Shown here: positions 1-45,204 of the stretch, piece by piece
Layout: the number at the start of each line of letters is the position of its first letter
Position numbering within the stretch: position 1 is the stretch's first letter
Source: Escherichia phage vB_EcoS_L-h 1M
DNA: 45,204 bases
Sequence record: NC_073086.1
Reading direction: 5' to 3' (one strand)
Translations under genes and position numbers: made by a program
Notes under the pieces: generated by a model
What the model was told of the DNA's origin: nothing
The model's database searches: none
What the model saw: only the letters and a program-made list of their open reading frames with translations

Positions 1-1083
1 ACCCAACGCAACGCCGTGCGGAAATTTCTTCTTAAGACGTGCCAGGTCATGCTTGTACTGATACGCAACGAGCAACGGCGCACCGTTCAACTCCTCCACG
101 ATACTTTCCAGCGCGTCCAGCTTCGCGTCGTGAATCTTCACCCACTCGTCGGTCCGTTCGCCGTCTTCGTCCACCTTATACACGGCACCGGACGCAAGCT
201 GAAGGCACTTGATGGTCTTCGACGCAGCGTTCGCCGCCTCTACGGTCCCGCTTTCCAGTTCTGCAAATAGCTCCGCTTCAAACTGATCGTAAATCTTGCG
301 GGCTTTCTTCGGCAGGTCCACAACAACCGGCGTATAGATTGGCTTGTCGCATCCGAAGTATTCAGCCGCGTCAACGGTTAGTGATACGTCAGACAGGCGT
401 TGTTGTATTTCTTTCTCGGAGTTCTTTAGCGGAGCGTGCTGCATCGTGAAGCTGCCAGGCTTAACAGGCTTGCTAATGAACCAGCGATCGGTGAATGCCT
501 TATAGCTACTGCCGAGGCGTTCGCCACCGTCGACAAACCACGTCTGACCCCATAAGTCTTTCAGCCCGTTTGGTGCTGGTGTGCCTGTAAGGTTAATCCA
601 GCGCTTGACGTGTTTATGTGCAATCGCTGCCAGTGCGCGGGCGCGCTTGCTCCCCTGCTTGCTACGATAGCCTTTCAGCTTAGTCGATTCATCGGCAACA
701 ACGACCGTAAAGGGCCACGCATCGCCGTAATATTCGACCAGCCACTCGACCACATCGTAGTTAACACAAACCACGTTAGCGTCGCTATCAAGCGCGGCAA
801 TACGGTCCTTCTCCGGTCCGGTGCCGTCTACGACCAGCAGGGATGAGAACCGCCATTTCTCCTGTTCCGGGGGCCATGTACCCGACGCAACACGCAGCGG
901 GGCCAGCACCAGTACGCGGTCCTCATGATGGGACAGGACGCCAGTCTGGAACATTTTATTCAGCGCCCACATTGTCGCTCCGGTTTTACCGGATCCCATT
1001 GTCGCCCAGATATTACATCGCTTATGCTTGAGGATGAACGCGGTTATCAACTTCTGATATTCGCGGCGTCGGAATCGTGCCAT
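1..1083 (-). CDS. SNF2/DEAD-like helicase, N-terminal ATPase part (runs off window start; 3' part at 44748..45204)
   Basis: ATG at 1081-1083 (rc); rc translation of 961-1020 gives Walker A 'ATMGSGKTGATMWAL'; open frame to position 1. Confidence 0.7.
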   Translation of the reverse strand, partial: MARFRRREYQKLITAFILKHKRCNIWATMGSGKTGATMWALNKMFQTGVLSHHEDRVLVLAPLRVASGTWPPEQEKWRFSSLLVVDGTGPEKDRIAALDSDANVVCVNYDVVEWLVEYYGDAWPFTVVVADESTKLKGYRSKQGSKRARALAAIAHKHVKRWINLTGTPAPNGLKDLWGQTWFVDGGERLGSSYKAFTDRWFISKPVKPGSFTMQHAPLKNSEKEIQQRLSDVSLTVDAAEYFGCDKPIYTPVVVDLPKKARKIYDQFEAELFAELESGTVEAANAASKTIKCLQLASGAVYKVDEDGERTDEWVKIHDAKLDALESIVEELNGAPLLVAYQYKHDLARLKKKFPHGVALG

Positions 1084-1087
1084 ATCT

Positions 1088-1306
1088 TTATTCCGCCTTT
1101 TTCCAGACTTCGGTTTCACTGTTCCAGTTCCTTTTTGTGGCGTCGTAGTTGGTGGCGTGTCCGATGTGGACNCCAGTAGCCCGGAAGCTCTTAAATTTTT
1201 NCCAGCACACCGNCAACGGCAGNGGGTAATTCATGCCAGCAATAAACCACACGCGATCNCCCGGTTTACATTCGCCCAGCTTGGTGAGTCGGTAATGTTC
1301 TTTCAT
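1088..1306 (-). CDS. hypothetical small protein (contains ambiguous bases)
   Basis: ORF-track frame; internal ATG at 1304-1306 (rc) preceded by AGGAG; 5 N calls inside. Confidence 0.3.
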   Translation of the reverse strand: MKEHYRLTKLGECKPXDRVWFIAGMNYXLPLXVCWXKFKSFRATXVHIGHATNYDATKRNWNSETEVWKKAE

Positions 1307-1349
1307 CGTCATGTCTCCTAAAAATGGCGGGACAAGCCCGCCGTATTGA

Positions 1350-1523
1350 TTATTCTTGTTCTGCGCGATAGCGGCGCTGCCGTTCGCGCTCTTTCTTATT
1401 GCGGCACGACTTGCACTCGGCCCGATGCCCGTCCGGGCTGCGCGCAGTCTTACCGGTGTATTTGTGGAACTGGGACAGCGGCTTGATGCAGCCGCAATTA
1501 CTGCAACGTTTTTCTTCAATCAT
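1350..1523 (-). CDS. small zinc-ribbon protein
   Basis: CxxC...CxxC pattern 'CSNCGC...CKSCRNKK'; ATG at 1521-1523 (rc) with AGGA 8 nt upstream. Confidence 0.5.
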   Translation of the reverse strand: MIEEKRCSNCGCIKPLSQFHKYTGKTARSPDGHRAECKSCRNKKERERQRRYRAEQE

Positions 1524-1563
1524 TTCTAAAATCCTCGATAGTGCTAACCGGCACACTATACCG

Positions 1564-1842
1564 TTACGCGACCAATTCAGCAACCAATATATCACAGTCG
1601 GCTATGTTGTCGATAACGCGAACGTCCGCACCGCGGCGGGCCATTCGTTCATGTTCACGTACCTGGTGCGGCTTCGGTTTTCCTCCGGGGCGCTTCACTT
1701 CGACGAACACTATTTTGCCGTTGATGATAATAATCAGGTCGGGCGCACCCGCGCGCCCCTCCCATGCCAGTTTTCGGCAGAATCCGCCGACCTCTTTAAC
1801 CCGCTTCATCAGGTGACTCTGCACCTTGCCTTCGGGGGTCAT
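1564..1842 (-). CDS. VRR-NUC domain nuclease
   Basis: motifs 'GAPDLIIIINGKIVFVEVKRPGGKP' typical of VRR-NUC PD-(D/E)XK fold. Confidence 0.7.
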   Translation of the reverse strand: MTPEGKVQSHLMKRVKEVGGFCRKLAWEGRAGAPDLIIIINGKIVFVEVKRPGGKPKPHQVREHERMARRGADVRVIDNIADCDILVAELVA

Positions 1843-2030
1843 TTGTTTTGCAATTCCACGTTACGCAGGCGGAGGTCTACCGGCACATCCGATCGACCGG
1901 TTACCGCCAGCGCCAGGTTTTCAGGAGTAACAAGTGCCGTAATGGTCTTGCCACGTTCCAGTCTAATGACGATTCGAATCTCGTCATTGTCCGTCGCGCC
2001 CGCGCGCATTATGCTCATTTCTGCTTTCAT
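1839..2030 (-). CDS. hypothetical protein
   Basis: ORF-track frame, start moved to ATG 2028-2030 (rc) with AGGAAA RBS; avoids overlap with polymerase stop. Confidence 0.4.
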   Translation of the reverse strand: MKAEMSIMRAGATDNDEIRIVIRLERGKTITALVTPENLALAVTGRSDVPVDLRLRNVELQNK

Positions 2031-2034
2031 AATA

Positions 2035-4326
2035 TTATTTCCTGTACCTGTACATAATGTCGCCTTCCGCGGCAAGCGGGAAGCCTTTCGCCCAAATAGG
2101 CAGGTCGCACATCAGCGCGCATAGCTCCTCGGTCGTGTAATCGTCAGTATCCGGCACTTCGGTGATCAGTTCATCGTGTACGGACAGTACGATCTCATAT
2201 CCCGCAGCTTCAACGCCCGGCATGGACCATGCGAGGATATCGCGACACAGCGCCTGCACGATGTTTTCCGTGAGTTTTCCGCCGTAGGTGTACTGGGATC
2301 CCCACTGGCGCGTCGTCTGATTCTCACCCTGATATTTAATGCGGGTGCTGGTGCGTTTCTTGCCGGTATCTTCGTCGATCTCGGTCGTCACTGACAGCGC
2401 AATGCCTGGATAACTCATAATACGCCCCGACGGCAACTCAATTTTCAACCACCACCCCGCGGCGTTCGGGTCGTCGCGTTCCTCGTCGAAGGTTGGGTCA
2501 TGCTTCGCCTTCGTGCGGACTATCTTGAGCGCTTTCTTACCATCCGGGCGAACGTTCGCGCCAGCCCAGTACGCTTTGCCAGGATTGCGGATTGCACACA
2601 ACACCGCGTCCTCAAGCTCGGCCCAAAAGGCTACCGTCTTCGGGTGAGCCTCGCGCCACATGCGTTTAATCGCATCACACGTAAGCCATACGTTTTTCGG
2701 CAGTATGTAAGTCGGGCGCTCGTCCTTCTTGCCCGGCTTCGGCGGTCGCTTCGCTTCGTTAATGCGGGCATATTCATAACCACGTTTCGCCGCCGCCCAA
2801 ATGTGATCGGGGAATGTGCCCTTCATCACGTCAGCCATCGCATAAAGGTCGAGGCCCAGGTTTTTAGCGAACTGCAAGAACGCAGCCACGCCGCCGCCGT
2901 AGCCCAGGCCCAACTCACACGCCTTACCAATCTGGCGTAAGTCCTTGCGGTTGGCTTTAATGTATTCCGGGTCAAGGCCAAACATCTTACCGGCAGTTTC
3001 ACAATAAATATCGCGACCGGCCCTAAACACCATGAGCGCTGTTTTCTCGCCAGCGATCCAGGCAAGGCCGCGCCCTTCCACGTTGGAGTAGTCCGCAACG
3101 ACAAACTTCTTGCCCTTCGCCGGAATAATGCACCCGCGAACGGTCGAGGCCGTTAGCTTCGATATGTCATACGCCCAGTGTGCGGTCCCGCGTAACAGGG
3201 AGTTGATGCCGTTGGTGAGCATGTGCGACCGCACCCAAAAAGATATATCGCTCTCGCCCTCGCGGCGCTTAATCTTCCCTTCGTGGTCGTCGCTATACTC
3301 GCCACGCGCCAGGTTTTGCGGCTGGAAGCCTTTACCGGCCCAGCGTAGCGTGCGCTTTGCCCCACCATACTGAAGACAACCACGGCGGCGACCATCGGCG
3401 GACAGGCCATTTACGAGCGGATTGTACTTAGTCGATGCCGTTGATGACGCTCCGAGGCGCATCTCGATAAGCACTTTGCCTTCATCGGGGAAGTCTGGAT
3501 CTTCCAGCAGGTCGTTAAGCGTGGATTTCTGCGCGTTGTGGATTGTGAACGCAGGCGCGAGGTCACGCAGCGCTGGCAGGAAGTCATTGCCGGTCAGCTT
3601 ACCGCCGAAGCGCTCCCATGCTTCTTCCTTCAATTCTTCCTTATGCGCCTGTACCGCTTTGATCGCAGCGCGCGCCAGGTCGACGTCTACATAGAAGCCG
3701 CGGTCATTAATCAACTGGTCAATAAGCAGGATTTCGTCTTCCTTCGGCGTGTTACCCCAGTCCGGTATGCGCCAATAGACTTCACGCATCGCGACAATAT
3801 CCAGCGCAGCATAGCGCAGGAATTTAGCCCACTCCTCTGGGTGCGTCTCGCGCGTGTAGCGTCGGATTTTGTAGGTCCTAGGGGTAGGCTTACAGAATCG
3901 TTTAATCAGCGCCTTGCCTGCCTTATCCTTCGCGTGCTCTGCATCAACGCCCAGCACCTGGCACTGCATATCGAGGCTACCAGGCAACGCGTGTCGGAAG
4001 GCCATAACCATGGTGTCTTCGATCTGGCACACTGGCAAGTCAATACCCCACTTTTCGCGAATAACCAGGCGGTCAAACAGGAGGCCGTTAGCCATCACGA
4101 TTTTTGCTTTCTTGCGGGATACCTGGCGGAGCGCCTTGCGCAGTTCACGCGGCATTGTAGGGGATTCGGTGCAATCCCATGTCTGTACGCGGCCCTCGTC
4201 GATGGCGTAGGTGCAGATCATAATCTCGGTTGTCGGGTGCTCCGCGTAGGCGTATGCGCCCACTTTCTTCAGGTCTACCCCGCTAAATGTCTCGGTATCG
4301 AGAAACAGGCGTTCGAAGTCTTTCAT
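2035..4326 (-). CDS. family A DNA polymerase (Pol I-like) with 3'-5' exonuclease domain
   Basis: 763 aa; exo motif 'LDTETFSG'; pol motif A 'ADYSNVEGR', motif B 'RKDLRQIGKACELGLGYGGG', motif C 'VHDELI'. Confidence 0.9.
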   Translation of the reverse strand: MKDFERLFLDTETFSGVDLKKVGAYAYAEHPTTEIMICTYAIDEGRVQTWDCTESPTMPRELRKALRQVSRKKAKIVMANGLLFDRLVIREKWGIDLPVCQIEDTMVMAFRHALPGSLDMQCQVLGVDAEHAKDKAGKALIKRFCKPTPRTYKIRRYTRETHPEEWAKFLRYAALDIVAMREVYWRIPDWGNTPKEDEILLIDQLINDRGFYVDVDLARAAIKAVQAHKEELKEEAWERFGGKLTGNDFLPALRDLAPAFTIHNAQKSTLNDLLEDPDFPDEGKVLIEMRLGASSTASTKYNPLVNGLSADGRRRGCLQYGGAKRTLRWAGKGFQPQNLARGEYSDDHEGKIKRREGESDISFWVRSHMLTNGINSLLRGTAHWAYDISKLTASTVRGCIIPAKGKKFVVADYSNVEGRGLAWIAGEKTALMVFRAGRDIYCETAGKMFGLDPEYIKANRKDLRQIGKACELGLGYGGGVAAFLQFAKNLGLDLYAMADVMKGTFPDHIWAAAKRGYEYARINEAKRPPKPGKKDERPTYILPKNVWLTCDAIKRMWREAHPKTVAFWAELEDAVLCAIRNPGKAYWAGANVRPDGKKALKIVRTKAKHDPTFDEERDDPNAAGWWLKIELPSGRIMSYPGIALSVTTEIDEDTGKKRTSTRIKYQGENQTTRQWGSQYTYGGKLTENIVQALCRDILAWSMPGVEAAGYEIVLSVHDELITEVPDTDDYTTEELCALMCDLPIWAKGFPLAAEGDIMYRYRK

Positions 4327-4493
4327 TGCTTTATCCTCACTACGGCGTCAGCGCTGCCGATCATGGAGAAGATGCCGTCTGACAGGGCGATCTCTTCGCC
4401 ATTGTTGCGAATCTCTGCAACTGTAAAATATTCACCCAGTACCTTGGGCCATACCTGCATTCCGACTTTCACTTCGCTGGCTTTAATACGCAT
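4323..4493 (-). CDS. small hypothetical protein, translationally coupled to polymerase
   Basis: 56-aa C-terminal part of ORF 4323..4901; ATG 4491-4493 (rc) with AGGA RBS; stop overlaps pol start. Confidence 0.35.
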   Translation of the reverse strand: MRIKASEVKVGMQVWPKVLGEYFTVAEIRNNGEEIALSDGIFSMIGSADAVVRIKQ

Positions 4494-4506
4494 TTTTCGT
4501 TGTCCT

Positions 4507-4532
4507 ATTAAAAAGCCCGCATTAAGCGGGCT
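4507..4532 (-). terminator. rho-independent terminator
   Basis: stem AGCCCGC / GCGGGCT, loop ATTAA, T-tract on minus strand; after SSB-like gene. Confidence 0.55.
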
Positions 4533-4551
4533 TGAATAGTGGGCTTTGCCC

Positions 4552-5337
4552 TTAACGGCGGCGACGTTTACGTGGTGCTTCGTCTTCGTCGTCTTCGTCC
4601 TCATCTTCGTCATCGCGTGGCTTACGACGTTTACGAGGTTTCTCATCTTCGTCGTCTTCGTCGTCATCGCGGCGCTTGGACTTTTTGGACTTGCGCGGCT
4701 TGTCGTCCTCATCATCGTCATCACGACGTTTTGACTTCTTAGCCTTGCGCGGGCTTTCGTCTTCGTCGTCGTTGTCCAGGTCTTCGTCGGAACATGAAGA
4801 CCCGCCACCTCCGAAGGCTTCGCCGTCTTCACGGAATCGCAGACCCAGCAAGCCCGCCCCGAGTCCCTTGCCGTTGGTATTGTTCCACGCCCAAATATCA
4901 AGTGACACGTTGCAATAACAACCGGAGTAGATCTCCTGGCCTTCGATCTCGTCGCCTTCTACGGTCAGACCTTGTTCAGTCTGCTTCTCGCCGAGTGACG
5001 TTTGAATGATAGGCTGTTTGAACGATTTGGCGTTGATATACAACATGCCTTCGAATTCTTCGGTAACTTCATCGCGCTCGTCGCCGTCGCGAACTGCACA
5101 TTCCTTAGAATCCTGGGCGTAGTGGCGGTCCATCCACTTATCGGCATTCTTCTCAGATTTCAGCTTGTCGGTGAGCACTGCACGCGCTGCCGCTTCCACT
5201 TTGTCCACCTGCGGATCTTCTTTATCAAGAAGAATCACGGCACGGTATGCCGGTTTTTGTCCATCCTGTTTAGGGGTATCACGTTCCCAAATTTTCAGGA
5301 AGCATACGCGCACATTTTTCAGGTTGACTTTAGCCAT
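4552..5337 (-). CDS. ssDNA-binding-like protein (DUF2815-type) with alternating acidic/basic C-terminal repeats
   Basis: N-terminus 'MAKVNLKNVRVCF'; start ATG 5335-5337 (rc) with GAGGA RBS; C-terminal (D/E)n-PRK-(K/R)n repeated 4x. Confidence 0.55.
   Translation of the reverse strand: MAKVNLKNVRVCFLKIWERDTPKQDGQKPAYRAVILLDKEDPQVDKVEAAARAVLTDKLKSEKNADKWMDRHYAQDSKECAVRDGDERDEVTEEFEGMLYINAKSFKQPIIQTSLGEKQTEQGLTVEGDEIEGQEIYSGCYCNVSLDIWAWNNTNGKGLGAGLLGLRFREDGEAFGGGGSSCSDEDLDNDDEDESPRKAKKSKRRDDDDEDDKPRKSKKSKRRDDDEDDEDEKPRKRRKPRDDEDEDEDDEDEAPRKRRRR
4560..4800. repeat. degenerate ~60-bp tandem repeats encoding charged tail of SSB-like protein
   Basis: repeated CGTCTTCGTCnTCATC...GCGnGGCTT units; protein level acidic block + PRK + basic block x4. 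Confidence 0.45.
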
Positions 5338-5427
5338 TTTCCAATTCCTCATTTTCACATGTATCGGGGTTATTGTGAGCCACCCCGTCCGGCTTGGTTG
5401 CTAATCTACTTGGTTGCGCCTGAGNGG

Positions 5428-5670
5428 TCAAGCGTTTTTATTAAAAAGATTTCGTGTCACGTAGTTGGTGGCGTTCTCGATCCAGCTTAACGGCGGGCGG
5501 TCGATGTTCTTCGCGATCCACGCCACGGCATGGTCGCTGTAACCATCGTCCAGCCATTGGGTTGGATGACGAATCATCCAGGCCACCATTAAGACGCCTT
5601 GCACGCAATGCAGGATAAAGCCCAGCGCGCCGAGCAAAAACATCAATAAGATTGCGAATACTTTATTCAT
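5428..5670 (-). CDS. small membrane protein
   Basis: 80 aa, N-terminal hydrophobic helix 'VFAILLMFLLGALGFILHCV'; AGGA RBS. Confidence 0.4.
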   Translation of the reverse strand: MNKVFAILLMFLLGALGFILHCVQGVLMVAWMIRHPTQWLDDGYSDHAVAWIAKNIDRPPLSWIENATNYVTRNLFNKNA

Positions 5671-7093
5671 TGCTTAAGTCCTCGTCAGTAGCTACAGACC
5701 ACGCAGGGCGCGGGTCGTCGATGGGTGCTAATACCGGTTTAGCGGGTGCGCGCGTGATTTTATCACACAACTTTGCCCACACTTTCGGCTTCTCGTCCTT
5801 CAATACCTTCTCGGCATCAGTAGGGCTGAGTAATGTTTCTTTGTACATCACGTCGCGCTTGATCCGGGCCTTCGTGAAGATCTCAATCACTTCGCTCTCG
5901 TCCGCCCACTTGCGGATTCCTTCCTTACCGGCAACCATCTTGAGGCCCAGCGATTCGCCATCACCCGCCATTACGGCCTTGAACACCGCGGACTCGATAG
6001 CCTTGATGTGCTGGCGCATTGCGTCAAGACCTTCATAAGCCTTGCGNAGTTCCNCCNCGCNCANAGCGCNGGGGGNCGCTTNTTTNTTNCCCCNCTTCNC
6101 NCGNNGNGCCGCTTTGNGGGCTTNGNGGGCCATATTGNGGTCGTGATTGGCGCATTCTTCCTCTGTCGAAATACTCACGTCGTCGCCCAGGTCTTCGTCT
6201 GTTGCCGTTGGTGGGGCCATAGTGTCGATTGCAGCCTTAGCGCGGGCGCTACACTGATCCGCAAATCTGCACCATTGACACGCATCAACGCTCGGTCGGA
6301 AGTCGGCACGGGTGAGTCCCTTTTTGCCGCGGTCGTACGCTTCCAGGGCGGCGATAGCACGCTTGGACGCAAACTTCGCGAATATCTCCAGGGCTTCTAC
6401 CGAAATATCCCACTCCGACGCCCCGCCGCAATACGGCTGGAAGATAACCAGGCGCACGGTCGTAATGTCGTACATAGTTTTCAGCTTGCGCAGCAGGCCC
6501 AGCGCATACAACATAAGCTGTTTGTTTTCTTTCGCCTCGACCTTATGCCGCCCCGTCTTCAGGTCGCCAACAATCAGCATGTACGTGCCGTCGGTCTTCT
6601 TCATGACCATGACCATATCCGCAGTGCCGAACGTCTTAACCCGGTTGCCGTCGATCTCGAAGCCAGAGTGTAGGACGCGGGTAAGATCGGCGCGCATCTC
6701 AAGCTGAACAAACTCCGCCACTTCGAGGAGCGGTCGCCAGTGGTCGATGTATGCGTCGCACTGTTTCACCATGTCGTCGTTGACCAGCACGCCGCCTTTC
6801 GGTGCTTTCGGGTGCGCCTTCACCGGCCCCTTACCTTCGTTCTCGACGTAACACCCTTTGTACGTCTTCGCGGTTATCAGCTTTTCACCGGCGATAATGC
6901 GGTTGAGCACGACTTCAGATACAGTGTGCATACTCGTACCGTTAATCGCCGCTTGCCCGGATTCGTTCGGGATACCTTGTTCTACCACCAGGGCGGCTGG
7001 GCAACCCATCCATTTTTTAGCACCGGATGGGCCGAGTAATGAATGCTCCGTGTTGCTACCGGATTGCGTTTTACGTTTTGGTTTAATCGCCAT
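5663..7093 (-). CDS. PD-(D/E)XK Cas4-like exonuclease (DUF2800-type)
   Basis: 'GTADMVMV...GDLKTGRH' nuclease motifs, C-terminal Cys cluster 'CQWCRFADQC'; N-run 6047-6130 inside. Confidence 0.6.
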   Translation of the reverse strand: MAIKPKRKTQSGSNTEHSLLGPSGAKKWMGCPAALVVEQGIPNESGQAAINGTSMHTVSEVVLNRIIAGEKLITAKTYKGCYVENEGKGPVKAHPKAPKGGVLVNDDMVKQCDAYIDHWRPLLEVAEFVQLEMRADLTRVLHSGFEIDGNRVKTFGTADMVMVMKKTDGTYMLIVGDLKTGRHKVEAKENKQLMLYALGLLRKLKTMYDITTVRLVIFQPYCGGASEWDISVEALEIFAKFASKRAIAALEAYDRGKKGLTRADFRPSVDACQWCRFADQCSARAKAAIDTMAPPTATDEDLGDDVSISTEEECANHDXNMAXXAXKAXXXXKXXXKXAXPXAXXXXEXRKAYEGLDAMRQHIKAIESAVFKAVMAGDGESLGLKMVAGKEGIRKWADESEVIEIFTKARIKRDVMYKETLLSPTDAEKVLKDEKPKVWAKLCDKITRAPAKPVLAPIDDPRPAWSVATDEDLSNE

Positions 7094-7281
7094 TATTCCA
7101 CCCTTGAAAATTGAGCAATGTAATAGTCGTGTTTAACATTGGCCCGCTTCGCGGCTTCGTTCATGGTAGCCGCCAAACCTCTGGCTTGAGTCCAGCAGCA
7201 ATTCCAGTTCTGATTCATAACGATTTCGGGTTGCTCATCGCCGGTAATACGGCAGCGAAATAAAACGAAAAATATAGCCAT
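7093..7281 (-). CDS. hypothetical protein
   Basis: ORF track; stop/start overlap with downstream nuclease gene. Confidence 0.3.
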   Translation of the reverse strand: MAIFFVLFRCRITGDEQPEIVMNQNWNCCWTQARGLAATMNEAAKRANVKHDYYIAQFSRVE

Positions 7282-7533
7282 TTATTTTGTCTCCCAGCGG
7301 TCAATTGTTTTTGCTTCGGATGCAACGGCGAAGCGAACAAATTCCAGATTGGAATCCGCCCAAATATAAAAGTCGGGGTTAGTAAAAGTGGTGCGCTTAA
7401 TTTGCGCGGGTGTGTTGCGGCGTTTGTCTATTACGGCAACGCGGGACTGAAAATTGCCGATGCGTTCGAATAGCCAATAATATGGGCGCTGGTCGCGGGA
7501 GTCCACCGCCTCGATTAGCGTGAAACGTGCCAT
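7282..7533 (-). CDS. hypothetical protein
   Basis: ORF track; ATG 7531-7533 (rc) with AGAGGA RBS directly after terminator T-tract. Confidence 0.35.
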   Translation of the reverse strand: MARFTLIEAVDSRDQRPYYWLFERIGNFQSRVAVIDKRRNTPAQIKRTTFTNPDFYIWADSNLEFVRFAVASEAKTIDRWETK

Positions 7534-7544
7534 TGTCTCGTCCT

Positions 7545-7573
7545 CTAAAAAGAGGCCCGCAGATTAGCGGGCC
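7545..7573 (-). terminator. rho-independent terminator
   Basis: stem GGCCCGC / GCGGGCC then T-tract on minus strand, immediately before RBS of 7282..7533. Confidence 0.5.
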
Positions 7574-7711
7574 GGATAATATTAGTCTTCTCCGCCGAGT
7601 TGTTTATAAACTTCGTCCGGGTCGTCGCCTCTTTCTTCGCAGAAGGCGGTGAATGCCGCCCAGTTTTCTGCTATGAAATCGAGCGTGATTCTCATTTCAT
7701 AGTCCATGATA

Positions 7712-8221
7712 TTAGTCTTCCAGTTCGAAATAGGTTTCGACGATTTCTTTCAGATCTTTGTGGAAATCTTCCACGTCGTCATCTTCCAGCTTGGCGATTG
7801 ATTTGATCTCGAACGCTTCCAGCAGGTCGTCAAATTCGTCGTTCGCATCGTCATCATCACCGCCTGCGATAATCGCGGCATACTGTTTGATTTCGTCGCG
7901 CATCTCTGCCAGCGGGTCGGCATCTTTCTTACCTTTGCCTTTCGCTGGTGCTTTTTTACCCTTCGCCGGTTTTTCGTCTTCGGCTTCATCGTCGTCATCT
8001 TCTACGACTTCTTTTTTGGCCTTACCTTTCGCCGTGGCTTTTTTACCTTTCGCCGGTGCTTCGTCTTCAGCGTCGTCATCTTCTACGACTTCTTTTTTGG
8101 CCTTAGCTGGCTTTTTATCTTCCTGCTTACCAACGGCAGCGCCCACGGTTTCATAATGTTTTGCGATGATTTCCAGTGCTACTACGCCGCGAGTGATCAG
8201 GTTTACGATTTGCTCAAACAT
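7712..8221 (-). CDS. highly acidic, lysine-rich repeat protein
   Basis: start at ATG 8219-8221 (rc) with GGAGA RBS; 'KPAKGKK...EVVEDDDDEAEDE' repeats from ~80-bp tandem DNA repeat. Confidence 0.45.
   Translation of the reverse strand: MFEQIVNLITRGVVALEIIAKHYETVGAAVGKQEDKKPAKAKKEVVEDDDAEDEAPAKGKKATAKGKAKKEVVEDDDDEAEDEKPAKGKKAPAKGKGKKDADPLAEMRDEIKQYAAIIAGGDDDDANDEFDDLLEAFEIKSIAKLEDDDVEDFHKDLKEIVETYFELED
7925..8110. repeat. tandem ~80-bp repeat inside acidic protein gene
   Basis: units beginning CGTCGTCATCTTCTACGACTTCTTTTTTGGCCTTA at 7991 and 8071. Confidence 0.5.
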
Positions 8222-8446
8222 GGTGTATCTCCGATTGGTTAAGTTTAGGTGTCGACCATTAACTTCGTCGGTGGCCTTAACATAGTGCCCGGTTGCGCGT
8301 TCTCCCTTTCGGGTAGTGGACCGGGTTATATAATCACGGTTGGGAATCCTGACACTTCGATCCGGCCCCTGCGTTGCCCCTCTCCAGTTTGCTTCCTGCA
8401 TCCTGTCGACGAGGTGAATGATAGATTGGTTGCAGATGGGTGTCAA

Positions 8447-8480
8447 CAACTAATTTAAAAAAAAAGCGCCGAGGCAAAAT
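8447..8480 (-). terminator. hairpin with 9-nt A/T tract (terminator-like, minus orientation)
   Basis: A9 then GCGCCG...CGGCGC stem with 13-nt loop; lies in divergent control region. Confidence 0.3.
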
Positions 8481-8561
8481 GCACCGGCGCTAACCAATAA
8501 GAGACAATGAGACGGGAATTATTATTACACGCGTGCGCGACCGTTTCAATATCCAAAGGAT

Positions 8562-8590
8562 TTGACACCGTGCAGTTTTGGGTGTAGTTT
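8562..8590 (+). promoter_or_regulatory. sigma70-like early rightward promoter
   Basis: TTGACA (8562-8567) - 17 bp - TAGTTT (8585-8590), ~30 bp upstream of ATG 8622. Confidence 0.5.
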
Positions 8591-8621
8591 CGTTGGTCAT
8601 TAACCAACAGGAGACTGAATT

Positions 8622-8951
8622 ATGAATATCAAAGAAGCAATTGAAGTGTTATCTAATGCAATCCGCGGCGAAGCGGGTAAATCCTGGTATTACACAAANG
8701 NGGNGGATACTCTGTTATTTGAAGTGTCCAGATTATCGCGTGCTGAGAAGGAGCTTACCGCGAAGCTGGAACTACTCAATGGTACGGCAGCCAGCAAGCT
8801 GCAAAAGCACAATGAAGAAATGGAAGAANACAAAAAGCAGGTTATCCGTTTGCGCGACGAAGGGAAATCATGGGCGATGATTGCAGAGCTAACCGGAATT
8901 AATCAGAGCACCGTGCGATCCTGGGTACGCAATAATAAAACCTCTAAGTAA
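8622..8951 (+). CDS. HTH DNA-binding regulator
   Basis: C-terminal HTH 'SWAMIAELTGINQSTVRSWVRN'; first gene after TTGACA-N17-TAGTTT promoter. Confidence 0.6.
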   Translation: MNIKEAIEVLSNAIRGEAGKSWYYTXXXDTLLFEVSRLSRAEKELTAKLELLNGTAASKLQKHNEEMEEXKKQVIRLRDEGKSWAMIAELTGINQSTVRSWVRNNKTSK

Positions 8952-8961
8952 GGCAACGGCA

Positions 8962-11226
8962 ATGAGCTTAATTAAATTCGCAGTAACACGACCCGCTAAA
9001 AAAGGNGAAAAAGCCAGGGCGGAAAACTTCCAGATGACTACCGATGAGTTTTTCGAATTTATCAACGATGCGAAAGAAATCTCCTCGGTGCATATCAACA
9101 AGACGGAAGATAAAGCGGAGTATGCGCGCCGCAAGCGTAAGGCCGATGGCATTGTGGCTTATACCAGTGATGGGCTGCGCCGCAAGACCAGTGCCGTGGA
9201 TCGCTCGATCCTGTTCTTCGATATTGACCGTACCGACACCCGCACCTTGCGCCGCTGCCGTAAGGCGTTCATCGACGCGGGTCTTGAACACGTATTTCAC
9301 ACCACCACCGGCGACCGCCACCCGCTGAAGGGCGGCACGCGTTGCGCCCGTTTCCTGGTGCTAACGGATAAGCCCGTACCGGCGGAAGACCTGGGCCGCG
9401 TACAGTATGCACTATTACACCAACTCGGCCTGTCAGATGTGGACTTCGATGATTGCACGAAAGACACAAACCGCCTTATGTACCTGCCTCACCAGCAATC
9501 GGTTGTTAAGTGTCACTACGGCAAACGTGCCCGCGTCCGTCGTCTGATTCGCCTGGCGGATAAGCTGGGAGTGGAAAAAGAGGAAGTACGCCGCGAATTA
9601 ACCCAGGGCGATGACGGCGTGGCGGACGGCATTCTGGATTGGTGCTTCCAGGCAGGATTCGAACCGCTGTCGTCCGGTCGTGGTTATGAAGTGCCGTGCC
9701 CGAACGAACACCTGCACAGTGGTGAAGGGTCCACCGCTATCATGGTCAAGGATGGCGAGATCCGTTTCAAGTGTATGCACACTGGCAACGAGTGTTGCTC
9801 GGAACTGAACAGACACCAGCACCTGGCGCTACGTCTTATCGGGATACCGGACCACCTGAACGTCGAACCACACAACATGTCTCGTAAGCAAATCGCCGCC
9901 ATTCTCCCCGGACTGGACGACGAGGAAGTGGAATCGTGCTATGCGCATATAGTTGATGCGGTCGGTGACGGCGACGAGTACGGCGTATGTACCGACGCGG
10001 ACCTGGATAACGAACCGGTCGCACTGTTCAGTAAGCACGACCCGATCATCGAGGGGTTGATTAACTTCAAATCGACCTGGTATATGGCTGGCGAATCGAA
10101 CATCGGTAAATCGTTCTACGTGCTGGGCCAAATGGGTGCGGTTGCCGCGGGGATTCCGTTCGGAGGTGCGAAGGTCGTCCAGTCTCATTGCTTCTATTTC
10201 GACGCGGAAGGTGGTGAAGCCTCCAACCAGCGTAAGGAAGCATTGCAGATCAAATATGAGCACGACCTGGACAAGCTGCACATTATCGATCTGCAATCAC
10301 GCGGCTGGGATATCACCAGCAAATCCGGCTTGCGTGAAGTTATCAGCTTCATCAACCGCACCGCTAACGGCGAACCGGTTGGCCTGGTGGCCTTCGACTC
10401 CCTCAACCAGACTGTTGCGTTGCGGTCCGCCGATGCTAAACCGTTCGACGAGAACAACGCCAGCGATATGGGTGAAGTGGTCAAAGCGCNGAAGGCCATT
10501 GNGGAAAANACCGGNGGNNGNGNTGGNGTCANCCNCCNCCCGGNGAAGGGNGCAAACGGCAGCAGANCCCCCCNCGGGNCCGGCGCGCNGCATGGTGCTG
10601 TTGATTCTGCGTTCTTCCTTGAGCAACCGGACGACAACCAGCCGGGCCAGTTGAACCTGTATCACGAAAAGGCACGTAACGGCATCAAGCAAGCGCCGCG
10701 CGGCTTCGTCCTGCTCAAGTGCAAGGTTAAGGTGGATCTCCGCAAGTCCGAAGCGTTCGAAGCCCACCAGTCCACCAGCACCGGGCCGGACTTTGGCGAC
10801 GTCGTTGCCGGTTGGGACGTCAAGCCAATTGCCTCCACGCCACGCGACGAGACTCTTTACCTCGTACCGGTCGCCCTGGCACCGTTCGCTATTGAGCAGG
10901 CGAAGGCCGCGGGCAAAGCAGCCGTTAAGGAAGAAAACGCCGCAGGACCGCGCAACGAGAAAGAGAAAGTGCTTTATGCGGCACTGGAAAAACTGATGGA
11001 AGATAACCCGGACCATACCGGATTCAGTAAATCGGCAATTGTCCGCCAGGCTGGGCTTGCGAAAGGGGGCACATCGACGAAGGCAATAGACGATATGGTG
11101 GAGCGCGGCGTGCTAGGTTTTTATACAGATCCGCACACTGGGGCCATCTATGGGTCGTCGAATATCGTCATCAAAACAAATATACCCATCACGCTTTCGG
11201 CGACCGATGATGATTTAAAAGATTAA
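8962..11226 (+). CDS. DNA primase/helicase (primase-like N-terminus, zinc-binding region, P-loop NTPase)
   Basis: 754 aa; Walker A 'GESNIGKS'; Cys/His cluster 'CPNEHLHSGEG...CMHTGNECC'; N-run 10490-10590. Confidence 0.65.
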   Translation: MSLIKFAVTRPAKKXEKARAENFQMTTDEFFEFINDAKEISSVHINKTEDKAEYARRKRKADGIVAYTSDGLRRKTSAVDRSILFFDIDRTDTRTLRRCRKAFIDAGLEHVFHTTTGDRHPLKGGTRCARFLVLTDKPVPAEDLGRVQYALLHQLGLSDVDFDDCTKDTNRLMYLPHQQSVVKCHYGKRARVRRLIRLADKLGVEKEEVRRELTQGDDGVADGILDWCFQAGFEPLSSGRGYEVPCPNEHLHSGEGSTAIMVKDGEIRFKCMHTGNECCSELNRHQHLALRLIGIPDHLNVEPHNMSRKQIAAILPGLDDEEVESCYAHIVDAVGDGDEYGVCTDADLDNEPVALFSKHDPIIEGLINFKSTWYMAGESNIGKSFYVLGQMGAVAAGIPFGGAKVVQSHCFYFDAEGGEASNQRKEALQIKYEHDLDKLHIIDLQSRGWDITSKSGLREVISFINRTANGEPVGLVAFDSLNQTVALRSADAKPFDENNASDMGEVVKAXKAIXEXTXXXXXVXXXPXKXANGSRXPXGXGAXHGAVDSAFFLEQPDDNQPGQLNLYHEKARNGIKQAPRGFVLLKCKVKVDLRKSEAFEAHQSTSTGPDFGDVVAGWDVKPIASTPRDETLYLVPVALAPFAIEQAKAAGKAAVKEENAAGPRNEKEKVLYAALEKLMEDNPDHTGFSKSAIVRQAGLAKGGTSTKAIDDMVERGVLGFYTDPHTGAIYGSSNIVIKTNIPITLSATDDDLKD

Positions 11227-11330
11227 ATTTTGCGCGCATTGGTTGCCATTTTGAGTGTTTTTAGCTGGTCGCATTGGTTGCCGTGTGGTGTAAATATAGT
11301 GAATAGTTATGCAATAAAACTGCATAAAGT

Positions 11331-11489
11331 AAGCGGGACAAAAAGCGGGACAGACCAGGGGCGGGACAAAGCGGGACAGCACCCCTGTCCCACCCCGGAT
11401 GACGCGGCCTGGCGGGGAGCGGGACAGGCGGGACAAACCCCAGTCTTTCAGACTAGACGGGGGTCAGTTGGCCCCCTCGTCTGAGACTG
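11331..11489 (+). repeat. composite element copy A: GCGGGACA iteron array plus GC-rich stem-loop
   Basis: 6 direct + 1 inverted GGGACA(G/A) units within 11331-11428; hairpin region 11441-11489. Confidence 0.7.
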
Positions 11490-11648
11490 CATAAAATCCG
11501 GGATTGCATAATACACGGCAGCATATTGGAAATCGCGGTCGTCGCTGAACTAGGCAACCAATGCGAGTTGCAGAATGGTGGGTGGGGAATGCAGTATGCA
11601 GTTACAGCAGATAGCGATCAACTTTTTCATGCGCATGATTAATATTGG

Positions 11649-11685
11649 TTGCATTCGTGCCAGCACCCTGCTAGATTGGTTGCAC
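11649..11685 (+). promoter_or_regulatory. promoter with ATTGGTTGCA operator-like repeats
   Basis: TTGCAT - 17 bp - TAGATT (11672-11677), followed by GGTTGCAC; motif also at 11644-11653. Confidence 0.5.
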
Positions 11686-11705
11686 ACCAACAAGAGGACT
11701 GAACA

Positions 11706-12032
11706 ATGAAAAAATTAATCTGGAATTACGCAATGGCTATGGCGAAGGCACAAGAAGCGGCGGAGTTCGCCGGTGAGGGGGTGGAAGCAGTAGAAAGACT
11801 ATCGGCAGCGTGGGCCGTTGTGCGGGTGATGCGGCGGGCCATCGCCGTTATGCTTGAGCGCCGCTTCGACACGATGGAAGAGATCCAGCCACTGGCGAAC
11901 GCCATCCAGGACTACGCGCTTGCATTCTCCCGTGAGCGCCTGGCGTATCGCTTCGGGATCGGTGAGACGGCAGTGACAAACGTCGCCCGGATTAAAGCAC
12001 AGCGCGAACTATTTGCCCAGCTTGCGAAATAA
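11706..12032 (+). CDS. hypothetical early protein
   Basis: ORF preceded by TTGCAT-N17-TAGATT promoter and conserved leader 'ACCAACAAGAGGACTGAACAATG'. Confidence 0.5.
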   Translation: MKKLIWNYAMAMAKAQEAAEFAGEGVEAVERLSAAWAVVRVMRRAIAVMLERRFDTMEEIQPLANAIQDYALAFSRERLAYRFGIGETAVTNVARIKAQRELFAQLAK

Positions 12033-12040
12033 GGGCCAAA

Positions 12041-12310
12041 ATGGTCCGCAGACGAGCTAAACAGCTTTCGTGGCATATTCCACTGCATTGTATACGCATA
12101 TGGGCTAAGAATGCGACTGAGGGCGATTCTGTGTTCTGGAGCTATCGCGACGATGTGAAGCCGTTGACGCAGACACGCTACTTGCACCAGTTCGCAGCAA
12201 AACACGATTTCAGGGTGCGGACCTCCTTGCAACCAATGGGAATCCGTATTACATTACGCCGGAAGCCCGCCGTTGAGCGGGTAGGCAAACACTGGAGACT
12301 AAGCAAATGA
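12041..12310 (+). CDS. hypothetical protein
   Basis: ORF track; AAGGG RBS; stop overlaps next ATG (ATGA). Confidence 0.35.
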   Translation: MVRRRAKQLSWHIPLHCIRIWAKNATEGDSVFWSYRDDVKPLTQTRYLHQFAAKHDFRVRTSLQPMGIRITLRRKPAVERVGKHWRLSK

Positions 12311-12459
12311 CCAAAGTCGAGAGTAAGGCCACCGGTCTGATCTATCTTGTGGTGTGGGAGGGGAACGGGTGTGTTACGCTCATGTACCCAAAAACAAAAG
12401 AGCGCCACACTATCAGCCAATTTACCCTGAACAAAAACTACAGGAGACTGAGCAAATGA
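12307..12459 (+). CDS. small hypothetical protein (50 aa)
   Basis: ATG 12307 overlaps upstream stop; its own stop overlaps ATG of next gene (ATGA); below ORF-track size cutoff. Confidence 0.3.
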   Translation: MTKVESKATGLIYLVVWEGNGCVTLMYPKTKERHTISQFTLNKNYRRLSK

Positions 12460-13073
12460 AATTACTATTCCGCCGCAAATCAGACGGCAAAATCCTTAGA
12501 CCAATACAGACCCTTGTGGCACACGTCCGCTTGCACCACGCCGCGAGTGATCGGGTTTGGTGGGCGAGTAAGGCAAAGCTGCCGGAGAAATACGATATTG
12601 TCACGCATGATATCGAGCGCGGCGATGTGCTGCGTGATATTCGCGACGGCAGTATGTGGATCGTCGAGTATGTCGGGCTTCATGGCCTGCGTATGCAAAA
12701 CCGCAAGGATGGCGTCGCCGGTATGACTTACTTCGGCCTTGTCAACTACGAGCGAGTAGGCCGCAAATACTGCATTCGTGACCGCCAGCCGCATGCGCGA
12801 TCGAGCGCCATAGCGGACGCAGTTAACCGCGTAACGCATGACGTGGCGCAGAAGACGCGTGTGGAGTTCCGCAAGTCGCAGCCCGCCTACGCGACCTACG
12901 ACTCCCACCAGGTGCAAGCGAAGATGGGCAACGCAGTACGCCAAATCGTCAATCGCTTTGATGCCGTGACGAACGCACAGCGCCATGCGCAGGAGTATGG
13001 CGTTGGATTCATCCGGGTGGAACGAGACGGCAGCGTGAAAGCCATCGACCCGCGCTCGGTGATTCTGAAATGA
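12456..13073 (+). CDS. hypothetical early protein
   Basis: ATG 12456 with leader 'CAGGAGACTGAGCAAATG'; 205 aa. Confidence 0.5.
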   Translation: MKLLFRRKSDGKILRPIQTLVAHVRLHHAASDRVWWASKAKLPEKYDIVTHDIERGDVLRDIRDGSMWIVEYVGLHGLRMQNRKDGVAGMTYFGLVNYERVGRKYCIRDRQPHARSSAIADAVNRVTHDVAQKTRVEFRKSQPAYATYDSHQVQAKMGNAVRQIVNRFDAVTNAQRHAQEYGVGFIRVERDGSVKAIDPRSVILK

Positions 13074-13194
13074 GTGCGACTATCCGTGATATGCTTCAGC
13101 ATAACCGCTTCGAGATAGGCGGTCGGGTATTTCGCAATTACTTCGTGGCGCGTGCATGGGCGCGCCATATTGGCAAACCGGAAGGGGCAATTCG

Positions 13195-13482
13195 ATGCTA
13201 CACGACGTGATTTATTGGTTTGGTTTGATCTGCGGGATGTGCCTGCTTACCGCGGTGCTGTTGGGTGTCCTGATGTTCGTAGTATGGCCTGCAGTGGAAG
13301 CCGCCAGCATTACCCGCATGACGTTCGAGATCTACAAGCGCCGTGGAATCACGGAGCACCCGACCAGGTTGCGCATGTGGTGGCTGTGGTATCGGGATAT
13401 GATAGGCGGTCGAACATTCGAGGCCGTCCGGTCGGACGGGTGGGAGTGGAAAGGCGTCGGCAAGTGGTCCATTTTCGATTAA
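13195..13482 (+). CDS. small membrane protein
   Basis: ATG 13195 with GGAAGGGG RBS; one TM helix 'VIYWFGLICGMCLLTAVLLGVLMFVVW'; terminator follows. Confidence 0.4.
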   Translation: MLHDVIYWFGLICGMCLLTAVLLGVLMFVVWPAVEAASITRMTFEIYKRRGITEHPTRLRMWWLWYRDMIGGRTFEAVRSDGWEWKGVGKWSIFD

Positions 13483-13500
13483 TTATGCAAGCGTGATATA

Positions 13501-13535
13501 GTCCCAGTGAGCTAAAACTTACTGGGACTTTTTTT
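13501..13535 (+). terminator. rho-independent terminator
   Basis: stem GTCCCAGT / ACTGGGAC followed by T7; abuts ATG 13536. Confidence 0.5.
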
Positions 13536-13826
13536 ATGGATAAGATAAACGAGTGGCTATTTGCCATCGCATGTCTGGCTGGCGGCTTCGTAGGCGCACG
13601 CATTCATGGCGAGGCTACGAAAGGGCCGCTAAACTTCGTTTTATATATCGTGGTCGGCTTCCTGTGCGCCATATTTGGTGCGCCNNCTATCGCCGAGTGG
13701 GCTGGCTTATCTGGCGAGCGCACTGTCGCCGGTTTGGGCTTCGTAACTGCAATCTTCTGGATGCCAATAGCCGCCCGGATCAGGGAGACTATTGAGTCGT
13801 TCCGACTTCCGGGGGGCGCAAAATGA
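13536..13826 (+). CDS. holin-like membrane protein
   Basis: 96 aa with 2-3 predicted TM helices, immediately upstream of endolysin. Confidence 0.5.
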   Translation: MDKINEWLFAIACLAGGFVGARIHGEATKGPLNFVLYIVVGFLCAIFGAXXIAEWAGLSGERTVAGLGFVTAIFWMPIAARIRETIESFRLPGGAK

Positions 13827-14068
13827 TTATCTCCGTCCTGTTGTTTGTTATCATAGGGGCTTCGTCCCTGTTTAACGTGTATGCGCCGTCCGTCCAGGAT
13901 GGCATTTTAGGCCGGGTGTTATATCTGCTAACGGCGATGATCTGCGTTATCGGATTGTTGCAAACGGGAGACGTATCAGACACCACCTGGACCGCGTTAA
14001 TCTGGCTGTTTGCATTGCGCACGCTGCGTAATGCTGTTTTGAATGGGGTAAAACATGCGATTCAGTGA
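13823..14068 (+). CDS. membrane protein (holin/antiholin-like)
   Basis: 81 aa, hydrophobic helices, overlaps start of endolysin gene. Confidence 0.45.
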   Translation: MIISVLLFVIIGASSLFNVYAPSVQDGILGRVLYLLTAMICVIGLLQTGDVSDTTWTALIWLFALRTLRNAVLNGVKHAIQ

Positions 14069-14546
14069 CAACGGTCTACGATTTACGGCAGCATGGGAGA
14101 CGTTCAGCCCGATGCCGTATTTCGCGACTAAGAAAGAGCAGGCCCGCGGCCTGTACACCTGGGGTTATGGTCACACCGGAACTAACCCGCCTCGAAGCAT
14201 TACCCGCGCGGAAGCGCTGGAGCTACTCAAGCGTGACGTGGCGTATGCTGAGAACTGGGTGAACAAGTACGCACATCCGAGCATCAACCAGGCGCAATTC
14301 GACGCGCTGGTGGACCTGGTAATCAATGCGGGTCAGGGTCCGATCGTACCGGACCATATCGCTAATGACTTCGATGATGCAGTGCGACTGGGCGACTGGG
14401 CGAAGGTCCGTGCTACTCTGCCGCAGTTCCGCAAGCAAGGCGGGGAAGTGCTTAAGGGTCTGGTCCGTCGAGCAATCGGCAGACAAGCGCTATTCGATGG
14501 TAAGCAGTGGGACGTTGCCGAGAAGATCGGACGTAACGCAGCATAA
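14055..14546 (+). CDS. endolysin, lysozyme (GH24, P22 gp19/T4 lysozyme type)
   Basis: 'SDNGLRFTAAWE...GLYTWGYGHTG...INQAQFDALVDLVINAG' matches lysozyme catalytic region. Confidence 0.7.
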   Translation: MRFSDNGLRFTAAWETFSPMPYFATKKEQARGLYTWGYGHTGTNPPRSITRAEALELLKRDVAYAENWVNKYAHPSINQAQFDALVDLVINAGQGPIVPDHIANDFDDAVRLGDWAKVRATLPQFRKQGGEVLKGLVRRAIGRQALFDGKQWDVAEKIGRNAA

Positions 14547-14562
14547 TACGGGGTAACACAGT

Positions 14563-14964
14563 ATGTTAGATTCGATCTTGCGACGTAAAGAACGCATTAT
14601 CAAGACACTGCCCGCAGTGCAGAACCCAGAAGCGCGCCGCATCCTGGCGGGCGATATGAATATTTCAGGAGTCTTTGACAAGGCGGTGCCTGAAGGGACG
14701 CCGGTGGCGAGCGCTACCGTTACCATCACGCCAGCTACCGCCGCAGTTGGTGAGACAGCCGCCGCGACTGTTGCCATCCTGCCATCCGGCGCTACCAACA
14801 AGGCCGGGTCGTGGGTGTCTGCTAACCCTAACCGCGCCTCAATCAATCCGACTACCGGCGAAATCACCGCGAAAGCTGCGGGTAACGTCCGCATCGTTTG
14901 GGTGGCGTCAGACGGTAGCGGGGTGCAGGCTGACGCAGGCTTCACAGTAACGGCAGCAGAGTAA
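14563..14964 (+). CDS. Ig-like (Big_2-type) domain protein
   Basis: C-terminal 'ATVTITPATAAVGETAAATVAILPSGATNK...VRIVWVASDGSGVQADAGFTVTA' resembles bacterial Ig-like domain; terminator downstream. Confidence 0.45.
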   Translation: MLDSILRRKERIIKTLPAVQNPEARRILAGDMNISGVFDKAVPEGTPVASATVTITPATAAVGETAAATVAILPSGATNKAGSWVSANPNRASINPTTGEITAKAAGNVRIVWVASDGSGVQADAGFTVTAAE

Positions 14965-14970
14965 TTTAAC

Positions 14971-14997
14971 AAGCCCGGTTAATTCCGGGCTTTTTAT
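14971..14997 (+). terminator. rho-independent terminator
   Basis: stem AGCCCGG / CCGGGCT, loop TTAATT, then TTTTTATT. Confidence 0.6.
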
Positions 14998-15201
14998 TGC
15001 TTGACTTGCAACCAACATAGACGCCATACTGCGACCAATCAACGAGAGGAGTAGTAACTATGGCACGTAATGATATTTGGGTTTTGGCGATCTGGACCAC
15101 CGCAGCATTCATTGGCATGGTTATTTGCGAATTGCTATAACCCGCCACAATAGGGACCGTGGTATATTGTCCTCGGTCCCATAATCAGGAATGGATTAAA
15201 T

Positions 15202-16344
15202 ATGCACCCGCAAACTAAAATCACCGACGAGCAATTGATCGCCGAGTTGCAATCCGGCACTACCGCGAAAGAGATTGCGAAGAAGTACGGTCTTTCCCTC
15301 CGAAATGTCTACATGCGAAAAGCCCGCCTGTCGAAGAAAGGTATTGGTCACGGTAACGATGCCGTAATCCGTAAGCGCGTTGCCGATGGCTTCGGCGTTA
15401 AGCGTGTCTCCGCCCTGGTGCGCGGAAATGGCGAAGAGGTCATGTCGTGGGTTATCACTGAGCAGGACAAGGAGCGCCAGCTTGAGGCAATGCGCGCCGT
15501 TGTCGAGGGTATGAACAGCGAAATCAAACCGGCAGCACCCGTAAGCGCCCCGCCGGTCCCGATCCATGCGCTCGACCTACTCAACCTGTACACCGTGTCC
15601 GACTTCCACCTGGGCATGTTGGCCTGGGGCGAGGAGACTGGCGAAGACTGGGATATGGCGATTGCCGAAGACCTGTTCTACCGCTGGTTTGTCGAAGCCT
15701 TCGCACGCGCACCGGACGCAGGCACTGCCGTAATTAATATCCTCGGTGATATGGCCCACTTTGATAGCCTCGATGCCGTCACTCCCGCCAGCGGTCACGT
15801 ACTGGACGCGGATACCCGCTACCAGAAACTGGTCCGATACATGATTCGCATGGTGCGCAACGTGGTAGACCTGGCGCTGCAGAAACACCACAAAGTCAAA
15901 CTGCTAATCGTCCAGGGGAATCATGACGAGTCGGGCATGATTTGGCTGGCTGAAATGTTCCATACTCTGTACGAGAACGAGCCACGCGTCGATGTGGATA
16001 CGTCCCCGGACGTATACAAAATGGTGCAGCACGGCAAGACCACGCTGTTCTTCCACCACGGGCACAAAGCGCGCTTCGATGCCATCGAAACCGTCATGAT
16101 TTCAAAATTCAGACAGGCTTTCGGGTCCAGCGAGTACAGCTACGCGCATGTAGGCCACTTGCACCACCAGAAGATTGTAGAATCCCGCAACATGATTGTT
16201 GAACAACACCGGACCCTCGCAGCGAAAGACGCATATGCCAGCCGCGGCGGTTGGATGTCCGGTCGTAGTGCCAACGTAATCACCTATAGCGCCAACTACG
16301 GCGAAGTAGCGCGCCTGACCATTAGCCCGGAAATGTTGAAATGA
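15202..16344 (+). CDS. HTH domain fused to calcineurin-like metallophosphoesterase
   Basis: N-terminal HTH 'TAKEIAKKYGLSLRNVYMRKARL'; phosphoesterase motifs 'DFHLG','GDMAHFD','GNHDE','HHGH','GHLHH'. Confidence 0.65.
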   Translation: MHPQTKITDEQLIAELQSGTTAKEIAKKYGLSLRNVYMRKARLSKKGIGHGNDAVIRKRVADGFGVKRVSALVRGNGEEVMSWVITEQDKERQLEAMRAVVEGMNSEIKPAAPVSAPPVPIHALDLLNLYTVSDFHLGMLAWGEETGEDWDMAIAEDLFYRWFVEAFARAPDAGTAVINILGDMAHFDSLDAVTPASGHVLDADTRYQKLVRYMIRMVRNVVDLALQKHHKVKLLIVQGNHDESGMIWLAEMFHTLYENEPRVDVDTSPDVYKMVQHGKTTLFFHHGHKARFDAIETVMISKFRQAFGSSEYSYAHVGHLHHQKIVESRNMIVEQHRTLAAKDAYASRGGWMSGRSANVITYSANYGEVARLTISPEMLK

Positions 16345-16553
16345 TTAGACAAGTATTCATGAGCACGCAGGCGGACCGCCTGAAGGAACTACGCAAACAA
16401 CTGGAAGGATTGCGCCGATTCGAACGAACGGCAGCGGCAATCGGCATGTCTATCAGCGAGCGGATCGAGATACTATCGCAAATACGCTACACAGAAGGCG
16501 CTATACGCGAAGTAGAAAGCATGTTAACCCGATACTACGGTCGCGCCGTTTAA
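16341..16553 (+). CDS. hypothetical protein
   Basis: ORF track; overlaps upstream stop; followed by terminator. Confidence 0.35.
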   Translation: MIRQVFMSTQADRLKELRKQLEGLRRFERTAAAIGMSISERIEILSQIRYTEGAIREVESMLTRYYGRAV

Positions 16554-16560
16554 CCCTCCT

Positions 16561-16587
16561 AGCCCGCCGATTTGGTGGGCTTTTTTG
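16561..16587 (+). terminator. rho-independent terminator
   Basis: imperfect stem AGCCCGCC / GGTGGGCT followed by T6. Confidence 0.45.
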
Positions 16588-16591
16588 TGCC

Positions 16592-16600
16592 TGTTATAAT
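16592..16600 (+). promoter_or_regulatory. extended -10 promoter candidate upstream of terminase genes
   Basis: TGTTATAAT directly after terminator 16561-16587. Confidence 0.35.
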
Positions 16601-16670
16601 CCCCCTTAGATGGCAGGGCCGTCTCCTATGTTGCCGATGGTCGGCGCATATGCACAAAAGGGCTTATATC

Positions 16671-17222
16671 ATGGCAGAAATCAAAGTTAAGGGCCGTCGC
16701 GCTAAACTGGACGGACGAGTAGCAGTTACCCCGCGCCGTAAACCAGGCGAGCAAACAGAACATACCAATCTCGGGCCGGAGATCGAATACGGCAAGCGCC
16801 GCAGAGGTGGCAAATGTGGACGCCCTACCGACTACCGTTCCGTGTATTGTGACCAACTTCGACGCTATTTCGCCGATGCCGTAGCCTGGCAAGTTAACTA
16901 CTCCGACAAGGGTGCTGCGCAAGTAATTCCCCGCAACATGATGCCTACCTTTGGTCGCTTCGCCGCAAAGATTGGCGTAGGCGTCGCATGCCTTTATCGC
17001 TGGGCGCGCGCACATGAGGAGTTCGCCGAGGCAATGGCTGACGCTATGGAGCTACAGAAAACCTTCCTGATGGAAGCTGGCGGCGTGACCATCGCGGCGG
17101 GCTTCGCTACCTTCCTGCTTAAAGCCAACCACGGCGTCCGGGACGATGTACCGCTGGATGACGACGAAGATGATAACGGCGACGTCGTTGTGGAACCTAC
17201 CGGCAAAGGTCAGGGTGATTAA
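16671..17222 (+). CDS. terminase small subunit (putative)
   Basis: ATG 16671 with AAAGGG RBS; HTH-like 'FGRFAAKIGVGVACLYRWARAHEEF'; acidic C-terminus; directly upstream of large terminase. Confidence 0.5.
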   Translation: MAEIKVKGRRAKLDGRVAVTPRRKPGEQTEHTNLGPEIEYGKRRRGGKCGRPTDYRSVYCDQLRRYFADAVAWQVNYSDKGAAQVIPRNMMPTFGRFAAKIGVGVACLYRWARAHEEFAEAMADAMELQKTFLMEAGGVTIAAGFATFLLKANHGVRDDVPLDDDEDDNGDVVVEPTGKGQGD

Positions 17223-18607
17223 TGCGTAACTATGCGGCAGAACATCGCGCCCTTGAACGAGCGATCGCAAAGCGAAACAGACCGCCGCGCCCGACACGCG
17301 TTGCGCAGGCCGTCCGCCTTTACCAGCCTGATTGCCTTCCGCACCAGGTGGAACTACTGCGCGACACGAAGACTAAAATCATCGGCCTGTGTTCCGGCTT
17401 CGGTGGCGGTAAGTCATGGGTCGCGGCGAGAAAGGTCATCCAGCTTTTAACACTAAACCCCGGTCATGATGGCATCGTAACAGAACCGACTATTCCCCTC
17501 CTGGTTAAAATCATGTACCCGGAATTGGAAAAGGCATTCGACGAGGCGGGCTTCAGGTGGAAGTTTAACAAGCAGGACAAGATTTATAGCGTGCTGGTGA
17601 AAGGCAAGTGGACGCGCGTAATCTGTGAGTCAATGGAAAACTACACCCGCCTAATCGGGGTCAACGCCGCGTGGATTGTTGCCGATGAGTTCGATACCAC
17701 GAAACAAGACGTCGCAATGGCGGCTTACCACAAATTGCTTGGTCGTCTGCGTGCTGGCTTGGTGCGCCAGTTCGTCATCGTGTCCACGCCTGAAGGCTTC
17801 CGGGCGATGTATCAGATTTTCGAAGTGGAGAAGGATAGCCAAAAACGTTTGATCCGGGCGAAGACTACCGATAATCACCACTTACCGGCAGACTTTATCG
17901 ACACTCTGCGCAGCCAGTACCCTGCTAACCTGATTGATGCGTACCTGAACGGTATGTTTGTCAACCTTACGTCGGGCGCGGTATACAAGATGTTCAATCG
18001 TGAGGAGAACGCCAGCACCGAAGAAGTGCAGCCGGAAGACACGCTGATTATCGGGATGGACTTTAACGTCACGAAAATGGCGGCGGTCGTGTACGTCAGA
18101 CGGCAGCGCATCACCGAAAACAAGGAGTTCCGCGACGAGATTCACGCAGTGGATGAATTCGTGGACCTGTTCGATACCCCGGCTATGATTGAGGCGATCG
18201 AGGAGCGCTACCCCGATCATTGTGCTGCCGGTCGGGTCGTCGTTTACCCGGATAGCAGTGGCAAGTCTCGTAAGACTGTTAACGCATCGTCGTCCGATAT
18301 AGCGCAACTGGAAGACGCAGGCTTCGAGGTGGAATACGACAGCGTTAACCCACCTGTGAAAGACCGATTGATCGCGATGAATACGATGATGTGCAACTCG
18401 AAGGGCGTGCGCCAGTATTTTGTCAACCTGGATAAATGCCCTACACTAGCGAAATGTCTGGAACAGCAGGTTTACGACCTGAAGAAAGGCGAGCCGGATA
18501 AAACCGCCGGTGTGGACCACATGAACGATGCCGCGGGTTATCCAATTGCGCACCTGTTCCCAGTGATTCGTCCGATCGCCGTTGTTCCAACTGTAGACTT
18601 CTACTAA
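17222..18607 (+). CDS. terminase large subunit
   Basis: 461 aa; Walker A 'GFGGGKS', Walker B 'WIVADEFD'; position before portal. Confidence 0.85.
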   Translation: MRNYAAEHRALERAIAKRNRPPRPTRVAQAVRLYQPDCLPHQVELLRDTKTKIIGLCSGFGGGKSWVAARKVIQLLTLNPGHDGIVTEPTIPLLVKIMYPELEKAFDEAGFRWKFNKQDKIYSVLVKGKWTRVICESMENYTRLIGVNAAWIVADEFDTTKQDVAMAAYHKLLGRLRAGLVRQFVIVSTPEGFRAMYQIFEVEKDSQKRLIRAKTTDNHHLPADFIDTLRSQYPANLIDAYLNGMFVNLTSGAVYKMFNREENASTEEVQPEDTLIIGMDFNVTKMAAVVYVRRQRITENKEFRDEIHAVDEFVDLFDTPAMIEAIEERYPDHCAAGRVVVYPDSSGKSRKTVNASSSDIAQLEDAGFEVEYDSVNPPVKDRLIAMNTMMCNSKGVRQYFVNLDKCPTLAKCLEQQVYDLKKGEPDKTAGVDHMNDAAGYPIAHLFPVIRPIAVVPTVDFY

Positions 18608-18618
18608 GGAAACCGACC

Positions 18619-20139
18619 ATGACCGTTAACGTTGACAACCAGCACCCGCTCTATGCGCGCATCGCGCCCGAGTGGAAAATGATCCGTGACTGTGTAGCGG
18701 GGGAGCGCGCCGTTAAGGCGTGCGGCCCCTTATACCTGCCACACCCAGCCAGTGGCGACAACACTGACCCGAAATCACGGGCGCGGTATAAGGCGTACAA
18801 GCAACGCGCTGTATTCCTGAACGCCACCGCCCGCACACTTAACGCGCTGTTAGGCGTTGCCTTTGCTAAACCGGTGAGTCTTGACCTTTCCGGGGCGATG
18901 GCTGACCTGATTGACGACGTAGACGGCAGCGGTATGCCGCTGCCGCAACTCCTGCGCGGTGCTATGTCTGAAGTTCTGCAATCAGGCCGTGCGGGCTTTA
19001 TGGTCGACTACGACCGTCAGGCGCATTTTGATGAACTGGGTAACGTAGTGCCGCAGACAGCCGCCGAGATGGCGTCACACCGCCCGCTTATCCGCCTGTA
19101 CACGGCAGAACAGATCATCAACTGGCGGCAGACCCACGGCGTCGATACGCTAATTGTGCTGAAGGAAACGGACGAAATCAGCACTGAAGACCCGGACGAC
19201 TTCGCAAACCACGAAGTAACAATCTGGACCGAGCTTCGCATGATTAACGGTGCAGCACACGCCCGCCGCTGGTACTACAACGCCGACACGTCCGAGGTGC
19301 AAATGGACTTGCCGCGTGGATTCACCCGCACCGACCTGGTGCCGCTGGTGGATGCTACCGGTAAGGCGCTGACACAACTTCCGTTTTGCTGGTGTGGCGC
19401 GGTGGACAACAACGCAACGCCAGACGCCGCTCCGCTGGCAGATATCGCATCCATCAACATTAAGCACTACAACGCCGAAGCGGACGTCGCCGAGATTGCG
19501 CACATCGTGGGCCAACCTACCCTGGTAGCAACTGGCTTGACTCAATCATGGGCGGACAAAAACCTGAAAGGCGGCATCGCGCTCGGAGCGACTAAGGGCG
19601 TTATTCTGGGTCAGAACATGGACGCTAAACTGATTCAGGCCGAGGAGCGCAACTTGTCGGTCGCACTGTGTGAGCGACGCGAATTGCAAATGGCTAAACT
19701 TGGCGCGGCCCTGGTCGAGAAGGGGACCGCACCTAAGACGGCAACCGAGGCGGCCTATGATGCGCAGACTGATAACAGTATCCTGTCGCTTATTGCCGGT
19801 AACGTTGAGAAGGCTTTCAACCGCGCGTTGCAAATTGTCCAACTATTCACGGGCGACACCGCCGACCAGCGCGTAACGCTGAATAAGTTCTACACAGAAA
19901 TCACGGTTGATGCGCAGCTTATGACCGCGATGATGTCGGGTGTGCAGACTGGCACGGTCCGCCTGGCGGATTTCATCAAGTGGATGATGGCGCAGGGCGT
20001 CATCGACGACTCGCAAACCGTCGAGCAGGTGGAAGACGAATTGCGAAATCAGAATCCATTGCCTCAAATGTCCCCCGATGCGGTAGAATCTACCGAAGAA
20101 GACCCGGACAAGGTAGCGGACAATGGCGAAGACAATTAA
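18619..20139 (+). CDS. portal protein
   Basis: 506 aa, immediately after large terminase, acidic C-terminus. Confidence 0.7.
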   Translation: MTVNVDNQHPLYARIAPEWKMIRDCVAGERAVKACGPLYLPHPASGDNTDPKSRARYKAYKQRAVFLNATARTLNALLGVAFAKPVSLDLSGAMADLIDDVDGSGMPLPQLLRGAMSEVLQSGRAGFMVDYDRQAHFDELGNVVPQTAAEMASHRPLIRLYTAEQIINWRQTHGVDTLIVLKETDEISTEDPDDFANHEVTIWTELRMINGAAHARRWYYNADTSEVQMDLPRGFTRTDLVPLVDATGKALTQLPFCWCGAVDNNATPDAAPLADIASINIKHYNAEADVAEIAHIVGQPTLVATGLTQSWADKNLKGGIALGATKGVILGQNMDAKLIQAEERNLSVALCERRELQMAKLGAALVEKGTAPKTATEAAYDAQTDNSILSLIAGNVEKAFNRALQIVQLFTGDTADQRVTLNKFYTEITVDAQLMTAMMSGVQTGTVRLADFIKWMMAQGVIDDSQTVEQVEDELRNQNPLPQMSPDAVESTEEDPDKVADNGEDN

Positions 20140-21226
20140 TCAATATATGGCGGATCGCATGATCCGCCGTCACATCTTCACCCAGCGCCTGAGCAATGAC
20201 CAGGCGCGGAGGGTGCTGGCTATGTGGGAGAAGTTCCGGCCCGCTTTACTGGGTAAGTTGACCGAGTTACTTGATGGGAAAAAGTCCATGAGCAACAAGG
20301 CACTTACCACACTTTTAACGCAACTCGACAAGACCGTCAAAACGGAACTGCGCACCGAGTTTAAGGCACTGGCTGAAAGCCTTCAGGAGTTTGCAGACAC
20401 GGAGGCTGATTATCTCGCCGACACATTAACGGCAGCGATCCAGCCGGTGGTCGCAGTACCTGCGATCGAGGTGGTGGGTGTAGTGACCGGTGCGCAGATC
20501 GCAGCGACTGCGATGAAAAACCCGTTCCAGGGAAATACCATGATGCAATGGCCTGACTCACTTTCTGAGTGGACCAGGACGCAGATCGGTAATCAGGTGC
20601 GAGCGGGATTCATCCAGGGCAAGCCGACGATGGAAATTATCGCGGACGTGAGGCGCGCGCTAGGTGGTCGTAGTGCGCAAGCTATCTCGAGCGTTGTTAA
20701 GTCCGCAGTCAATCACTATGCGGCTACCGCCCGAGAACTAATGGTAAAAGCAAATGACGATATTCTCGAAGGTCGCCAATGGTTATCTACATTGGACACG
20801 CATACTTCTCCCATGTGCCAGCTACGCGATCGCCTGTTTTATCCGGTTGATGTTACTCCCGACACCAAAGGAAAGCGCGGCGGGAAAATGGTGGCTGGGT
20901 CACAATATGGCGCTGGTCCGGGCAAGTTGCATTATTGTTGCCGGTCTACGGAGACGTGGAAGGTTAAAGGCATGGAAGATTGGCCCAGTGGTAAGCGTCC
21001 GGCGCTGAAGGCTGACGCGGGTCGATTGCTGAGTGAGCAGGTCGACGCGCAGACTGATTTCTTCTCATGGGTGCGGCGCCAGCCGCGCCATATCCTGGAA
21101 GAATTATACGGAGTGCAACGCGCCGACCAGATTATGCGCGGCGTGAAAGTGCCGAAGATGTTTACCGATTCTGGCGAACTGATGACTATCGCACAGCTTA
21201 AAAACCGGGGGTTATGGCATGATTAA
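20123..21226 (+). CDS. head morphogenesis / minor capsid protein (Mu F / SPP1 gp7-like)
   Basis: 367 aa following portal; overall resemblance to Mu F-type proteins. Confidence 0.55.
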   Translation: MAKTINQYMADRMIRRHIFTQRLSNDQARRVLAMWEKFRPALLGKLTELLDGKKSMSNKALTTLLTQLDKTVKTELRTEFKALAESLQEFADTEADYLADTLTAAIQPVVAVPAIEVVGVVTGAQIAATAMKNPFQGNTMMQWPDSLSEWTRTQIGNQVRAGFIQGKPTMEIIADVRRALGGRSAQAISSVVKSAVNHYAATARELMVKANDDILEGRQWLSTLDTHTSPMCQLRDRLFYPVDVTPDTKGKRGGKMVAGSQYGAGPGKLHYCCRSTETWKVKGMEDWPSGKRPALKADAGRLLSEQVDAQTDFFSWVRRQPRHILEELYGVQRADQIMRGVKVPKMFTDSGELMTIAQLKNRGLWHD

Positions 21227-21548
21227 ATATGCAGCGATTGGACTGGTTATCGGTCTGGCGGTAGGATTCTGGCTAGGTGACTCCTATCGCGCTGGCGTAG
21301 TGGCGGAGGCGGCGCAAGAAGCGCAAGCCAAAGCCCAACGGCAGCAAACTAAAGTTGTGGAGCGCTCCGTGCAGGCCGAACAGGCCCGCGACGTGGAATA
21401 CCGGACTATCACGAAAGAGGTTGTTAAATATGTTACGCGCCCTAACCGCCCTGATTGTAGTTTTGATGCTGAGCGCGTGCGGATCAAGCAACGCGCCGTT
21501 GATGCCGCTAACGGAGTCGGCACTGCGACCGCCGTGCAAGTTCGATAG
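21219..21548 (+). CDS. i-spanin (Rz-like)
   Basis: N-terminal TM 'AAIGLVIGLAVGFWLG' then charged coiled region 'AQEAQAKAQRQQ'; overlaps lipoprotein ORF. Confidence 0.55.
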   Translation: MIKYAAIGLVIGLAVGFWLGDSYRAGVVAEAAQEAQAKAQRQQTKVVERSVQAEQARDVEYRTITKEVVKYVTRPNRPDCSFDAERVRIKQRAVDAANGVGTATAVQVR

Positions 21549-21660
21549 CCCGTCCGCAGACCCCGACGAGGATTTGATGATTGACGTGAAAAATATGGAA
21601 TGCGGGGCGAAGCTAAGGGCGCAGGTGCTGGAGTTGCAGCAAATAATTAAGGGGCCGTAA
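21430..21660 (+). CDS. o-spanin (Rz1-like outer-membrane lipoprotein)
   Basis: ATG 21430; signal peptide with lipobox 'VLMLSAC'; Pro-rich mature part; out-of-frame overlap with i-spanin. Confidence 0.55.
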   Translation: MLRALTALIVVLMLSACGSSNAPLMPLTESALRPPCKFDSPSADPDEDLMIDVKNMECGAKLRAQVLELQQIIKGP

Positions 21661-21672
21661 TGGCCCCTTTTT
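21651..21672. terminator. bidirectional terminator between convergent genes
   Basis: stem GGGGCC / GGCCCC, T5 downstream on + strand, A/T-rich on the other side. Confidence 0.55.
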
Positions 21673-21674
21673 CG

Positions 21675-22439
21675 TTAGCGCGGAATACCGCAAATCTCGT
21701 TGAGAGTTTTCACATCCAGCGCCACCGCCGTGGATTTTGGCTTATCCGGGTAAGGGATGAATTGCTCAACTTCAGGCCATGCCTTAATCAGCTTCTTATC
21801 GGTATTGTGCATGTCCAGCACACCGGTAACGGTAAACTTGAATGCGTCATACTTAGCACGCAACTCACGGCGGGCCTTGTCGTTACGGTCAAGGCGCTTG
21901 CAGAAGTCATGATCTGCCGGGAAATCCGCACGGCAGCGTGGCTTATAGATCGGCAGCGATTTTCCGTCCTCGTCCACTTCACACACTGAAGCCAACATAA
22001 CTGTCTCGAACCCCGGAACGATATCTCCGAGATCAGGCGAGAGCGTATTCATATATTTCTCTTCCCAGTATCCGCGATGTACGCGGTATTGGCGACCGTC
22101 ACCGCTCAAGGACAAGATGCGAACATTGCCGCCTGCGTTGATTTCAAAGGTGGCGTCGTAAACGCTGCCGATACCCTTCGGGCGATCTGTGTCATAGCGA
22201 TATGTTGCCTTGTTGGTGTATACGCTGACGTTGTACATCTGCGACTGGTCGTCGCGGATTGCCTTGATATGCTCGCGGAGCGCTGCGAACGTGCGAATGC
22301 CTTCCGGCATACAGTCCAGCGTGATTGCGTACGCCAGGTCGCGAGAGTCCATCATGATTGTTTTGGCTTCGGTAGCGATTTCGTGGTCGCGCAGGATGTT
22401 AGCCAGGATCTGATTTTTAATGTCTTTCGTCAGTCTCAT
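21675..22439 (-). CDS. hypothetical protein (opposite-strand cassette in structural module)
   Basis: 254-aa ORF antisense to surrounding late genes; shares bidirectional terminator at 21651-21672. Confidence 0.5.
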   Translation of the reverse strand: MRLTKDIKNQILANILRDHEIATEAKTIMMDSRDLAYAITLDCMPEGIRTFAALREHIKAIRDDQSQMYNVSVYTNKATYRYDTDRPKGIGSVYDATFEINAGGNVRILSLSGDGRQYRVHRGYWEEKYMNTLSPDLGDIVPGFETVMLASVCEVDEDGKSLPIYKPRCRADFPADHDFCKRLDRNDKARRELRAKYDAFKFTVTGVLDMHNTDKKLIKAWPEVEQFIPYPDKPKSTAVALDVKTLNEICGIPR

Positions 22440-22478
22440 TTTTATGTCCTCATTTTAGGGGCTTTCGCCACGATTGGT

Positions 22479-22793
22479 TTAGTTGAATTTGATGTTGCCA
22501 CCGGTGGAAGTTAAGCGGGCACATACAGCTTCAACGGCATCGACGCACATGAAATCGTTAAAGGCTTCGACCAGGGCGTTTATGAAAGATGCCGGAACCA
22601 GGCCGCAAGCCGGATTATCGAATATCGCGGAGTTGATCGCCGCTTTTGCCGCTTCAGAAGCATTCATGCTCTGGCACAGATTCAGCGCTTCCGCGTTACG
22701 CATTGCGTGAAAGGTAAAGGTATTAGCTACGGTAGCTTTATTGAAACGGGCCATTGCGGCGTCTACTGGAGTTGCTACGGTCATGTTAGTCAT
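22479..22793 (-). CDS. hypothetical protein (first gene of opposite-strand cassette)
   Basis: ATG 22791-22793 (rc) with AAGGAAG RBS; preceded by TTGCAA-N18-TATATT promoter carrying the ATTGGTTGCAC motif twice. Confidence 0.45.
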   Translation of the reverse strand: MTNMTVATPVDAAMARFNKATVANTFTFHAMRNAEALNLCQSMNASEAAKAAINSAIFDNPACGLVPASFINALVEAFNDFMCVDAVEAVCARLTSTGGNIKFN

Positions 22794-22828
22794 TTTGTCT
22801 TCCTTCATATCTCTGTTGGTGTGCAACC

Positions 22829-22858
22829 AATATAGTGCAACCAATACGCGGATTGCAA
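22829..22858 (-). promoter_or_regulatory. leftward promoter of opposite-strand cassette
   Basis: minus strand TTGCAA - 18 bp - TATATT then GGTTGCACACCAACAGAG leader; ATTGGTTGCAC twice. Confidence 0.45.
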
Positions 22859-22865
22859 GCGAATT

Positions 22866-22893
22866 TTGCGATTATTTTTATCGCTGATAATAT
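22866..22893 (+). promoter_or_regulatory. promoter candidate for scaffold/capsid operon
   Basis: TTGCGA - 16 bp - TAATAT, ~55 bp upstream of scaffold ATG. Confidence 0.3.
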
Positions 22894-22947
22894 TAAAGCG
22901 TGAAGTCGAGCGGGTGGCCTGCTCTGCCATAATCCCAGGGGGATAGC

Positions 22948-23649
22948 ATGAAACTTACTAAAGCAGAATATGACGCGTTGCCGGAAGGTATGAAGGCGCT
23001 TTTTGTTGCCGATGGCGACGGGTATAAATCAACGTTCATGACCGCAGAAGAAGTACAGGCGGAAATCAAGGGTCTGAAAGACAACAACGCTAAGCTGGTG
23101 AGCGAGAAGAAAGCAGAAGCTGAACNCCGCGCCGAAGCTGAGCGCCNTGCGAAAGAGAAAGAGGAAGCCGCCGCGCGCAAAAACGGCGACCTCGAAGCGA
23201 TCGATAAGTCCTGGAAGGATAAGTTTGCGAAACACGAAGCAGATACATCGGGAAAAATCGAAGCCTACCGCAAGCAGATCCACGACCTAACCATCGGCAG
23301 CGCTGCCAAAGACCTGGCATCGAAGCTATTCGGTAAGAATGCGGGAATAATGCAACGTCACGTTATGGATCGCCTCACTCTGGAGGACGGCGAAGACGGC
23401 AGCTTGAAAGTGCGTGTCTTGCAGGATGGCAAACCGTCCGCGCTGACTATGGAAGAGCTTGAAAAAGAGTTCCGTAATAACGCCGATTTTGCATCCGTTC
23501 TGGCTGGCACGCCAGCCGGTGGCGCGCCTAGCAAACCGACGCAGGTTGTCGAAGATGTGAAGTCGAAAATCACTATGGGCCATAGCTTCGGTATCACTGA
23601 CCTTACGAAACAGGCGGGGGATATCATCGCGAAGATGGGCGACGAGTAA
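22948..23649 (+). CDS. scaffolding protein
   Basis: 233 aa, charged coiled-coil-like 'KKAEAE.RAEAER.AKEKEEAAARK', immediately upstream of major capsid gene. Confidence 0.55.
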   Translation: MKLTKAEYDALPEGMKALFVADGDGYKSTFMTAEEVQAEIKGLKDNNAKLVSEKKAEAEXRAEAERXAKEKEEAAARKNGDLEAIDKSWKDKFAKHEADTSGKIEAYRKQIHDLTIGSAAKDLASKLFGKNAGIMQRHVMDRLTLEDGEDGSLKVRVLQDGKPSALTMEELEKEFRNNADFASVLAGTPAGGAPSKPTQVVEDVKSKITMGHSFGITDLTKQAGDIIAKMGDE

Positions 23650-23653
23650 GCAG

Positions 23654-23679
23654 ATCGCCCGCGAAAGCGGGCGATTTTG
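23654..23679 (+). terminator. rho-independent terminator / attenuator
   Basis: stem ATCGCCCGC / GCGGGCGAT, loop GAAA, T4. Confidence 0.45.
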
Positions 23680-23746
23680 CTAGCGNGGAAATCTAAGGTA
23701 ACATTAACGTCACTGGGCGAATGCTCACAACTCAAAGGATTTCGAT

Positions 23747-24841
23747 ATGTCTTTAACAGTGTTCCAGCGTAAACTCGTTACCGCGGTTACGCAAATGATC
23801 CCCGACAACCTGAACGTTTTCAACGCCGCCGCCAATGGCGCTGTTGTTCTCGGTACTGGTGAAGTGCTGAAGGATGTTATTGAGAAAATGTCCGTAGGCT
23901 TGATCGCCAACCTCGTTACCGACCGTAACGCCTACGCCCCTGTCGGCACTCCGGCAACCGCGAAAGTGCTGGCGCGTATGCTGACCAACTCGGTTAACCT
24001 GTCCGCGAAAGTGGGTCCGGTGGCAATCACTAAGGCTATGATGGCTAAGATCGAAACCAACGTTAACAGCGTTGCGGCTGAGATTGCGGCACAGGCTACT
24101 CAAGCGATTATGCTGCACTACCTAAAAGCGGGTATCGGTGCGGGTAAAGCGGCGATCGAAAGCAACGCAGCAGCAAAATACACCCAACCGGCGCGCGTTG
24201 ATGGCGTTGGCGGTCGTACCTTCCCGACCCTGGCAGACTTCCCGCTGGCGGCTTCTAAGTTCGGCGATCAGGCGTCTTTGATTAAGTCCTGGTTTATGGA
24301 CGGCGTTACCTGGGCAAACTTCATTGCGTACCAGGCGCTCCCTTCCGCTGAACAGGTATTCGCAATTGGCGATCTCCAGGTAATGGGCGATGGCCTGGGC
24401 CGTCGCTTCATTATCTCCGATGCCGCTGCCGATGCTATGGGTGCTGGTAACATGCTGGGTCTGGTCCCTGGCGCGGTTGCAGTCACCACCAACGGCCTCG
24501 ATATGCTGGCGCAGGAGAAAGGCGGTAACGAGAACATCGAACGCTGGTGGCAGGGCGAGTTCGACTTCAACGTGGCTGTTAAAGGCTACCGTCTGAAGGC
24601 GTCCGCTCGTACCCCGATCGAAGGCGTCCGCTCGTTCAAGCTGGACGATATCACCACTTCCGCTAACTGGGAACTGGACCAGGGCCAGGTAGACAACGCA
24701 CCGGCAACCGTTCAGGATGTTGGCGGTGGTAGCGATACTAAAGGCCGTCGTAAGACCCAGGCCGCACAGGCAGTGCCTACCCGTCACATCAAGGAAACCG
24801 CTGGCGTACTGGTTACGCTGACGGCGACCACAGCGTCCTGA
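23747..24841 (+). CDS. major capsid protein
   Basis: 364 aa after scaffold; followed by strong rho-independent terminator. Confidence 0.75.
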   Translation: MSLTVFQRKLVTAVTQMIPDNLNVFNAAANGAVVLGTGEVLKDVIEKMSVGLIANLVTDRNAYAPVGTPATAKVLARMLTNSVNLSAKVGPVAITKAMMAKIETNVNSVAAEIAAQATQAIMLHYLKAGIGAGKAAIESNAAAKYTQPARVDGVGGRTFPTLADFPLAASKFGDQASLIKSWFMDGVTWANFIAYQALPSAEQVFAIGDLQVMGDGLGRRFIISDAAADAMGAGNMLGLVPGAVAVTTNGLDMLAQEKGGNENIERWWQGEFDFNVAVKGYRLKASARTPIEGVRSFKLDDITTSANWELDQGQVDNAPATVQDVGGGSDTKGRRKTQAAQAVPTRHIKETAGVLVTLTATTAS

Positions 24842-24860
24842 CTAGCGCACATCCCAAATG

Positions 24861-24886
24861 GGCGGGCTTATGCCCGCCTTTTTTTA
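24861..24886 (+). terminator. rho-independent terminator after major capsid gene
   Basis: stem GGCGGGC / GCCCGCC, loop TTAT, then T8. Confidence 0.7.
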
Positions 24887-24900
24887 TAGGAGCAAATAAG

Positions 24901-25401
24901 ATGTATGGCGACCCGCAAACCTTTGTTGTTTATGCCGCTGCGCGAGGCGTTGAAATTACGCAGAGCGACGCAACGCGACACCTTACCATTGTTAATGACT
25001 TCCTTAACGGCATCGACTGGATCGGCGAACAAGCGGACCCGACCGGAATTGACGCATGGCCCCGCGTCAACTACCCGTCAGACGGTAAGCCGGTGCAAAA
25101 CACGCTTACTGAAGATTTGGCAGTAGTTCCCGCTGGGCAAATCGTAGACTTTGCATCAATCCCCGTTGCCGTTGAGCAAGCTGTTTACCGGCTGGCGATG
25201 TTGGTGGCGGATGAGATCGATATTTCTCCGGTCGGCGATGGTAAAGAGACTATTCGCGAAACGGTCGGCCCGATCACGATGGAATATGACCCGGCGTCGA
25301 TTGGTAGCGGGGTGTCATTCCCATGGTGGGATGGCTTGTTAGGCCACTGGGTTGATTCAGGCGGCAACGCAGCGGGTAATTTTGACGTATACAGGGGGTA
25401 A
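24901..25401 (+). CDS. head-tail connector/adaptor protein (putative)
   Basis: position after capsid; GGAG RBS. Confidence 0.4.
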   Translation: MYGDPQTFVVYAAARGVEITQSDATRHLTIVNDFLNGIDWIGEQADPTGIDAWPRVNYPSDGKPVQNTLTEDLAVVPAGQIVDFASIPVAVEQAVYRLAMLVADEIDISPVGDGKETIRETVGPITMEYDPASIGSGVSFPWWDGLLGHWVDSGGNAAGNFDVYRG

Positions 25402-25505
25402 TATGAATCCTGCATTACTCGCAGCTATTATCGCTGCAAATACTAAACGCCGACCGGAACAAGAACCGGAGCCAGAACCAGTACCACCGGCACAGGAGGA
25501 AGAAG

Positions 25506-25859
25506 ATGGCAGGCTTTAATTACGCAGGATTAAAGCGGAAAGTGAATCCGCTGATTAAAAAATTCGGCATGACCGTTACGGTTACGCGTCCGGGATCGGT
25601 TGACCGTGTAGACGGCGACGAAGTGGTGATCCCGCCAACGTCGTTTGACGTCATCGGTCTTCGCGAGGAGTACAAGCCGAGCGAGATCGACGGAACGCGT
25701 ATCGTTGCCGGTGATGTGAAGTTTTTATGTCGGGCGGTTGAGCAATTGCGGGNGGGCGACCTGGTTAACCTGAACGGCACTGACTACCGGGTCGTCAACC
25801 CAAACCCACTGCAACCGGCTGGCACTACCATGCTGTTTCAACTACAGCTAAGGGGCTAA
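25506..25859 (+). CDS. head closure / head-tail joining protein (putative)
   Basis: 117 aa, position in neck module. Confidence 0.4.
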   Translation: MAGFNYAGLKRKVNPLIKKFGMTVTVTRPGSVDRVDGDEVVIPPTSFDVIGLREEYKPSEIDGTRIVAGDVKFLCRAVEQLRXGDLVNLNGTDYRVVNPNPLQPAGTTMLFQLQLRG

Positions 25860-25860
25860 C

Positions 25861-26454
25861 ATGGCTGAAGTCTACTCATTCGCCGCCACTATTGCTACGT
25901 GGGTGGATAAGACGAAGGAGAACAACGATAAGGCGGTGCGGGCGTACGGGATGCAAATACTCGGACGCCTTATTGAGATCTCCCCGGTGGGCGACCCTCG
26001 CCGGTGGAAGATTAACAAGGATTATGCAATGGCCCGCCAGCACGCGAACAAGGTGAACGCCGCACAGCGCCGCAAGAATGGCGGCAAACTGAAGCGCGGG
26101 CAGAAGAAGCACGCCAGTGTGCTCATCTCATTCAAGACTAAAAACGGCAACGTCACGTTCCGACAGCGTGGCTGGGCTGCGAAGAATTACACCGGCGGAC
26201 GCTTCCGGGGAAACTGGCAGGTTACGTTCGACAGCCCGGCTGTCGGCGCTATTGACCGCGTGGACAAGGCCGGAACGGCAACATTAGCCGCGGGGCGTGA
26301 AGTGCTGGCGCATTACGATTCCGGGGAATACGGGTCGATCTGGTTTACTAACAATGTGCCGTATGCGCAGCGACTTGAGTATGGCTGGAGTAAACAAGCG
26401 CCTGCGGGGATTGTTCGCGTCGTAGCGGCAGAAATTAATTCGAAGGTGAAATAA
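25861..26454 (+). CDS. neck/tail completion protein (HK97 gp10-like, putative)
   Basis: 197 aa; 'NNVPYAQRLEYGW' resembles HK97 gp10-family motif. Confidence 0.4.
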   Translation: MAEVYSFAATIATWVDKTKENNDKAVRAYGMQILGRLIEISPVGDPRRWKINKDYAMARQHANKVNAAQRRKNGGKLKRGQKKHASVLISFKTKNGNVTFRQRGWAAKNYTGGRFRGNWQVTFDSPAVGAIDRVDKAGTATLAAGREVLAHYDSGEYGSIWFTNNVPYAQRLEYGWSKQAPAGIVRVVAAEINSKVK

Positions 26455-26876
26455 TGAGCAATACTCTAATCCGCAAGGCGCTTAACAGCGTTGTAGAAGA
26501 ATTATCGGTAAGCCTGAGCACTAACCAGCGCCCGATAAAGGTTAACTGGGAGAACGTGAGCGGCGACCNCNCCAACGGCAGNGGTGTCTACCTGGAACCG
26601 TACCTGCTTCCGGCCCCGACCCAGTTTGTGGGCTTCCAGCAGAAGGGCCGGGTCTATGCTGGCGTTTATCAGGTTGCCGTCGTGTTCCCAGCGGGAACTG
26701 GAACACAGTACGCTAGCGAACTGGCGGACGCTATCGCGACGTCGGATAAGTGGCTGGAGGTAAAGATTTCCGGCGCTGCATTCCAGCTTCAGGACGCGCC
26801 CTATACCAGTTCAGTGGTTGAGGATGTTGATCGTGCCCGCATCGTGGTCACAGTCCCCTACACCTGTTGCGCCTGA
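26454..26876 (+). CDS. major tail tube protein (putative; could instead be tail terminator)
   Basis: 140 aa directly upstream of terminator, chaperone and tape measure. Confidence 0.4.
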   Translation: MSNTLIRKALNSVVEELSVSLSTNQRPIKVNWENVSGDXXNGXGVYLEPYLLPAPTQFVGFQQKGRVYAGVYQVAVVFPAGTGTQYASELADAIATSDKWLEVKISGAAFQLQDAPYTSSVVEDVDRARIVVTVPYTCCA

Positions 26877-26967
26877 TTTGGCGCAATTCTATGCGTGCGG
26901 TATCATTAATCCGTATATCTAAACAGGAGCGTTCATTATGGGTCGCTTAAGTAGCGAGGGGTCTTAT

Positions 26968-26992
26968 GGGGCCAGCACGGCCCCTTTTTTAT
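26968..26992 (+). terminator. rho-independent terminator between tail tube candidate and chaperone
   Basis: stem GGGGCC / GGCCCC, loop AGCAC, then T6-7. Confidence 0.6.
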
Positions 26993-27006
26993 TGGAGAAT
27001 ACCACA

Positions 27007-27683
27007 ATGGCTAAAGCACCACTCTTCACACTTGACCCTAAGCCAACCTTTAAGCTGCCGATTGAGATCCCGCGCCCTGGTGAGAACGAACCCGGCAANA
27101 TGACTTTTACCGTCCGCCACCGCCCGATCGACGAGTTTTCGCAGACCATGCAGGACACTGAACGAAAGCTATCGGAATATGACGACAATGACCCGGACGG
27201 CTTTAACGTTATGGTCGAGGCCATCATGCACGTCGCAGAAGGCTGGAATCTGCCGGACGAATTTAACGCGGAGAACGTCCGCCGCCTGGTGGTCAACTAT
27301 CCACGCGCGTTCGGTGTGTTCCACACGTCGTACTATCTCGAACTGATGGGGTTGNGNGAAAAAAACNAATTGAGGNGGCGCGNCGCTTTTNTGGCCCNCC
27401 NCCNCCCTCCGAAGATTGACCCGCAAGTTTATGGGGTGCGGCCCCCGAAGATGTTTGTCCGCCTGTTGCACTATGGCCCGACAACGCGAAGATACTCGCA
27501 GTCTTCACAGATTGCTCCACGCAATGGCGCACCGGATTTGGTGGCGCATACGGCATCGACTACGGCGTGCTGGAGTGGTTATTTAAGATGCACGGTATCG
27601 AAAACGAGCAGCGCGCGTTTAAAGATATCAAGCCGATGGAACGAATCGCGCTTGATGAGATGACGCAGCAGAACCCAGCATAG
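27007..27683 (+). CDS. tail assembly chaperone with C-terminal domain in -1 frame (G/GT-like)
   Basis: N-domain in frame of ATG 27007; slippery heptamer A_AAA_AAC 27360-27366; protein-like C-domain in -1 frame 27420-27683; N-run 27355-27411 between. Confidence 0.5.
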
Positions 27684-27687
27684 TGAA

Positions 27688-28000
27688 GCGGGACAGGCGT
27701 GGCGTCCCGTTTTGTCCCGCCTCTGCAAAACTATGTACCTACTCAATTCCACTGCATTAACTCAAAACGGGACAGGCGGGACGTCCCCCTTTGTCCCGCC
27801 CCTCAAAAGTGAATGGCTATGCGGTTTTTCTGCATTAAACAAACGGGACAGAAAGCGGGACAGAATGAGGCGGGACAAAGCGGGACAGCACCCCTGTCCC
27901 AGTCAGTGCTGCCGCTGGTTTTTGCCGATCGGGACAGGCGGGACAAAGCCCAGTCTTTCANACNANACGGGGGNCAACGGCCCCCCTCGTCTGAGACTGA
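27688..28000 (+). repeat. composite element copy B: expanded GCGGGACA array plus the same stem-loop
   Basis: at least 10 direct and 5 inverted GGGAC units; shares exact 31-mer with copy A; hairpin has N calls. Confidence 0.7.
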
Positions 28001-28067
28001 ATAAGGTTTGTTTTAAAATCGCTGATACAATATCCATCGGCAACTGCATAAAAAAGGGGACTGCATT

Positions 28068-28409
28068 ATGGCAGATCAAGCGGCAGGCATCATGATGAAG
28101 GCTGATGTTGCACAAATCAGAACGGCAAATACTGTGCTGGACTCCTTCGCACAGAAATCCGAGAACACAGAAAACAAGATGAAGAAATTAAACGACACCC
28201 TCGGCAAATCCAAAAAGGTGACGAGTGACGCCGCGGGCGGAATGGAGAAGCTCGCGACTGAATCGCAGCGCGCAGCCGATGGCATGACAAAACAGGAGCG
28301 ACTTGCCAACAGGTTAGGCATGTCGACCAAAAACCTGGGCTTTGCCTCGCGTAACGCCGCATTCCAGTTACAGGATATCGCAGTTACGCTTGAGATGGGG
28401 ATGCCTTGA
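28068..28409 (+). pseudogene. tape measure N-terminal duplicate copy ending in in-frame TGA
   Basis: 113 codons, ~90% identical to 28794 onward; TGA at 28407-28409 where copy 2 has GTG; same frame as downstream ORF. Confidence 0.4.
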
Positions 28410-29519
28410 CACCGCGTCATGCTTCAGCAGTTACCGCAGCTAACTGGGGCGTTCGGCGGACTGGGTAACACGCTGCGTTTTGTTGCGGGCTTCCTCGGCC
28501 CAGTAGGGGTCGGCCTTGCCGCCGTAACGGCAACGTTAGGCGTGGGCGTGGCAATTACGTCCCNCNNGGAGAACNANANCCCCCCGCTTAACAAGACGCT
28601 GGCACTTTCCGGTAACATTTCCGGCCTGACGGCAAACCAGATCCTGGTGCTATCTGAGAACGCCGAGCGCATGGGCGGGTCGTTCCGCAAGACGCGTGAC
28701 ACAATCCAGGCGCTGGCGGCGGCGGGTGTGAAAGCGGGTGGTGACTTCGGCGCACTGGCGAAAGTGGTGAATGACTTTGCGAAGGTGTCCAGCATGGCAG
28801 ATCAGGCAGCGGGCATCACGCTCAAGGCGGACGTCGCGCAAATTAAAACGGCTAATACTGTGCTGGACACATTCGCGCAGAAATCCGAGAACACAGAACA
28901 GAAAGTAAAGAAATTAAACGACACACTCGGCAAGTCGAAAAAGGTTACTGGCGACGCCGCGGGCGGAATGGAAAAGTTAGCGACTGAATCGCAGCGCGCC
29001 GCCGACGGCATGACGAAACAGGAGCGACTAGCCAGCCGATTAGGCATGTCGACCAAAAACCTGGGATTTGCTTCACGGAACGCGGCATTCCAGTTACAGG
29101 ATATTGCGGTAACGCTTGAGATGGGTATGCCGGTGCACCGCGTCATGCTTCAGCAGTTACCACAGCTAACCGGCGCATTCGGCGGATTAGGTAACACGCT
29201 GCGTTATGTTGCGGGCTTCCTCGGCCCAGTAGGGATCGGACTTGCGGCAGTAACGGCGACATTAGGCGTGGGCGTGGCAATCACGTCACGGGCAGAGAAC
29301 CAGGTAGCCGCGCTTAATAAGACGCTGGCGCTGTCCGGTAATATTTCAGGCCTCACAGCTAACCAGATCCTTGTGCTGTCCGAGAACGCTGAGCGCATGG
29401 GCGGGTCATTTCGCAAGACGCGTGACACAATCCAGGCGCTGGCGGCGGCGGGTGTGAAAGCGGGTGGTGACTTCGGCGCATTGGCTAAGGTAGTTAATGA
29501 CTTTGCGAAGGTGTCCAGC
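28068..29519 (+). repeat. 726-bp in-frame tandem duplication at 5' end of tape measure gene
   Basis: 28068-28793 vs 28794-29519, both begin ATGGCAGATCA; ~90% identical, mostly synonymous. Confidence 0.75.
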
Positions 29520-31436
29520 CAGCCGATCGAGGATGTGGTGGCGGCGGTGGCGAAGCTGTCAACCGACCCCGTTGGCGGACTGCGTGCGCTGGCGGATAAG
29601 TATCACGTCGTAAACGAAGCGCAGATCCAGCAGGTACAGTCGCTCGTTGATGCGGGTCGTGAGACAGACGCAGTTGCGTTGGCTAACAAAACAGCCGCTG
29701 CGTCGTTCACCAGTATGACCAATGAGATCAAGGCGAACATGGGTACGCTTGAGCGATCTATGAACGTCGTCACATCGGCAGCCAAATCAATGTGGGATGC
29801 CATCCTGGATGTGGGCCGCGCGCAGTCCTCCAATGAGTCCGAGATGAAAGCGCGCGAATCACTACAGCGCATGACCACGGCTTACTATGCCGAGATGAAA
29901 GCGGTAAACGCTGCCGGTGGGGTAATGACTGAAGCGCAGAAAGCACGTATTAACATGCTTTACAGCGAACTGGTCGCCCAGGAAAAAGTGGTGGCGTCGC
30001 TCACCCTGCGTAACCGTGCTGAGCGAGACAACGCCCGCGCCGCAGACGAATCCGCAAAGGCGAACGAGGAGGCCAACCGCACTGCCCGTGACCGCGCCGC
30101 GTTCGAGAAGGAATACGCCACCAACGCTAAGAAGCGCGCCGACGAGATCGCCCGCCTCAATTTGCTGAATAAGCGCGGCGTTATTGATGAGAAAGAACTA
30201 GCCGAGGCGGTGAAGCAGGTAAACGAGCGGTACAAAGACCCAGCCCCGAAAAAGGCCGCGGCTGTTCGCGTGGATGCCGGTATGAAAATGCTGGAAGTCG
30301 CACGGAGCGAACTGGCCCAGCTTCGAGAATCCGGCAAGCAGATCGAAGCCAACGCGTCTACGCAGACCCGCACGCAACGCGCTCAAGCGGCCTTAAACAA
30401 GCTGATCGCCGACAATGAGCAGTTAATCGCTGCGAGCAAAGAAAGAGCGCTAACGGCAGCAGAAAAGCAGCAATTAGTCGAGTTCGGGCGCGTGAAGGAA
30501 GTCCGCGAGCAGATCGTCGAAGAAGCCAAATTGCTGGATGCGAAAGAGCAGCAGGTTAAGGCGCACGCGCAGATCGATGCCTTCGTTAAGAACCAGAACG
30601 CCGAACTAAAAGCCACCGCCGCGGGGTATGCGCTTTCCACTCGCGAAGCGGCAAACCTGCGCGAAGAATTGCAGCTAATTGACCGCCTGAAGCGGGTTGG
30701 CGCTAACGATACCGATATTGACAAGGCGGTGTCTAAGCTGCGAGAAGTGCAGGAAGCACAGACCGGCGCTAACGCCTCGTTATGGGATGGATTCAGTCGC
30801 GGGCTTAAGGATAGCGTGGATGAAATGGGTAACGGATATACGCAGATGGCGTCGCTCACGAAATTTACATTCAGCGCTATGCAGGACACGATGAACGAGT
30901 TTTTCGAGACTGGTAAGCTGAACGCAAAGGATATGGTTAAGTCCATCCTGAGCGAATTAATCAAGCTGGCTACCTCGCAGGCGTTCAAGTCCATCGTTAG
31001 CGCTTTCGGTGGTGACGGCGGCAAAAACGGATTGTTCGGCGCTATCTTCTCTGGCCTCACTAAGAATGCGGACGGCGGAGCGTACACAGGCGGCAATCTC
31101 GCGGCCTATTCGGGGAAAGTGGTAAGCCAGCCTACCTTTTTCAGTTATGGCGTCCAGGCGTTCGCTAAGGGCGCTGGGTTGATGGGTGAGGCTGGACCCG
31201 AGGCCATCATGCCACTGAAGCGCGGGCCGGACGGGAAACTGGGCGTTGCCGCGTCTGGCGCAGGCGGTGGTATGGTCGTGACGACTAACGTTTACACGGG
31301 GACCGGTAAGACGGACACCAGTGTTAGCGGGCCAGACCCACGTACCGCGCAGGCGTTCGGCAAGCAAATCACCGAGGCGGTGAAGTCCGAGATCGTGAAA
31401 GCGACTAAACCAGGTGGTGTACTTTACAAACGATGA
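28419..31436 (+). CDS. tail tape measure protein
   Basis: 1005 aa, Ala-rich and coiled-coil-like; between chaperone and tail-tip genes; may start at 28794 or 28068. Confidence 0.8.
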   Translation: MLQQLPQLTGAFGGLGNTLRFVAGFLGPVGVGLAAVTATLGVGVAITSXXENXXPPLNKTLALSGNISGLTANQILVLSENAERMGGSFRKTRDTIQALAAAGVKAGGDFGALAKVVNDFAKVSSMADQAAGITLKADVAQIKTANTVLDTFAQKSENTEQKVKKLNDTLGKSKKVTGDAAGGMEKLATESQRAADGMTKQERLASRLGMSTKNLGFASRNAAFQLQDIAVTLEMGMPVHRVMLQQLPQLTGAFGGLGNTLRYVAGFLGPVGIGLAAVTATLGVGVAITSRAENQVAALNKTLALSGNISGLTANQILVLSENAERMGGSFRKTRDTIQALAAAGVKAGGDFGALAKVVNDFAKVSSQPIEDVVAAVAKLSTDPVGGLRALADKYHVVNEAQIQQVQSLVDAGRETDAVALANKTAAASFTSMTNEIKANMGTLERSMNVVTSAAKSMWDAILDVGRAQSSNESEMKARESLQRMTTAYYAEMKAVNAAGGVMTEAQKARINMLYSELVAQEKVVASLTLRNRAERDNARAADESAKANEEANRTARDRAAFEKEYATNAKKRADEIARLNLLNKRGVIDEKELAEAVKQVNERYKDPAPKKAAAVRVDAGMKMLEVARSELAQLRESGKQIEANASTQTRTQRAQAALNKLIADNEQLIAASKERALTAAEKQQLVEFGRVKEVREQIVEEAKLLDAKEQQVKAHAQIDAFVKNQNAELKATAAGYALSTREAANLREELQLIDRLKRVGANDTDIDKAVSKLREVQEAQTGANASLWDGFSRGLKDSVDEMGNGYTQMASLTKFTFSAMQDTMNEFFETGKLNAKDMVKSILSELIKLATSQAFKSIVSAFGGDGGKNGLFGAIFSGLTKNADGGAYTGGNLAAYSGKVVSQPTFFSYGVQAFAKGAGLMGEAGPEAIMPLKRGPDGKLGVAASGAGGGMVVTTNVYTGTGKTDTSVSGPDPRTAQAFGKQITEAVKSEIVKATKPGGVLYKR

Positions 31437-31473
31437 GGCGCGATCGGCGCGGGCCATCACTATTTTCACTACT
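31437..31473 (+). repeat. ~37-bp direct repeat, copy 1 (copy 2 at 32161-32199)
   Basis: GGCGCGATCGGCGCGGG...CACTATTTTCACTACT directly after tape measure stop; second copy inside L-like gene. Confidence 0.5.
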
Positions 31474-32073
31474 ATGTCACAAGGTACAATCACACTAACG
31501 AAAGGAAGTAAGACCGTCACGGGCGCGGGAACGGCGTTCTTGAGCGGGGTCGGGAAGGTACGCGTATTCGCCCGCATCGAAGGCAACGACTACACCGGAA
31601 AAATTGCGGCATTCAACTCTAACACCGTCATCACCCTGGCGGATAACTGGGCCGGTCCAACGAAATCCGGTGCGGTGTATGAGCTAATCGAAGCACACGA
31701 CCCGCGATCAAACGAATGGCCCTATTACTGGCACATGCAATTGCAAGGAGGCGGCGACGTGCAGTTAGCTTTCCGGTCGGAGGAATTGCAATTCGGTAAT
31801 GGCTACGGTCAGAACATCGCGGACGGCCCGAACGCCGAAACGAAACAGTTCCCCGTGCAATTCGTCGGGCTGACTACTGACAAATGGTGCGACCCTAAGC
31901 TGGTTTACAACTTCCTTCGCGGGCACTTTGTAAAACCGTTCATCGTCACCGCGCCGGATGGCGAGACAGGTTTATTCGTGGTCGAGCGTTCGAGCTTGTC
32001 GTACACTGACAACGGGCACTACACGGCAACGGTATCCGCCACCCTTAAAACAGCTATTGGATTCGTAAGATGA
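31474..32073 (+). CDS. minor tail protein, lambda M-like C-terminal half with N-terminal extension
   Basis: 'FGNGYGQNIADGPNAETKQFPV' parallels lambda gpM 'FGDGYSQRAPAGLNANLKTYSV'; ATG 31474. Confidence 0.5.
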   Translation: MSQGTITLTKGSKTVTGAGTAFLSGVGKVRVFARIEGNDYTGKIAAFNSNTVITLADNWAGPTKSGAVYELIEAHDPRSNEWPYYWHMQLQGGGDVQLAFRSEELQFGNGYGQNIADGPNAETKQFPVQFVGLTTDKWCDPKLVYNFLRGHFVKPFIVTAPDGETGLFVVERSSLSYTDNGHYTATVSATLKTAIGFVR

Positions 32074-32858
32074 ATAAACTCTATCGTGAAGCAACGCGCT
32101 TTGACCCATCGGGCCGCGTTCGCCTGATTCACATTGACGCGCAGGACGTGGAACCCGGCGACGGCGCGATCGGCGCGGGGCACCACTATTTTCACTACTG
32201 CTTTATTCCGCACACTGCCGAGGATATTGCTGCCGCTGGGGGTGACGAAGATAAGCTAAAACCTAAATCAATCTTCTTCGGCGGGCAGGAGTTCGAATTT
32301 TGGCCCTTCGATTTGTCCGGCCTCAACTTCTCCACATCAACGGCAGCAGAACCGCGGCTGACCATTGTCGATATTGGCGGAATTATCACCCGGCTGTCGC
32401 TGAACCACGACCAGCTACTGGGGGCGAAGGTTGAGATCATTGATACGTTCGCGAAGTTCCTGGATAACGGGACAGACCCAGACCCGACGCAGAAACGAGT
32501 TCAGGAGTATTACATCGACTCGCAGGTCGGGCGCAATCCGGGCAAGCAAATCACCTTCGCACTATCCTCACCTGCGGATATGGAAGGGCAGGTCGTTCCA
32601 CGTCGCCAAATCATGAACATGTGCGAATGGGCGCTCAACGGGAAGTACGCCAGCGGGGACGGTTGCACTTGGAACCTTGCGCAGCCAGGCATCAAGTATT
32701 ACGACGAACGCGGAAACGAAGTCATCGCAATGAATATGGACCGATGCGGCGGCTGTTTGTCTGATTGTTATCTTCGTTTCGGGCAAGGGCTTGCGGACCC
32801 TAAAGCTGCGGTGCTGGACTTCGGTGGTTTTCCTGGGTCCAAATTAATCAAGGGGTAG
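32070..32858 (+). CDS. minor tail protein L-like
   Basis: 262 aa; C-terminal Cys cluster 'RCGGCLSDC'; position between M and K homologues. Confidence 0.7.
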   Translation: MNKLYREATRFDPSGRVRLIHIDAQDVEPGDGAIGAGHHYFHYCFIPHTAEDIAAAGGDEDKLKPKSIFFGGQEFEFWPFDLSGLNFSTSTAAEPRLTIVDIGGIITRLSLNHDQLLGAKVEIIDTFAKFLDNGTDPDPTQKRVQEYYIDSQVGRNPGKQITFALSSPADMEGQVVPRRQIMNMCEWALNGKYASGDGCTWNLAQPGIKYYDERGNEVIAMNMDRCGGCLSDCYLRFGQGLADPKAAVLDFGGFPGSKLIKG

Positions 32859-32860
32859 TC

Positions 32861-33601
32861 ATGTTAACGCAAAAGGTTAAAAGCGATATCGCCGCGCACG
32901 TTGCGGCATGTCTGCCTGAAGAAGCCTGTGGGCTGGTCGTCATGGTAGGCCGCAAACAAGTATTCGTCCCATGTCTGAACGTATTCGAAGACCCGACCGG
33001 CGTGCGCTCACGCAAAGACGCGTTCACGATTAGTGATATGGCCTGGATGGATGCGGAGGATATGGGCGACGTCGTGCGCGTAGTCCACTCTCATCCGGGC
33101 CAGCGCGAGCTTACCCCATCACTGGGCGACGTTAATGGATGCAACGGCAGCGGCGTAGTCTGGACCATCACTAACGAATATGGCGACTTTATCGAGATCG
33201 ACCCTGAAGACCCGCCGCTGGTAGGGCGTCGATTTGTTCTCGGAATTACGGATTGTTACGGCCTCGTCATGGACTGGCACAAAAAGCAGGGAGTAAACCT
33301 GCCAGACTTCCGCGTGCCATATAACTGGTGGGAGACAGGCGAAAATCTGTATATGGATAATTGGTACGGCGCGGGCTTCAGGGAGTGTGAGGAAAATACG
33401 CCGGGGGCGATGGTCATCATGCAGATTAGCGCGCCAGTGCCTAACCATGCCGGAATCTACCTTCCGGGCAACCAACTACTACACCACATCTACGGCAGCC
33501 TGTCGAGCGTGGTCCCCTTCCGGGCAGGATTTTTCCGGGACAATGTGGTTAAATGGGTACGTCATAAAGACCTACCGGGGAATATCACAGAATGGCAATG
33601 A
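32861..33601 (+). CDS. tail assembly protein K-like (JAB/MPN + NlpC/P60)
   Basis: JAMM motif 'HSHPGQRELTPSLGD'; Cys/His pair 'ITDCYG...NHAG'. Confidence 0.7.
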   Translation: MLTQKVKSDIAAHVAACLPEEACGLVVMVGRKQVFVPCLNVFEDPTGVRSRKDAFTISDMAWMDAEDMGDVVRVVHSHPGQRELTPSLGDVNGCNGSGVVWTITNEYGDFIEIDPEDPPLVGRRFVLGITDCYGLVMDWHKKQGVNLPDFRVPYNWWETGENLYMDNWYGAGFRECEENTPGAMVIMQISAPVPNHAGIYLPGNQLLHHIYGSLSSVVPFRAGFFRDNVVKWVRHKDLPGNITEWQ

Positions 33602-34209
33602 CAACGTTTAAATTGTACGGCGTCTTGGGGCGTCGATTCGGTAAAGTGCATAAGCTGGACTGCTTCACTCCGGGCGAGGGTATCACCGGCCTGTGTGTGA
33701 AGTTACCCGGCTTACAGGACTTTCTAATGTCGGCCCACCTGGACAATATGATGTTCAAAGTGCGCAAGGGCAACCACACAATGACCGGTTATGATGAGCT
33801 TGGAGAGTTCCACGGCAACCGCGTAGTTACCATCGCTCCGGTTATGACTGGCGCAAAAAGAGGATTGGGCCAATTGCTGGCGGGTGTCGCGATCGTAGTG
33901 GCGTCGTTCTATACGGGCGGACTTGCTACTGCCGCTTTCGGGGCTTCGGCGGCAACCGCTGCCGCTATCGGTACGGCTACATTTTCGTTCGGCATGTCAC
34001 TTGCGCTGGGCGGTGCTATGCAATTGCTGTCCCCACAGCCGAAAGGATTGCAGACACGGCAGGACGTGGATAACAAAGCGTCGTATGCGTTCGGCGGGCC
34101 GGTAAACACGACCGCGCAAGGTACGGCACTTGGTGTATTATGGGGTGAGCGTGAGATCGGCGGCGCTATTATTTCAGCCGGAATCGTAACCGAGGATTTG
34201 AACGAATGA
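33592..34209 (+). CDS. tail assembly protein I-like
   Basis: 205 aa; Gly/Ala-rich hydrophobic C-terminal half; position before J. Confidence 0.6.
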   Translation: MAMTTFKLYGVLGRRFGKVHKLDCFTPGEGITGLCVKLPGLQDFLMSAHLDNMMFKVRKGNHTMTGYDELGEFHGNRVVTIAPVMTGAKRGLGQLLAGVAIVVASFYTGGLATAAFGASAATAAAIGTATFSFGMSLALGGAMQLLSPQPKGLQTRQDVDNKASYAFGGPVNTTAQGTALGVLWGEREIGGAIISAGIVTEDLNE

Positions 34210-37200
34210 CGATTGTCTATGACGTCACAGGCCATAAAGGCGGCGGTGGCAAACAGCACACCCCACAGGAGACACCCGATAGCCTGCATTCGCTGGCTAA
34301 AATCCGCATCTTGCTCGCGCTGGGAGAAGGTGAGTTCGAAGGTATTCCAGACCCTAACGAATTACGGCGGCGCGTATATCTGGACGGAACACCGATCCAG
34401 AATGCAGACCTGTCTGAAAACTTCCCTGGGGCGCGTGTGGAGTTCCGCCCCGGAACACAGCACCAGGATGTGATCCACGGATTTTCAGCGGTGGAAAGTG
34501 AGCAATCTGTCGGTGTAAAACTGGAAAACGGTACGCCGTGGGTGCGCCAGATTAACGATACCAGTCTGGACGCCGTGCGCATTCGTATCGGTAATCCGGC
34601 CCTGTACACTAACGAAGATAATGGCGACCTGGTGGGTGGGCGCATCGACTATAAGTTCGTTGTGTATACGGATAACGCCGACCCGCGTGAGTTTACCTTC
34701 GCTGCCGTTGGTAAAACAATGTCTCTATACGAGCGCGATCACCGCATCGAGCTACCGCCGAACGTTAACACCGGCTGGCGCGTGGAGGTGCACCGCATAA
34801 CGGCGAACTCCACATCGGCAAAAGTGGATAACGATATCCAGGTGCATTCTATTACTGAGATTATCGACGCCCGTCTTCGCTACCCGCTAACCGCGCTGTT
34901 GTTCGTGGAGTTCGACGCTAAAGCGTTCCAGAACATCCCGCGCGTGTCCATCAAGTGCAAAGGCCGCAAAGTTCTAATACCGAACAACTATGACCCGATT
35001 AATCATACCTATTCGGGGGACTGGGACGGCACGTTTAAACGCGCATGGACGGATAACCCTGCGTGGCACTGGTACGATATTTGTATTACGGAACGCTTCG
35101 GCCTCGGTCGCCGGATCAAACCGCAAATGCTGAACCGGTACGCGCTCTACCAGATTGCGCAGCGCTGCGATCAACTGGTCAGCGACGGCAACGGTGGTCG
35201 AGAAATCCGCTTTAAGAATGATATGTACATTCAGTCACAGACGGATGCCTGGACCGTGCTTAAGGATTTGGCTGCCATCTTCGCCGGAATGACCTGGTGG
35301 GGTAACCAGATGTTGAATATCGTCAGTGACCAACCGGTAGCCGCGGTGTCACACACTATCACCAACGCATCTGTTATTGATGGGCGATTCGACTACGCAT
35401 CTGGAAGCCAGAAAACGCGGTATTCCACTTTCGCGGTAGCCTACGGCAACCCGAAAAACCACTATGATGATGCCATCGCAACGGGCCAACGTGTCGAACT
35501 GGTACGCCGCCATAAGATTAACCGTCTTGATATCACGGCGATCGGCTGTACGCGCGAGTCAGAAGCGCAACGCCGGGGGCACTGGGCGCTAATATCCAAC
35601 CAGCTTGACCAGCAGGTCAGCTTCAAGGTTGGCATGGAAGGTCTATTCTTTATTCCGGGTAGCGTAGTCGCGATCGCAGATACTAATATTTCTGGCGGAT
35701 TCGAGACTCGCGGCGGTCGCCTGTTGTCAGACCCTGGCACGCGTACCGTGCTTAACACAGACAGCGAAATCACATTCCGCCCTGGTGATAAGTTCCTGGT
35801 ACGCACCGATAGCGGAAATGTGGAGACTCGCGAGATCGCCAGCGTCAACGGCAACAAGGTCACTCTAAAAACCGCACTGGATGCCGACCCGATTCCAGAC
35901 CAACCGTTTTGCGTTGATGGCGATGATATCCAGTTGCAGAAATTCCGCATCACCGATCTGGAATATGACGACTCTACCAGCACTTTCTCGGTGCGCGGGA
36001 TTGAATACAACGATAGCAAGTATGATGCCGTTGATAATGGCGCTCGCCTTGATCCTGGTATCTTCACGCAAGTGCCTGATGGTGTAATGAAGGGGCCGGA
36101 ATCCGTGACCATCACCACGTCGCAGATTTCATCGCAAGGACAGCTAATCACCAACGTGGATATTGTTTTCCCGCCGGTGAAAGATGCCGTGGTGTATGAA
36201 ATCCAGTGGAGGCGTACTAGCCTGCAGAATATGGCGATCCAGTGGGGTAACGACTGGGTGAATATCCCACGCACGGCGTCGAATGGGGCACACATCCCTA
36301 ACGTGTTCTCCGGTAACTATCAGGCACGCGTCCGCGCAATTGGCATGGGCGAGATATCATCCCCGTGGGTGTCTTCCGCGATCACGCCGGTGGAAGGTCG
36401 CCTCGGCGGGCTTAACGCACCAATCATCACCAGCGCGATTTCGGGTCTGCATCAAATTCTATGGAAGTGGAACCACAACAACGCCGCTACGGATATCTCA
36501 TACACCGAGCTTGAAGTGCGCAAGACGGGTGAGGCAGAATGGAAATTCTTAACAAACGTCCCATACCCTGGCGCGGAGTATGCGCAAACGTCGCTGGAGT
36601 TCGGAATTTACCAGCAGTTGCGCGCCCGTGTAGCGGATAAAATCGGCAACCTGTCGGACTGGTCGGCCCCGTTTGAAGGGCAGGTGAGCGACAAAGTTGA
36701 CGAGTACATGAAGGGGCTTGATGACGAGTTCTTGACTTCCGAGGATGGTAAACACTTCCAGGAAGCAATCGACACCATTCCTCAAGGCATTTATGAGTCT
36801 ATGCTAACGGACGCACAGCAATTGATTAACGCCCGCTCCGAGTATCAAGGGATTTATGCGGAAATCAAGGTGGCGTATAACGTTGCCACGGACGCCCACA
36901 AGGCAGTAGCGCAACTGGAAACGTTGATCGGCACACGACTTGATGATGCGGAGGCGTCAATCCACACGTTGCAGACAGCGCAAAGCACGCACGAACAAGC
37001 GTTCGCCCAGTACCAACAAACTGTCGCCGCTAAGTTTGGGGAACAGGAAGCCGCCATCCAGCAGGTACAAACGGCAACGGCAGACGTAGCTGGCGCACTG
37101 GCGGAGTACAAGACCCAGGTCGCGGCACAGTTCGGTCAGCAGTCTGCCGCTATCGAGCAGAAGATGACGTCTTCGTTTAACCATGCTGGTGGCAGCGCCA

Positions 37201-37652
37201 CATATAGCCTTAAGGCTGGCGTGACGTATAACGGGGCTTACTACGATGCCGGTATGCAGCTTTCAGTTGTTGCGGAAGGTGGCGCGGTTAAATCCCGCAT
37301 CGCGTTCAAGGCGGACCAGTTCTACATCATGCACCCATCTAATGGGTCGCTTTCGTCCGCGTTTATCGTTGACGGCGGTCAGGTGTACATTGACACCGCA
37401 CGCATCAAGAACGCGTCTATCAACTTCGCGCAGATCACGGACACGCTGCAGTCGAATAACTGGAATCCAGGCAACAGTGGCTGGCGTATCGCGAAGGATG
37501 GCGGGGCGGAGTTCAACAACGTAACGGTACGAGGCAACTTGTTCGCTACTACTGGTAACTTCGGATTCTCTGGAGGGTCGGTACAGATCGACGCCACCGG
37601 CATTAACGTGCCATTGCCTGGCGGGGGTAGGGTGAAAGTGGGGACGTGGTAA
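34206..37652 (+). CDS. tail tip / host specificity protein J-like
   Basis: 1148 aa; N-term 'KGGGGKQHTPQETPDSL' and 'YSGDWDGTFKRAWTDNPAWHWYD...RCDQLVSDGNGG' parallel lambda J. Confidence 0.85.
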   Translation: MTIVYDVTGHKGGGGKQHTPQETPDSLHSLAKIRILLALGEGEFEGIPDPNELRRRVYLDGTPIQNADLSENFPGARVEFRPGTQHQDVIHGFSAVESEQSVGVKLENGTPWVRQINDTSLDAVRIRIGNPALYTNEDNGDLVGGRIDYKFVVYTDNADPREFTFAAVGKTMSLYERDHRIELPPNVNTGWRVEVHRITANSTSAKVDNDIQVHSITEIIDARLRYPLTALLFVEFDAKAFQNIPRVSIKCKGRKVLIPNNYDPINHTYSGDWDGTFKRAWTDNPAWHWYDICITERFGLGRRIKPQMLNRYALYQIAQRCDQLVSDGNGGREIRFKNDMYIQSQTDAWTVLKDLAAIFAGMTWWGNQMLNIVSDQPVAAVSHTITNASVIDGRFDYASGSQKTRYSTFAVAYGNPKNHYDDAIATGQRVELVRRHKINRLDITAIGCTRESEAQRRGHWALISNQLDQQVSFKVGMEGLFFIPGSVVAIADTNISGGFETRGGRLLSDPGTRTVLNTDSEITFRPGDKFLVRTDSGNVETREIASVNGNKVTLKTALDADPIPDQPFCVDGDDIQLQKFRITDLEYDDSTSTFSVRGIEYNDSKYDAVDNGARLDPGIFTQVPDGVMKGPESVTITTSQISSQGQLITNVDIVFPPVKDAVVYEIQWRRTSLQNMAIQWGNDWVNIPRTASNGAHIPNVFSGNYQARVRAIGMGEISSPWVSSAITPVEGRLGGLNAPIITSAISGLHQILWKWNHNNAATDISYTELEVRKTGEAEWKFLTNVPYPGAEYAQTSLEFGIYQQLRARVADKIGNLSDWSAPFEGQVSDKVDEYMKGLDDEFLTSEDGKHFQEAIDTIPQGIYESMLTDAQQLINARSEYQGIYAEIKVAYNVATDAHKAVAQLETLIGTRLDDAEASIHTLQTAQSTHEQAFAQYQQTVAAKFGEQEAAIQQVQTATADVAGALAEYKTQVAAQFGQQSAAIEQKMTSSFNHAGGSATYSLKAGVTYNGAYYDAGMQLSVVAEGGAVKSRIAFKADQFYIMHPSNGSLSSAFIVDGGQVYIDTARIKNASINFAQITDTLQSNNWNPGNSGWRIAKDGGAEFNNVTVRGNLFATTGNFGFSGGSVQIDATGINVPLPGGGRVKVGTW

Positions 37653-37678
37653 CCGCCATCCCCGTTACGTTGTACTGA
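37653..37678. repeat. 26-bp exact direct repeat, copy 1 (copy 2 at 38379-38404)
   Basis: CCGCCATCCCCGTTACGTTGTACTGA between J stop and RBP-like stop; identical copy inside RBP-like gene. Confidence 0.7.
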
Positions 37679-38653
37679 TTAATAGATGTTAGGAATTACG
37701 AGTAACGGGGTGGGTACTGCAATGTTTTTACCCGGCATTTGGAATTGCTGCCGTGAATAGTTGCCGATTACCCGGTTTTTGGCGATGCGCACATTACCGC
37801 CTGCCATTCGAATCCCGTTCATTCGAACGTGATTGTAGCCGCCGTTGTTCTCAATGAGCGCGCCGGTATACGAAAGCTGGACCAGGCTATTGCCTATGTA
37901 CTGATCGCCGCCGCCGATATAGATAAGGCGGTCATAAACAAATGGCTTATTCACTGTTGAGAACGTGACCTGACCCTGGTTGTTTGTCATGGTGATGCCG
38001 TTTCCGGGGGTGGGTGGCGTATTGTTGAATATAACCAGGTCCATTTCAACGGCAGCGCCTACGTCGTCAATCCCACCATAGGACGCATTACGGACGATAA
38101 TACTTCCGCCATCGAAGCCGACCGACACGTTTCCGTCGTCCCAGCGCGCGAATGGGACACCGCCTACAGGTAACGGCATACTTCCGTTCACCCACACGCG
38201 CTGCGCATATTGGCAGGTCATTAGCCTGGATACATTTGATATGGCGGTAAAGTCCGTCGAGTTCGCCACCAGTAACCCTGCGTTGCGCGAACCCACCGGC
38301 AACACTTCCATGATCACCCCGCCCCATGTTGGAAGCCCGCTATATGCGCCATATGCGTCTTCACCTCGCAAGGTGATTCCGCCATCCCCGTTACGTTGTA
38401 CTGAGGTGACGTAGAAAGGGTCGGGCAAGACCAGTGTCTGGTCGAATACTTCTATAACTTCAACGGGGCTTGTGAGCGCGACGACCAGATCTGACCCTGG
38501 CGTTAGCTGAGTGTTAATAGTAAGCGTCTTATCAGACTGGCAGCGCTGATAGAATGAGGTACAGAATGACGGAGCGCGAAGTCCGGCTGTTATCTCCATC
38601 ACCGGCCTTCCGTCGTTGTAGTCTATAAGTATTCCAGCGCCCATGATTACCAC
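37679..38653 (-). CDS. putative receptor-binding / tail-tip protein
   Basis: 324 aa, G/N/T/S-rich; co-oriented downstream of Cor-like lipoprotein gene, antisense to J and fiber. Confidence 0.35.
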   Translation of the reverse strand: MVIMGAGILIDYNDGRPVMEITAGLRAPSFCTSFYQRCQSDKTLTINTQLTPGSDLVVALTSPVEVIEVFDQTLVLPDPFYVTSVQRNGDGGITLRGEDAYGAYSGLPTWGGVIMEVLPVGSRNAGLLVANSTDFTAISNVSRLMTCQYAQRVWVNGSMPLPVGGVPFARWDDGNVSVGFDGGSIIVRNASYGGIDDVGAAVEMDLVIFNNTPPTPGNGITMTNNQGQVTFSTVNKPFVYDRLIYIGGGDQYIGNSLVQLSYTGALIENNGGYNHVRMNGIRMAGGNVRIAKNRVIGNYSRQQFQMPGKNIAVPTPLLVIPNIY

Positions 38654-38868
38654 TCCCGAGATTTAACTGATACCGTACCAGAGAAGTTGCCGTCACTATC
38701 CGCGGACAGGCCGGTGAAGCGCATGTCGACCTCCCCGGCAGGGACTTTTTGCCCGTCAACGTAGCGCAACATGCAGCTTCCGTAAGCTACCGTAATGCAA
38801 TCGCCGTTGTTACGCTCTACCGCGCAGCCGGACAGAAGAACCGCACAAATCACAATTAATGTTTTCAT
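38647..38868 (-). CDS. Cor/Llp-like superinfection-exclusion lipoprotein (putative)
   Basis: 73 aa; signal peptide with lipobox 'AVLLSGC'; located beside tail fiber/RBP genes. Confidence 0.5.
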   Translation of the reverse strand: MKTLIVICAVLLSGCAVERNNGDCITVAYGSCMLRYVDGQKVPAGEVDMRFTGLSADSDGNFSGTVSVKSREW

Positions 38869-38948
38869 AGACAGACACCGGCGTTATTCGCGATGAGGCC
38901 AATGCCGCGAAGGCTGAAGCGCAAGCCGCCAGCACTGCCGCGCTTGGA
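38869..38948 (+). repeat. 80-bp direct repeat, copy 1 (copy 2 at 39595-39674, 1 mismatch)
   Basis: fills the whole intergenic gap between lipoprotein and fiber start codons; duplicates an internal fiber segment. Confidence 0.75.
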
Positions 38949-40589
38949 ATGGCAGCGGGTACACTATCCGTAACGAATAACAGCAAGGCGGTTGTCGGGG
39001 TAGGCACGACGTTTACCACGTTTACCGCTGGCGACTTCTTAACTCTGGTGGTGGGGCAAGTGCCTTACACTGTTGCTATCGCGTCCGTCGAAAGCGACAC
39101 CGCGATTACGCTTGTGCTTCCGTTCGACGGCCCCACGGCAACCGGCCTCGCGTGGGATGGCGTTAAGCGCGATACCATGTCGCTGGCAACGATGGGCGTA
39201 ACAGTACAGGCACAGAAAGCGTTGCGCTTGATGATCGCTGACGAAAACAACTGGCGTGCAATCTTCGGAGACGAAGAAGAAGTCACGGTAACGCTGCCGA
39301 ACGGGCAAGTTATGCAAGGTATGTCCTGGGGCTACCTGTCACAATTGATGAATCAGATCGACCCCGTTGAAATGCGCAACCTGCAACAACAAGCCGCGGC
39401 ATCTGAAGCAGCAGCGCAAGGATTTCGCAATGAGGCCGAAGGCTTCAAGACTGAGACGGCGGGGATCCGCGACGCCACCAACCAGATTAAGGCGGATACG
39501 CAGGCTATCCACGACGCCACCAATACCATCAAGACGCAGACGGCCCAGATTAAGACTGACACGCAGGCCATCAAGGGCCAGACGGACCAGATTAAGACAG
39601 ACACCGGCGTTATTCGCGATGAGGCCAATGCCGGGAAGGCTGAAGCGCAAGCCGCCAGCACTGCCGCGCTTGGATATCGGAACGAGGCCGAACAATTCAA
39701 GAATGAGATTGACCCGTCTAACTTTCTGGCAAAGGGTGGCAACCTGGCTGGGTTAACTGACTTGCCCGAGTCGCGGGATAACTTGGGTTTAGGAGCGTTG
39801 GCGACTAAAGATTCGGCGGCGCTAAACTCCACAGATACGACCGGTATTCTGCCCATAGATAAGCGCGGTTTAGGCGCTGGTACCATCCCTGGCGCACGGG
39901 AGACGATGCATATTTATGGTCATGACGCTACGTTCGGGACCATAAATAATATCCTCACATACTTCAACAATATTGCGGGTAACGGCCGACTCTTCTCGTT
40001 TCGAGATGGTGCCGTTGACGCCACGAACACCTACAAATTCGGCTCAGCAATACTGTTTCGCACAGCCGACACCTACGGACTGTTAAGTGTTGACCACAAC
40101 AGCGGAAACGTTAGAGCATCCGGTGGTACAGTTTCTGGTGGGATCGCGGCCACAGCATACATCAACAACCTGTGGGGTACGCGTAACACCACCGTAGACG
40201 GTAACGGGTTTATTAAAACCGCGTCGCCCATCGTCAAGATCTTCAGTGACGGTGCCGCGGAGACTAACGACGAGGCCGAAGGCGTTACGCTGACTCGCAT
40301 ATCTGCGGGGGTGTATGTTGTGGAGGGGTGTCTAGGCCTCAACTCAGACCCATCCTGGGGCGGGCCTGACGGCGGGATTGAGATTCCGACGGACGTGAAC
40401 AAGCAGCCTCGTTTATGGGTTGATTATAAAGTGCGCGCTGACGGCTCTGTGGAGGTACGCACATACCACCGAACACACCCACACGCTCCAGCATTCGCAA
40501 GAAATGAGATAGAAGGTGTGGCGGAAGGGGACCCGGTTGATATACCGCGTGGCACGTTCATATCTGTTCGGGTTAATATGCCTGAGTAA
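38949..40589 (+). CDS. side tail fiber protein
   Basis: 546 aa; fiber-like N-terminus; repeats 'FRNEAEGFKTETAGIRDATNQIKADTQAI...'. Confidence 0.7.
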   Translation: MAAGTLSVTNNSKAVVGVGTTFTTFTAGDFLTLVVGQVPYTVAIASVESDTAITLVLPFDGPTATGLAWDGVKRDTMSLATMGVTVQAQKALRLMIADENNWRAIFGDEEEVTVTLPNGQVMQGMSWGYLSQLMNQIDPVEMRNLQQQAAASEAAAQGFRNEAEGFKTETAGIRDATNQIKADTQAIHDATNTIKTQTAQIKTDTQAIKGQTDQIKTDTGVIRDEANAGKAEAQAASTAALGYRNEAEQFKNEIDPSNFLAKGGNLAGLTDLPESRDNLGLGALATKDSAALNSTDTTGILPIDKRGLGAGTIPGARETMHIYGHDATFGTINNILTYFNNIAGNGRLFSFRDGAVDATNTYKFGSAILFRTADTYGLLSVDHNSGNVRASGGTVSGGIAATAYINNLWGTRNTTVDGNGFIKTASPIVKIFSDGAAETNDEAEGVTLTRISAGVYVVEGCLGLNSDPSWGGPDGGIEIPTDVNKQPRLWVDYKVRADGSVEVRTYHRTHPHAPAFARNEIEGVAEGDPVDIPRGTFISVRVNMPE

Positions 40590-40621
40590 CTTCGCCGGTG
40601 AGCACGACCATAGGCTGGACG

Positions 40622-41197
40622 TTAATTTGAGTTTTCCCAGTCCATTTTGCGCCGCACAAGCGGGCTTTCGTAGTATTCCTTACCTTCCACTTCCACTAAA
40701 TGCCAGTCATTCACAATCACGTATGGCTCTGCTATATCCTCAATCACGCCGTGCGCGCTATGCTGCCCGAACGACACGCCAACCAGAATAACACCGGCAA
40801 CCCGACGGGAAAGATACTCGCGGGCACAACGGGCCTCAACCAGACCGCGACGGATGCCGCTGGTGGCTTTGACCTCATATGTCCAGACGGCATCAATCAT
40901 GTGCTCTTTGTAGTCAGGACCGGATTTTACCTTGCGCTTGCCGACCATGATAATATCGCCTCGGTCGATAGTGTTAGCGCTAAACAGGCCGGTACGCATT
41001 AGCAAACCTTGCGGGATACAGCTACGCCCGCCCGCCTGCCCTTCGAGGTACATTCCCGCAAACATCTCACCCAGCACACCGACAAGGCGGCTTTGCTTGC
41101 ACGCGTCAGACTTTAAGCGCCACTGTTCAAATTCGATGCTGGCTAACATTGCCGCCAGGTGGAATTGTTTACCGGTTATTTCATATTCGCCGTACAT
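40622..41197 (-). CDS. hypothetical protein (possible PD-(D/E)XK-like motif)
   Basis: 191 aa; 'DYKEHMIDAVWTYEVK' weakly resembles D...(D/E)xK. Confidence 0.35.
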   Translation of the reverse strand: MYGEYEITGKQFHLAAMLASIEFEQWRLKSDACKQSRLVGVLGEMFAGMYLEGQAGGRSCIPQGLLMRTGLFSANTIDRGDIIMVGKRKVKSGPDYKEHMIDAVWTYEVKATSGIRRGLVEARCAREYLSRRVAGVILVGVSFGQHSAHGVIEDIAEPYVIVNDWHLVEVEGKEYYESPLVRRKMDWENSN

Positions 41198-41238
41198 GTT
41201 GCATCCCTCATTGATGCGGGCCGAAGCCCGCGATTAAA

Positions 41239-41730
41239 TTATTTAAGTGCGCTGCGTACCAATTTCTTTTCCATGTTACGGAAATCTTCCTGCGTCATGC
41301 AGATTTTCGATCCGTCCTCGCCAGTTAGCAGGACCATAGGCTGCACATCTTGCGCTACAACCCCAAAATCGCGGGCATTCACCGTCTTGCCCGCGGAAGA
41401 ATGCCCGCCTTTTAGGCTGTCGAATTGTGCTGCCGTTGTATCGATCTGAATCTCGTCATGCACGGTCATGTAAGACTCGCCCAGCAGGGCGGCATACGCC
41501 ACCAGATCCACGATGTTATCTTCCTGGTGCTTACGGTGCTGGCGCACCAGCTTCAGGCAGATCAGGAAGGTCCAGGCTTCTTGCTCGGTAAGGTCGCGCC
41601 CGGTAAGCGCGTTAAACACGGCGGCGACCTGTTTAGCGCTGCGTTCTTCTTTCGCGTTGTCATAGCCGTTTTCTTTCCCGCGCTGTTCCATAGTGGTGGC
41701 GGCGTTTTTGCAGTATTCGTATGCTTTCAC
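41239..41730 (-). CDS. hypothetical protein
   Basis: 163 aa; GTG start with AAGGG RBS. Confidence 0.4.
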   Translation of the reverse strand: MKAYEYCKNAATTMEQRGKENGYDNAKEERSAKQVAAVFNALTGRDLTEQEAWTFLICLKLVRQHRKHQEDNIVDLVAYAALLGESYMTVHDEIQIDTTAAQFDSLKGGHSSAGKTVNARDFGVVAQDVQPMVLLTGEDGSKICMTQEDFRNMEKKLVRSALK

Positions 41731-41784
41731 AGTATTACCCTTTTTAGTGAGGGGGCTTTATTGCCCCCGACACGTTTAATATAG

Positions 41785-41806
41785 TGCAACCAACCTATTG
41801 GTTGCA
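41785..41806. promoter_or_regulatory. palindromic operator-like site TGCAACCAA-N3-ATTGGTTGCA
   Basis: inverted half-sites of the recurring motif; overlaps stop codon of 41795..42265. Confidence 0.45.
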
Positions 41807-42265
41807 AGTGAATTTTGCAACGTTTATTGCGTAAATTTTCGGGACCAAATCACCACACGCCCGACGAATTGCCGCGATGTTCTTCTCGCAATCTTCAATG
41901 ATGACCAGTTCCGACACGTCCGCATAGCAGACCATTTTGAACACGGCGCACGCCTTAAACTCTGGCGGCGGGGTGTCGTCCAGCATGTGGCGCATAAACA
42001 ACCGGCCTACCGGGAAGACCTCCAATTGCTCGGCGGTGGTGTCCCAGCATTCTCGCTGCCGGTTGGTCAGATACGCGATCTCGAAGCCTCGCTCTTTGTA
42101 CATGCGCAGCAACGGCAGCATATCCATATTCAGGTCTTCGCGTACGTGCGCCTTGTGCCACTTCGCCCAAAAGGTGGATTTAGTTTTTATACCAGGCACC
42201 AGGTCGGCGCGCGCATCGCTTGAACCGTTAATAACTCCATCCAAATCGCAAATCAGTAATTTCAT
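41795..42265 (-). CDS. HAD-superfamily phosphatase (nucleotidase-like)
   Basis: N-terminal 'MKLLICDLDGVI' HAD motif I. Confidence 0.6.
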   Translation of the reverse strand: MKLLICDLDGVINGSSDARADLVPGIKTKSTFWAKWHKAHVREDLNMDMLPLLRMYKERGFEIAYLTNRQRECWDTTAEQLEVFPVGRLFMRHMLDDTPPPEFKACAVFKMVCYADVSELVIIEDCEKNIAAIRRACGDLVPKIYAINVAKFTCNQ

Positions 42266-42486
42266 TTTAGGCTCTCAATAAGGGTGGCTCGGGCGCTACG
42301 CGCGGTGTAAGAGTTGCACACGAAATGACAACGTCGGGTCATGACAAGCCAACCGGTGAGGTCAAGGCCCAGGATGTATTCGGGGCGAGACGCGCGCACC
42401 ACACGATCGCGGCGTGGGTCGATGTTATAGTCTTTTTGCATTTGGTCTACGACCGCGTGGTCGCGGTCAACGATTAAGATATTCAC
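42262..42486 (-). CDS. hypothetical protein
   Basis: ORF track, GTG start, overlaps neighbours. Confidence 0.3.
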   Translation of the reverse strand: MNILIVDRDHAVVDQMQKDYNIDPRRDRVVRASRPEYILGLDLTGWLVMTRRCHFVCNSYTARSARATLIESLK

Positions 42487-42952
42487 GTAGTTCTCCTTCG
42501 CTCATTATTTCAATTTGTGCGCTGCCGATGGGCGGCGCTTCGTCAAAGATTATCAATTGCTGGCACTTGTTATTGCTCGGCCCGACTTCACCGGTTACAG
42601 CATGTATGAATCGGATCCGCCAGTCCAGAAGAATTATCAGGTTTGCAGTCTTCCGGGCCAGCTTCGCCCACTTAGTCGACGTGTCCTGATTCAGTAGCAT
42701 GACGGTCCGGCGTCCGTGCGCTGCGCACTCGACCCACGGCAGCGGATCGGAATACGGCGGATTGCACCACTTCCACCCTTTCAACTCCGACCAGTCCGCA
42801 TCGAGCGCGCTGTGCTCTGCCGTGAAGTAACGCGGCAGCAGGTGGTTTGCGTCGCTCGCCGCCATATCGTAACGGAATCGGTACTTCCGGCGCAGTGGTT
42901 TAAATAAAGCTGGCGGTGTGCGCCAGCTATCTTTTTGCTCATTCTCCGTCAT
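42467..42952 (-). CDS. dam: DNA N6-adenine methyltransferase (phage Dam family)
   Basis: 'WRTPPALFKPL...FRYDMAASDANHL...WKWCNPPYSDPLPW' matches phage Dam-family motifs incl. NPPY. Confidence 0.75.
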   Translation of the reverse strand: MTENEQKDSWRTPPALFKPLRRKYRFRYDMAASDANHLLPRYFTAEHSALDADWSELKGWKWCNPPYSDPLPWVECAAHGRRTVMLLNQDTSTKWAKLARKTANLIILLDWRIRFIHAVTGEVGPSNNKCQQLIIFDEAPPIGSAQIEIMSEGELREYLNR

Positions 42953-43397
42953 AGTCTGGATCTATCGCATACAGGGCGGTTTTCTTGCCGCTAGACAGCA
43001 CACGTTGGACTCGGGATATCTCCGCCCTACTGAGCGGTCTGCTATCGGAATAGTAGCTGCCGTTTGCACGCCACGCTATACGCACCAGTCCTTCCCGCGG
43101 GATCGAAGACTGGCGGCCTTTGGGGCGCACGTACTCCTCCGCGCGTTTACAATGCTCCCGCAGACCGTCGGCAGTGATGCGGTTTAGCGCCACGCTGGTT
43201 GTGTATCCGGTGCGCTGCATAATACCCATCAACTCATACAGCAGATCGAAGCGCTCCTCTAATTCCTTGCGCGCCTTCTCCTCGCCTTCATAGCTCGCCA
43301 GGTAGGTGTCCGCCAGCGCGTTCGCGCGTTCGGCCTGTTCGCGGGCTTCGAGGCATTGCGCGGCCCAGTAATTTTTTTCTTCTTGTAAAATTTTCAT
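42939..43397 (-). CDS. hypothetical protein (coiled-coil N-terminus)
   Basis: ORF track; ATG 43395-43397 (rc). Confidence 0.4.
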   Translation of the reverse strand: MKILQEEKNYWAAQCLEAREQAERANALADTYLASYEGEEKARKELEERFDLLYELMGIMQRTGYTTSVALNRITADGLREHCKRAEEYVRPKGRQSSIPREGLVRIAWRANGSYYSDSRPLSRAEISRVQRVLSSGKKTALYAIDPDYDGE

Positions 43398-43640
43398 CTA
43401 TTTAGTCTCCGTAGTGCGGATTTCATCGCGTGGAATAAATTTGCCGTCCATCTCCACCCAGCAGACTCCGTATCGCCATTGGGTGTTACGGCCTGTTTGC
43501 TCGGCATACACGGTCTTGCATTCGTAGCGTTCCGTGTAGTAAATAGCCGTCGAAGGTATGCCAATACAACCGGCAATCATGAGGGTGAGTAGCACCCAAA
43601 ATCGAAGGTCGCCGTCGTAGTCGAAAAATAATGATTTCAT
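43398..43640 (-). CDS. small membrane protein
   Basis: ATG 43638-43640 (rc) with GGAGA RBS; hydrophobic 'FWVLLTLMIAGCIGI'; preceded by terminator. Confidence 0.4.
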   Translation of the reverse strand: MKSLFFDYDGDLRFWVLLTLMIAGCIGIPSTAIYYTERYECKTVYAEQTGRNTQWRYGVCWVEMDGKFIPRDEIRTTETK

Positions 43641-43656
43641 CGTGTTGTCTCCGGGT

Positions 43657-43684
43657 ATTAAAAAGGGCGTCCAACCGGACACCC
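43657..43684 (-). terminator. rho-independent terminator
   Basis: 8-bp stem with one G-U pair, loop of 4, T-tract on minus strand; 17 nt before RBS of 43398..43640. Confidence 0.5.
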
Positions 43685-43693
43685 TTAAGATAA

Positions 43694-43720
43694 TGCAACC
43701 AATATGATTATGCAACCAAT
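43694..43720 (-). promoter_or_regulatory. two direct copies of motif (rc ATTGGTTGCA) upstream of terminator and small membrane gene
   Basis: TGCAACCAAT at 43694-43703 and 43711-43720. Confidence 0.4.
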
Positions 43721-44044
43721 TTACGAATAAAAATTTGGGTCGCGCGCTACGTCTACCAGATACAGATTGCTCATGCGGTTGCCGTAGTGCCCTGGTGTGC
43801 GCTGGCGGCACACAACGGCGAAGCCTGGGGGAATTGTATTGCCCGTCTCGATAATCCACGCCACGCGTGCGCCAGACAGCGTCTTGCCGTTGTATTCGAT
43901 GCGCGTGCCACCATCGGCAGTGTTAAGGTTGCCAATCTTACAGCCTGTGGACTTCAGGCGAATGACACCGGTCTTGCTGTCGTAGGAAAAAAGCTGATTG
44001 GTCATTGCCACTGAAAAGTCGATTGCGTCGAATGCAGTATTCAT
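43721..44044 (-). CDS. HNH homing-endonuclease-like protein
   Basis: 'FSYDSKTGVIRLKSTG...NGKTLSGARVAWIIETGNTIPPG...GHYGNRMSNL' resembles HNH_3-type phage endonucleases. Confidence 0.5.
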   Translation of the reverse strand: MNTAFDAIDFSVAMTNQLFSYDSKTGVIRLKSTGCKIGNLNTADGGTRIEYNGKTLSGARVAWIIETGNTIPPGFAVVCRQRTPGHYGNRMSNLYLVDVARDPNFYS

Positions 44045-44751
44045 TTTAAATTTTCCTCGTTAACCGCTATCGCGAAGCCGCGCGGGGTGAGTGAGCGGAT
44101 TAATTTTGTACGAGCGGATTTACCACCGAGGCGACTATACTGCTTCGAGTACCCATTTTCAACGAAAACAGGTTTCTTCTCTGGCATACGGAAGCCGTTG
44201 CCGGTCCATAAGCAGGTCAGCTTCGGATATGAATCGCGGGCGTTGATGTATTCCGGGAATAACGGGTGCACGTCATCCTCCGGCAGATATCCACCATACT
44301 CCCACGGGTTAAACGAGTGGTCCGGCTTGCGCCATTGGGTCGATAGCACGCTGCGCGGATTCTCAATCATATATGGCACTTCGAAGAAGTCCCCCAGGTA
44401 AGCGGCGATCTTCGCGGTGCGCACCGCCTTAAGCTGAAAGGCCGGGTCTTTGGCCCGCTTGCGCGGGAAAGCTGGCGCACCGCTAACTGCCAGATCCGTA
44501 CACAGCGGGAACGCATATATGATATCCGGCGTACCGAAATCGCCATTCATCGCGCGGTCTACAAAGTCCAGATCGATAAACTCATTGCGATATCGGATCC
44601 CGCGACCATAAATCCGGTAGTCTAGGTACGACCCGTGGTCGGCTTCGGAGTAGTTGAAGCAATAACACTTATGCCCCATCTCGGCAGCACGCTCAATCAT
44701 CAAGCCGCTGCCGTCAAACAATGACCAGATTGTCATTTTAGCAATAGTCAT
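44041..44751 (-). CDS. DNA cytosine-5 methyltransferase-like protein (short)
   Basis: motif I-like 'SLFDGSG', motif IV-like 'FPLCTDLAVSG', motif VI-like 'IENP'; 236 aa. Confidence 0.4.
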   Translation of the reverse strand: MTIAKMTIWSLFDGSGLMIERAAEMGHKCYCFNYSEADHGSYLDYRIYGRGIRYRNEFIDLDFVDRAMNGDFGTPDIIYAFPLCTDLAVSGAPAFPRKRAKDPAFQLKAVRTAKIAAYLGDFFEVPYMIENPRSVLSTQWRKPDHSFNPWEYGGYLPEDDVHPLFPEYINARDSYPKLTCLWTGNGFRMPEKKPVFVENGYSKQYSRLGGKSARTKLIRSLTPRGFAIAVNEENLK

Positions 44752-45204
44752 TTGCGCGCCTTTTTAGCTTTCATGTATTCCATCAAGTCGTCCTGAATAT
44801 CTCGCTTACTGTCGCGACGTTCGGCGACCAGTTCATCCAGTGTCCCGCGCGCCTGGATAATGTAGACGAATACCGGACGAGGGTGTCCGGCTTGCATCTG
44901 GCGAACCGGCCCTATACGCTCCACAATCTGCGAAAAGTGCTCATAGTTCCAGGTGTCTGAGAAGATAGCAAGGTGGTGCCCCCCATCCTGCAGGTTAAGT
45001 CCGTGACCCGCTGACGCTGGGTGTGCAAACATGATGGGGATCTCGCCCCTGTTCCACGCTTCCATATCCTTATTTCCTTGCTTACCCTTACCCATCGCTA
45101 CGCCGTGCGGGAATTTCTTCTTGAGACGCGCCAGATCATGCTTGTACTGGTATGCGACGAGCAACGGCGCGCCGTTCAACTCCTCCACGATACTTTCCAG
45201 CGCG
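44748..45204 (-). CDS. SNF2/DEAD-like helicase, C-terminal part (5' part at 1..1083)
   Basis: translation continues that of window start ('...EELNGAPLLVAYQYKHDLARLKKKFPHG' at both ends); open at window end. Confidence 0.7.
   Translation of the reverse strand, partial: ALESIVEELNGAPLLVAYQYKHDLARLKKKFPHGVAMGKGKQGNKDMEAWNRGEIPIMFAHPASAGHGLNLQDGGHHLAIFSDTWNYEHFSQIVERIGPVRQMQAGHPRPVFVYIIQARGTLDELVAERRDSKRDIQDDLMEYMKAKKARK

Follow-up and report, generated by a model that had tools for sequence, protein, structure and literature searches.

Gene content of a methyltransferase-bearing cluster in the putative leftward early operon of a Dhillonvirus

Introduction

Do nine phage genes that include two DNA methyltransferases and a phosphatase form a dedicated anti-restriction pathway, as the original prediction had proposed, or are they accessory genes lying side by side? 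At 100% identity, the window analysed here (45,204 nucleotides) is Escherichia phage vB_EcoS_011D5 (Dhillonvirus), whose complete genome is in GenBank as MT478993. The answer that we consider likely is that the region closes the Dhillonvirus leftward early operon at its promoter-distal end, with small, mostly dispensable accessory genes that serve no single pathway. This long operon would be devoted to replication and DNA metabolism.

Results and discussion

The nine genes are conserved

All nine of the contiguous minus-strand genes predicted between positions 40622 and 44751 were recovered, with coordinates that agree with the GenBank CDS table of MT478993 (Table 1). The block was common to 157 phage records, with at least 80% of it covered in 150 of them, and a metagenomic relative keeps the gene order at ~55% protein identity, conservation that marks them as true genes rather than chance ORFs. 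The preceding SNF2-type helicase gene is split by the ends of the record, its remainder lying at window positions 1-1083; by tblastn, residues 1-361 of the Oekolampad helicase matched 1083..1 and residues 324-474 matched 45203..44751. The Edwardsiella phage eiAU-183 keeps a module of helicase, HNH-like, C5-methyltransferase and Dam genes, and a more distant phage contig carries polA, helicase, MT-A70 methyltransferase and HAD genes and, further on, the nuclease gene. The region is ordinary and in large part already known and annotated.

Table 1. Features of the cluster and its surroundings (window coordinates)
Feature	Position	Strand	Description
191-aa gene	40622-41197	-	PD-(D/E)XK nuclease-fold protein; final gene of the operon
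GC hairpin GCGGGC-UUCG-GCCCGC	41216-41232	-	between 163-aa and 191-aa genes
163-aa gene	41239-41730	-	DUF6378 domain and hypervariable C-terminal part
Promoter-like cassette	41731-41807	-	palindrome, -35, -10, hairpin
6-bp hairpin	41751-41768	-	in cassette 41731-41807
-10 TATATT	41778-41783	-	in cassette 41731-41807
Palindrome TGCAACCAA-CCTA-TTGGTTGCA	41785-41806	-	perfect, 9+4+9
-35 TTGCAA	41802-41807	-	in cassette 41731-41807
156-aa gene	41795-42265	-	predicted stand-alone HAD phosphatase, PNKP-type
74-aa gene	42262-42486	-	Ksap1 homologue
161-aa gene	42467-42952	-	T1-type Dam N6-adenine DNA methyltransferase
8-bp GC-rich hairpin, then UUAUUU	42908-42928	-	within first codons of dam
152-aa gene	42939-43397	-	conserved protein, unknown function
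80-aa gene	43398-43640	-	accessory; single hydrophobic, apparently membrane-spanning stretch
Intergenic cassette	43641-43720	-	two direct TTGGTTGCA, -10-like box, hairpin, then RBS
10-bp hairpin and U run	43663-43686	-	in cassette 43641-43720
-10-like TATCTT	43687-43692	-	in cassette 43641-43720
TTGGTTGCA direct copies	43711-43719, 43694-43702	-	in cassette 43641-43720
107-aa gene	43721-44044	-	degenerate, truncated HNH_3-like; start overlaps dcm stop
236-aa gene	44041-44751	-	predicted Dcm-like C5-cytosine DNA methyltransferase, compact
SNF2-type helicase gene, 3' part	44748-45204	-	precedes cluster

Two orphan-like DNA methyltransferases

The 236-aa protein had no sequence match in Pfam, NCBIfam or PDB; it matched PHROG 757 at 7.4e-82, and the motifs F12-x-G14-x-G16, P82-x-C84 and E130-N131-P132 were invariant among 42 homologues. 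Its AF2 model (pLDDT 90.6) contains the SAM-binding fold on which the original prediction had been staked, and Foldseek ranked the catalytic domains of DNMT3A/3B best, with a probability of 1.0. Motifs and model together point to a genuine C5-cytosine methyltransferase with all the catalytic motifs and a small target-recognition region, as had been proposed. The accompanying remark that it is unusually short did not hold, as ~230 aa is normal for the family (225-250 aa in 1507 phage records).

The closest characterized relative is the Dcm of the Drexlerviridae phages K42 and KarlJaspers (Bas06), whose genomes are 95.4% identical. The KarlJaspers enzyme is 53% identical to the 236-aa protein over the full length, with the same size, gene length (711 bp) and PHROG family, and with the catalytic residues C82 and E128 corresponding to C84 and E130 here. 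In contrast, 47% of the residues differ (including K176 there and L178 here), and so does the context, as here dcm follows the helicase gene and overlaps the HNH-like one. The K42 Dcm places 5mC on CCWGG, its 711-bp gene triggers retron Ec86 (Eco1), and a 2,262-bp deletion that takes out dcm is found among the escapers (10.1101/2023.08.16.553469). By extrapolation from the 53%-identical enzyme, CCWGG is probably also the target here.

The 161-aa protein matched Pfam PF05869 over its full length with E=2.7e-36 and, at 125 bits, far above the cut-off of 28.1, confirming it as a phage T1-type Dam. The NPPY catalytic motif (residues 64-67), the small size and the orphan status assigned by PADLOC are those of this family, whereas its TIGR01712 score (87 bits) falls below the equivalog cut-off of 97. 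It is 45% identical to the Dam of eiAU-183 and only 30% identical to that of KarlJaspers. Membership of this family is the basis for assuming GATC as its target. Neither GATC (166 sites, observed/expected 0.79) nor CCWGG (143 sites, 0.93) is avoided in the genome.

Both enzymes would methylate the phage DNA during replication, at GATC and probably CCWGG, making its methylation independent of the Dam/Dcm status of the host; protection would extend only to enzymes blocked by these marks (MboI/DpnII-type and EcoRII-type). Blunting some restriction enzymes by self-methylation is a reasonable role for the pair, but broad anti-restriction is not. In E. coli K-12 hosts, GATC and CCWGG are methylated already, so that any benefit from the phage copies is hypothetical. 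Carrying these genes may also have a cost: retrons sense homologous phage Dcm as well as Dam-type methylation by phages, and KpAvs2 senses Ksap1.

An unlikely alternative is that the methyltransferases work for the phage's own DNA transactions rather than to evade defences, for example by timing replication or packaging, or by keeping GATC fully methylated and so escaping SeqA binding and mismatch repair by the host. Dam methylation is used by phage P1 at its pac site, GATC is abundant here, and both genes follow polA and the helicase directly within the replication operon. Against this, deletions in relatives are viable and a growth defect was not reported. Such deletion mutants (PMC11564622; 10.1101/2023.08.16.553469) make both methyltransferases dispensable accessory genes in relatives.

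An HNH-like protein without catalytic residues

The 107-aa protein had no Pfam match, even at E<=10; PHROG 99 (1.9e-15) and weak but consistent tblastn matches to HNH_3 endonucleases support the family to which it had been attributed, but not the endonuclease activity. It shares with HNH_3 (PF13392) phage homing endonucleases the N-terminal beta-rich region and the R-x-x-W ... P-x-G ... N-L core. When aligned to bona fide HNH_3 proteins, however, the catalytic Asp-His (DH) is replaced by Val-Cys (VC) and HR by AR, and the protein stops short of the distal N..N and the AP2-like DNA-binding part. It is thus a degenerate, truncated HNH_3 relative lacking the catalytic histidine. The gene holds a fixed position in 160 phage records, so that it is a fixed core gene and not a sporadic, mobile nuclease.

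A Ksap1 homologue and a PNKP-type phosphatase

The 74-aa protein is 86% identical to, and of the same length as, the ORF located between dam and the phosphatase gene in phage SECphi18. This ORF encodes Ksap1 (KpAvs2-stimulating protein 1), an activator of the KpAvs2 defence protein (PMC11564622), and the 74-aa protein is its homologue; thus, one of the five supposed unknowns has a published counterpart. Residues L39, L47 and T50 are conserved, whereas position 30 is V instead of K, as in the non-activating SECphi6 variant, and position 60 is Y instead of F.

The HAD-family assignment of the 156-aa protein was borne out by four invariant motifs (D7-x-D9, R69, K104 and D125) in the alignment of homologues. 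It matched PHROG 415 ('polynucleotide kinase') at 2.4e-36, all its Pfam and NCBIfam matches were below the cut-offs (Acid_phosphat_B, 2e-05), and no cap domain was matched. Its profile found the phosphatase domain of Pnkp1 (PDB 4xrp) at E=3.7e-11 and T4 Pnk (1ltq) weakly, and it has DxDG motif I and the remaining HAD motifs in common with them. With its active site intact, the protein is a relative of the 3'-phosphatase domain found in polynucleotide kinase-phosphatases, and domain similarity predicts a polynucleotide 3'-phosphatase. Unlike Pnkp1 and T4 Pnk, it has no P-loop kinase domain, and the cluster has no ligase partner; therefore, a heal-and-seal system would be incomplete here. Most likely the protein would remove 3'-phosphates from broken nucleic-acid ends, in healing after nuclease damage.

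This profile does not fit the part in DNA modification that had been ascribed to the phosphatase, and it weakens the idea of a coordinated system in which the methyltransferases, the phosphatase and some of the unknowns modify DNA beyond simple methylation. The two methyltransferase genes share an operon, 1.1 kb from each other, their pairing is kept in Eiauvirus, and a HAD phosphatase sits beside a methyltransferase in three lineages. However, Pfam, PHROG and NCBIfam searches detected no glycosyl-, amino-acyl- or hydroxymethyl-transfer enzymes in the cluster, nor anything else hypermodification-like, and the methyltransferases are dispensable in relatives. In a Drexlerviridae phage with both enzyme types, dam and dcm are ~6 kb apart on opposite strands and, therefore, form no obligatory unit. 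Dhillonvirus phages were restriction-sensitive relative to the truly modified Queuovirinae in the BASEL phenotyping, whose authors could not tie restriction resistance in Drexlerviridae to methyltransferase genes in any simple way (PMC8594841). We thus regard a joint pathway as highly unlikely; what stands of the anti-restriction proposal is the presence of two SAM-dependent DNA methyltransferases.

A nuclease-fold protein and three further proteins

The 191-aa protein, from a rare family of very narrow distribution, could not be related at sequence level to any family in Pfam or PDB. Its alpha-beta-beta-beta-alpha-beta core with an intact E...D...ExK signature identifies it as a PD-(D/E)XK nuclease-fold protein, which is a new assignment. 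Like the small nucleases of this class (I-Ssp6803I, archaeal Hjc, type II restriction enzymes), it has a Glu in the first helix, an Asp opening strand 2 and E-x-K on strand 3, but it has extra N- and C-terminal elements. Most likely it would cut DNA, with host DNA breakdown and branched-DNA processing as candidate roles.

Type II restriction enzymes are among its fold neighbours, some of its relatives in BFVD carry the name 'restriction endonuclease', and nuclease and DNA methyltransferase occur together in three lineages, in one of them with an unrelated MT-A70 type. With the catalytic signature intact, it could belong to a dispersed restriction-modification-like takeover module, in which the nuclease would cut unmethylated GATC/CCWGG DNA (of dam/dcm-negative hosts or competing phages) and the phage would be shielded by its own methylation. 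We give this very little credence, and retain a group of accessory genes as the preferred reading.

The first ~87 residues of the 163-aa protein matched Pfam PF19905 (DUF6378) at 2.3e-09, above the cut-off; homologues range from 130 to 223 aa, with a variable C-terminal half, and no relative was found in PDB. The 152-aa protein is helix-rich, with an apparently coiled-coil N-terminus and a C-terminal AW..NGS.Y.D.R motif conserved in the homologue alignment. Its PHROG 10530 label, 'DNA ligase', found no support in Pfam, NCBIfam or PDB, and a KxDG motif is absent. The 80-aa protein belongs to PHROG 18961, of unknown function, and by eye contains the hydrophobic stretch FWVLLTLMIAGCIGIPSTAIYY. 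No tblastn match was found in SECphi18, where this accessory gene is absent. A longer, 153-aa reading of it from a GTG was discarded, as it would extend over the intergenic signals and into the gene upstream.

Promoter-like cassettes and hairpins

The predicted palindromic operator-like sites and hairpins were found, among them a perfect palindrome and four hairpins (Table 1). The operator-like sites are real and belong to a conserved, genome-wide TTGGTTGCA promoter-associated motif. A promoter scan of the whole region showed no enrichment (5 sites versus 4.4+/-2.1 in shuffles), and terminator-like sites numbered 16 versus 5.4+/-2.0, several of them being overlapping variants of one site. The hairpin at the start of dam gave a folding z-score of -3.6, with none of 200 shuffles folding as well, and the GCGGGC-TTCG-GCCCGC core of the hairpin preceding the 191-aa gene was the same in Oekolampad and in L015, a contig of ~55% identity.

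The layout of the intergenic cassette downstream of the HNH-like gene recurs in SECphi18, Oekolampad and L015. The cassette upstream of the 163-aa gene is kept in the same three, and changes in its hairpin stem are paired. The two internal cassettes each have a 5' hairpin, a -10 box and two TTGGTTGCA copies, and they probably divide the region into three putative transcription units: helicase, dcm and HNH-like; 80-aa, 152-aa, dam, ksap1 and HAD; and DUF6378 and nuclease.

Gene content and conservation of the cluster

The window is the complete 45,204-bp record of Escherichia phage vB_EcoS_011D5 (MT478993, genus Dhillonvirus), whose positions 40622-44751 matched the 4.1-kb cluster with 100% identity. 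The block was found in 157 phage records, in 150 of which at least 80% of it was covered at 80-95% identity. All nine ORFs were recovered at the coordinates first assigned to them, with a single correction for the ORF at 43398, which is the 80-aa ATG form preceded by a GGAG ribosome site and not the 153-aa GTG form. Oekolampad (BASEL Bas18), a sister phage with fuller annotation, has these genes labelled as a Dcm-like C5 cytosine methyltransferase, a putative homing endonuclease, a Dam-like N6-adenine methyltransferase and a putative phosphatase. The observation of the cluster was confirmed and its interpretation supported in part; the region is an ordinary one, known in its essentials before this analysis. 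Its discovery value is little, with the genome public and the labels Dcm-like, Dam-like, phosphatase and homing endonuclease already present in sister genomes.

A long leftward operon, which runs from DNA polymerase I through small genes and an SNF2-type helicase, has the cluster as its distal part and meets a tail-fibre gene convergently. A metagenomic relative contig with proteins about 55% identical (L015) keeps the order polA, helicase, 231-aa Dcm, 107 aa, 142 aa, Dam, 76 aa, HAD and, after an interval, DUF6378 and 191 aa. Neither an Rfam family nor a tRNA was found in the cluster region. Pfam returned nothing at E≤10 for the 236-, 107-, 152-, 80- and 74-aa proteins, and single-sequence searches against PDB sequences with the 236-, 163-, 107- and 161-aa proteins gave nothing useful.

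The record begins and ends at arbitrary points that split the helicase gene, and the first 115 nt of the record recur at 91% identity as its last 115 nt, an assembly overlap. For the helicase (window 1-1083 plus 44748-45204), GenBank gives only a 143-aa 'DNA helicase' fragment, with no annotation in 1-1087. The record also holds 78 N bases (e.g. 1172-1259, 6047-6138).

Coordinates of the cluster genes, sequence elements and related features in the window
Feature	Strand	Position	Remark
191-aa protein	-	40622-41197	predicted PD-(D/E)XK fold
163-aa protein	-	41239-41730	N-terminal DUF6378 domain
C-terminal half of 163-aa protein	-	41239-41500	variable among close relatives
HAD protein (156 aa)	-	41795-42265	putative 3'-phosphatase
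74-aa protein	-	42262-42486	Ksap1 homologue
Dam (161 aa)	-	42467-42952	PF05869
152-aa protein	-	42939-43397	
80-aa protein	-	43398-43640	moron-like in appearance
107-aa protein	-	43721-44044	HNH-like
236-aa protein	-	44041-44751	Dcm-like
Helicase residues 1-361		1083..1	
Helicase residues 324-474		45203..44751	
TTGGTTGCA, exact copies		8426, 11645, 11676, 12228, 15007, 22822, 22836, 41785, 41798, 43694, 43711	
TTGGTTGCA, one-mismatch copies		5394, 5410, 11239, 11274, 15030	
Motif pair in cluster		41785-41806	perfect palindrome
Motif pair in cluster		43694-43719	direct pair
Small nuclease-like gene		1564-1842	annotated 'putative restriction-endonuclease'
Tiny annotated CDS		11596-11709	mostly filled by a motif pair
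Tiny annotated CDS		22805-22930	mostly filled by a motif pair

A compact C5-cytosine methyltransferase

The 236-aa protein had no Pfam, NCBIfam or PDB sequence match even at permissive thresholds, and this absence explains the caution of the original prediction, which had called it methyltransferase-like and unusually short. The gathering score of PF00145 was not reached, that model giving nothing even at E≤10, and a precomputed PF00145 match was present in just 3 of 120 homologues among the matches listed. The protein matched PHROG 757 at 7.4e-82 and had 1646 database homologues, mostly of 225-250 aa, so that its length is typical; tblastn found it in 1507 phage records (Dhillonvirus, Drexlerviridae, Jersey-like, rV5-like, some T4-like, phiKO2 and 9NA). 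Among 42 aligned homologues, the SAM-binding FxGxG of motif I (F12-D-G14-S-G16), the Pro-Cys of motif IV with the catalytic cysteine (P82-L-C84) and the ENV-type glutamate of motif VI (E130-N131-P132) were invariant.

An AlphaFold2 model of the protein (pLDDT 90.6, pTM 0.90) contained a Rossmann-type methyltransferase fold like that of solved C5-methyltransferases. Of the 61 matches that Foldseek gave in the PDB at E≤0.001, the best 50 were C5-DNA-methyltransferase structures from eukaryotes, nearly all of them catalytic domains of DNMT3A/3B/3C; among C5 enzymes, these have the smallest target-recognition regions. The identification as a C5-methyltransferase, for which lack of a SAM-binding fold had been named as the counter-evidence to look for, was upheld by this fold and the invariant motifs.

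Over its full length, the protein was 53% identical to the 236-aa Dcm of KarlJaspers (Bas06). In K42, whose genome shares 95.4% identity with that of Bas06, the 711-bp dcm triggers retron Ec86 and placed 5mC on the CCWGG site of the retron Ec86 msDNA, as detected by LC-MS, and a quadruple mutant (C82A, E128A, K175A, K176A) of its Dcm was inactive (10.1101/2023.08.16.553469). Residues C82 and E128 of the K42 enzyme align with C84 and E130 of the 236-aa protein, for which 5mC formation and CCWGG specificity are predicted from the 53%-identical Dcm. On the basis of homologue lengths, motifs, fold and identity to this Dcm, the 236-aa protein is a real and ordinary member of the compact phage Dcm family, which by sequence represents a divergent compact subfamily of C5-cytosine DNA methyltransferases.

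The Dam and HNH-like proteins

The 161-aa protein scored 125.2 bits against Pfam Dam PF05869, well above the gathering score of 28.1, and its translation carries the (D/N)PPY catalytic motif as N64-P-P-Y67, so that its assignment to the phage Dam-family N6-adenine methyltransferases stood. It missed the TIGR01712 equivalog cut-off (87.3 vs 97.05 bits) and matched orphan-methyltransferase models of PADLOC, a scan in which Dam was the only match. Its specificity is presumably GATC, as in the family (phage T1 Dam).

The 107-aa protein matched PHROG 99 and gave weak tblastn matches that were consistently annotated as HNH endonucleases. It was aligned with five HNH endonucleases, all with a Pfam HNH_3 (PF13392) match; unlike these comparators, it had no match to PF13392 at E≤10. 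Its beta-beta-alpha-Me motif was incomplete, the catalytic Asp-His being replaced by Val-Cys and the upstream His-Arg by Ala-Arg, and the protein stops short of the distal Asn residues (N..N segment) and of the AP2-like domain. The gene kept its place in 160 records (at least 80% identity) and in L015, in contrast to the sporadic, mobile distribution of homing endonucleases. In Edwardsiella phage eiAU-183 (L014 4299-7829), a 40%-identical, degenerate HNH-like protein, gp31, is encoded between the helicase and a C5 methyltransferase gene, which is followed by a PF05869 Dam gene. In this related genus, Eiauvirus, the C5 enzyme belongs to the classical PF00145 type, with 330 aa, and takes the place of the compact 236-aa type; therefore, the neighbourhood of HNH-like and C5 methyltransferase genes outlasts replacement of the enzyme.

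Because of the replaced catalytic residues, the constant position and the eiAU-183 neighbourhood, the 107-aa protein is a fixed HNH_3 derivative, probably non-catalytic, that accompanies a C5 methyltransferase. Its description as HNH endonuclease-like was thus right as to kinship with HNH_3 proteins but misleading as to endonuclease function, the catalytic His being gone. A remote possibility is that this protein, translationally coupled to dcm, binds DNA in partnership with the compact enzyme.

A phosphatase of probable end-healing type and a PD-(D/E)XK fold

The 156-aa HAD protein presents the nucleophile motif as D7-L-D9-G, and motifs I-IV were all present, with D7, D9, R69 (after T/S67), K104 and D125 invariant in five sequences down to 25% identity. 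With the profile of these five sequences, Pnkp1 (4xrp), an RNA-repair enzyme, was matched in its phosphatase domain at 3.7e-11, over just 70 residues, and T4 polynucleotide kinase only weakly (0.076). The protein also matched PHROG 415 ('polynucleotide kinase') at 2.4e-36 and Pfam HAD_PNKP at 0.18; Acid_phosphat_B fell under its cut-off. A kinase domain is absent. The best reading of these matches is that of a stand-alone polynucleotide 3'-phosphatase, which would act in end healing and not as a DNA-modification step.

The 191-aa protein belongs to a rare orphan family that has just seven close clusters and, in a set of 1.84 billion proteins, 15 representatives. Neither a sequence-level match to a characterised PD-(D/E)XK member nor more than chance-level matches of the family profile against the PDB were obtained. 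Ten residues were invariant in 18 family sequences (G40, E44, G64, R68, D81, E108, K110, Y128, I161, W165); they contain the E...D...ExK signature of PD-(D/E)XK nucleases, and in an AlphaFold2 model (pLDDT 83) the signature residues sit on the canonical alpha-beta-beta-beta-alpha-beta core. Numerous phage proteins that are uncharacterised were matched in BFVD, together with a small number that carry the name 'restriction endonuclease'. The family is assigned from this model to the PD-(D/E)XK nuclease fold, a first fold-level assignment that is new but modest, and nuclease activity is predicted.

A restriction-modification-like pairing of this nuclease with the methyltransferases was considered. 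A 36%-identical homologue from another phage type ends a module of polA, helicase, MT-A70 methyltransferase and HAD genes, and an additional homologue is not near any methyltransferase gene; the pairing finds little support. It is very improbable that the 191-aa protein is a methylation-sensitive endonuclease forming with Dam and Dcm a dispersed restriction-modification-like takeover module, in which the PNKP-like phosphatase would process the ends. Such a module, if real, would destroy the unmethylated DNA of dam/dcm-negative hosts or co-infecting phages.

A second small nuclease-like gene lies outside the cluster (window 1564-1842), and in L015 the gene at the matching position, directly 3' of polA, has a faint VRR_NUC Pfam match. 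From that annotation and the match of its counterpart, the phage probably has at least one PD-(D/E)XK-type enzyme besides the 191-aa protein.

The small proteins of the cluster

The 74-aa protein, listed among the proteins of unknown function in the original prediction, is a homologue of Ksap1 by identity, length and neighbours: it aligned without gaps at 86% identity to the SECphi18 ORF between dam and the phosphatase gene. This ORF is Ksap1, which KpAvs2 binds to detect Dhillonvirus infection (PMC11564622). The allele shares L39, L47 and T50 with Ksap1, but has V30, like the non-activating SECphi6 variant, and Y60 instead of F60.

The variable C-terminal half of the 163-aa protein has no constant length or sequence in close relatives, whose proteins measure 130-223 aa and contain unrelated inserts; the pattern suggests an arms-race surface or a recombination hot spot, and this hypervariability occurs among Dhillonvirus genomes otherwise more than 90% identical. 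No structural relative of the protein was found in the PDB by sequence or with the DUF6378 profile (chance-level matches only), and DUF6378 had only passing mentions in the literature. The PHROG label 'phosphofructokinase' for this protein was unsupported and was rejected.

The 152-aa protein had no detectable relatives of known function, its profile giving chance-level PDB matches only. Its label 'DNA ligase' (PHROG 10530) was also discarded: there is no KxDG nucleotidyl-transferase motif of an ATP-dependent ligase, no Pfam, NCBIfam or PDB match, and the size is far under that of any ligase. The 80-aa protein has a single hydrophobic, apparently membrane-spanning stretch, and could possibly be a superinfection-exclusion or membrane-acting factor. 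Its gene, absent from SECphi18 where the flanking intergenic cassette is retained, looks like a moron-like insertion.

Accessory functions and immunity

The whole genome has 166 GATC sites (observed/expected 0.79) and 143 CCWGG sites (0.93). As both are near expectation, avoidance of the phage's own target sites was rejected, and the lack of avoidance fits self-methylation. Across the whole window, GAATTC was depleted (2 sites vs 8 expected), as was CTAG (19 vs 55).

The original prediction of an anti-restriction DNA-modification cluster holds in part, for the two methyltransferases, whose protection would be narrow; it does not extend to the phosphatase, which reads as end healing. A concerted modification pathway, in which the genes would act together, has little in its favour. 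In the BASEL tests, Dhillonvirus phages were restriction-sensitive, in contrast to genuinely modified phages, and the authors found methyltransferase genes without a simple link to restriction resistance, a statement made of Drexlerviridae (PMC8594841). Mutants of K42 without dcm are viable (10.1101/2023.08.16.553469), and so are SECphi18 mutants without ksap1 and part of the upstream gene (PMC11564622), which we infer to be dam. In one Drexlerviridae genome, dam and dcm are unlinked.

Most likely, the genes of the cluster serve accessory roles independently of one another, with methylation of narrow protective range, the healing of broken ends, a nuclease, and small proteins that interact with the host. 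In this picture, some of them double as signals sensed by bacterial immunity. Homologues of two of the genes are published triggers, Dcm for retron Ec86/Eco1 and Ksap1 for KpAvs2, and the Retron-Eco7 paper mentions a Dhillonvirus trigger of unknown function, its gene being unspecified in the text. The region would then be a compact case of phage accessory genes blunting one defence layer and exposing the phage to another. The value of the analysis is mainly corrective: the short methyltransferase is real and family-typical, the phosphatase leaves the modification story, and the labels 'HNH endonuclease' and 'DNA ligase' are misleading. Small additions are the 191-aa nuclease fold, the degenerate HNH-like gene, two rejected database labels and the conserved cassettes described below.

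Conserved promoter-like cassettes

The operator-like palindromes and hairpins noted in the original prediction proved real, with a layout kept across relatives. The 9-mer TTGGTTGCA has 11 exact copies in the genome vs about 0.3 expected, nearly all in non-coding gaps and usually paired 13-35 nt apart; a TATATT-like box often follows it, with a TTGCAA -35 supplied by the inverted copy. Each of the two pairs in the cluster belongs to a cassette in which two motif copies are followed, 1 or 2 bases on, by a TATATT/TATCTT box, then by a stable hairpin and a ribosome site. This layout is common to both cluster sites, SECphi18, Oekolampad and the ~55%-identity L015, and the hairpin stems vary through paired substitutions or paired deletions. 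SECphi18 has 12 copies of the motif in matching places, and L015 and eiAU-183 carry it too. A further hairpin lies within the first dam codons (z = -3.6), and the UUCG-loop hairpin 5' of the 191-aa gene has a stem-loop core identical across the lineages checked.

A generic promoter scan of the cluster gave no enrichment, and no description of the motif was found in the literature, only unrelated primer sequences. In this phage group, the motif probably serves as a promoter element or binds a regulator. As read from the sequence, the cassettes would act as internal promoters with structured 5' leaders, splitting the region into three transcription units, and such a conserved promoter-associated motif could aid the mapping of Dhillonvirus transcription. 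Outside the cluster, one of the two tiny annotated CDSs occupied by motif pairs is flagged 'No significant similarity found', and both are more likely regulatory DNA than genes.
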